From Adineta vaga (Eukaryota; Animalia; Rotifera), in the NCBI GenBank assembly GCA_021613535.1, contig CP075495.1, forward strand, positions 5,394,001 to 5,458,000: a stretch of 64,000 bases of DNA, read 5' to 3'. The stretch's first letter is position 1; the number at the start of each line of letters is the position of its first letter. The notes beneath the pieces were generated by a model. That model worked only from the letters and a program-made list of their open reading frames with translations, was not told the origin of the DNA and ran no database searches. A program made the position numbers and the translations under genes. Below are positions 1 to 64,000 of the stretch, one piece after another.

Positions 1-524
1 GTTTCTTTCTGAAAAGCAAAGAACAATCTTTTTTCATTTATTTGAAAATTTCGTTCGTATTTACTTGAAGATCACCTTCACCAGTTGCTCCAGTTGCATC
101 ACTTTTAATTGCTTTCTTTTTCTTTTTCTTACGCGTAGCAAGAATATCACCATCATCATCATCATCATCTCCAGCGGCACCACCTGCTGCTTGTTCAGTA
201 TTTTGATTTTCTTGATTCTAAAGATAACACATAACTAATAGAGAAAAACAAAAATTATCATTTCAATTCATACTTCAGATGCTTCAGTAGCAAAAGCAAC
301 ACTTTTACTTTTCTTCTCTTTTGTTGCTGTTGCTGTTTGTTGTTCAGTTGAAGCATTCTCATCACCTTCTTTTTCAGCAGAAGTTGCATCATCTCTTGGT
401 TTCTTCTTCTTCTTCTTTTTACTCAAATCGAATATAGACTAAAGAAATTTTCATTATATATCTTCTGTCTAATTAACATCAATTTGCTACTTACATCATC
501 TGGTGCATCACCTCCGTCAGCCAT
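1..524 (-). CDS. EIF2S2: Translation initiation factor eIF2 beta subunit, N-terminal part (runs off the window edge)
   Basis: Spliced minus-strand reading MADGGDAPDD / SIFDLSKKKKKKKPR... / ...DILATRKKKKKKAIK: acidic N-terminus with poly-lysine boxes typical of eIF2-beta; short GT-AG introns. Confidence 0.75.
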
Positions 525-1381
525 ATTTTGTCTTTAATAATGAAATCGTTTGGTTCGTGTCAATTTCGTTATCGTAATAAATATATATAGAAAAATCAAT
601 TTTTCTGATGTAATACTTTTAAGCAAAGAAGAATTCCTATTGGTCTAAAACAAAAAACCATTGATCTTTATTCCTGACCTCTATACCATAAGAAAATTTC
701 AATATAAAAATAAATAAATTATCTTTTCAAGAAACAAAAATAATAATCAATCAATAAGTACATAAAATAAATTCTATCTTTTGTTTTGAACTTTTTCCTC
801 GAAGATATATATTATTAGCGACGTATGTAGGAAACTAAAACTCTTCGAAAAATCGAATAAAATACAAAAAAAATATTTTTATTTCAATATCAATAGTAAA
901 TATACTTGAAAATCAATGACTAAATAAATTTGTTTATTTTTAATTTGTTGACATCTTGTTTTTTTCAACGTTCTTTCTCCGATTTGTTTGTTTGCTTCTT
1001 CTTCTTCTTCTCTTCTCTACTTCATTCTTAAACACAAAAAAATCAGTTCATCAACAGAAAAAAAAGAACGATATTTCTCTTGGTTTTTCTTTCTTTTTCT
1101 ATACGATACTGTTGTTTTGTACATTTTATTAAGTATTTTTTTCCAGTCAAGTATATCGAAACATACAGGTAGATACATCAAACAAATATATACAAGGAAA
1201 AAAACTGACAAAATCAAATTTACATTTTTGTTCTGTTTAGTTACAAGTTTATTTCATGTGATCATCTTTTTGTATCTCTTCCATACACATCGTGTTGATG
1301 GTGCTTGCTTAAATTATACTTTAATATAATAATATTTATATAAAAAAAACTCGAAGAATTTTGTTTTTTTCCCGTTTCCTA

Positions 1382-4461
<3,080 letters not shown>

Positions 4462-5538
4462 TCCAACAACGGCTCCTCCTTCAATGCACATTTACACACA
4501 TACATACACACACGCAATATAAACGAGTCGATAAAGTCTTTCTTCTCACCAAATCAACAGCGGACGACCCGACCACAATTCACTAGTCAACCATCTCTCG
4601 TTCTCTTTTCTTTTGCATATCTCAGGGTCCGAAAGCTGTGTGTGATGTATTTGTTTCATAATGTGCCTTTTGTGTGCGATAACTCTGTGAGAATAGTCTC
4701 GGATCTCGATTGCGTATATATATATGTGTGTGTGTATGTGTAGATTGTTGACTGATGGGCAATGGCATAGACCGATTACTTATATCTTCCTCTGCACTCT
4801 TTCTTTCTCTTTTTTTCTATCTCTTTCATTTCTTCGTCGCTCTTTCTTTCTTTTCTACTCTATTTTCTTCTTCTTTTTTTTGTTGTTCTACAACGACGAT
4901 CATACATTCGAACGGCAGAAAAAAAGGAAAAAAAGACATCACAAAAAAAAACTTAAAAGTCAAACATCAATCTTCTTGTAAACTAAGTGTAATTTGTTTG
5001 TCTACTTTTTACATATATGCGAAAGATTCAAAAGATAAAAAACTAATGATGATAGAAACAAAAAAAAATGGAAAGTTTTCTTTTTAATCAATCATTTGGA
5101 ATAGAATTATTGTTTATCGAACAGAGGGTTCCAATGGATCATTAGGTTTTTGGTAATATGAGCAAATAAAGACAAAAGATGACTTGATTATGAGGGAAAA
5201 ACACCAGGGTAAAGATTTGCGTTTTTTTGTATTCGGTCGATATATCATTTGTTCCCGCTGTTTGTATCAGCGAAGAGAGAGAGAGAGAGAAAGAATCGAC
5301 ACAACTTTGTTTTTCTCTCTAGCAAAAGAATATGTACTTCTACATTTCGGCCTCTTGCCGTGCTATTTTCTTGTTTTTTTCCGACAACATTCTGTAATAA
5401 TTGAAGACGCGAACGATGCCGTTTTCTCAACGATATCTAGCTCGAAAGGTATCTATCTTAACATAAAAACAGTACTCGATTTTATTTCAATATTTATTTT
5501 TTTGTCACCAGGTTGACAATACCGTTCGAGCAATAAAC

Positions 5539-6395
5539 ATGGGTAATGAAATGTCATTGGTATTGCCACATCTCTATCTCGGTTCATTGAAAGATCGAAC
5601 AAATACTTCATTAATGAAAAAAAATCAAATAAAACGTGTTCTATGCGTTATTGATGTTCCAGATATCGTTATTGATAGAGATGAATATAAACCAACACAT
5701 TTAATGAATATACCAGCAGCTGACATACAAGAACAAGATCTTGCACAATATTTTGAGAAATGTATTGAGTATATTCATCAAGCAAGAACTGAACATGAAA
5801 ATATTCTCGTACATTGGTAAAGACAAACAATGCATGAAGAGAGATGTTTTAATATGCTATTTGTTCGTATTTATAGTTACGCAGGTATATCGAGAAGTGC
5901 AACGATTGTTCTCGCTTATTTAATGACGATTGGAGATTATGATGTTGAAAAAGCTCTTCAGATCGTTAAAGGTGCACGAGGTTTTATACATCCAAATCCA
6001 GGATTTTTATTACAATTAAAAAAATATCATAGTAATGATGTTAGAAAGGTAAAAAAATTCTTTAGGATAAACAATTATAGCATAATATCCTTATAATTTA
6101 ATGAGTTAGAATTGGTATCGTTTGACACGACGTTATCGTACTTATTCATTTGATGATGGTGATCAACATTTTGTCAAAAGTTCCTTAGATATTTATTGGC
6201 AACAATTTGAACCAGCCTTTATTGCTGAACCTGTTTATTGGACAATGTAAACATTTTCTTTTCATTTATATCAAACAAAGATAATAATGGACGTTTTTTT
6301 CTTCTAGACGCAAAGAAGACTCAAAAGAAAGTTCGGTAGTTTCTGACGAACGAAAGATGATCTGTTCGTGTATGAAGAAAACGAACAACGAATGA
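5539..6395 (+). CDS. Atypical dual-specificity phosphatase, DUSP22/DUSP15-like, 4 exons
   Basis: MGNEMSLVLPHLYLGS N-terminus; splicing out 5817-5876 restores HCYAGISRSAT; AYLM and PNPGFLLQL motifs. Confidence 0.9.
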
Positions 6396-6920
6396 TCAAT
6401 AGTAATATATCATCTCGGTAACAACCGTTATCATCAAATGAACTGAAGATTTATTCAATCGAACGAAATACATCCTCAAGTATTTTGTTTTATTTCAATG
6501 TTCCTTTTTCTTTCTTCTTGATTAATATAAATATATGTACATTCACTATTATTTTTTCATATTCGACGAAAAAAAACTAGCACGATCGATAACGATTAAA
6601 TTTTATCAAACTTCTAAGAGATTGAAATAGTAATAAAACCGTTTAGAATTGTCATATGTTTGATGAAATAAAACAAAATAACGAGTCAGCTCTAAAATGA
6701 TAATATTTTCGTTACTATCTTCCTTCTCTTTCTTTTTTCGCGTTTATGTCAATATAAGATACCTTTATGATACCGAATTGTCATCAGTTGTAAGGTGACA
6801 CATATGAAGAAAAAGTCGTTCGTTATTTAGTTTGAATAAGAAATAGAAAAAGAAACGAAGAAATAGACGTAGGATAAAAAAGACTTCAAGTTCGAATATC
6901 AACTAGTAGACACATTTATC

Positions 6921-7568
6921 ATGCATTTATTACATCAACAACAAAACTTGTTGTTCTTCTTCTTACTTTTCGTTTTCGTTGCATTAACGATCTCGGTTCC
7001 TATTAAAGAAAATCTTCAAAATATTCGTTGTAATCTACTACATCAAAATTGTACTTTCATACCATCTAATGTATCATCTAATTTATTAATAACGCCAACA
7101 TATTCTCAAAATTCTTCATCAAGGACAACGTCTCGTCAACGCACATCTTCACGAACATTGTCATCAACAAATCGTCAACGTTCGACAACAAAATCTGGTC
7201 CATTATCAGATTTTGATGCTTTCAGTGATAATTTAAAACGTGCAGCTTTAATATTAGCTGGTATTGCACTTGGCCTTGGTATTCTTCGTGTATGTTTAAT
7301 GTTGTGTAAATCTCGTTCTCCCAATCATGCGTTTTCAAGTCGACATTCAGCTACCATTCGACCTCATGTTGCTACAATTGAACAGCATCAATTCAAACCA
7401 GATTTACCCCCAGAATATGCTGAAGCTATATCAAGCTCAGAATATGTTAACAGTTGTAGTAGTAGTAGTAGCGGTGGTAAATTACCATCTTATGATGAAT
7501 TGCCATACGAACAACGACAAGAACAATATGTATATAATAATGATGGATTTATTTCAACACAAATGTAA
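6921..7568 (+). CDS. Single-pass membrane protein with cytosolic PY motifs (WW-domain-binding adaptor-like)
   Basis: Signal peptide, S/T-rich ectodomain, TM AALILAGIALGLGILRVCLMLC, then PPEY and LPSY. Confidence 0.7.
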   Translation: MHLLHQQQNLLFFFLLFVFVALTISVPIKENLQNIRCNLLHQNCTFIPSNVSSNLLITPTYSQNSSSRTTSRQRTSSRTLSSTNRQRSTTKSGPLSDFDAFSDNLKRAALILAGIALGLGILRVCLMLCKSRSPNHAFSSRHSATIRPHVATIEQHQFKPDLPPEYAEAISSSEYVNSCSSSSSGGKLPSYDELPYEQRQEQYVYNNDGFISTQM

Positions 7569-8999
7569 AAATGTCTTCCACTATGTCGATTTTCTTTTTG
7601 CTTCGCTCAAAACGTTTATTTTTTGTTTTAATATGATTTTGCATAAAGATAAATAATCTATTCTTGAATTTATGAATCGAATCACTAACATTTAATTATT
7701 TCAATGCCTATATCTAATTTACCTCGACCTGGAACTTCAGTTGATAGTTTTCGACTAGCGAGAAAGCAATCATAGTGCATCACGTCGAAGTATTATTTTG
7801 TTCGTTTTCATATATTTGTAGATGATCACAAACCTATGGCTAAACTTGAGAGTGTACACTTTTCTTCTTTTCTATTTTAGAAAAGTATTAGAACTTATCT
7901 TAAATGAAAAATAATTTAATAAAGTTGCAAAATATTCAGAGAATGATCAACTAATATAATAAATAATCGGATAAATACGAGATGAAAAAAATGAATCTTT
8001 TTTTTACAGCAGAATAGATGTAGTAGACATGAGTTGTTATAACGAATTTGAAAGTTAACATTCTGCTCAGTTTTGTTGCAATTTTTTAGGTCTTTTAGAA
8101 GAAGACAACAAGCTTTGAGAACTAGAAGTAGACGTTGTAGAATTTTCTTATCGAATGCTGATAGAATGTTAAAAGTTAGTCCTTCTCATTCTATGAAACT
8201 TCTTATCTAAGTATCACCATGAGGTCACTTTGATTTTGACGCTCAGCTAGAAATTTAATAGCTTCTATGTTGATCCTTTAGAGTACTATATTTTATTACC
8301 TTGATTGTGGTTTAACTGCAACTCTTTTTTAATCAGTTATTTATGTAGTATGAGTATAGTCCTCATACGAACTAACCTACACTCTGATCATGTCTAGTCA
8401 CTAATTTCAGATGTTTTGGGCACAGAAGGACGAGTTAAGGGAGGACATACTAAACAAATTATGATCAGAGCTCGAAATGAGAATGACCAGTGTTATTCAT
8501 TTTTGAAGTTCAAATATTACGCCTATTTTAACATATATAAATGAAGAGTCTATAGTTCTTTCCAATAATCTAACACATAATACTTATTTTTAAAATATTT
8601 CATCGCGATTCGAACTCAAAAGTAAATTTTGCATTCTGCTAAAAGCACAGATCACACCGGAATTTTTTCATCTACAAACTTAGGTACAGTGAAGAAACGT
8701 CGAAAATTGTAGATTTTGAAGCACAATCTGCTCAATTTCCGTAAAAACATTATAAACATTTTTATTAAGCACGTCGAAAGTTGTGGCTTATCGCATACAA
8801 TGCTTCAGCTCCACAAAGATTGGGATGATTGTAACTTAAAAAATGTTATCATCCATATAATCGTATGTTTTATTAGTAGTCATTTTAACTAACCAAGACT
8901 ATAGGTCGACTAATATTTTTCCCAGTGTTCTTGTCATACTACATGGTGATCCAAATGAGTTTAGACATAATAATATGCGCGACAAAAACAATTAATATT

Positions 9000-11900
9000 A
9001 TTACTAAATGTGTTACTTTTTATTCATATTTCACTTTCAATCACATAAATCATAACCAATCTGTATTAAAAAGAAGTAATTCTATTGATAATCCAAGCAA
9101 ACCGTCTTTCTTATCACTCACGAAACAACGGACCCACACTTCTCTCCGACCCTACCATATAAGAAACGTCAAAGAGCTACAATAAACCAAACCATTGAGC
9201 TTCAGTCCCGGAAGAAATCTCCACGAGGAACTATAAAATCATTTCAGAGCGGCAGCAATTTCCTAGCACTGTCTCTGAATCAGACAACAAAACAGCTATT
9301 TTTTCCATCAACATTCATTTCATCTGAACAAAATACTAGAAACTGGAGTGCTTCTGTATAGCTAAGCACTCGATATTTCATCAGTAGTCAGGTTGAACAT
9401 CAGATATTCCCTTCCAAAGCACAGAAACTGATATTAACTAACTACATACCGTAAATTTACCTTCACCTTCTCCCATCTCCTTCAATTCTTCATCACAAAC
9501 AGATTTTAAACATATAAGCAGCCAAAAATCCAAAGCTTTCTCTGGATAAATATCGATAAACACATCACAAAATTTTTATTGAACACATGCGCATCCTCAC
9601 TCTATCATCCTCTCACTCACTCACCAATGTTATCCTCACACAAACAACTGATATATTCATGTTTCTCTCTTCTATAAGATCCAAAATTCTCCTTAAATCA
9701 TCCCACACAATATCACATCAGCAATGAACACTACTCAAGAAACTACTATTCACCTCTGCTTCTCACTTCGAACTGAATCTGCACATTCACTCATCTCACA
9801 CAATATCACATCGGCAATGAACACTACTCAAGAAACTACTATTCACCTCTGCTTCTCACTTCGAACTGAATCTGCACATTCACTCATCTCACACAATATC
9901 ACATCAGCAATGAACACTACTCATGACACTACTATTCACCTCTGCTTCTCACTTCGAACTGAATCTGCACATTCACTCATCTCACACAATATCACATCAG
10001 CAATGAACACTACTCAAGAAACTACTATTCACCTCTGCTTCGCACTTCGAACTGAATCTGCACATTCACTCATCTCACACAATATCACATCAGCAATGAA
10101 CACTACTCATAACACTACTATTCACCTCTGCTTCTCACTTCGAACTGAATCTGCACATTCACTCATCTCACACAATATCACATCAGCAATGAACACTACT
10201 CATGACACTACTATTCACCTCTGCTTCTCACTTCGAACTGAATCTGCACATTCACTCATCTCACACAATATCACATCAGCAATGAACACTACTCATGACA
10301 CTACTATTCACCTCTGCTTCTCACTTCGAACTGAATCTGCACATTCACTCATCTCACACAATATCACATCAGCAATGAACACTACTCAAGAAACTACTAT
10401 TCACCTCTGCTTCTCACTTCGAACTGAATCTGCACATTCACTCATCTCACACAATATCACATCGGCAATGAACACTACTCAAGAAACTACTATTCACCTC
10501 TGCTTCTCACTTCGACTGAATCTGCACATTCACTCATCTCACAGAACACTACTCATGACACTACTATTCACCTCTGCTTCTCACTTCGAACTGAATCTGC
10601 ACATTCACTCATCTCACACAATATCACATCAGCAATGAACACTACTCAAGAAACTACTATTCACCTCTGCTTCTCACTTCGAACTGAATCTGCACATTCA
10701 CTCATCTCACACAATATCACATCAGCAATGAACACTACTCATGACACTACTATTCACCTCTGCTTCTCACTTCGAACTGAATCTGCACATTCACTCATCT
10801 CACACAATATCACATCAGCAATGAACACTACTCATGACACTACTATTCACCTCTGCTTCTCACTTCGAACTGAATCTGCACATTCACTCATCTCACACAA
10901 TATCACATCAGCAATGAACACTACTCATGACACTACTATTCACCTCTGCTTCTCACTTCGAACTGAATCTGCACATTCACTCATCTCACACAATATCACA
11001 TCAGCAATGAACACTACTCAGCACACTACTATTCACCTCTGCTTCTCACTTCGAACTGAATCTGCACATTCACTCATCTCACACAATATCACATCAGCAA
11101 TGAACACTACTCATGACACTACTATTCACCTCTGCTTCTCACTTCGAACTGAATCTGCACATTCACTCATCTCACACAATATCACATGGGTGGTGAAATG
11201 TATGAACATCTTGAACCATTTGAATAGTCGCGAAAGAGTGGCAGATATTTTATAATATAAATGTTCGAGCAGGTATACGAGTGACACGTTGATGGAACAG
11301 TATCAATCAGTGCGTTGTTCAAATATTTATTATGCGTTTGAAGTAGATATGGGTAATGTTTTTATGTGTTTTAGTATGGTTAAAGCGAACGCACAAGACG
11401 AAGGCTTTGTTCGGGTATCGGATCGAGCTGTGAATAGAATGGTTAACTTTTTGCAATCTGAATAAACTCTCGGGTAATAGAATTAACTCACGTCGGAAGC
11501 GGTCATAAAATGTGATTTCAAGTATGGGGCGACCGGTTTTTCTGATATATGAAAAGATTCTTTTCGTAACAGAGGTTGAGATGTTTGAATGAATTGGAAC
11601 ACGATAGTTTTGTTCAGTTTTCCTGACTTGCTGGAATTTTAGGTGGTAGATTTTCATAGTTGCATAAGGGCGTGTGTCAGTTGAATAAATTGCATCAGCG
11701 TTATATTGTATTATTACGGGCATAGAGAAGAAGTTTTGATGAGTGTAGGTAAATTAGTGAGAACGTTCCTTATGAATTTATTTCATTGCTGATTTGTTCA
11801 CTTGCCTTACTCATTGAACTAGAAATAGCTCGAAATATTTCGGAGATGAGAGATCTCGTCGTTTTTCACCGATCATATGATAATGACTTTGTTCGATACT

Positions 11901-12300
11901 CTAGTTCGTCGTGTTATCGGGCACATTGAAGTTATGTGTAAGTAGAAGTTTATAAGGTATTTGAAATGAAATGACGTTGCCGATGGATTTATTCAGAAAA
12001 TCTGTTCTATCATGCTGCAGTATTGAATGTTAACTTGTCTTATCGTCTAAGGTCGCACGACAAGTGTATAGGTACTATCTTCTTTCGTCCAATATGTCTG
12101 TTCGAGAATAACACGTATGGGAAGGGCAAAGTTTCAGACAAATACCACTATCAAAATTGTTATAGCAAAGAGTCAAGCACAATTTGTAAAACTACTCAGT
12201 TCGTTTTTATCACTTACACACGTATTTGTGCTTGAAATCCACCGAATACATTGTGAATGACATGCGAAAGGAATCATTATTATTACGGATGTCCTAGACA
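9000..12300. mobile_element. Probable decayed mobile-element sequence flanking the 93-bp array (class uncertain, possibly Penelope/Athena-like)
   Basis: No intact spliced gene, broken reading frames, and strong C/A versus G/T strand skew unlike host intergenic DNA; no catalytic motif recognised. Confidence 0.3.
9698..11187 (+). repeat. 93-bp tandem repeat (minisatellite), about 16 copies, open in one frame (31-aa unit)
   Basis: Unit ATGs at 9724, 9817, 9910 ... 10468, then 10635 ... 11100; 19 nt lost across units 9-10 (1 nt near 10514, 18 nt near 10544). Confidence 0.98.
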
Positions 12301-13913
12301 ACTATCTAGTTCACCTTCACACTAATAGTTGTTCTGGCAGACCGGTACAGCGATGATATTATCAATGAATCATTTCTATCCACGTCCATGTTTGTCGAAG
12401 AATCTCTTCAAGTATAGGACATCCAAAGTGATGAAACTTTGATAAAGATCACCTTATTTACAATCAGTGGTCGCATGAATATTTATAATCTCCAGTTGAT
12501 TTTGTTAACTTATCTCGTTTAATTTATTATTAACTCTTCGTTTTCTTCACTCAATAAGCAATCGTGCAGTATATAAATGACGTAAGAAGTAGTTCAGTTC
12601 CATATTTAGATATATATTGACAATATTGAATTGGTACAGATACGTGTGCTGTTAATGATCGAGTATATAAATAGTTTCTTACCAGTCAGCCATTTGTTCA
12701 TTTTTCGTGTTTGCTTCGAACTGAATTCTCTTGCTACTCTTCTCAGACTAAAATTAGATGAACAAAGAATATTCTCAACGACATTTACCACAACTGGCAC
12801 AAATGCTGTGTTCCAAGCACTTGTTTGGTTCTAAAGACATGTTAAAGTATGAATTAAACAACCGAATCACATCTTAGTAGAACATTTCTCAGGACAACAA
12901 CATTCATGTTTTGAATTTTGCAAACTGCATTATAGACTACTTCTTGGAGGTTTTTAATAACATCGAAACTGAAAAGTCCAAACGACCCTTAGCAATCTGT
13001 TCATGCATCAGATATCCTGTGAGTAGAAACTTTCTCACAATTGAATACTTAAAAATGATAGTATATATGACTGCACAGCACAACAGTTCTGTTCACCTAT
13101 TGTTTTCTGTACGATACAGCTACTGCAAGATGTTATGCTGAGCAGTTGTTGTATAAACAAGGAACAAGCCTTATCAAGCATTTTGTAAGTACCAGGTGTA
13201 GCAAATTGTTGATCTTCTAAATGAAAGTTGTAAATATTCTTCATGTTTATCAACTATAAATAAAATGTTCGTTTTCATACATATGAATTGTATGAATTTC
13301 TTGAAATCTGTAAGATGCGGAATTGTGAAACATTTTGTTATCATTTACAAGAATAATATCTTATAAGAGGTCAAAACTTTCTATGTATTATAATCACTAG
13401 AATTTCATTATACTTTAATTGGCAGATAAAAACTGATGTGTAGTAATTAGTAGCTCAATTTTAATCGAATATCCTCTTCGAAAAACAATTAAAAAAATGG
13501 CACAAAGCTGATGAAAATGACATGTAGGCAGCGTAGTGTAACTATCTAGCATTCGATACATAAGATTTGAGTACTAAAAGAAACTCTATTCTTTTAGATG
13601 ATGTATCAAAATGTATCAATAACTCTCTGTGAAGTTTCAGACATTATTTACTTGTAGATTTAGCTCTCGCTACTCAAATTTCTTCTTATAAACTGAAGAA
13701 CATAGAATTTTAAAGAATAGAACTTTGACTAGAGAAAATACCTGACGGATTGGAAATACGGAACTATGACTTTTTATTAAACTCCATACGACACCTTTTA
13801 TATAAAAAAGAAATTTCAATTTTTATTGTAATCAGAGTCCTTATTTCTTAAATAGTATTCTACTTTTCAGATATCAGTACTTTGAAGATCAAAGATAAAT
13901 ATTTCCTGAAACT

Positions 13914-15055
13914 TCAATATGGATGCATTGAATAGCATCTTCCTTTTTTTTGGATTTCTTTCCAATATCTTATCTGTGTATTCGCATTGTGTAGTGACAT
14001 ACCCGATTTTACGCTATATTTCGTAGTTTCTTTTTTTATTGTTGTTGGTGCTACTTTGTTTGTATAGCTTGTACTGTCTTTTTTGTTATCGACTTTGGAT
14101 GGTACTGGAATAACAATCGTTTCTGGTTGATCTTTTGATTTGAAATAGGATGAATCTAAATTACAAATAAGTAAAAACGTAGTAATTATCGAAATTTACT
14201 TCTAACTAGAAGATTCCTATTCCTCACTGAATAGCAGTACAGTACACAATACTCACCAACTTCAGTTTGCTTTTTTGAACTTTCTGATTTTGCAGTGGCA
14301 GTAGAAGAAGCTGCTCCTTTCCATGGCTCTTCTAGAAGTTCGAAAGGTGGTTGTATTTGTTTAAGTTGAATAATGATTAAATCAGGATCTTTTTTCGATG
14401 GTTGCAAATGACTTTCGACAAGAAACTGACTGCCAGGTAAAATAAGTATTTCGTCTTCATCTTCAAACGAAGAATGTCCACGAATTTTCCGTGCATTAAA
14501 ACATTTAATACTAAACATGGTTCGTTTGCCTTCTTGACCAAGAAAGAGTTCCGATTGAAGAACTGCTACGGATCCTGTACAACTTGAAAAACCCCACCAT
14601 GTGATTGTCTTGCCCACTTCATAATCATTCCGTAAATCATGTGGAACTCCTCGCCAAACTGTCTCGGTACATGATGGTAGTTTAAAAAGTGCTGTTAAGA
14701 AGAGCTTCATATATGATAACCATGGTTTTAACAGTTTATTACGATTTTTTGATCGTAAAACAGAATTCAAAGCGACGTACAGACATTGATTATTGGGTGA
14801 CCATTCAGTAGTATAGAGAAAGATTGCAGCCGATTCATCCTCATTCAAACCATCCTTACATGTATCGCAATTACCTTTAGCGATGTATGCACGTCGACGC
14901 ACATCAGGACAGACGTCTACGATACATTCGACGGCCTCTTCAAGGGTAACCAATGGAAGAGATTGGTAACCTTCAATAGGCTGAAGAAGATTACGTGGTT
15001 CATCAACAACATCAGCAAAACGATCGAGACGAGTTGTATGACTAGCTGTTGCCAT
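13914..15055 (-). CDS. ART-family (arginine-specific type) ADP-ribosyltransferase, probably 2 exons
   Basis: DESAAIFLYT, LNSVLR, VWRG, WWGFSSCT, FEDEDEILILPG give the R-S-ExE triad; donor GTGAGT near 14255; 3' end approximate. Confidence 0.88.
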
Positions 15056-15515
15056 ATTACGTTTTGAATTCAAGATACTGAATTTACTTTATCGATGTTT
15101 TTTTCTTTCTTTGTATTCCTACAACAAAAACAAATCGTTGCCACGTTCTTCGATGCTTTTCGTCTTTGTTGAAGCGAAGCAGTAATGGGAAAAAACCATC
15201 ACGGATAAAGTTTTCGAAACAATTGTAGATGTCTCTAGTCTACAATCATGAATGTGGGAATTAGAATGCCTTAAAAGGAACGCATTTAAATAAAATATTC
15301 ATTTTCATATTGAAGACTTCTAGAATTTTATCAAAATTATTAATGAATAAATCAAGCAAATTGAAATATGATTACTATGATTTTCATTGGCTTTTACCAT
15401 TTCAATGAACCATCCAATCCGATATCAGTTGTATCATATTATTCCATCATCGTCTTTTTCTACAGCAAAAAGAAATAGAAATTCATTGATCAATATGTAA
15501 AAACAATTAGTTCTT

Positions 15516-18500
15516 ATGGCTTCATCTCCGGGTTTGAATTTTCTTATTGCTAAATATCTTCGTGAATTACCAAATCCCAATCTTGCTAATGTAAGAAAAT
15601 CTATCGAAAAAAAAACAATCCTTTCTCAAATGAATATTTTAGGACTTTATTTCAACACTCGAGAAAAATAATGTAAGTTTAGAAAAATTAGATTTTTGTC
15701 AAATATTGAATTGATTTCTATTTAGTTATTACCATCAACACGCAACTGGAATGGTGTGGAACGTCAAATATCGTTTCAAGAATTAGTAAATTAACGAAAG
15801 CATGACTTTTTCCCCATCTGATTTTAATATTTCTTTCAGGAACAACAGTACAATCATGTTCCCGATAATCATTTACCTCAATTATTAGAAAATGTTATGT
15901 CTTATGTGGAACAAGGTGTTGGTAAACGCTTTGGTTCACTAACAACGTTTCTTCTACAATTGGATCCTACTTGTTTTCTTGAAAATAAACAGAAAATTTC
16001 GTCAAGTATATCTATTCAATGATAAAAATAAAGCGAATGAAATATTTGCGATGATATTTTAGAGAGAAAATATAATATGTTCGCAACAGCCTATCATCCA
16101 TGTAAATATTTATCCAATCCAACAAATCGTAATATGCGTAAGAAGACAAATCATTTCTATTTGGTAAAAGCTCTATTTCATTTCTTTTGAATTCATTAGA
16201 ATTAATTATGCGTGAACGAGAATATTTTGGACGAACTTTATCGATAGAAAAATTACCATCAAGTGATTTATATCAACGGATGAATATGAGATTGAAAGTG
16301 ATTGCACATAAAGCATCTGTCTATTGTATCGCTTTTGATCGTACGGGAACATATGCATTATCAGTAAGATATATGAATCTATGAATACAATCGTCATTTT
16401 ATGTATTTAGGCTGCTGATGATTTTCTTTTAAAAATGTGGCATGTTCATACGGGTCGTTTAATGGCAACATTTCGTGGTCATTCAAAAGAAATTTGTGAT
16501 ATTGATGTTAATTTTGAGAATACACTTGTGGCTAGTGCAAGTTTAGATAAAAAAGTACGAGTTTGGAATTTAAGAACGACTAAAATGGAATGCGTACTAC
16601 ATGGACATCAAAGTGGAATTAATGCTACAAAAGTATTCTGAATTTGCATCATCTTGATAAAAAAACAATTTTCCTTTTCTTCTAGTTTTCACCATTTTGT
16701 AAAACAGATGATCGATGGTTGGCATCAGTTGGAAGTGAAGGAAGTATTTGCTTTTGGAAATATCGTGTTGGAACGACAGAATTTGAGTAAGATCTACACT
16801 TAGAAATAATAACAAAAATGAAAGTCATATGTACATTTAGATCTCGTCCAATTAAATTTGTTGAAAAAAGTCGTGCTGGTGCACAAATGCTTTGTTTATC
16901 ATTTAGTCCTGGTATGAAACATTTATTTTGATGATTTTATTCGAAAGAAATATCTCTCTGAATTTCAGGTGGTTATTTTGTCGCTGCTGGTAGTAGTGAT
17001 TCTGTTATTCGAGTTTATTCCTTTCATACATATTCACCGTTAAAAATTTGTGAACTTGATCGACATACAGTAAGTTAAAATTTCATTCTGTTGTTTTTGT
17101 GCAAAAAAATTCTAAATTGATATTTGTTTTTAGAATGTTGTAGAAACCATTTGTTATTCACATTTAAGTAATTCATTTATTTCTGGTAGCAAAGATGGTA
17201 CAGCACGTATTTGGCGTTATGAACAACAATCATGGAGAGCTATTGTTCTTAATTATAGCAATGATTCAGATAAAACGTAAATTCATTTTTATAGATTTAA
17301 ACAATGAAAAATAAAATCATTTTCTCCTTGTTTTTCTTCATTTTAGTAACAATGATTCAAATAATCATGTTTCAACTGTAGGTAACAAATTAATACCTGT
17401 AACGATTGTTTCTTGGTCATGTACTGATCGACGTGTTGCTACTGCCTATGAAAATGGTTTAATTAAAATTTGGGAACCTAATGATGGAACATTACTCAAC
17501 GAACTCAAAGTAATTTATTCTTAAACAAATCACTGGTTTGTCGAACGTTAAATTTTAGAAACATGAAAAAACAGTTTTCGTTCTTGAATGTCATCCAACC
17601 AATGAACGAATATTATGTTCGGCAGGACATGATGGACTTCTAGTAATTTGGGATATGGTTGATGGTCGAGCAATAAAATACTTTCTCAATGATGTGAGAT
17701 ATTTTATTAATCTAATTGACATTTAAATCTTCTTTTTTATTTATAGCAATATATTGATATACCAAATTCAATACCATATTCGGAAGCAAAATGGTCTCCT
17801 AATTGTGATGTTATATGTACAACAGATTTGTGTGGTCAAATATGTTTTTTTGGTTTGGGTACTGATACACAATATAATAAAACACAAATCGAACAATTTT
17901 TTCATAATGATTTACGTCCAGTAATTCGTGATAGTAACGATAATGTTCTTGATGAACAACTACAAGTACCACCTCATCTCTTACCGCCACCGTATCTGAT
18001 CGATGATCATGGTCATGCTTATCCAGCTGATATACAAAGATTTGTACCAGGAAGAGAAAATTATTCACAAAATGATAATACAGCAACAGTTGTTAATCAT
18101 GAATATTTGGAAGGTAATTCGTTTTTTTTTCGAATTTAATATGATAAAGATGAATACTTCGGTTTAGATCTTATTATTGCTGAACCATTAACGACGCCTG
18201 CACTGACTAGTGCATATATGACACGAAACTTTGGTACGAAGATGATTTTCTACTATCAAGTGAATACTTTATCATTGACTTCTATTTAGAAACAATTGAT
18301 CTATCAACATTTCGTTTAAATATTGATAAAAAACAAACTTTTGTTTATCATAGAGATTTTATACCACCATTGAGCGAAGCTGAATTAGAGTAAAAATCAG
18401 TTTTATTCTATTGAATATGATTTCTAAAGTATTCATTTTAGACGCAGTGAAATTATTCGTGATGTACGATATGATGAAGAACGAATCGTTTATGAACGAG

Positions 18501-21500
18501 AATATTTGAAAAAAGCCGATTATGGAGATTCGGTAAGAGAACAGTTTGATTCAGTCAATAAATTATGCGAAAATATCTGCTTTTGTTTCTCTAGTGCGAA
18601 TCATCACCTGTTAAAAAACGTACAACACGTAATGTTATTAAAATGCGTCAAGAAGAACTTCTCAAACGAGTTCCACACAATGTTGAAGTAGCCATTAATC
18701 GTCTAACAACTCGAGCATTATATGATTCTGATAAAGAAGATAAAACAGATCTCTCCGATGATCAATATTCGCCAAATGCAACTGTACCATTTGGTGATAG
18801 GTAAAGAAAATATTGAAAATAAAACATCTCATTGCTTGTCTTTTCTTTAAGTGAAATGAGCGGTGGTGGCGATGATGATAGTGTATCAACAGATGAAGAT
18901 TTAGTTGCTACAACATCACGAACAACGGGTATTATGACACGTACAGGACAACAAAGGCGTGTACAACGTCATCGAAATTTATCGCCAGATGAAGATGAAG
19001 ATGACGATGACGAAGATAAACATGAACATGAAAATCGTCGAGTACAAGAAGCTAAAACGCAACATCGTCGAAGGAATAAATGGAAACGTTTGAAAAAACG
19101 ACGTGAACAAGTGAAAACGAAAAAAGAAGAATTTGAAAATAAAGATGATTTAGAATTGAATTATTCACCTGATTTCAAACCACCTGATTGGTTAACACGT
19201 ACAGCAGCACAATGTTCACCATATATTCCACAAATTGGTGATATTGTTGTATATTTTGTACAAGGACATGAATTGTATATAAATGAAGTTAAAGATAAGA
19301 AAATGTATGAAATCGATGAAAAAACTTTACCTTGGAATAAATCTGAATCACTTGATGTAAATATTACACCCACCTTCAAGATTATTCAAAGCTAGAGTAT
19401 TATATCTAATTCTTTTTTTTTCTTTAATAGGCTGTTGAATGTGCTACAGTTATTGGTGTATCTATAAGCTTTTCTGATAAACAGCCTCCACGTGTAATCA
19501 ATGTTCGACTGCAGTTATTAAATCCTAATACTCTTGAAGCAACATCACAAAGAATAAGTGTCAAGTAAGCGAATGATAAAGCTTGAAAACGAGTATGTTA
19601 CGAATCCACTCTTTCCACTGTTTTTTTTAGATTTCATGATGTGGATGGTATTGCTGATTTCATTATTTTAAAACAATACTACGATCAAGCCATACAAAGA
19701 GAATGGAAAACAGGTATAAACCAAAATAGAATATTTGATTTTTTTTGTCAAGAAGTAAAGCATTTTATTTCTAGGCGATCGTTTTCGATGTTTCATTGAT
19801 GATACTTGGTGGCCAGGAACAATTGTAAAACGTGAAGCATTTGATCTTGTTCATGAAAATAGTCCTTTTCAATGTTATATCATTCGATGGGATAATGGTG
19901 AAAATGAAGAAAGACTTAGTCCATGGGATATTTTCGAATCTGATGATTTATGTATGACTGTCTAGATCTTCGAATCGATTCATTCAATTTCTTTTTTCAT
20001 TATTTAGCTTCTGAATCAACTGTACTGAAAATGCCATACTATCAACCAACAGCAGACGACTGGCCAGTTCACGATGTTGATAGTGAACGTGAACGTTTGC
20101 TGACAGGAATTGATGCACTTATGCAAGTAGATATAGCAGAACAATTTCGAGCACCAGGTAACTATTTTAGGTAGAGAAAGGTATTTTTCAGTATATACTA
20201 TATGTTTAGTTCAACTCGCGTGGTATCCTGTGGTCATCGCTTATCCAATTGATCTTGGCACAATACGAGAACGTATCTCGAATGGTTATTATCGTCGGTC
20301 CAATGCTTTAAAATGGGATGTGAAAAAAATGGAAGAAAATGCAAAAAATTTCAATGAAAAAGGAAGTCAGATTATTGAACAAGTGAAAATTGTAACGAAG
20401 ACACTCTTGAAATATATCGAGTAATAGACTTCTTCATAGTTGAATTCAGTTAAAAAATACCTTGTTGTTATTTTTGTAGTGATTTTAATTGTGATGATAT
20501 CAATCTTATCTATCAACGATCTCTACATTCAGAACAAGTTCCATTACCATTATCAACATCATTTGTATATATTTCGATTGAAATAAAGATAGTTGAACTA
20601 AATATCATCAATTTTAGAATGACGATTGGTTAGATGACTGTCAAATGATTCTCAATGATATTTTATCACAACCTGGAAGTGATCTGTTACGTTATCCAAT
20701 CGATGAAAATGAATATCCAGTATGGATGGATGAAATAAAAATTTAATTGAATTTAATTTAACTATTTTTGTATTTTTCTAGGATTACGAACGAATTATAA
20801 AAACACCGATTTGTTTCGATGATGTACAAGCTAAACTTAGTCAGACACCTTGTGTTTATCGACATTCAAGAGAATTTATTGCTGATTGTCATCTGATATT
20901 TCAAAATGCTTTAACCTATGCAGATCCGGAAGTAAATAGATATTGAACAAAAAAAAAGAAAATTTTCGCTTGTTCTAATCGAAATTCTTATTTTCAGATG
21001 ATTAATGTTGTTCGACATTTGGGACCATGGTTTGATCGTCGTGTAGCAATATTTGATCGTCGACAACGTCGATCAAATAGCCAATATACTTCCGAAATGA
21101 CTACTCGACGAAGGTAACGTATTCCGAACTATAATGAGATCTTTCTTGATTTTCGTGTTTCTAAAGGGAGTTACAAAATTCATCAACAGATGAGAACAAT
21201 ACTTATACAACGGGTGAAGCAGCTATTGCGGCGACTACTACAACAATCAGCAGTAGCAGTAGCAACAGCAAGTTCCAGTAGTCGACAGAATCGACGAACA
21301 CAATGTAATTCAATTGATATATTCATTTTTAGACAGAATAAAATATATTTTCTTCTGTTTCAGTTTCTCCTGCAAATCTAACAACGGATCGTCGTCATTC
21401 TCGCTTTAATCGTTTATCATCAGTCAATAATCATTCAGCAACCACTCACGAACAAAATTCTGATGATGATAATGATGATGATGATAATGAATCTGTATCC

Positions 21501-22538
21501 ACGCAAAGCACTCAACCAGTATCATTAACATCATTTATTCATACTACAACAAATGATATGAATTTATCATTACGTCAAACACGACAACGTATGAATACGA
21601 ATGAAAATAATACAAACAATTCATGGCAATCACGTACACGATATAGTACTAGATCAAATGCTTCGAATCGAAATCACAATGGAGATTATGATAATCGTCA
21701 TCAACAACCAACAACTTCATCACGAATGTTACCTGCGTCTGATGATGAAGACGATGATAATGATATCTCATCGAATAGTAAAAGAAATCGTATTGAACGC
21801 AGTGATAGAAGGATATCATCTGTAAATAGGCCAAATTATAAAATAGACAGTGACGAACAGGAAGATGATGATGATGATCATATTCAACAAAAACCCATTA
21901 CCACAAATGATAATCCAGAAGATATGGATCAAACAGAAAAAGATCACGATAAAAGTAAAGGTAAATAGTTTTGTCAATCCTCATATATTTTGTAGGTAAT
22001 TGTCCTTCTTTGTAATATTTTAGATAAAAATGATGATGAAGATTATGAGCCTACTGTAGCACTTGAAGATGCAGAAGAAGAAGAGGAAGATGACGATGAT
22101 GATCGTCATGATCCTGCATCTCCTCAACAAAAAGACGATGATTCCGATTCGGATTTTCAATTGGATGAACCTAGTCAACATCGTCGTACCAATACAAACG
22201 GTAATCGTGTGCGTAAGTTACGTAGTACAACAAATCGTCCATCTCCACCTTTACCAAATCAAAATAATAAACGAAAGCGTTCGGTTGTTCGTACACGTTC
22301 ATCAACAGATACAGATTCGACTGATTCACATGTCAATCAAGCTTATAAAACTCGGACTCGTTCTCGACGACGTACTACAAACAATAAAAAATCTTCTTTT
22401 GCTGAAGATTTTTCTGATGATGACGACGATGAAGAAGAAGATGAAGAAGATGAAAATCGTCGACGTCCACGAACAACTCAAGCAACTCGTGTATCAAAAC
22501 GTGGTCGAGTTTTAAAACAACGTTTGCTAAGTGAATAA
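15516..22538 (+). CDS. WD40 + tandem bromodomain protein (PHIP/BRWD1/BRWD3 family), many exons
   Basis: LNFLIAKYL N-terminus; HKASVYCIAFDRTG; TFRGHSKEI; EQFFHNDLRPVIRD; PYIPQIGDIVVYFVQGHELY; AYPIDLGTIRERISNGYYRR. Confidence 0.93.
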
Positions 22539-22908
22539 ACGACCAAAAAGAAATATTCATTCAACTTATTCGTTCAGATCTAGTCTTCTCAAGTTTTTTC
22601 TTTTGTGATGAACATTATTTAACAAAAAGATACAAAATAGAAGAAAATAACAAAAAACAGTGACTAATTCAATATGTACTATCATTTTGATAGATTTACT
22701 TCTTTTGTTTGTTGTACAAATACACTATATAATGTTCTTATTTTGTTGTTGTTGTTGTTGTTTGTATGATTGACAATCTGTTCAGTTTTCACTTTTTTTT
22801 TCTTTCGTTTGGAAAAAATAAAAATCTATACATTGTGTGCTTATTTATTTCGAATTTTATTCATTTAAAAGTAGGAGTTAAAAGAAAGGAAAAAGACAAA
22901 TACTGTTA

Positions 22909-23591
22909 TTAATCATCATCTAATGTAAATGTAAACATTTGAATACCATCATATGAAGTAAAATTTGTTTTTTGTTTTTCATTGGATGATGGTGGCATTT
23001 CATTAGTCATCGGGACGAGATAATCGCCATCGTCACTTGATTTTGATGAACCTGAAATAAATGAATAAAAAGAAATAGAAAGTCTAGTATATTGAGTTTA
23101 AAATACATACGTGTTGATTGTGCTGGTGGTACAACAGCAAGTGATTGACGTGATTTTTTCTTTTTCGTAATAGTTCCCGTATTTTGATTAGCTAATTTTC
23201 CAATACCTTCACCAGTATTAAAATCAATTTTTTGTCCAGTTTCTTTGGAAATAAATGCATATTCTTCATTTTTTGGTGGTGATTCGGGCTTTTGAATAAA
23301 AGTTTCTGACGAAGGTTTCGGTGGAGTAAGATCTTTCTTAGTATATATAGGTTTTTGTTGTATGGGTGATTCAGATTTTTGAATAAAAGTATCTGTTGAA
23401 CGTTGTGTTTTGAGGATTTCTTTGGCAACTAATGCCATTTGTTGTTTCGGTGATGGATGACATAGGCCAACATTAATTATTGGTGTTGATGTACAAACAG
23501 GAACTGAATTCGATGGACGAATTGGTGAAGGACTTTGTCGAGAACAATTGACATAAATTCGAGTGATATGAGCGCCTGTTGGATCACACAT
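22909..23591 (-). CDS. Hypothetical low-complexity protein, 2 exons
   Basis: ORF 23591-23111, GT-AG intron, last exon ...DGDYLVPM...MFTFTLDDD*. Confidence 0.55.
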
Positions 23592-23920
23592 GTTATTATA
23601 GAATGTAATAGGAGACGATGGAAAATATCTGACGATGAATTAATTTCCATTTGATAGTTATATAGATATATATGTATATACATTTCTATGAAGAGAACGA
23701 ATATCCAGGGATGAAAAGAGAACGATCAAAATGTTTGGTATAATCTTTTCTCTTTAGTTTTTTTTCTTCTATATAGGTGTAGTGACGCAATCGCTAGTAA
23801 TATTTTTACATTACGAATCATTTGTGCGAGTCTCGTTTTTATACGCCATTTGTAAAAAGAAAAAAGACGCGAACAAAATACGTGCTAATCGTATTTGAAA
23901 ATTTTACCTGAACAGATACA

Positions 23921-26900
23921 ATGTTTACAACAGCAACTCGTACGATATTTCCAATGATATTTGGTCGTCGTCATCCAGAGACATTGAGTGATGCAGCATC
24001 GACACCATTACAACTTATTCGTTTACAGATTGAACAAAAAGTCAATGGAGATTTTCCACTTATTCATCAAGTTGCAACAACAATGACATTCAAAAATACA
24101 CATAATATTATTCTTGAAGGTGCATTCGAATTTACATTACCAGAAAAAGCTACCATTTGTGGTTATGGTAACGTATTATTGTTTTGATTTCATTCATATT
24201 TTTTTTTACTGGTTTTGATATGTTTAGGTCTTGATGTAGATGGGGTTATTGTAGATGGAGTTATTGTTGAAAAGCAAACGGCTCGTATCATTTTTGAAAG
24301 CGAAGTTCGAAAAAGAGTTGATCCTGGTTTTGTAGAATTAGTAACAGGCAATGTGTTTCGTACTCGAGTATATCCTATTGAACCACAAAAAACGCGAACA
24401 ATTCGTGTTATTTATCAAGATCAAGGTATACCAAATAATTCTGGTTTTCAATATCATATACCTGTTCAATTTCAAACACCATTGGAAAGTCTTGATATTG
24501 TTATCACATGTATTCAACAAGGAACAACAAAACCGTATTTTCTCACCGCCACAAATCAATTCAATGCAACATATCCAAACTTTAACAGTAAGGGAAATGG
24601 AAACTATCACTTTGAATGGCATTTAACGAATGTTCAACCATCTACTGGTGGTGAACAAACATTAATATATGTATTGCCCGATTCTCTAAAACCAATTCTT
24701 AGTGCTGTAGAAAAAAGTTTGAATATAGGTGCTTATTTTGCTGTTAGTTGTGCATTACCAACACTTACGGAACGACGAATAGATCAACTTGATTTACCAA
24801 CAAAAACAATTTGTGTTCTTTGGGATGCAAGTTTAAGTCGTTCGAATGCAATTGAAAATCGTCTTCTAGAATTAAATGCATTGAAGAAAATCTTTGATAT
24901 CTGGTTAACTCGTCTGAGTCAAATTGATGTTATTATTATCATTTTTCGAAATGATATGGAACAAGCCAAATTATTTCAACTTCAATTTCATAATTGGAAT
25001 GACTTTATGAAGATTTTCGAAGATTTACCATATGATGGTGCAACAAATCTATCACAAATTGCAACAATTAATCTGACACAAACAGTAAATTATTATTTTC
25101 TTTTCAGTGATTGTATTTCAACCATCGATAATGTTTCGGCTATCGAGCATATTAATCAAATTTTAAAGCGCCTCTTTGGATTTTTAATGGTAATCATCTT
25201 CATGAACCATATGATAGTGATTTTGTTCGTTATTTAACACAATACAATTCACAAGGTGGTGGTTATCTAAATCGGGAGAAATTACAATTGAATTCTAATG
25301 ATTTACTAAATATGATTGAAACGATTCAAATCAAATATATTAAACTTCATTCAACTACAACTATACAACAAATTTATCCAAGTGATACAATATCTATTCC
25401 ATCGAATACGGATCGATTTCTTCTTGTTGGACAAATACCAAATCCATTGCCGAATGCGGTGGAATTCGAACTTGAATTTTCCATGAATAATCAAACAACA
25501 CGTTTGCCCATTTCTGTCAGTATGCCAACTGATGTATTGGATTTTTTTGGACTAATTCGCCGTCTATGGGCACAACAGAAATTAAATCAATTAAATGCAT
25601 TTAAGGATAAATATAAAACGGAAATCATATCTCTAGGATTACAATATTCATTAGTAAGTCATTTTACTTCATTATTAGTACTTGAAACCTTGCAACAACA
25701 TCTTCAATATCGTGTATGTCCAGCAACAACGCGTATAAATCTACATCGACAATATATGCAACATCAAACAAAAGAAAATAATCTAAAAACAAATAATCAA
25801 TCAGAAATTCTTCGAAAATGGAATGAAAAATGCCAATGGTATGATAAAGTGATCACGGATATTGATCGCCACCGAGCTTATTTACCTAAAACTACGCCCG
25901 TATCATCTATATACGGTAACACATATACTTCATACGGTTCACCATCCTCTTCTCCGTTCGGATTTAGTACAGCATCACCTGCATATGCTTCGCAACCGTT
26001 CGCTTCTCCTACATCGAATACAAGTACACCAGCATCAGTATTTAGTTTTGGTAGTTCAACAGTTTCATCAACAGCTCCTACCCTCGAAAACTCTCGAATA
26101 CACCAACCATTAGCTATGCCAAGAGTGGCCACAGTCTATCATCCCAATCTTCAACAATAGATGATTCGCCAGCAATATCATTTAAAGACTACAATCCTCA
26201 ATTATCTTCAATTACACGTTTATCATCAGCAGGTGATCGAACAAATGCATATATAATTTATCTCAATGAACGAAAATCATATCGTGAATCACCATCATTT
26301 TATTTCGATATGGCATCTTTCTTTTTCTCATCGACATCATCTTCATCGATAATAGATCAATTCAATCAAAAATCAGAAACTATTCAAAAACCTGATAAAG
26401 AATCTCTTAAATATGGTTTACGTATTTTAACAAATATTGTAGAACTTGAATTAGAAGCACCACAATTATATCGAACAGTTGGATATAAATTAATGGAATT
26501 AAAAGAATGGAATCTTGCATTAGATATCTTTCAAAAAATCTATTCCTTACGCTCAGATGAACCACAATCGTTACATGATCTCGCAATTGTTTTAATTGAA
26601 CTTCAACAATATGAAAAAGCATTACAATATTTCAAACAAATTCTTACTCAAACATGGAATGATCGATTTCGAATAATTCCCATTATTGTTCTATCAGATT
26701 TAAATCGATTGCTAGTACAAATGAATAGGACAACACCAGAAATTGATTATCGTCTTCTACGTCATTTACCAGTAGATATTCGAATTATTGTTGAATGGGA
26801 TACAGCAGATACAATCATTCAACTTTCTATCCAAGAACCAACTGGACAAATCTGTAATAACTATTCAGGATCATCTAAAACTGATATTGGTGGATATATC

Positions 26901-27605
26901 ATTAATACACCCTATCAAAGTGAACAACCCATTGAATATCTACTTCGCAAAGCAATTAATGGAATATATTCAATTAGTTTAACGTATATAAATAATGCTC
27001 AACATACATTAATTGGTGCAACAACAGTTTTAGTAACTATCTATAAATATTTTGGATCGATGAATGAAGAAAAACAAATTCGAACGGTACGATTAACCAG
27101 TCATAATCAAACGGTAGATGTTGGTCATATTGAATTCGGTGATTCTAATTTAGAAAAAATGAAAGAAGAATTAGAAAAGACAAAAGATGCATATCGTCGC
27201 CTTCAAGATCAATTATTAACTAGTAGAAATCAATCATCCATTCAACATCTAAATGTTACATGTGATGGATGTTTAAAAGTACCGATTGTTGGTAATCGAT
27301 TAAAATGTCTGTTTTGTCCTAATGTTGATTTTTGTCAGAATTGTCATTCATCTATGAATCATAAACATGATTCAACACATCCATTCATATGTATTTCTGA
27401 TTCGACACTTTATACGTCATCTATTCACCTTCAAAATATTAGTGAGCTAGTGCATTTAAACATACAATGTATATCGTGTGCTGCATCACCTATTGTTGGT
27501 ATACGTTATCATTGCATCGTTTGTAAACTTGATTTATGTGAAAAATGTGAATTTCTTGGTTCACATAATCTAACACATCAACGTTTGAAAATGATTTATC
27601 CATGA
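23921..27605 (+). CDS. VIT + vWA-like + TPR + DUF2135-like protein with two C-terminal ZZ zinc fingers; two frameshifts in this sequence
   Basis: [18 protein letters not shown]|GLDVDG (intron 24168-24228), [53 protein letters not shown]; ZZ motifs CDGC..C..C and CISC..C..C; frame changes near 25160 and 26090. Confidence 0.82.
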
Positions 27606-28570
27606 CAAAATTCAAAAACACTATTTCTTTTTTTTCTCTTTTATTGATATGTTTTGCGTTGATTTTTCTATAGAATTTTTTTATTATAATAAAAAGTTAA
27701 ACACTTCGACATTATTATCAAGAAAATACACACGATCTGAATCGGGTAAGTAGTAAATGAGACAATAGAAGTTTATGTACAAGAAGAAAATTCTTCATTT
27801 AATAATTATTTCTAGCAAATCTCAAATATCAACAAATACAAATTTCTATTTCATAGATGATATTAATTTCAATAGTGACATATGAGAAAATAACTAAAGT
27901 AGACTTAAAATATTAATTTCTTACGAACGAAATCAATACTCACAAAATACAACAACAACAACAACATGTTCGAAGAATAGAATAAAAGTATAGTGCAATG
28001 TCAGAGATGTTATCAATAGTACACGATCGAAAAGAACGTATTCCGTAACTTCAAAGAAATTAATTATTAATTTTATATTTTCCTGACTGTGATTCTAATA
28101 TACACTTGTACGATGGGTATGCATACGTCAATATATTTTCTTCTTTCTTTCGCTTTTTCGTCAATGTCACGGGTAATGTATCAATCAATCGATACATTCG
28201 GACAAAAAAAATCAGTCAAGGATGATAATACTAGCCACATATATAAGACATAGGCGAATGCATACTTTTCTTTACGTTTTAGACAGAAAAATCGAAATGA
28301 TTATGTTATGTCAATAGTGTTGTTGTTTTTCATGATAGAATATATCAGAAGAAAAATATCGTGTTGACGAAAATAAAGATTTGTTTACTGACAATCTGTG
28401 GACGAGAGAAAAAACAAATTAATAAGCATTCTATATTTTGAAAGAATGCGAGTGAGTATAAAGATTAAAAGGAAAAGATTACGATCACTGTAGTTCTTAA
28501 GATAACATTTTTTATTTTAGATCTATATAGTTATTTTATTATTATTATTTAAACAACTAGAGAATCATTC

Positions 28571-29596
28571 ATGTTTGTCGAAGCGTATGTACATCACCTA
28601 TTAACAATCGCTCGTTCGAAACATGTTCGTACATTATCCTTAGCATTGTTTGTTATTATATTTATATTCTTCTTTCGATATAATATAATAACGCTTGTTT
28701 ATATTGTTCAAACATATCTCAGATGGTATCGTTTTTCTTCTGGAGTAATAACTTCAAAAGATAATTTCGATACGACAATGGCAAGTTATCCATTGAATCA
28801 AACATCAGCACAGTGGAATTATACTGATGCTGTTCCGGCTATTCTACATCATATTGTTATTGGTAATATTGATCTAAGTCAACGGCCAACATGGTTAGCA
28901 GCACGAGATTCTTGTTTAAAATGGCATCCCAATTATGAATATCGATTTTGGAATGATTCATTAGCGGAAGTATTCATTCAAAAAGAATATCCATGGTTTT
29001 TCGAAACATGGAAAAGTTATTCCTATCCAATTCAACGTGCTGATAGTTTACGATATCTTGTTCTATATCGATATGGTGGCATTTTTCTTGATATGGATCT
29101 TCATTGTCGCCGATCATTAGGACCACTTCGTCGTTTTGATTTTATATCACCAGCTGCTTATCCTGTTGGTATATCCAATGGTTTTCTTATGGTTTCAGCA
29201 CGTCATCCATTTTTTGAAGTTCTTGTCAATCAATTAACATTATTTGATCGAAATTTTATTCTACCTTATGCAACAGTTATGTTTTCAACTGGTTGTATGT
29301 ATTTATCAGCACAATATTCACTCTATAATGATCGACATCGATTAAGATTATTAGATTATAAACAGCATCGCTTGAGTGGACGTATTTCTACACCATTATT
29401 TCATCATCAAGGCAGTAGTAGTTGGCATGCAAACGATGCAGCATCTATCAAAAGAATATATAATATTCTCTATCGTCTGATATATCATCGAAATTTTATT
29501 TTTTTAAATTTATTTCTAATTATTATTGTTCTATCAATTTTATCATGTCGACGAAGAAATGAATCTAACAAATTAGGAAAAAACATTTTGCTGTAA
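28571..29596 (+). CDS. Glycosyltransferase family 32 (DxD), fungal inositolphosphoceramide glycosyltransferase-like (GntA or SUR1/CSH1 group)
   Basis: N-terminal TM; YPIQRADSLRYLVLYRYGGIFLDMD; PVGISNGF; HPFF; PYATVMFSTG; GSSSWH; C-terminal TM; intronless CDS. Confidence 0.9.
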   Translation: MFVEAYVHHLLTIARSKHVRTLSLALFVIIFIFFFRYNIITLVYIVQTYLRWYRFSSGVITSKDNFDTTMASYPLNQTSAQWNYTDAVPAILHHIVIGNIDLSQRPTWLAARDSCLKWHPNYEYRFWNDSLAEVFIQKEYPWFFETWKSYSYPIQRADSLRYLVLYRYGGIFLDMDLHCRRSLGPLRRFDFISPAAYPVGISNGFLMVSARHPFFEVLVNQLTLFDRNFILPYATVMFSTGCMYLSAQYSLYNDRHRLRLLDYKQHRLSGRISTPLFHHQGSSSWHANDAASIKRIYNILYRLIYHRNFIFLNLFLIIIVLSILSCRRRNESNKLGKNILL

Positions 29597-29743
29597 ATGA
29601 TTGATCTGTTTTTTTTTCAAAAGGAGTTCGATCCGTCCATTAGTAGCAAATTCTTTAAAATATTAAATTTTGAAATAAAGAAAATATCTAATGATGAAGA
29701 ATCTAAATTATTTTTTGTGCTACTTTTTTAGATTAAATCGTTA

Positions 29744-30766
29744 ATGAATCGAATGGGCGGACATTTACGAAAACTTTGGTTTAACGAACGAAAATATTCT
29801 CATATCTTATTAGATGAAACCGATGAAGCGTTATTACCAAACAACTACGTACATAAACATTCCTTTCGAATAACCAATATTCGATTACTTCCTCGATTTT
29901 ATCAATGGATATGTAGCCATAAATGTTTATTTTTTCTAATTATTTTTATGGGTGTACCCATATTACTGTATCTATTTCTACTTGTTTTATCTACAAATCA
30001 AGCATTGATTCCAAAAGATTTTCGAACAAATGTTCTGCGACGATTGTTATTAGTTGTTGCTCATCCTGATGATGAATGCTTGTTTTTCTCACCTACGTTA
30101 CGTGTTTTACAAAGTCAACATGATATTGAATTGAATTTGCTAGTATTTTCACGTGGAAATCATGTAGGTTTAGGTGATATTCGTGCTCGAGAATTACTCG
30201 GTTCATGTCGTGTATTAAATATTCCACACGAACGTTGTTTATCATTAGATTTACCTAATATACAGGATAATCCGAAAGTTTGGTGGTCGGAACAACAACT
30301 TATTCCTATCATTAACAAATACAGTCATTTATGGTCTATCGATTTACTTATTACATTCGATGATCAAGGTGTGTCAGGCCATATAAATCATCGAGCTGTC
30401 GCATCGGCTATTCGTCAAATAATAACGCGCAATAATAATACAATGATAAGAAAAGCATATGAATTAAAATCAGTTTCGCTTCTTCGTAAATACTCATCAA
30501 TCTTAGATATTTACGTGGTATTTATGTCATTCATCCCACGATTTTTTCGTTCTCTATTTTCCCACGTTATTCCGTATAATTTAATTTCTCCACCTGATGC
30601 ATCTCGAATGCTTTTAATCAATACTCCTCATGATTACATGGTTGCACGTACTGCTTTTGCTAGTCATCAAAGTCAATATAGTTGGGATCGACATCTATAC
30701 ATGATTGTCAGTCGTTATATGTTTATCAATGAACTAAATTGTATAGAAAAAGGAAACATAGTTTGA
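29744..30766 (+). CDS. PIG-L/LmbE-family GlcNAc-inositol-lipid de-N-acetylase (GdaA/GPI12-like)
   Basis: TM anchor; LLVVAHPDDECLFFSP; ITFDDQGVSGHINH; HQSQYSWDRHLYMIVSRY; intronless. Confidence 0.92.
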   Translation: MNRMGGHLRKLWFNERKYSHILLDETDEALLPNNYVHKHSFRITNIRLLPRFYQWICSHKCLFFLIIFMGVPILLYLFLLVLSTNQALIPKDFRTNVLRRLLLVVAHPDDECLFFSPTLRVLQSQHDIELNLLVFSRGNHVGLGDIRARELLGSCRVLNIPHERCLSLDLPNIQDNPKVWWSEQQLIPIINKYSHLWSIDLLITFDDQGVSGHINHRAVASAIRQIITRNNNTMIRKAYELKSVSLLRKYSSILDIYVVFMSFIPRFFRSLFSHVIPYNLISPPDASRMLLINTPHDYMVARTAFASHQSQYSWDRHLYMIVSRYMFINELNCIEKGNIV

Positions 30767-30826
30767 TATTTTGTTGAAATAATAAAACATAGTTGAACGA
30801 ATATCGTTATTTTGAATTTACATTGA

Positions 30827-32544
30827 TCAATCACAATGACCTCGTGGATAATGTAACGGTACACCATCTTTCAATAATCTTTCTTGTAAACGATTGATAT
30901 TCACTACTTGTACGTCGATATGACCATCTAAAATTGAATAAACAGCTGCATATCCAGCAGCACCACCTAATAACATAAAATGCGGTTCTACACGTGTAGC
31001 TGAATAGGCTACATGTGTCGCAGCATGACATACAGGAACAAGTAAATTTGTGACTTCATTTCGTTTTGGTAATAGTATCGAATAAGGTATTTCAAAAACA
31101 GGTCCACTTTGCGATCCATTAACATGTGCAATTTCTTGAAATATGGCTCCTTCATTATTGACATACGATCCATTTACTGTACGTGTTACAACATGAATAT
31201 CATATCGCCAACTACCTAATGCAATGGTATCATTACGACATAAACCACTAAGAACATGATTTTGTGTAAAAACTTGATCATTAACTAAACGAAGACCTTC
31301 ACGAACATAGAGTTGCGGGGGAATGTGACTATTTTCAGGCCATTGATCATTGCATAGTCCATAGTTTTCTATTGACTTTCGTGTTGCTTCTGGAACTAAT
31401 GGAGATGTTAACAGATACCAAAGCATACCGAGAACATAATCAGACACACTTTGTGCAACATAAAGACGATCTTCTGCTGTTCCATTAACATAATTTCGAT
31501 TTATATTAATAGCATCACTTGTAAAAGCACTTCCAGCACTGTCACACATATCAAATTTATCACCGTCAGGATAACCACGATAGGATAGTATATCAACAAG
31601 TTTGCTTAATGGTGGTCCTTGTGGATATTGTTTTGATGCGATCAATGAATTGATATATCTTTGTAGAATAATAAAATTATTTGGATCATAATTAGTTGGT
31701 TTTACAAAGGGTGCTTGTTTCTTCTTTGTTGTTGTAAGACACAAACGATATGAATATCCCATCATATTTAAATCTGCAGAACCAACTGATTCTAATTTCT
31801 CTGATGAGACATAGGGTGCTAATGTTCCATTATCTAAACTAGCATTCACAGGATAATTAGGAATGAAATTAGAAAATGATGTATATGGTCGAACACCAGC
31901 GAATGATTCATTATATTGATCATGTGATTCTCTTCCCCATGTAAATGATGCACCAGAAAAGCGAACAAGATCACCCTCATAACTAGCATCAATCCATACA
32001 GATGCATTCCATACACGTTGACCATTCTTTGTCGTTACTTGAACAATACGAGTACCATTCATGACAATACTTTTATCTATCAATGGTCCAACGTCTGTAA
32101 TCAGTTGAATATTTGAATGCATCGAAAGTAAATCAAGAAAACTTTGTCGACTAATATTCATATCTGGTTGATAGATTGGATGTGAAACATTTTTGTAATA
32201 CTTATAATTATTATTCACCCAATCTTGTACAATAGATCCTGGAACTAGCAATCAACCAAAGGGAAGATATCGGTAAAATTATACAAGAATTTTAGTATGA
32301 ATAGCTTACTGGTAACTTCGGAACCAAGATCACGTAAACCAATACCACCAGCTGCAGCCATTCCACCTATGTAAGATGTTGGTTCAATGATAACAATTGA
32401 GAAAGATGATGCTAATCGAGCTGCTGTAATAGCTGCAGCAATTCCACCAGGTGTTGCTCCAAAAATGGCAACATCGTAAGCAATACTTACTGAATAGTAA
32501 GCGAATAGGAAAATGATACTCGAATATAAATGTAATTTAAACAT
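30827..32544 (-). CDS. Secreted FAD-dependent oxidoreductase (microbial-type FAD_oxidored family), 2 exons
   Basis: Signal peptide; YDVAIFGATPGGIAAAITAAR; IGGMAAAGG; IDASYEGDL; GRES..Y.ESFAG; PPQLYVREGLRL; IPYSILLPK; HVAYSATRVEP; one intron at about 32309-32245. Confidence 0.88.
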
Positions 32545-33392
32545 TATTACGATAAAATTATCGTCTAAACCAGGTAAAAAACAGCCATCTTTTAATAGAT
32601 ACTCTCTTATCTTTCCTATCTATGTCTCTTACTATTGGTGAAGATTATCTTGCAAAATAAAAACTAACAGCAACTACATTATCAGTTCAAGATACGATAT
32701 TTCTTTTTACATCTAATTTGGGTTAGAACATTCTATTATATTTTATGAAATTCCTATTATAGTTTTCAATATTAATTCGGGAATAATATCTTTATTTAAA
32801 TTTTTCTTACTAGTAAATGATCGAATCATATAAACTTTTCGTTGTAGATCGTTCCTCTTTCATTCCACAAAGAAACATTTAAACAGAAAAAAAAGAACGG
32901 AAAAGTAAATGAAATAAACTTGAATGAAAATTTAGTACATTATATTAAAAGAAACATAAAAAGAGTATCATAAATTAAAAGCGAAAGGACAAGAAAGAAG
33001 ACGAAAGTCTATCGCAAACGTTTTTCCATTTCCATTAGGTTATTGAAAATCGAAAATGTCATCGATAAGCTTAAAGCAAGAAAAGACAAGAATGAAAAGC
33101 TATACCAAATAAATCATATGAAACACCGTTGCCCCCTATCTATATGACATACACAAAAAAATGTTTGTTTTATATACATATAACAAGGTATGTTCAGTAC
33201 AAGTTCACAATCAACGTACAGAAAATAATCAATCACACGTTGTTCTAAGGAAAGTAATCAACTATGATAACGATACACAAGACATCACTGTTTAAGACAC
33301 ATTTTGGTTGATTAAATGAATGAAAAAGAAATCTTATAAATGATAAAAGAAATACGTAGTAAGATAATAATATTCATAATTTTGCATTAACT

Positions 33393-36300
33393 TTAATTGT
33401 GTACAGTATTGGCAGCATCCTAAAGAAAAAAGAGTAAAAGTTTTACAAATCATTTCAACAATAGAATAAAATTCTCATGTCACAGGCAAACAAAACTAGC
33501 GATATAATGCAAAACCTCTCTATTGTTAGTCAAATTAAGAAAAAATATAGCAAAAATAACAAGCTTCTTCGTTACCAAATTGGAGATAGCCTATAATTGA
33601 TAGTCAATGTTAAATGTAGAATATGTTTATTTTATGTATAACTACAAGACTAAAACTTCTAAGATGTGCAACTTACATTTTGATCCCAACCAGCTTCTTC
33701 ACCTGCCATTTGATAATGTTGTTTTCGTAATTTATACAATTGTTGTTTAGCTTGTTCTAATGCTTTTTCTAATTCAAGAACTTTTACTTGTGCATCCATT
33801 TCCTTTCGTTTCGTTTGATGTAGACTCAATGAACTGAAATCCATTGTACCTGAAATAATAAAATATTTTCAAATAACATCATTCATTTCACCATTGAATA
33901 CTATTGACAACTAAACATGTACGAATCTTTATAGAGAACTTACTCTTTTCTTCAATAATTGCCGCACAATTCTTCGCTGTTGCAACGACTTGTGCAGTAG
34001 ATGCATTGACTGATTTCGATGCTTGTGAAAGTGCTTCACGATTTTTCGATTCACGATCAGCTTTAACCTTTTTAAAGAAAAATACCATCTTATTACTAGA
34101 TTCTTTACGACATGATTTGCTTACATTTGATGCTGCAACCAGTTGTGCTGTTGCTGCAGCAATTTCTTGTGAACAAGCAATAATCTCTTCAAATTTACCA
34201 TTACCACTTAAGAGATGATCGGCCGATTCACTAGAAAAAGATCAAACAATTTTCTATTTATATTCTCAGAAGTACATCATCAAAGTTTCAATTAAACATA
34301 AGGAGAAAAAAGAATGAACATGCTCATGCAAATTAGATTAAAGCATTTTATGTGTTTCTTCAAAATTAATAACGAAAGAAAAACTCCAAAATAAAAGTAC
34401 AAATATGTCTGTGACATGCGGTGATCTCACACACTCTAAATTGACTAGAAAACACAGCAGATTTTTTGAACGCACAGAACATTGTTATTATCGTCAAGAA
34501 AACTAGATGTTTTTTCACTATTTATATATATATATATATAGACAAAGAGAATTTCGAATTAATTTTACTAAATCACAAAAAACAATTATAGATTGTACTA
34601 ACTTACATTAAAACTTTGGCATTAACACCAACATTTTTAGCAGCAGAAACGAGACCTTCTGTCCATTTATGATTTTTTGTATAAAATTCACGTGCACTTG
34701 CTGTACCCTATTCATTACAATCAAGAGATATTTTGTTTTCAAAACTCACTACAAAAACTATCTTACTCGGCCTTGAGAAACAATTTCCTTTTGAAGATCA
34801 CGTGCTTTGATTATTAAAGCTTTTATTGTTTGCATTAATTTACCACATGAATCAAGTATTTGTCCATTAACCTCGCATTTAATTCCTGTATCTTGTTCAC
34901 GAGATTTTGCCATCATTTCCTATGAAAACAAAAAAGCGTACATCATAGATGAATTGAAATAATTCTATCTATCTATTCATTATACTTCAAGTTGTCGAAC
35001 GGCTTCATCAATTGTTTCATGAGTTGATTGTAATTCTTTTTCAACAAGATCACCTAATTCTTCTTTGCTGATATCCAATACCTTGAATTAAAACAGTGAA
35101 TTAATTGATTTGTTTAAACAAACAAACATTAACTAACCTTGGGTAAAAGTATTGTTGCTTTGTCAATAAGAGAATTTAATCGACGTATTAATTCATTCGA
35201 TTGTTTATCAAAATCAATGTTTGTTGATGCTAAAAATAGAAACAAATTAGGTTTTGAATTTTGTCAAGATTGCATTACGAACGTGTTTGATAATTTGAAT
35301 ACAGATCAATGCATTGTAAAGTTACATCACGACAATTATCAGCTAAGACAACACTTTGATCAATATCTTGTACAAGATTAGACGTAGCTTTGCCATGAAC
35401 AACAATATCCACCATGCAGTTAGCCAATAAAATACATTCATTAAGAAATGGAAATGATGCAGCTAGAAAAGTTTCAATATCAAACAAAAAGTGTTTCAGG
35501 CTTTCATTTTTTCTCAACATGACTCAAAAATACTATAGTCTCTGACTATCTAAGTTCATGCCATAGTACGAACAATATTTAAAGGTGCATGTAAAAGCTT
35601 ATTTCTGAAGAATGGAAATGTCAATACTAACATTCATCGTCAGCTGTTTGTTTTTTCCATAAATCTTGTGTATTCTTCGTACTAGCTATAGCATTTCGAA
35701 GTTTTGATAGAAGATATTCAGGACCACTTTTACAATTTAATAGTTCAATATCTTTTGTACGTTCAACACCATCATGCATTTGATTAATACAAAATGTTAA
35801 AATTGAATCTAAAAATGACAAGAAATCAATACACATTCTAACTATGGATTGAAATTGATGCTTACACTTATATTGTTGTTTAAAATTATTCATCATATTT
35901 GCATGATTTGTCTGCATTAATTTTTGATTATCAGTAGTTGTAACGAATTTTTGTGCCCATTCACGTGTTAATGCTTCTAAATCAGCAACACGATGTTCTA
36001 ATTCTTCTTTTTCATGAATCAAATCAATTAGACTCTCTTCATTTTCCTTTTAGAAGAAAAAAAACACGATTAATCAATTGATAGTTTAAACTATAAAGTT
36101 GATTTACTCGATTTTTGGATAATAAATCTCCTCGATCACATTCAGCTTCTCTTAATTTCCGTTCGAATTCCAATTTATCATTTTCTAATCGATTGTGAAT
36201 GGATGATTTTTCATTTTCTAATTCTCGATAACGAGCTTCGGCACTCTAAAACGATGAGAAAAAAACCACATTAGATTCATTAATTTGAAAACTAGAAATA

Positions 36301-39300
36301 ATCACTTGTTTTGCATTTTCAACTTCTTTAATACGTTCTGTTGTTGTTATGGTTGTTGTTTGATAATCATTACGTTCATTTGTTAATGCTGCTATTCGAT
36401 TTTGTAATTCCTATTTTAATATAGAATTTCAAATAAAATTGAACAAATTCTTTCAGACGCTTACACTTTCTCGTTCTTCCATCGATAGTTTTAACTCGTT
36501 TATTTCTTTTCGAACTTGTTCTTTTTCTCGATTCGATATCTCTAATTGTTTTTCAAGTTGCTAATAACAAAGACATGTGAGCAAGGAGAAAGGATTATAA
36601 GCAGAAGCAAGTACCTCATTGTCATGCTTTAGATCTGTTATGATACCATTCGATTCGTTTAATTTAGCATCATTAGTAGTATTTACAGATTTTAATTGGT
36701 CAATGATATTTAATAATTCCTTTATAGAAGGATAAGAATATGAATTTACTCAAAAGACAACAACAACAATAATGGAATTTACTTTTGTTTTCTGTTCATA
36801 TTCATGCTGAATAATGTTTAATTTCTGATCAAATTCGTTAGTTTTAGCTTGTAAAGTATCTTGCAATGTTTTATTCGTCATTTCATATCCTTCTATCGTT
36901 TTCTGATTTTCCTATAAATGATAAACACAATTCATCTAATATTTCGATGAATGCTTTCATATTATACTTTTGCAGTTGACTCATGTTGATCTATGACTTT
37001 AGTCAGATGACTTAATGTTTCTTCTAATTCATGTCGTTTTTCTTCACGTTCGACAAGTACCTTATAAGAGAAGAATACGAAAAACAACAACATGTTATGC
37101 TTTACATTCTTTCTATTGATACTTTAGTTTGATTTTCGAAACTGGCCGTTTCACGTTGAAGAACTTGTTTCTTATCATCAAGTTCTCGTGTTAATACTTC
37201 GATTCGTTCGATCTGATTCTGAATGGTTTTTTCTTGATTCTAGATGTGAAAAATAAGGAGCGCTTTCTTAAGCATCGTTAAGGCAGACAACATCTAAGTT
37301 TACTTGAGATTGATTTTCACTCTCATTCAAACGAAATCTCTGCTCTTCGATTTCTAGTTCAAATTGATCTCGTTGAGATTTCAATTTATTCATCTCGAAA
37401 TAGATTTTCTAATCGTAGATGGAAAGAAAACAAGATCAATCGTTTTTTCTTCTATAAAACACTCAGGGCAACTTACATCATTTGTTTGTCGTAATTGAAC
37501 AATTTCTCCATTGAGTTCTTCATGATTATGTTGTTTTAATTGTTCATAATCTGTTTTCATTCGATTAAATTCATCATCCATTTTCTGCAAAAAAATAAAG
37601 TATTCATTGCAAAAGACAATTTATATATGTTTTACTTTGTAACTTTCTTTTAATTGTGAATGTTCTTGATTTAGATTTGCTAATTGTTTTTTCATTTCGC
37701 CTTCCTACATGAAAAGAATTATCGATGTGAGATAATTATAAATTTTAATTCACACATACACGACGTAAAACGACAATATGTTCTTCACGAAGTTTATTAT
37801 AAACTTCGAGTAATTTATTGAATTTTTCATCCGAATTTGATTTTTCTAAATAGGAAACTTTCGGAGATACATTATAAAGATTTTGAATTTACTTTCTAGT
37901 GCATGCATTTCTTCGACACGTCGTTGATTATCTAAGTGTTGACGAAGTTGATCTTCAAGTTGTAATCGATGCTAAATTTAGAGACAAATCATTATCATAA
38001 TTATAATAAAAATTCTATTTTGAATTTACATTTCTTTCTGTTGTTAATTCCGTATCTTTAGCAGCAATAAGTCGATGTAATTCATCGGTTTCTGAACGAT
38101 TTTCTCGTAACATCATATCACACTAGATCGAAATCAAAACACACATAGAAAAACTTTCAAATTAAAGTTTTTTTTCTTTACTTTTAATAATCTTTGTTCC
38201 AAATCAGTAATTTCATTAGATCTATTAGAAATGAAAAAAAAAGTAATTTTTCAAAACATATTCGATAAAAATCTAAACAAACCGGTCAGATACATGTCCA
38301 TTTGGTGGCCAATCATCATTCATTGCAAAACTTACAGTTGAACGTGTCTAAATAGAAAGTACAGACAGCATAACGATCTGATCGAAAACTTTTTCTTACA
38401 TCATCACTTGTATCGATAAGAATATCATCAACTGCGTTTGTTTGTTCCGGTGGTGGTGTATGTATAATAGCAATAGGAGTTTGATAATTTTTGATATCAT
38501 CTTTTAATTTAAAATTCGGTGGATTCTATAAAGAATGAAAACGAAAATTACTAAATATACGAATAACAACTATTGACATACATCTGGTAAAATTGGTACT
38601 TTGATTAAATCTCGAAAATATTGTAATGTTGATGATTGTTCATAAAAACGTTTTAATCGTCGAAATTGCTCCATTAATCGTTGTCGATGTCCTTGTAATG
38701 TATCACCAGGCAAACCTAAACAATAAAGATTGAATTAAACTTAATAATTAAAAGATTTTCTTACTCTCATGAAGTTTAAAGAGAACTTTAACAATATAAT
38801 CATAAAGAATGCTCGAATCTTGTATACAAAGAATCAATGGATGAAGACGACATTGACCAATTGTTGTCATTGAATTCGCACGCGATTGATCCAATGATGT
38901 AAAAACAACTTCAACAAGACCCAAGATTTCTTCCATATAATCAAGTAATTCAATGCATAATTGAAAATATGCATCTAAATTTTCATTAAATATACGTCGA
39001 ATATCATTACGTTCACCAATAGATAAATTTCCAGCGAACGTTGGATTTCGTTCATGAAATGTTAATTTTGAAACCATTAAACGACAATAACGATATGTCA
39101 TCATACCATAACTTTGTCGAAGTGCACTCTATATCCGAGAGAAGAAAAAAACAAGATGTCATTCATTTGGAAAAAATATTTAGATATAAATATATATATG
39201 TGCAAATGAGCGAGCATAGAAATCGTTTCTAACAAACCATTTGACTTCCTCCGTGTATTTGTGTTTCCGAGAAAGGTGACTGAATGTATATATGTATATG

Positions 39301-39914
39301 TTAGTAAAACCGTTTTTAGTTTGAATTGATATATACGTCGAAGACTTACCCAAAATTTGCCTAGTTGTTCAAAATAAGGTGCTAATTGAACAGAATCATG
39401 CACCACCTAAATTAGAAAACATAAATATTTGATGAAATACTTCAATGTTGATTTAGAATAATAGTATACATGTTTATGACCATCTCTTAAAATTCGATGC
39501 ATAACATAGCAAAATTTCCAACAAATAATTGGATGTGATTCTAATTGAAGTCTCGTCATCATCGACCAAAATAGACGAGCACCTTCCAATCGAAATGTTC
39601 CAAGAATAAGATCTAAATCGATTCAAATAAATAAGATAATTCAAATGTATTTTTTTTCTTCAACTTACTTCGAACATGTTTTTCTTTTGCTGGTGCTTCA
39701 ACACTACTGATTGCTTTGGTTGCACTTTGCCACTAAAAACAAGAAAAGAAAAACAACAGCGACTTTGCAGTTGTATTTGATAAAACTGATATTATACTTG
39801 ACTCCATTCGAATTTATCTCGTTCAACTTGATCAGCTGCTTTTCGTCGTATAGGAATAGTTGTTACCAATTGATTTAAATTCACAGTACTCGGACGATGA
39901 TTGTAGACGCTCAT
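33393..39914 (-). CDS. HIP1: Huntingtin-interacting protein 1 / HIP1R / Sla2 (ANTH, coiled coil, I/LWEQ), many exons
   Basis: KAISSVEAPAKEKHVR; WKFCYVMHRILRDGH; GQCRLHPLI; WTEGLVSAAK; EIAAATAQLVAAS; EMDAQVKVLELEK..L.KLRKQHY. Confidence 0.93.
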
Positions 39915-41771
39915 CTTCAATAAAAATAAAAACAAAATATCATTTGACTCAATATGTCAAATGTCAACAGAAGCAGCATCAGTATTTTTATATTTTTTAG
40001 TTTGCTCTTGTTTTCTTCCGCTGATAGAACAGTAAAAAACAACGGGCATACAAAATTGACTCACGCGAAAACATTGTTAGATAACAGGACGTTTTTTTAT
40101 ATTCTTTACTTTGTACTACTCTCGGTGTATTGCATACGTAAATCGTTTGTTGTCGATCACTAGCGCATGCATTAATTTTACTGACAATAGTCAATACAAT
40201 TCGATAGAGAAAAATCAGACATGACGTCGATAAGAATGAAGAGAATAGTGAATGTATGCGCGAAGTTGGTATAATCTATTTGTATCATGTTCAAGGCTAC
40301 AGAGAAGGTGAAGATGAATTTAAGACAAAAATCTTGATAATTTCACATTTGTAAATAAAGAAAAGTGTCGATCGATCAAAATGAGTCAAAGATAGAGGAA
40401 GAAGAAGATGACGCCTTAAATATCGGCAAACAACACAACTGGGTGAAGGTTGTCCATTGATTCTGTTTTCTTTTCTTTTGCAATCTATCGTAATCTGTAG
40501 AGGGCGTAGACTGTCAATAAGATGAGTAATAATCCTCAGTTAACTCATATTAAAATGAAACAATTTAAAAAAACACACATGTTATACTGTATCCCAATTA
40601 ATATACCGTTATTTACTCATTGGTAAGCGAATTTATCAATCGAGATAGTGATATTTCATTGATAGATAAGTATAGGTGATGGGAAAAACTTATAATAATA
40701 TCAAAGTTCATAGAACGATATAAAAAGAGGACAACATTCTTAAATTTAGTCAAGATCAAATTGAAATTCGTTGAATTTTACCAGAACAATATTATTATCC
40801 TAGATAATCAAATCTGTAATGATCGAGTACTCGATGATTCTATATATTTTTATAACTAGACGATTTCCGAAAACAATAATAATGATTTTAACGTTAAATC
40901 AACATTAGTAAAAGGAAAAAGCAAGTAACATCCTTTCTAATGGATTCTATTAAAAACCAATTTGATTGATAAAATAAGAACAAATGATTACTTTGTATTC
41001 TCGTACTTTTTTTTGCGAAATAAAAGAACTTTCAAATAATGACGAGTAACATTTACGATATACAAATAGGAAAAAAGTGCACATCGATAAAAATAGCTAA
41101 ATAGTGAGTTGATTTTATGAACAACAGAATATTTCCGATAATTAACTTTTATCTTAAAAAAAAGGTTAACTTTTTTCCACTCTTTTAAGATTATCTATGA
41201 ATCATTTATCTTTCATTATGAGAAATATCCATGAAGTCACGTTCACCTATAAATTGAAAACTAGAAATCGTTTATACAATCTCTTTTTCGAAAATCTGAA
41301 GGGTCTCATTGTCATCAAAGTTCTAATTTAATATGTAAATAACATTTACATTGACTTACAAAGTAGTATGACATGTGAGTAATAGAAAACCCGATAGTTA
41401 ACAAAAATTCTTATATTGTGAAGAAAAAAAAGTATCTTTAATCAATTCAAAAAAATCATTTTATTATTATATTTATAAAGAATAATTATTATATACATAC
41501 AAACACACTTATTCAATAATTAACATCTGTTATAAACAAATATTTTGTATTGATTAATACTAAAATTTGACATGCGCATACTGTATATTATTTTATAGAA
41601 TGGACAAAATGTGATTTGACACTGGAAGGAAAAGAAAATACGTTCTTTGGATGATACAATTTAGATAAATAAATAGAGATATATATTTCTATGCATCTAT
41701 AGAGAGAGAGAGAGAAATAATATACATTTAACAGAAAGAATATACAGACTGTTCGATGTTGAAAAGAAATT

Positions 41772-44700
41772 TCAACGTACATCAGTTTGTCCTCTACTAA
41801 CAATTGACATTTTTCGTCCCACAGACATTGTCATCGAATGACATGATGGACTGAACATTTGTGAACGATGTGAAGTAATCACTTTTCGGCAAGTAAGAAT
41901 ACTAACAAAAGCTCGACGAAAAGTTCGACTAAATATCGTATAAATAATTGGATTTGCACCTGATGAACAATAACCAAGCCATGTAGCAATAGATATAAAT
42001 ATTGGATGCATATCCGTAATAAAACATGAAAGGAGATTAATAACAAAAAATGGTGTCCATAAAATGATAAAGATGGAAAAAATAATTAATAAAACACGCA
42101 TGGCTTTACGTTCATTACTAGCCGATGTTTTTGTTAGATTTCGAAATGTTGGATGTTTTTTCGGTGCAGAAGATATTGGTATTGGTGTATTGGTACCAAT
42201 GATTGCTGGTTTGACGTTAGCTGATTGATGAGTAAGACTTGATGAACCTGATGATGAATCTTCAGTATCTAATGAAACCATTTGAAAACTTGCTTGAGAC
42301 ATAACATCATTGAGACGTGGTGGACGTTTTCGTATACCTTTTTGTGACACTGAACCAATCGATGAAGATGTACTTGGACGTTGTGCACGCATAAGACGAG
42401 CTGCTAACATGGATGATGTTATTGAACTAACACTACTTCGTTGTTGCACTGCAGCAAAACTATGCACCGAGGGAACATGATCATCAACAAGTAAAAGTTG
42501 ATGATGCTGTTGTAGCCATGGGTGTTGTTGAATACGAGGAATAGCATTCGGAGCTGGTGGCTGTCCGTATAAATGTTCAATTCGAGGAAAATAACGTTTG
42601 AGATTGGATAATGGAGAAGAATGTAATTGTAATTTTTGTGCAGCTAACATTGGAGTATTCTCTGTTACAGTTACAGCTGATACACAACGTGATCGAACAT
42701 TTGAATTTATGTCAAGAGTTGTCGATGATGTCGTTACTGTAATCCAATCTTTAATACGTTGACATGTTGTATCAAATTTTGATGGTGATGTAAGACGACG
42801 TTTTATAGGTTCAAGATTATAGAGAATATTTAATTTATTTGAATTATTATCATTACTGTTATTATTATTATCATTATTATTAATGGTAGTATTATTGTTG
42901 TTGTTGTTATTCGTATTTAATGGTAAAGTTTGTGTACTATCATGAGTAACAAGAAGATTTGGAATATGTATACCATTACTCATCATTGTTTTATCATCAG
43001 TAGAATCAAATGATGATAATCGAGTGTCTGCACTATGTCTAAGTAAATTGAATAGACTATTTAGTGGTATAATTAGATTTTAGAAATACTTACGATCGTC
43101 CAAATTGATGATGTTGATGTTGATGATGATGATGATTGTTAACAGAGAACATATTAGAATCGACAAGTAGATATGAAGTTGGAATAACAATAGGTTGATT
43201 AATAGCTGATTCAGCAAGTAATTGATCAATGGTTGGTGTTTCATTTGGTATCGTATCAGGTGCACCAGGAACAGAAAGTGATAAACGTTTTCCTGGTATA
43301 CCATCATTACTCATTGCTGCAGATAGTTGTGCTGTGAGTTTGGCTAGTTCTTCACGAATTTTTGCTGAATCTCGTCGTATTTGAAGTATTGTATGTGCAG
43401 ATGAACTTCGTCGTCGGCGACTTTTTCGAGCATTTTCAACCTCAAGTAATGGTGTACAGGAATGAGAACGTTTCGTATGTATATTGAGATTATTTGGTGA
43501 ACCAGGATCTAGATGGCGTGTAGATGAGGGTGATGCTTGTTCAGCTAAATCAAAATAAATTTTAGTTAAGAAAAAATTAAAAAAATTTCGTCTTTGTTTT
43601 TACTAGATTTTTCATCTAAGGGTTGAAGTGGTTTTTCTTTTCGTTTATGCCAAGTAATCGGTGCTAATGGTTCACTTAGACGATGATGTGATATAAATAT
43701 TCGTGTTGATAAACCTTTTTTTCCGAATGAATACTGACTAGATTCCAGTAATGATGTTGCACGTTTTCGTAGACATTGACTTGAATCCGACACGGAACTT
43801 ATTGTTTGATTTTTTTGTTCAGATTTTATTGTGGATGTATTATTTGAAATCTTTTGTTCATCAGTTGAATCATTATTTACAGCTCGTTTCCATCTCATAG
43901 CCATCGTTGCTAAATTAATAACAGCATGCATTTTTTGTCGTCTTGTATAACGATTTTTTTTCGTTGTATGTGCTTGTTGTAATGCACTCATTGTCAAGGC
44001 ATATGTAACAATCATAATAATCAATGGAATAAAAAAGGCAACAAATGAACCATAAATTTTAAAAGTTCGATGAGATGGAAAACACGCACGTGTTGCTTCA
44101 TTATATACATTCGTTGGATCAACTAATCCAAGAATAAATAGTGGTAAACAGATACCAAATGATATTAACCTATAGATATATTTCTGCATTTAAAGAATAT
44201 ATCATGAGAATAGTTCCTACCATATTGTAATAATTTTATAAGCCATTAAACTTCGTCGTTTATTTCGTCCGTATTTTAAAGGATATCTCAATGTGAGATA
44301 ACGATCGAGTGACATAACACTAAAATATTCAAATGAAATTAAATGAAAAAAAACAAGAATGAAAGAGAGTTTTCAGTTTACCTCATATGCCATATCGATG
44401 ATGTACTACAACAAACATCGAAGGTTAACCATACATTACAAGCTAAAGCATTGAATGGAAAATGACCAATCAGTTCAATAGTAACAGCAATTGGCATAAC
44501 AAGACATGCCACAAGACAATCAGTAAATGCAAGTGATGTTAGAAAATAATTTGTTGTATTTTGTAAATGTCTTTCACGTATAACAGCAATACATACAAGA
44601 CTATTGCCAAATACAGTAAATAGAATAACTAAAAAAAACATATCATTTGAGATTTCATATAATTGAAACATTATTTATCATCGTTGGTTTTTTGAGAAGA

Positions 44701-45120
44701 TTTTAACTCATTTTTTCGATGATTATTATTATTATTATTATTGTACATTCGAACATCTATTAATGACTAACAGATATTAAGTAAAAATAGGTCTGATTAA
44801 GATTATTTTCTTGCTATTATTACATGAAAATATTTCTTTTACTACTATAAATAACAAATGGCACGCGATATGAAATAATACTAGACAACTAAAAATAAAT
44901 TTCTTCATGTCTAAAAAAGCGTCTAAATGGAACATCTGTTACTCTTTTTAGATCAATAAGATTATTATTACTTACTTGTAACCAATGGTAAGCTAGCCCA
45001 GACTGGTTCAATATAAACTGAATATTGTGAACTATTATGATGATCAATCGGTAAATGGTGTCCGTTTCGTGTTTCATTGATCATTGCAGATGAAAGCCAC
45101 TGTTTTGTCGTTACTAACAT
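41772..45120 (-). CDS. Class A aminergic GPCR, 5-HT2-like serotonin receptor, with very long third intracellular loop
   Basis: GNSLVC; NYFLTSLAFTD; FDVCCSTSSIWHM; SLDRY; YGSFVAFFIP; NERKAMRVL; WTPFF; WLGYCSSGANPIIY; first exon MLVTTKQW..INETR. Confidence 0.9.
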
Positions 45121-46436
45121 AGGTTATTCTTTTCTATAATGAAACGAATAAATACGTATGAGAAAGACAATAATATGAACGGATGTAGGCACAACAAGTC
45201 TAGTATGAGACTTGACTATGTCCGGATGTCCGTGTCAACATCAATCGTTGCTTTTGACAAAAGGAAATAACGAGAAGATAAAGAAAGCAAGCAAGTCAAA
45301 TAAAGAATGTTTTCCAATGGTATCCAAGTAGGAGAAAAAAAGTACAAAAATATATGTTTACTTAGGTGGAAACTTTCTTTTGATGTTCCAGAAAAAAAAA
45401 CGAAGACTTTTTTTAACAACCACTCAAACAACCCATATATCTAATGATTTCTATACTTATTCCATGATAACTGTTGTCTATATTTCATTTGTATAAATAT
45501 CAAGATCGTATGAAACCTAAACATGCTAATATACTTTTAAATCTTTTTCTTTCTCTCTTGCTCTCTTTATGACGAATTTAATTTACATCTAAGAAAAACA
45601 ATGATAATAGCAAAGGGCTTCCCGATGGTGTTTCACCAACGTCAAGGACATTAGCCGCCGGCAATATCTTCATCGAAACATCGGCAAATTATCTGCTATC
45701 TTCTTCCGTTTACCCTTCTCTTTTTCATTTCGATGAGAAATGAGAGCGTGACAAGCACAACGGAGGATCCTTTCTTAACAGGAGAAGGAAAAGAGACAGC
45801 GAACATTAGAACGAAGACATAGACGAAGCAGAAGAAGAAGAAAGAGAAAAAGAGAGAGAGGAACTAACTTGAAAATTGAGATTTTATCAATGACACTCGC
45901 TAACTGAATAAGAGCGTTAGTAAAAAAAAAGGAAACATACTCACTTGCGTGATAATCTTATTTCTGACTCCATCAGTTAGAAACTTACATAGATATGAAC
46001 GAAGAAGGACAGCTAGAAGATTATTACGTCGTATCACCACCACCATCATCAACACTTGGAAATGAAGATAGAAAAAAATGCTTATATATATACATTCATA
46101 TATATGCGCAATTCTATCAGTTGTCTTGCGTAACTAGCCAGCCGTAGCGTATGAGAAATCGGACGCTTCTGAATCGTAACATCCGATCATGGAATAAAGG
46201 AAATAGGAGATGAAGAAGAACGAGGGAAGAGGGAGAAGAAGAAGAAGAAGAAGACTACTGATAAATTCACTTATCACGACTAGTAGTGTTTGTTCGGGGT
46301 CGTCGCGTCGCCGCCTGACAATTTATTTCTATGTTTCATCATTGTTTATAATATCGGGCATAATGTCTAAAGGACACAATGCGAATGTGACAAATGATAG
46401 GCTTTCACTACGTATATAATCCATAGACATTCATGG

Positions 46437-47204
46437 CTAGCGATATCGACTTTGAAAAGTGGGATATCGTGTCATATTGTTTGCAGTACATGTCAAATGT
46501 AAAGCCATTATACAGGCTAAAGCACCTAAACCTATCAAAATGGCATTGATAACAATAATCGCAACGAAATTTTGATGAAGATCATCTTTCATTTTTATAT
46601 CACATAATAATTTTGTTTGATTTTGATCTTTACAAAAGTCAATCTCTTGAAAGATTTTCTTTGGTTCATTTCTTTCTTTAAAACCACAACATTGTGTTTT
46701 AACGAAACTAGAATAAAAATCGAATACGTACAAATTTATTTCAAATCCTATTCTACTTAAGAAGTACTTACAAATCACGTGCTATTTTAACAGTTTTTTC
46801 ATCATTCAATAATTTTGGATTTGTAGCATATTGTTCATAATTATTAACAGCATTTGTAATCACCCAATTTTTCTTTATACAAAGTAAGATCAGACTAGTT
46901 AAAAGTATTAGTGTGATAAGACCAACAACAATGATATAGATAGATAAAGCTTAAAAGAAGATATTCATAAGACATCAATATTTTCTAATTATTACGAACC
47001 ACATTTTGATTGTTGAAGTGTGCCGATCAATCCCAAAAGACCAATGAATGTAACAAAAAAAGCAAGTATGATAACACCGATTATCACTTGAATTGACTCG
47101 TATTTATTATAGATATAAAAGCTCAACACGATTAAGGCGATGCCAAATATGATTAACAGACTGTTGAGCAAGGATAAGAATGTTTTTGAACATCCAGAAG
47201 CCAT
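46437..47204 (-). CDS. Tetraspanin, 3 exons
   Basis: Four TM segments, FIGLLGLIG, CCG motif plus two downstream Cys in the large loop. Confidence 0.8.
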
Positions 47205-49217
47205 TTGCTTAATACTTAGAGTAAAAAGCGCCAATTATATATCATTTTCTCTAATGTAGTCTACTTAGCTACATTATATGAGAATCAAATAGCACAACAC
47301 AAAAAAAAGAAAGAAGACGAATAATGTTCTCCCAAATCTTTTCTTGTCTGAACCTTGACACAGACCTATCGTACTAGACTTATTATAAAAAAAGCGATAT
47401 CTAATTTGCATTTGTTTACTATATGGAATGATGACATTGTTTGTATACATCATACCGAAGGACAAATATGTAACTAAGCCAAGACAGTAGGAAAAAAATT
47501 GGGCGATTTGTCTAATAGAAAAGTCTGTTACTAATATGAACACTTTTTTCCTGTCTATTCTAGGAAAAGAGAAATCTCGTCATAACACAATACTAGTTGA
47601 TAGTGCACTTGTCCTGTTCAATGACAGTTCGGTCGGTGATGAAAAGTAAACGAATAAGAAGACGAAGGAAACAGAAAGCAAGAAAAACGATCATGGATAA
47701 CTATAAACCACTACATAGATAGATAATAATGATAGCTATATTACTGAAATCTATCTTGATTATTATGTATAGTACAAGAGTAAATGAGAGTCATAAAATT
47801 ACATTGATAATAATCATAAGACATACCAGAATTGATAAGACAACGATAGTTTCTTTTCTTCTGAATAATGCTCAATACTGCTTGATTATGAATCTAGGGG
47901 TCTTTTTTTATCAGCAAAGAAGAAAGAAAAGAAGAGACCAACTATTTATGTGATTATGCTATCTATTTCTTCACTTAATTAGTAAAATTTACTTATCCAA
48001 CTGCTAGTTCTCAACATTAAAATAATGATGAGCAGAACTTAATGATTCTCAATTGACACTCAAATGTTCTCGTTGTACAAGGATCAAACTTACATCTTAA
48101 CGTCCGGTAGACAAGACAAGAGAATGAAGAGAAAAAAATGTCATGAATCTCATCGACATCGAAGGAAAAGAAAAGTAGAGAGGAAACGTAATAGACACGG
48201 CACATTAACCAGAGAAAACAGTATAATTCTGATTGTATGCAATGCTCAAATGCACATGCGAAGGTAAATGAGCATAGGCGGTAACATACACATACATAAA
48301 AGGAATAATATTTATGTCAGTTATGTTGTCTTCGTTTTTTTTCCCTCATTTTGTTGTTGTTGATTCTGTCATTGTCGAGTATATATTCTATGATCAAAAA
48401 AGACAGATTAATGTATTAAGCTTTCATTTCCTTTTCTACGTTTTATTATATTTTGAGTATATCTATAAGAATAAGTTATTTTCTTCTACTTTCTAAACGA
48501 ATCGACTTGATTATCTTACGTGTTTTTCTTCTATTTCTGCCATCAATTCTCATTGTATGATCATATACATATGTAACTCGAAGATGTTGTCAGAAGAACG
48601 CGAGGGTCAGCTGTGTGTATGTATGATAGTTGATAATTAGGCGATCGATGAGAAAAAGAAAAAGTGTGTGTTGAAATATTGAGCGATATCTTTGTCCTTA
48701 TATAGATAAATATACCTTTGAAGAGTCTTTTTCTTTCTTTCACGCTTCTCTTCCAAATTGAAAAAAAATGATAACTTCCTGTTCAATATTATATAACGAA
48801 CGATCGTGAAACATAATAAAGAGGATATACATTCATATACATCGATATGTATATAGAGAAGAAGAAAGCGAGAAAAAAAACGATTTCAAGGCCTATAGTT
48901 CATATACTAAATGCTTGAATGTAGACAATGAGATATAAAGATCGCATGAGATGAAAGCTAGAAATGATTTTTTTTCACGCATGAAAAACAATAATCTGTT
49001 ATTTAAATAAGAGGAAAAAATTAATGATGAACTTGAAATTATGCATACTCGATGGTTGTTCATTTGTTACTTAAAAGGAAAAATATATAGACAAATTATT
49101 GACGCTTTAATACAAATAAGCTAAAAAACATAAAATCTAAAAGTTCACATAGACAACAAAAAAAAACAAACGAAAACATTAATTATTTGTTCCTGAGTCA
49201 TTATTGTTGTAAAAATG

Positions 49218-50269
49218 TTAGGCATTTCGTACAACAGGACCAACAAGTGATCTTCCAGTAAGATTAACTAAAGGTGCATACCCTGATTGAACAACCGGAG
49301 CAGCTCTATAATAAGCGGGTGTTACATAAGTTGGACCACCAGCAGCTGGAAGAACTGAAGGCTGTGGAAGTGCACCAACAACTGTACGTCGTACTACTAC
49401 TGGACCACCATAATATCGAGGCATACGTTGAGCAATATATTGTGACAATAAAGACGGTTGTGCTACGCCAACAGCTGGATATTGATATGGAGCTGTTGGC
49501 ATTACACCCATCGGATAATATGGAGGTCGTGCTGCATAAGGCATACCACGTAAGACATTATAAGGTGCAAGTTGTTGATGACCACTACGAATTGTACTTC
49601 GTGATGCTATATTACCAAAACCAAAACGATTATATAGAACACCAGCAATAATGAGAAAAAGCATGGCTACAAATGCCAATACAATTGTTGCAATCATAAG
49701 TCCAAAACCATAACGTTTTCCATAACTACTATCACCTCTTGATGAAGAAAGATTATTTGATTCTCGAGCGAAAATAGGTACACCAATAACAATAAAAAGA
49801 AAAGCTAGAAAAGCTAAACCACCAGCTAAAAAAGTTAATAAAGGAAGAACTAAAGCAAATATAGCTGCAACAAGACCAAGAGAAAGGAATATCATCCCAG
49901 TAGTAATAAGACCATCCGTTGTAGAAATAAAACTCGGCCGAGTACCATTAAATATTTGATCAGCAGCATCTGACCAACGTCTACAAACAGTACTACTAAC
50001 AGTTGACGTTGTTGATTGACAATATGCCCAAAGACCATAGTATTCTTCTACTGTTGATGAATTATAACGACGAAGTTCATGCCAATCAGGTACACCAAAA
50101 CCAATCCAACCTAATATATAATAAATGTATGATTCATAAAATGATATTTTTTTTTCTTTGAAAAATATCTACCTAGAATAAAACCAATCAATGCAAGTAT
50201 AATACCAATAATTAAAAGGATTTTCCAAATTCCAGGACGACGTATGCCAGTAGCAGCCGCCGTTGCCAT
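49218..50269 (-). CDS. Claudin/PMP22-like four-TM protein with long P/Y/V-rich tail, 2 exons
   Basis: PDW...YYGLWAYC..C first-loop signature; four hydrophobic segments; YGFGL before TM4. Confidence 0.78.
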
Positions 50270-51762
50270 ATCAATTAGTTGAAAAAATGGATCGGAATAT
50301 CTAAAGCATATAATATTATACTGCAATGTATTGTAGTTTTCGTTGTACGTTTTCTTTTGCGTCTCTCTAATTAGGGACGAAAAAAAAAGAGGAAAAAATA
50401 GTGATTCGAGTCAACGATCGAACGAATTGAATATCATGTCAATACAAAAACAACACTGAAACTTATGACACATAGCGGCTACATGTGAAACTATCGATGC
50501 ATGCCGAATGCAGCAAAACATCAAAACAAATATTATATTAAAAGATTTTAAGTCCTAGGAAATGATTGGTTAAAGTTCAAAACATTTACATGTGATTTAA
50601 TCTAAGGTACACAGAACAGATGTGTGTTTTATTAGGAAGAAATCAAACTTTTCTAGACTTTGCTATTCTACAGGAAATACAGTATCATCTTAGTATTTTC
50701 ATTTCATCCGTTTATGATTCACTCATAACATCGGCAATTGGTGATGACCTTGAGTATTACGAAATTTTTATAAATCAATGATTCATTACATAAAAAGATA
50801 AAATAAAATTGAGGAATAATCAGTTGACTTTTTTTTCTTCCTATGAAACTTTTCAATGAGTACAAACAAATCGATTCTGCTTCTTAATTGTAATCAATAA
50901 CTTCAAATTATTATTTCAAGCTATCAACACTGAACAAGGTTAGTATTTAATGGTAAATATGTCTGTTACAATACCAATTATCAAGTATTATTTTTCAATG
51001 ATTATAGAAAATTTGAAATCTATTTTCATATAGATACAATGAACTATATAGTCGATCAATAGGCATTATTGTTCTTCAGAATATATTCTTTTATGTGTTA
51101 ATGACCATGAAATGTATACTAATGTTTCAACATGATGTATAATTTATGGATTCTCATCAATCAAGTTTTTATTCAGTAAACTGTTTCCAGCTGTCTGCTG
51201 TTCTTCATTTCAGGCTTAGATAGACATACATGGGATATGCTGGTTTATTTAATCAAACGATGAAATCTTGTAATCTATGATTTTATCTCATCTATTAATT
51301 GATTTTACTTTCACTTTTGTTTTTGTTTATATGAAATATTAATCAAAATTAATAGATCAAAATGACTTCTATAAGACATATACTATTCAAAAGAAAAACT
51401 TATGAACTCGAATTCAACTTAGGTCATTCTCTTCATTTACTCGTCTTTTTCCGCATCATTAGAGTAATGATGAGGAATACAATCACGTACGTAATATTAA
51501 TATGTAATGGAAAACAAAATCAGCAAATCGAAAAGATATTTTTATGATTCTATTTTATACGGTTGTCATTACCTTGTATGAAGTATCATTATATCTTTTG
51601 AGTTGACTACTGTATTTTAACGCCATCTACAATTTTCTAATAGTTTGTCTTGTAACCAATACTGTTCTGGTGTGTCGCGTTAGTTGTTGAGTAAGAAAAA
51701 GAAAAACAGATAAGTAGAGTAAAACTAAAAAGATTAAACAACATTTTTTTTGACAATATACA

Positions 51763-52303
51763 ATGGAAAATCGTCGACAAGCGCGTATTCATAGGTAGAG
51801 TTCATCATTTATACGACTTTTGTTTTTTGATTCAATTGATGAGATTTTTTCAAGATTTCGACCGGCATTAATCACTCAAGTTGATGATGCTTTACCAGAA
51901 TATATGAATTTAATCGGTATGATTTGTTCTATGTGTGCATTAATGCTCAAGGTAAATTATAAAGAAGACTTTTTTTCTAAGTATAACATTTTTTTTAAAA
52001 TAAATTTCAGATCAAATGGTGCGCTTGGATTGCAATTTTTGCTGGTAAGAAAGTTTTTTTCTTTTGCAATAGAATCTATAAAGATTGTTACATTTAGCTA
52101 TTGTTGGATTTGCTAACTCACGAGCATCTGAAGATACTAAACAAGTACTCAGTAGTCTTATGTAAGTATTTATTCAAATGAATTCTGATCATGAAAAATA
52201 ATACAAGAATTTTTCTCTTCCCATCTCTAGGCTATCAATATCTGCAGTTGTTATAACATATATGCAAAATCCAACACCAATGACGATTCCATTTATGAAC
52301 TAG
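51763..52303 (+). CDS. WDR83OS: PAT complex subunit Asterix (PAT10), 5 exons
   Basis: PEYMNLIGMICSMCALMLK|IKWCAW; FANSRASEDTKQVLSSLM|LSISAVVITYMQNPTPM. Confidence 0.92.
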
Positions 52304-52371
52304 CATGCTCATTTTCTATTTGTTTTTTAAATTTCGAATGAAAGAGAAAAACAAGTGAATTCTTTTATTAG

Positions 52372-53420
52372 TTATTCATCTTTATTATAATTAATTGGTT
52401 CACCTAGAAATATAGTTGATGACAAAATATTTGTTAAAGTATTTTGAAGATCACGTTGTAAAATTTCATTAGTTGAACGCAATATATTAACATTTTTCTT
52501 TAATAAACGTTGTTCAGCACTTTGTTCATGTTCATTATCATAGAATAATGCTTTACTCAATTTTTCAAAGTGATTCGATTCAGTTTCAAGTTCGTCTTGT
52601 AATTGTCGACAATCACTTTCTAATTCTTTAATAGCATATTCATACTTTTGTTTTTCTTCTGTTTTACATAGATATTGTCTTAAACCATATGCCATCCCAC
52701 TGGAATAAACTTCTTCGTACGTATTCATCCATTGAAGAAATTCATTTTTAATACGAGCAAGTAGAAGACCTCGTTCCGAGCATTGTAATGTTATCGTACG
52801 AATTAATTCATCAAATAGATCATTATAGATTCGACGACGTTTAGGACATAAACCAATTTCTAAAGCTTCTTCTTTATATAACATAACATCGAAACGTTCT
52901 TGCAATTGACTAAGATCATATTGTGTACTTGGAATAGTTGATGGAAGAAAAATTTCTTCATCTTGTTGACCCATTGCTAATTGCTTTTTACAATAGATAT
53001 CTGCGTAAATAGGAAATAAACAAAGAAATGTTGAATCGTTGTCTATTTTCGATGTGAAGAGATCATTTTTGATTTGTTGATAAATACTATCAGAAACATA
53101 GAATAATGTCGGATGCCAAATCGTATCGTTATTTTTTAAATGTAATTTACATTGTTGACCAAAGATATCATATTCAAGAACAATATCTTAAAAAGAAACA
53201 TTAAAAATTGGCTTTTTTTTTTCTTTTGAAAATCTATACCTTCATTTTCTTCTCTATCTTGTACAGAATAAATGATAGGTGGTAATCGATGATATCTTTT
53301 TCGTATTCGTAATAGTGTTTGTAATGTTGGACGAGAAATTTTTGAACCTTTAGTATATTTTAATAGACGATTTTTGGGATGATTTTCTTGTTGAATATTC
53401 CAATAATAGGATTGTGCCAT
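52372..53420 (-). CDS. Axonemal dynein light chain p28 (DNALI1-like) domain protein
   Basis: GLCPKRRRIYNDLFDELIRTITLQCSERGLLLARIKNE; YSSGMAYGLR; upstream exon(s) from 53420, structure approximate. Confidence 0.8.
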
Positions 53421-53645
53421 GAGAATTTATCAGTCGTTAATGATGTCGTTTAAGGAATAATGAAGAAAAATAAGTACGAACAATCGTCAACAATCATTTC
53501 TCTTTTATTCGGCAAGATTTTCTCTCGATTGTATGCAACATGTTCAATTAACTTTTTCTTTCTTCGTTTAGAACCTTGTCAATTTAATATTGATGAGAAT
53601 TTTTGACAGATGGAGAAAAAGCTTACGATTTTTTTCTCTTTCTAG

Positions 53646-53987
53646 ATGTCGACAACAAATCACATTGAAAAGAACGATAAATATGCTGAAGAATTAGCAG
53701 AACTTAATAAAATCTTTGCAAATCGTTATCAAGAAACAGATGACGAATTTCGTAAAATGACTCAACGTTCATTCAGTCCACCAATTATGGATGATTGGAC
53801 TTGGGATAGAAATCCTGAACGAACATCACGATTCAATAATGATAATCAACAAGGGCATTATACAAATTTTCATCGAGGCCGTCGAAATCATTCCAACTAT
53901 GACTATCATAATCATCCACATCCACCATATAATGCTCGGAATGATCGAAAACGAAGTCGAAGCCCTCGACATCGTGATTTACCTTGA
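53646..53987 (+). CDS. RAMAC: RNMT-activating mini-protein (RAM/FAM103A1-like)
   Basis: IFANRYQETDDEF...SPPIMDDW followed by an N/R-rich region. Confidence 0.75.
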   Translation: MSTTNHIEKNDKYAEELAELNKIFANRYQETDDEFRKMTQRSFSPPIMDDWTWDRNPERTSRFNNDNQQGHYTNFHRGRRNHSNYDYHNHPHPPYNARNDRKRSRSPRHRDLP

Positions 53988-54100
53988 TAAAACTGTGTAA
54001 ACTAATGAATAAATAAAAAATAAAATTGCTTGTTTATTTTATTTACTAGCATAAAAAAATACATATATATATATAAATAGATCACATTAAACTTTCTTTT

Positions 54101-55176
54101 TTACTGTAAATAATTTCGACTAAACACACCAGGTCGAAGACTAGTACAGAACATAACTGGTGATATATCTTTGTCTCTTTTATAAAGTTGTGGTAACCAG
54201 AGATTATGAATTTCGTCAACTCGCTTTTTCCATTCATCATTTGCTTTCTCATTTACTTGAACACCAATGGTTGTGCCGAATTCTCGAAACGCTAATCGTC
54301 GATTTAATGATTCTCGAAAATCTCCATTTTGCCATAGTTCTTCTAATGCTTGTAATGATTTAGATGTTATTGTTTTCGCCCATTGTTCATTGGAATACCA
54401 ATGTGTAATCCATAATGCTTCACCTAAATCTAATGGATCTGATGAACGATAACGTGAATATTTGGCATCGACCATTGTTTTCATATCGGCAATTTCGTTT
54501 TCTAATTCTCGTTCTGTGGTCATTTCATCAACCAATCGATACGTTATATAACCATCATAGGGATCAAGATTTCCTTCCGAAGGTACAGCAGGATATGATA
54601 AATCAATACTCATTTTCCAATACATATGAAGTTGATTATTATTATCCCGATAAACAAAATGTGGATGAATTGCTTTAATAAGATCAATAGCCCATCGTAC
54701 ATAACGTTGATCATTCTTTACCTTTGCCATACGACTTAAAGCAAATGCCCATTTTGTCAAATAATGAAAATATTCTAAAATTTAATATAGATGATTATAT
54801 TATCTTATTTTTTGAAGAGATTAGCGGATAACTTACGTCCATCACCATCATATGATCCTTCATCATCAGTTTTACCAATTCGTAATCCTCCACGTGTGGG
54901 ATGCTCATCCGTAGCTGTTCCTAAACGTTTTTTTCCATTTCGTTCACGGCCAAGAACATCATGTACATTGTTAACAAGTTCATCTGCTTGTTCAAGATAT
55001 TGATTATCATTTGTTTCACGATATAATGTCAGATAATTACAAACACCATATGCATCAGTCCATAAATAACGACTTTTATTATCGGCATAAGCTTTCGGTA
55101 TCCAATTGCCTTTCACATATGTACCATAAACAGTTTCAACTATTTTTAATATTTGTTCAAGAACGGACTTTTCCAT
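54101..55176 (-). CDS. Conserved hypothetical protein of microbial (fungal/prokaryotic) type, 2 exons
   Basis: RYLWTDAYGVCNYLTL; VHDVLGR; GGLRIGK; spliced DGDGQYFHYLTKWAFAL; WKMSIDLS; GNLDPYDG; DPLDLG; RLAFREFG. Confidence 0.8.
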
Positions 55177-55423
55177 AGATTAAATTTCTAAAATAAACAA
55201 ACCAAGAAGACGATAGACTTATCAAATTAGTGTATGGAAGATTTTTTTATCATAAATCATAAAATACTTGATCTAACGCGAAACTGACTGTTTCTACTAC
55301 TGAAAGCCGATTGGATGTTTGAACTAAACCAACGAGAAAGTGAGTCAATAAAATTTTTTGATAATATGCTTTTGTAATCTTTCAAGTAAAATAATATATT
55401 TCGATTCAGTACCGATAACAAGA

Positions 55424-56849
55424 ATGTCGAAAAGTGAATATCGACAAATAACTGGAATTATTGTTGGTTGTGGAAATCGTGGTCAAAACTATGCTGAATA
55501 TGCTCGTCATCTTCCTGAACGATTTCGTTTAATTGCTGTAGCTGATCCACGACGAATTGTACGTGAGAAAATGCAAAAAGTGTATTCACTTGAAGAGAAA
55601 TATGTTTATGATGATTGGCGTCGATTAGCTGATTCAAATGTAGAACGTCTGGCTGATTGTGCAATAATTACTTTACCTGATCAAGAACATCATCAAGCAG
55701 CAACACAATTAGCAAAGAAAGGTTATCATATTTTGTTAGAAAAACCGATGGCAACAAAACCTGAACATTGTAAAGAAATTGTTCAAGTTTGTCGTGATAA
55801 TAATGTTCTTCTAGCTGTTTGTCATGTTCTACGATATTTACCTGTCGTTAAAAAAATTAAAGAATTAATTGAGAAAAATGTTATTGGTAAATTGATTTCT
55901 ATACAACATATTGAACCTGTTGGTAAGTAACGAAAAACAAAGTAAGATGTATGAATTTGGATCAATACGTTTTATTCTCTTAGGATTTTGGCATTTTGCT
56001 CATTCGTTTGTACGTGGTAATTGGCATAATGAAAATGATAGTTGTTTTTCATTATTAGCTAAATGTTGTCATGACCTTGATTTAATTCAATATTGGATGC
56101 AACCACGAAAATGTACAGAAATTTCCAGTTTTGGCAAGCTAATGCATTTCACTCGTGAAAATAAACCACAAGGTGCTGGCGATCGATGTTTGAGTTGTGC
56201 TGTAGAATCGACATGTCCATATTCAGCAAAAAAAATTTACTTAGAAAAGCAGAATCGTCGTTGGCCAGTATCTGTTGTTGTTCCCGACATCGAGGAACAT
56301 GAAAATTGGGAACATATTAAAGTAAAAGTTCAACAGGCATTGGAAACTGGCCCATATGGAAAATGTGTCTATGGTGATTGCAATAATGATGTTGTTGATC
56401 AACAAGTTGTTGCGTTGAATTTCGATGATGGTATAGAAAGAAAGCAAATGTGAAGTATTTGACAAAGATTTCTTTATCATATTATAGGAGCAACGGCTAC
56501 AATGCAAATGGTTGCTTTTACAGAGCAAATTTGTCAACGAACATCACGTATATTTGGTAGTCATGGTGAATTGACATGGACAGGAGAAGATACAGTGGTT
56601 CATTATGATTTTCTTACACAAAAACGGACAGTTTATGATGAAACTGATCTTAGTAGTGCTGGTATCATGAGTGGTCATGGTGGTGCTGATTTCTTTGCAA
56701 TGGATTCATTTATTTGTGCATTATCTTTGAACAAGCCTGAATTAATTGGAACAGGACCAGATGATTCATTAGCTAGTCATCTGATTGCTTTTGCTGCTGA
56801 AACAGCTCGAAAAGAGAATCGTGTTTGTCGAATCAGTGAATTTATTTAA
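55424..56849 (+). CDS. Gfo/Idh/MocA-family NAD(P)-dependent oxidoreductase, 3 exons
   Basis: IVGCGNRG; LLEKPMA; VCHVLRY; HFAHSFVRGNW; LLAKCCHDLD; GPYGKCVY; GHGGAD. Confidence 0.92.
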
Positions 56850-56925
56850 TTTCAAACAACAACTAACTTTTTCTGATTGAAAAAAAAACTTTTATTCGAG
56901 AGAAAAATAAACAAAATTGATATGA

Positions 56926-57908
56926 TTAATTTATATTTAGAAATTCGCTTAAATTCGATGTAGTAGAAAAACATTCAAATTGTTCGAGATCAATTGATGA
57001 TGAAAGATTCGATGGAATTGTTACATCTAGATTAGATATTGATGAATGATGTGAAATTTTTTGTTGATTTTGATTTCGATCAGTTTGTATTGTTTGACTA
57101 TCAAAATTTGTATCTATACTTGTTAAATCTGGTTCAATACTTTTCATTCTTAAATAATTATGATAATAAATTTTAATAAATAGTTTATGTTCAATAGAAA
57201 TACTTTTCTTCGTCGGATCTTTTTTCAAGTGGAGTATTTTCAAATTTTCCAATTAAATTTCGAACACATATTGCTTGATCACCGAATGAAAGTGAATCTG
57301 TCTGATCATATTCGGAACTATTTTGAAGATTTGTTAATGATGAATGAATTGGTTCAGATTGTATATCTTCGTCAGTTGATATCTTCCATTGAATACCATA
57401 TTTAATAGAAGATACAGAAGTTTGCTCGGGATCAATAACATTGATTATAGAAAGTTTTCGATTTACAGTTGTATTTGACGAAGAAGGTATTGGTATCGTG
57501 TGACTAGAAAACAAATTTTCTATCCTAGTAGAACTCTCATTTTATCTCATGATTGAACAGTGCTTCTATAGTCTTAATTATTCAGACGTTCAATGTTCAT
57601 CGAAGATCAGTGTTGTTATATCCTGCTGATTATACTATCGTTCTCTCTATCTCATCTAAAGTTCGCTTACGATACGAGAAGAAGAAGAATTCTCACTTAA
57701 ATTCTTGAAAAGGTAAAATAGATTCGAGTTTATTTTCTTCATATACATGATTCATTTTCATATTAGATCGTTCGATATCATTTTTTAAATGATCATGAAT
57801 ATAAATGACATCATTTTGTTTATTTCTCATATGAATAATGGTCAATGTCATTATACTAACAAATACAATTGCTATTGAAAGACTACCAATCAATTCGATT
57901 ATCACCAT
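56926..57908 (-). CDS. Hypothetical protein with N-terminal TM segment and S/T-rich tail, probably 3 exons
   Basis: Three minus-strand ORF pieces joinable by GT-AG introns; N-terminal hydrophobic stretch. Confidence 0.5.
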
Positions 57909-58354
57909 TGTAAACTATTATTCTGATGATATTTATTCATTATATAATAAAATAATAGAAAAATACGAAGTTTTTCAGTTGATTTATATATAAGATTGTT
58001 TATTTTTTTCTTCTTCTTGTTGCCTAAGCAATTTCGTATCATCTTTCAAACGAAAAAAAACGACGAAGACGAATAGAATAGCCAGTATGAATATATGGTC
58101 ATGGTTCATTGAGTTGCTCGTTCAAGTGTTCTATAAGTTCAATTACTTCTTTTTTTCTTCTGTATTTGTGATACATACATATATCTACAACAAAACTAAA
58201 TCAAATTTCTCAAACGATCAACGAACAAGTGTTGTTTTTCTCTGTCTCTTTCGACTAGTGACACGTACAGGTGAATCGGAAAATCAAAAAGAAAACCAAC
58301 CGTATCGACTCTTATTATTTGTTTACTCATTCTATCAATCAAAAACAATCAACG

Positions 58355-58595
58355 ATGAATGAAACAGTTGACAGTGTTTATCGTTTCGTTACTGATCAAT
58401 CATCAACAGCATACAGTAAAATGAATTCATTCGTTTCATCGTTACGTCGTCGTCTGGATAAGGTACTTACCGCTACTGCATCTCCTAATTCATCACCAAC
58501 ACATTCGTCATCTTTCTCAACGAAAGACGGTGAGATTCTTTTGCTTAAAGATACTATAAGAGATGCTTATCTCATGCTTGCTTTGATCGATAATG

Positions 58596-58629
<34 letters not shown>

Positions 58630-60382
58630 ATTAAAAGAATATTTGCATGTTGCTGAAAATTTACAAAAACAATCATGTTCACCAGCTACTGCACGTCGTT
58701 TAATTACTGAAATACGTTCATTAATATCTTTATCTAATTCAGATGAATATTATTCATCCAGTAGCAAATATGATCAACAAAGAAAACGTGAAAAAAATCT
58801 CAATGTTTATGATACATTGAGTAAACATCGTCCACTTGCACGATCCAATCCAAATGTACAAAATTCGAATAAAAATCTCGAAGCGAGTAAGCCCGTTCAT
58901 ATACAAAGACATTCGCTTCGTAGCTCTATGCGTAATTTATTAAAACGTCGTACAATAAAAATTCCATCTAAAAAATTTCTAGGCCCATCTACTGATTCGC
59001 AAACACCGCATATATACGAATCACTCGATACACCATCGCCTGAAATTACACCACCAGTCGATTTATCATCATCATCCGCACCTGAACAATCGTATACATC
59101 AACATCATCACCAGCAATCATAAAATCATCTTATTTACTTCCATCATCTATTGTTGTTCTCGATCATTTTACAACAAATCTTTATTTAGTTGTCAATTCA
59201 ACATTGAATCAATTATTAGTCGTTTTTGGATCAACAAAAATTCATACAATTAAATTATATGATACAAATGGAAGAAAAATTCATAATAATGATTTAATTT
59301 TACAATATAAATTTGAAGATTTACATGGATATAAATTATTATCATCAGCTTTAAATAATAGTTCTGAAAATCGTTTAATTGTTAACGAAATACGTGTTTA
59401 TGTTACGGAATCATTAAATGAAACATCATCAAATCAAACACTTAAACAACGTTTATTATTTTTTGATCAAAATGGTAATTATATGTCAGCATCAAAACGT
59501 TTACCAATAACTAATGAATTATTATTTGTTGACGTCGATCGTTTATCACCCTCGATTTATGCCTATGATGGATTAAATCTTATAAATTTAGATCGTAATT
59601 GGTCAACGAATGTGGAAAATATTGATTGTATAGCTGCTGGTTCAACATTTCTTGTTTGTTTACATACAAAAACGAATCAAATAAGTATTTATAATAATCA
59701 AACAGGTTCGTTCATATATCGTTGGTTAATAACAACACACAATATTCGTCATCTTCAAACTGTTTATTTATGTGTATCACGTCAAGATTTCATTTATGTT
59801 CTTGTATGGAATTGTGATGTTCATCCTGTAAATAATCTTGTTCTTGTTTTTGATCAAGAAGGACAATTACGCCGAGAATATTATACACCAAATCGTATTA
59901 TACCAAATATGCATGGAGCATATACATATGATATGACACTTGGCGGTGGTAGTGGTGGTGGTGGACATCAGACAGGTAATCCATTTGGTAACTTAATGCG
60001 TCGTTCAACATCAAAAGCAGTTCCACAAACAATGGCATGGATGCAGCAACAACAACAACAACAACAAGCAATGTGGAATCCAAGTGGTCGACATCATCCA
60101 CATATGTGGCCAGCAAATAGTCCTGCTCATCAAAGAGCACAAATGCAACCGATGTATCATCGAGATATGGCAAGTCCTTATGATATGTATCATCATTCTC
60201 AACAGCAACAACCACAGCAACATGAAGATAATACTTTATTTCATGCACGTTTTATTGCTATTACTGATGATGATACATTGATTCTTTCGAATATTATTGA
60301 TCTTGGTCTTGATGAAGAAACACAAGAAAAAGCGGTAGTTAATGTTAGTCGAAAGATTTTATTTTTTCATATCGAACCTTGA
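58355..60382 (+). CDS. Intronless hypothetical protein of about 675 aa, possible C-terminal beta-propeller (NHL-like)
   Basis: Long ORF; beta-rich repeats IKLYDTNG, LLFFDQNG, ISIYNNQTG, VLVFDQEG, FIAITDDDTLILS; poly-N and poly-Q inserts. Confidence 0.7.
58592..58628 (+). repeat. (AAT)n microsatellite encoding poly-Asn
   Basis: Direct reading of the trinucleotide run within the 58355 ORF. Confidence 0.9.
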
Positions 60383-61396
60383 ATTAATGTATATGATTCT
60401 TTTTTTTTATCGATATTACATATAAAGATATTTCCACAGAGAAAGCAAATTTATGCAGTAACTGAAAATATATTCAATTGTCGATTTCTGATTATAAAAG
60501 TACTCATTTACACATACCATTCTTCAGTTTTGACGACACACCCACACCCACCGCTCATACTGAATTCTAGCAATGTCATGATAATTTCAAGAGAGATATC
60601 AAACACCAAAACAAAGGAAAGAATTTCTAAATGTAGAATTATTGAAAATCATCAAAACGGTAAATCTTTTGTAAATGATTGTTATTCTGTTGAGCATCAT
60701 CGCTGGATGATACGCAAACTTAACACAAACATCAAAGCATCTATCTAATCTAAACCGTGTGAAACGTATGGCATTATTGCGATTATTGTCACATATTCAC
60801 CCGTTTTCTTTTATTTCTCAATTGAATCATAGTTCAAAAACATTTGTCTTCTCACTTCTGTCTAACACTTATATGATCATAAAAAAAAAGTCATCATTTC
60901 TTCAACGAACAAATTTCTTTACCAAACGAGTTGTCAAGAATGTAAAAAGTCATTTCATTGTTAATTACAATCGAAATTCTTTTTTGATTCTACTTGTCTA
61001 AAAATCGATTCATTTCTGCTTGATCAACGATTCAATCTCAAACAATGTCAAGAATGTTTTCAATGCACATCTAATATGCTCATTGTTAAAAGCAATAAAG
61101 TTATGATATTCATGTTTATATGATGGTAAAATGAGCCATGTTTTGGTCACAGATGGGTGTTATTCGTTCTGAAGGACATTAAAAGGCTATCTGACACCTT
61201 TTCATTTTTGACACCTTTCTCTTGGTTGATCACCGCTCAGAACATTTTCATTTTTATGTTTAATATTTATGATCAAGAGAGAGAGAGAGAAAGAGCGAAA
61301 GAGAAAGAGGAAATATAAGATTTTTTTCTGCTCTTGATTGAATACATTCTTCATCATTGACCAGTATAAGAAGCAATATTTTGATTTAAAAAGAGA

Positions 61397-62609
61397 ATGT
61401 ATATGACATACTCAAATCAAATCAACAAGATGTCAACATTGATTATCTTCTTCTTCTCGTTCATTATTATTACTCAAGCAAAAACATTACCTAGTGATTT
61501 TATGTAAATAGTTGTTAATGAAATTATTCTTTGCATAATTATAATAACAATTCATTTTTGCTTCTAGGTTATTAGGTTTAACACCAACTACACAATTAAT
61601 CAATGGTCTATCATGTCAATTCTATCGTCCATTTATTGGAGAAAATACCGATTATTTATGTTCGAAAATTCCTCAGTTACATCAAATTCTTCATCAATCA
61701 AATATTCAAACGTATGAACAATGTCAATATCATTTCCGAGATCATCCATGGGGTTGTCAACTAAGTTCAAAAATTGTTCCACTAAGAAGATTCCTACGGC
61801 AAGGTAAGTTTTTTCTTTCCAATTTGCATTCATTAATAATCCTTTCTTCGTTTTCTTTTATAGGATCAAAAGAATCTTCTTTTTATACAACATTAGCCAG
61901 TGCAACATTGACATTAAATTTACTAGATGCATGTATTAAAGGTCAAATTAATGCTACTGAATGCTTATGTTTGACTCATGGACAATCATGTCAAATAGAT
62001 TCTAAGATTGCTTTTCAATTCGCATATTTAATAACTGATGGTTTGAATATGTCGAAAAAATTTCAAGAAAAATCTCTTTTTCAACTTAATCAAGCTAATA
62101 AAGAACTAGGACGAAAGGTAAAGAGTTTGCTTGATATATGAACATAAATAGATCTAATAGGTGTGTGCTTAATTTAGATTATAAAAAATATGATGCAAAA
62201 AGAATGTCGTTGCCATGGTGTGAGTGGATCGTGTGAACTGCAAATCTGTCGATTACGGCCAGCTAAATTAGTTGATATTAGTAATGAAATCTATTTGAAT
62301 GCATATCAAAATGCTCGATATATAGAATCAATGGAGTTCATGACATCCGAAGAGAAAATTCAACTAATTTATGCACGGAAATCAATAAATTATTGTCGTT
62401 CAAATTCATTTATTGATTACTCAGGTACAAAGCAAGGACGAGAATGTTTTAGTAATGAAGGATGTGAAAAAGTTTGTTGTCATCGTGGATATCAATTAAT
62501 AACTGAATTGAAATCAATTGATAATTGTCATTGTTTTTTTTCATGGAATATTGTAAATATTCAATGTCAACCATGTGAGAAAAAGTTGACACGAATGATT
62601 TGTAATTAA
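61397..62609 (+). CDS. Divergent Wnt ligand, 4 exons
   Basis: Signal peptide; EQCQYHFRDHPWGC; GSKESSF; N.ELGRK; KECRCHGVSGSC; CEKVCCHRGY; start could be 61397 or 61430. Confidence 0.9.
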
Positions 62610-64000
62610 ACTGATTTGTTTTTGTGTAAATAATTCTTATTATATCAAGAGAAATCTACTTCAATGGTGTTTTTTTTTAGAAATAAATATCTAATATTTG
62701 TAAGTTAAAATTCATTTAAGATCAAAGTGCAGCTTTTCTTTCTATAAACTATTACTATGTTCATTTGTCGAAAAACGACAGACATTGAATAAATATACAA
62801 GCCTTCTATTATCATTTCCGTCTTCAATTAATTATCATTTGATCATACCGAATTCATATATCACATCTGAAGAATGTTATTTTGTAATATTTTTTCCTCT
62901 AAACATGTTTCTTATCTTTCTCAAATAATCAACATATTCGTAATATATTATTTGATCATCGTAAACATATCAATAGATCATAAACCGATAATCATGTATT
63001 TCTCGAAATACCTTTTATCTTGATAAGAACAATTGTCTGACATAAATATCTATTAATATCTAATCTACTCATGATCAATGAAGTGTTCAATCGTTTTAAA
63101 AAATAATATTAATTTACTAATTATGAATACAAGAGCAAATTTTTCTCTTCGGATTTTCTTTTTGTATTTTGTAATCAAATAAATATTTCTCAACAAATTA
63201 AACCTGATGTTTTACTATCCTAACAGGAAAAAAACAATTGCATTTAGACTCAATCGAATAGAAAAATTTTTATTTGTTAAACTAATGAATAACCCAAATG
63301 CAATCATCTTCAGGCGAGAAAATGCAATCAAACTCATATCCATAATCAATTTATTTGCTGTTTTCAATCATTGTTCAAATAACAATTCAATGCCCGTTAG
63401 ACAAATACTTCTTTTATAATAGGGGAGAGAAGAAAAAAAAAACGATTCCTTTATTCTATTTTTCTTTTTCTTTTCATCACATCATTTATACTCGTCTGTA
63501 GCAAAGGAAAAAATATATCAATCAATTCAAAAAATGAAAGAAAATTTTGTCAGATAAGTTCAATTCGAAGGCTTAATCGTTCGATTTATTGAAGAAATCC
63601 TTGACAAAATACTTCAAATGTCGATAAAAGAGGAGAAAGACAAAAGAATCTTTTTGACCCTAATAATACATACATACTCTTATGCTTCTCTTCTCTTCTG
63701 AAAGATTTTCTCGTTATATGCTTTGATTTATTTCTGGTAATCATCGATCTTCAATATTGAATTCAAACACACACAAAAAAAATCATATTTAGCGAGTTGT
63801 TTTCTTTTCTTGGAAATATTTCCTTTGAATCCGTTCATTTAATATCCAATTTCCATAATTAATAAGCTTGTTGAAAAAAAAGAGAGATGGAGAGTGTATA
63901 TTGAAGAAAACCGAATAATAGTCTTCATTTTTCATTGAACAAACTTTTTCTATTAATAAACGATCATATAATTAAAAAGTTGTTTTTTTCTTTTTCTTAA

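Follow-up and report, generated by a model that had tools for sequence, protein, structure and literature searches.

The closest described counterpart of the locus reported here is the Af3c pathway of Aspergillus fumigatus, in which GntA adds N-acetylglucosamine (GlcNAc) to inositolphosphoceramide (IPC), GdaA removes the acetyl group, and mannose is supplied by OchC and ClpC/ClpB (PMC11218662; PMC5954224). The GntA, GdaA, OchC, and ClpC steps have been described together (PMC11218662), and the GlcNAc transferase GntA is said to be specific for IPC (PMC5954224). In Bacteroides, the main IPC synthase is BT1522 (PMC8791184). With respect to gene organization, a poly(A) site that abuts a trans-splice AG characterizes the operons of Ciona and the SL1-type operons of Caenorhabditis elegans (PMC1488885), and trans-splicing has been proposed to help transferred genes work (PMC6053224). 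One paper lists rotifers, in passing, among the lineages that trans-splice and that transcribe genes as operons. Within the literature that we searched, neither a characterized rotifer operon nor an IPC lipid from a bdelloid is reported. Foreign genes are common in bdelloids, and a fungal origin alone is ordinary there. IPC lipids have been reported in Ascaris and in one polychaete, so the statement that animals lack them is not absolute; to our knowledge, no GlcN-IPC core is known in an animal.

We analyzed a window of 64,000 nucleotides (the whole stretch of DNA examined; contig CP075495.1, positions 5,394,001 to 5,458,000) from the bdelloid Adineta vaga, whose genome comprises six chromosomes and 100.8 Mb. 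A first-pass annotation had described two same-strand, intronless, membrane-anchored enzymes separated by 147 bp in this window, and the ORFs, Pfam domains, and predicted transmembrane (TM) segments were all present. The first cistron (28571–29596, + strand) encodes a GntA-like GT32 glycosyltransferase of 341 aa (PF04488, E 2e-19) with two TM segments and a DxD motif. The second (29744–30766, + strand) encodes a GdaA-like de-N-acetylase of the PIG-L family (PF02585, E 4.5e-18), which is 340 aa long or 337 aa if counted from the second ATG. Both ORFs are uninterrupted in the sequence. Measured against Rotaria, dN/dS was ∼0.29 for the GT32 gene and ∼0.22 for the deacetylase gene; both ORFs are intact and transcribed, and purifying selection is acting on them.

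The gene behind the pair, convergent with it, encodes an FAD-dependent oxidoreductase (30827–32544, − strand; PF12831; intron at 32245–32309; covered by RNA) and is outside the two-gene unit. It matches prokaryotic proteins at ∼30% and is syntenic in Rotaria. RNA contigs continue from the deacetylase gene into the oxidoreductase gene, and the 3′ UTRs of the two therefore probably overlap. Upstream of the pair is a large gene with VIT, TPR, DUF2135, and ZZ domains (23921–27605, + strand). Farther away in the window are an ORF with an ART domain (14186–15073, − strand) and a 703-aa ORF without a Pfam match (58271–60382). By Pfam, then, the immediate neighbors are the VIT/TPR gene and the oxidoreductase gene; transporter, OchC, and ClpC genes are not beside the pair, and their homologs lie elsewhere in the genome.

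As references, we took the GT32 and PIG-L proteins of one A. fumigatus gene cluster to be GntA and GdaA, because the content of that cluster (a nucleotide-sugar transporter, a GT32, a PIG-L, a CAP59, and a second GT32) matches the Af3c pathway. The rotifer GT32 is 41% identical to this GntA (E 2e-77) and has the features of GntA, namely a DxD motif (DMD at residue 174), an MFSTGC motif (STGC at 239), and two TM segments by hydropathy (19–37 and 308–326) in the same pattern as in the A. fumigatus protein. An IQ-TREE phylogeny (LG+C20) placed it within a 54-sequence clade that holds A. fumigatus GntA (support 100/99) and is separate from the fungal SUR1-type clade and from a bdelloid clade with STGP; in this tree, it does not group with the STGP IPC mannosyltransferases SUR1, CSH1, and MitA. 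The assignment to the GntA subfamily, which the first-pass annotation had based on motifs, is thus supported by the tree. The motif contrast holds as well, with FSTGC in A. fumigatus GntA and HASQYSWDR in GdaA, but it is not absolute, as STGP also occurs inside the GntA clade, in members from rust fungi and in a second bdelloid pair. Donor specificity of GT32 enzymes can change within a clade. Inside the GntA clade, the tree leaves chytrids, rusts, ascomycetes, and an environmental group as alternative sisters of the rotifer protein. Its best matches are from bdelloids (Adineta and Rotaria, up to 74%) and then from fungi (∼40–55%). In the 120 matches listed for each member of the pair, no further animal appears by name except for one “firefly” entry; this GT32 match, labeled Photinus pyralis, is 99% identical to a Metarhizium protein, and we dismissed it as fungal contamination. 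A PDB search returned nothing useful for either protein. Across the A. vaga genome, there are at least 12 GT32 matches.

The deacetylase is 42% identical to A. fumigatus GdaA (E 9e-73) and carries AHPDDE at residue 106, HINH at 213, and HQSQYSWDR at 308, so that the metal-binding motifs are intact and the SQxxWDR motif of GdaA is present. It fell within a 40-sequence clade holding A. fumigatus GdaA (support 100/92, IQ-TREE), and this position, together with the WDR motif, supports its assignment to the GdaA subfamily, as had been proposed. Best matches are again from bdelloids (Adineta, Rotaria, and Didymodactylos, up to 71%), with fungi next at ∼40–55%. Hydropathy predicts one TM segment (64–82). 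In GdaA-clade proteins, unlike canonical PIG-L, the TM segment is preceded by a basic N-terminal tail, and positive charge is greater on the N side of this segment in 96% of them, compared with 8% of canonical PIG-L proteins. The charge of the tail in this clade fits a lumen-facing catalytic domain. The pair deacetylase has a tail of 63 residues like that of the clade, and its charge bias is weak (+2 vs. +1). Taken together, the trees and motifs make it very probable that the two proteins are orthologs within the GntA and GdaA clades.

Rotaria keeps the order of GT32 followed by deacetylase on one strand, and the oxidoreductase gene again lies convergently behind the pair; the order is also kept in Didymodactylos, where the GT32 gene has an intron. 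The linkage looked for in related rotifers is thus present in both genera. The same tandem order was found in three further metagenome lineages with upstream DNA (low GC), and among these genera and lineages, the gaps that were measured are 144–156 bp. A database model in Didymodactylos (L034:8001–10403) fuses the two genes, which is probably a misannotation of an operon. We examined 12 fungal loci in which both genes are linked. The deacetylase gene precedes the GT32 gene in 10 of these, which are distinct fungus-like metagenome loci, and the genes are convergent in the other two, A. fumigatus and Xylogone. A PAP2_3 gene of the AUR1 family (L125:20429–21190) is part of the gntA cluster in Xylogone. 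The bdelloid order, GT32 then deacetylase on the same strand, occurred in none of the 12, and two chytrid loci and one rust locus had no partner gene within the flanks examined.

These comparisons support a fungal origin of both genes of the pair, judged from sequence, and the pair would have been acquired before the split of Adineta, Rotaria, and Didymodactylos. They do not sustain the earlier suggestion that donor linkage was retained after one joint transfer, given the count of 0 of 12 and trees that single out no sister group for either gene. A joint transfer from a donor with linked genes is plausible; the arrangement in bdelloids, however, should not be taken as inherited from a fungal cluster, since the linked fungal loci examined use other orientations and the chytrid and rust loci have no partner within their examined flanks.

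A. vaga has a second tandem pair of a GntA-like and a GdaA-like gene, on chromosome C3 (3917377–3919942; L022:3878–6443). Here too the GT32 gene comes first, and this pair is also tandem in Rotaria sordida and in one further bdelloid, with a gap that varies among bdelloids from 48 to 1473 bp. The second GT32 lies in the GntA clade as sister (100/98) to a fungus-like metagenome group of 50% GC, and this environmental sister clade has no PIG-L neighbor in the available DNA. For the two GntA-like genes of bdelloids, the AU test rejected a single origin (p=0.0002); a single origin of both GdaA-like genes was not rejected (p=0.17). Because it carries STGP where the first has STGC, the second-pair GT32 may have drifted in function. 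A metagenome contig (L037) considered as a nonfungal donor with the same gene order was discarded, as it groups with the bdelloid second pair.

We searched the A. vaga genome for the rest of the pathway, taking spliced genes exon by exon, so that the scores given for the IPC synthases are those of single exons. An IPC synthase was one of the checks proposed with the first-pass annotation, and two candidate AUR1-family genes were found, on C4 (L027:2045–3831) and C1 (L028:3109–4771), both containing introns and the catalytic histidine motifs. The last exon of one, searched as a single exon, matches yeast AUR1 (E 2e-15); it is ∼40–58% identical to Bacteroidota proteins, the genomes searched being bacterial and archaeal, and matches the NCBIfam phosphoinositol dihydroceramide synthase model NF052609 at E 6e-41. 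Among prokaryotes, the two genes come nearest to Bacteroidota. A bacterial donor of Bacteroidota type is likely for these genes on such matches. The genome further contains two CAP59 (ClpC-like) genes, one 35% identical to the CAP59 of the A. fumigatus cluster (E 6e-69), and two OCH1-like mannosyltransferase genes, all single-exon (L024:4372–5622, L025:4156–5082, L166, and L167). There are also several nucleotide-sugar transporter genes and two intron-containing SUR1-like GT32 genes with STGP (L030:3149–4260 and L031:3358–4371), the latter suggesting a mannosyl-IPC branch as well. None of these genes is linked to the pair.

From these parts, a pathway can be proposed. The unlinked Bacteroidota-type AUR1-like synthases would make IPC from ceramide and phosphatidylinositol (PI); in the Golgi lumen, the GT32 would transfer GlcNAc from UDP-GlcNAc to the inositol of IPC, and the deacetylase would strip the acetyl group to leave zwitterionic GlcN-IPC, whose glycan the unlinked OCH1-like and CAP59 enzymes could extend with mannose. 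That the genes are co-transcribed and the enzymes placed in the Golgi is inferred, as are the donor sugar, the acceptor lipid, and the product, with function assigned from knowledge of the families. GlcN-IPC is the product that we favor, with reasonable though not strong confidence; that identity to GntA and GdaA is just 41–42% counts against it. The same enzymes in the same operon might instead act on another acceptor, placing GlcN on PI to give free GPI-like lipids or on some other inositol lipid. PI is universal, and the IPC synthase genes are unlinked and of different origin. However, GntA is described as specific for IPC (PMC5954224), two IPC synthase genes have been retained with their catalytic motifs, and Xylogone keeps an AUR1-family gene in the same cluster, and we regard a different acceptor as unlikely, if still the rival to be taken most seriously.

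Expression of the pair was examined with assembled RNA contigs from four runs of four studies, mapped over 27200–32900. The contigs represent RNA, as the neighbor's intron is skipped in three of the four runs and 27773–28154 is without cover. Most of each ORF is covered, and no contig is joined within either. The boundary between the cistrons (29722–29732, + strand) consists of a pyrimidine tract and an AG (29730–29731), at which a poly(A) site and a spliced-leader acceptor coincide. In one contig (run X1), the GT32 message ends with 20 untemplated A after 29732, where the genome has no run of A. In one contig of another run (X13), the deacetylase message begins with nine loose letters, CTTACCAAG, joined at 29730. 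Together with the AG at 29730–29731, CTTACCAAG is the 3′ end of a sequence that occurs 54 times genome-wide before GT (control, 2), and the chance of a nine-letter match in register is ∼3e-6. This leader end presumably agrees with that of the spliced leader published for bdelloids. Run X14 has a further contig that begins at 29730, with seven loose letters. In all bdelloid pairs that we examined, a pyrimidine-rich AG, followed by AT, lies ahead of the deacetylase start codon. The 54 putative spliced-leader RNA genes (L040–L045 and 48 further sites) mostly form divergent pairs with a spacing of ∼168 bp, and C5 carries arrays of them; they were not matched by Rfam, which lacks a model for the rotifer spliced-leader RNA. 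An AATAAA in the GT32 3′ UTR (29674–29679, + strand), ∼50 nt ahead of the poly(A) site seen in the contig, is a candidate signal and recurs in Rotaria and in two metagenome bdelloid loci. Upstream, the sequence offers a possible acceptor for splicing or trans-splicing (28510–28522, + strand; AG at 28519–28520), ∼50 nt ahead of the start codon of the GT32 gene, and similar acceptor-like sites are found in the orthologous bdelloid loci. A scan for bacterial promoters gave no useful information.

Because the GT32 poly(A) site and the deacetylase leader share one AG (one contig each, from different runs), we consider it likely that the two genes are co-transcribed as a two-gene spliced-leader operon. 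In such an operon without an intercistronic spacer, the upstream message would end in poly(A) at the AG of 29730–29731, and the rotifer spliced leader would be trans-spliced to this AG, which lies 12 nt ahead of the deacetylase start codon. GlcN-IPC could also be made from two independent genes, with a deacetylase promoter inside the GT32 3′ region and trans-splicing from a short outron. No contig of the four runs crosses 29730, and a dicistronic precursor was not seen among them; animals that have a spliced leader commonly trans-splice single genes, the GT32 3′ UTR has its own AATAAA, and gaps in the second pair reach 1473 bp. Set against this are the exact coincidence of the poly(A) site with the acceptor AG, ∼50 nt downstream of the AATAAA, and the constancy of the first-pair gap across genera, which leave independent transcription rather improbable, and somewhat less credible than a change of acceptor.

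A more conventional account would make the deacetylase a second PIG-L of the GPI pathway and the GT32 a mannosyltransferase, their adjacency being incidental. Databases do label such proteins PIG-L or SUR1-like. In the trees, however, both proteins lie outside those clades, and the same two clades are linked in fungi. The genome also has its own SUR1-like STGP genes and its own canonical PIG-L. It contains three PIG-L-family genes, of which the third, on C5, falls among canonical-type sequences (mostly unnamed in the tree), and this answers a further check proposed at the outset: a separate canonical-type gene is present, and the pair deacetylase neither groups with it nor is the only copy. 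Descent of the pair deacetylase from a host PIG-L duplicate was rejected, grouping with the C5 copy giving an AU p of 0.0006. The C5 gene (L023:3910–4614) is a single exon in which Q replaces the histidine of HxSQxxWFR. The conventional account is accordingly very improbable. Of the refuting outcomes set out with the first-pass annotation, none that this analysis could address was observed; the operon layout, the second pair, and the bacterial-type IPC synthases were not part of that annotation. Contamination or a decayed relic, which intronless, fungus-like genes might bring to mind, can be set aside, because the pair sits on a 16.3-Mb chromosome, is syntenic in three genera including Rotaria, has host-like GC3 (0.16 for GT32 and 0.20 for the deacetylase), is under purifying selection, and carries the host spliced leader on its mRNA.

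The reading as a whole, a fungus-derived GntA/GdaA operon making GlcN-IPC in the Golgi, is the one that we prefer, with slightly less assurance than its product alone. A larger picture is possible, and we offer it tentatively: bdelloids may hold a mosaic of a complete fungal-type glycosylinositolphosphoceramide pathway, with a Bacteroidota IPC synthase and fungal-type GntA, GdaA, CAP59, OCH1-like, and SUR1-like enzymes, in which two different fungal lineages each contributed a GntA, which in both cases came to stand before a GdaA in a trans-spliced two-gene operon, the animal making zwitterionic GlcN-IPC. A multistep fungal membrane lipid pathway appears to be present in an animal, seemingly assembled from bacterial and fungal donors, with two foreign genes for consecutive reactions apparently wired into a spliced-leader operon. 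If this is true, mass spectrometry should find IPC, HexNAc-IPC, HexN-IPC, and mannosylated forms. Assigning a role in desiccation tolerance or in fungal infection would be speculation. The pair also provides a testable case of the benefit that trans-splicing has been proposed to bring to the working of transferred genes (PMC6053224). The fungal pathway, operons without a spacer, and gene capture by bdelloids are each known; their combination was not found in the literature that we searched.

Comparison with the known systems brings out what is shared and what is not. With canonical PIG-L/GPI12, the pair deacetylase shares the PF02585 fold and the metal-binding motifs, but it belongs to another clade, has a long N-terminal tail, and carries WDR in place of WFR. 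With the IPC mannosyltransferases SUR1, CSH1, and MitA, the pair GT32 shares the GT32 family, the DxD motif, and two TM segments, but the clades are separate, and the rotifer has two other, intron-containing genes of the SUR1 type. The catalytic motifs of Bacteroides BT1522 (NF052609) and yeast AUR1 are kept in two unlinked rotifer genes, which have introns. The Af3c cluster of A. fumigatus (NstA, GntA, GdaA, OchC, and ClpC) resembles the rotifer pair in clades (41% and 42% identity), motifs, TM layout, and linkage, and counterparts of its OCH1-like and CAP59 members exist in the rotifer genome. In contrast to that cluster, the rotifer pair resides in an animal, with two genes linked head to tail and without introns, whereas the fungal pair is convergent with introns; the rotifer messages are proposed to be resolved by trans-splicing, and the product is a prediction. 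As in the operons of Ciona intestinalis and the SL1-type operons of C. elegans (PMC1488885), the upstream poly(A) site abuts the downstream AG with no spacer. Many known operons join unrelated genes, whereas the members of the proposed rotifer operon were horizontally acquired and would catalyze consecutive steps.
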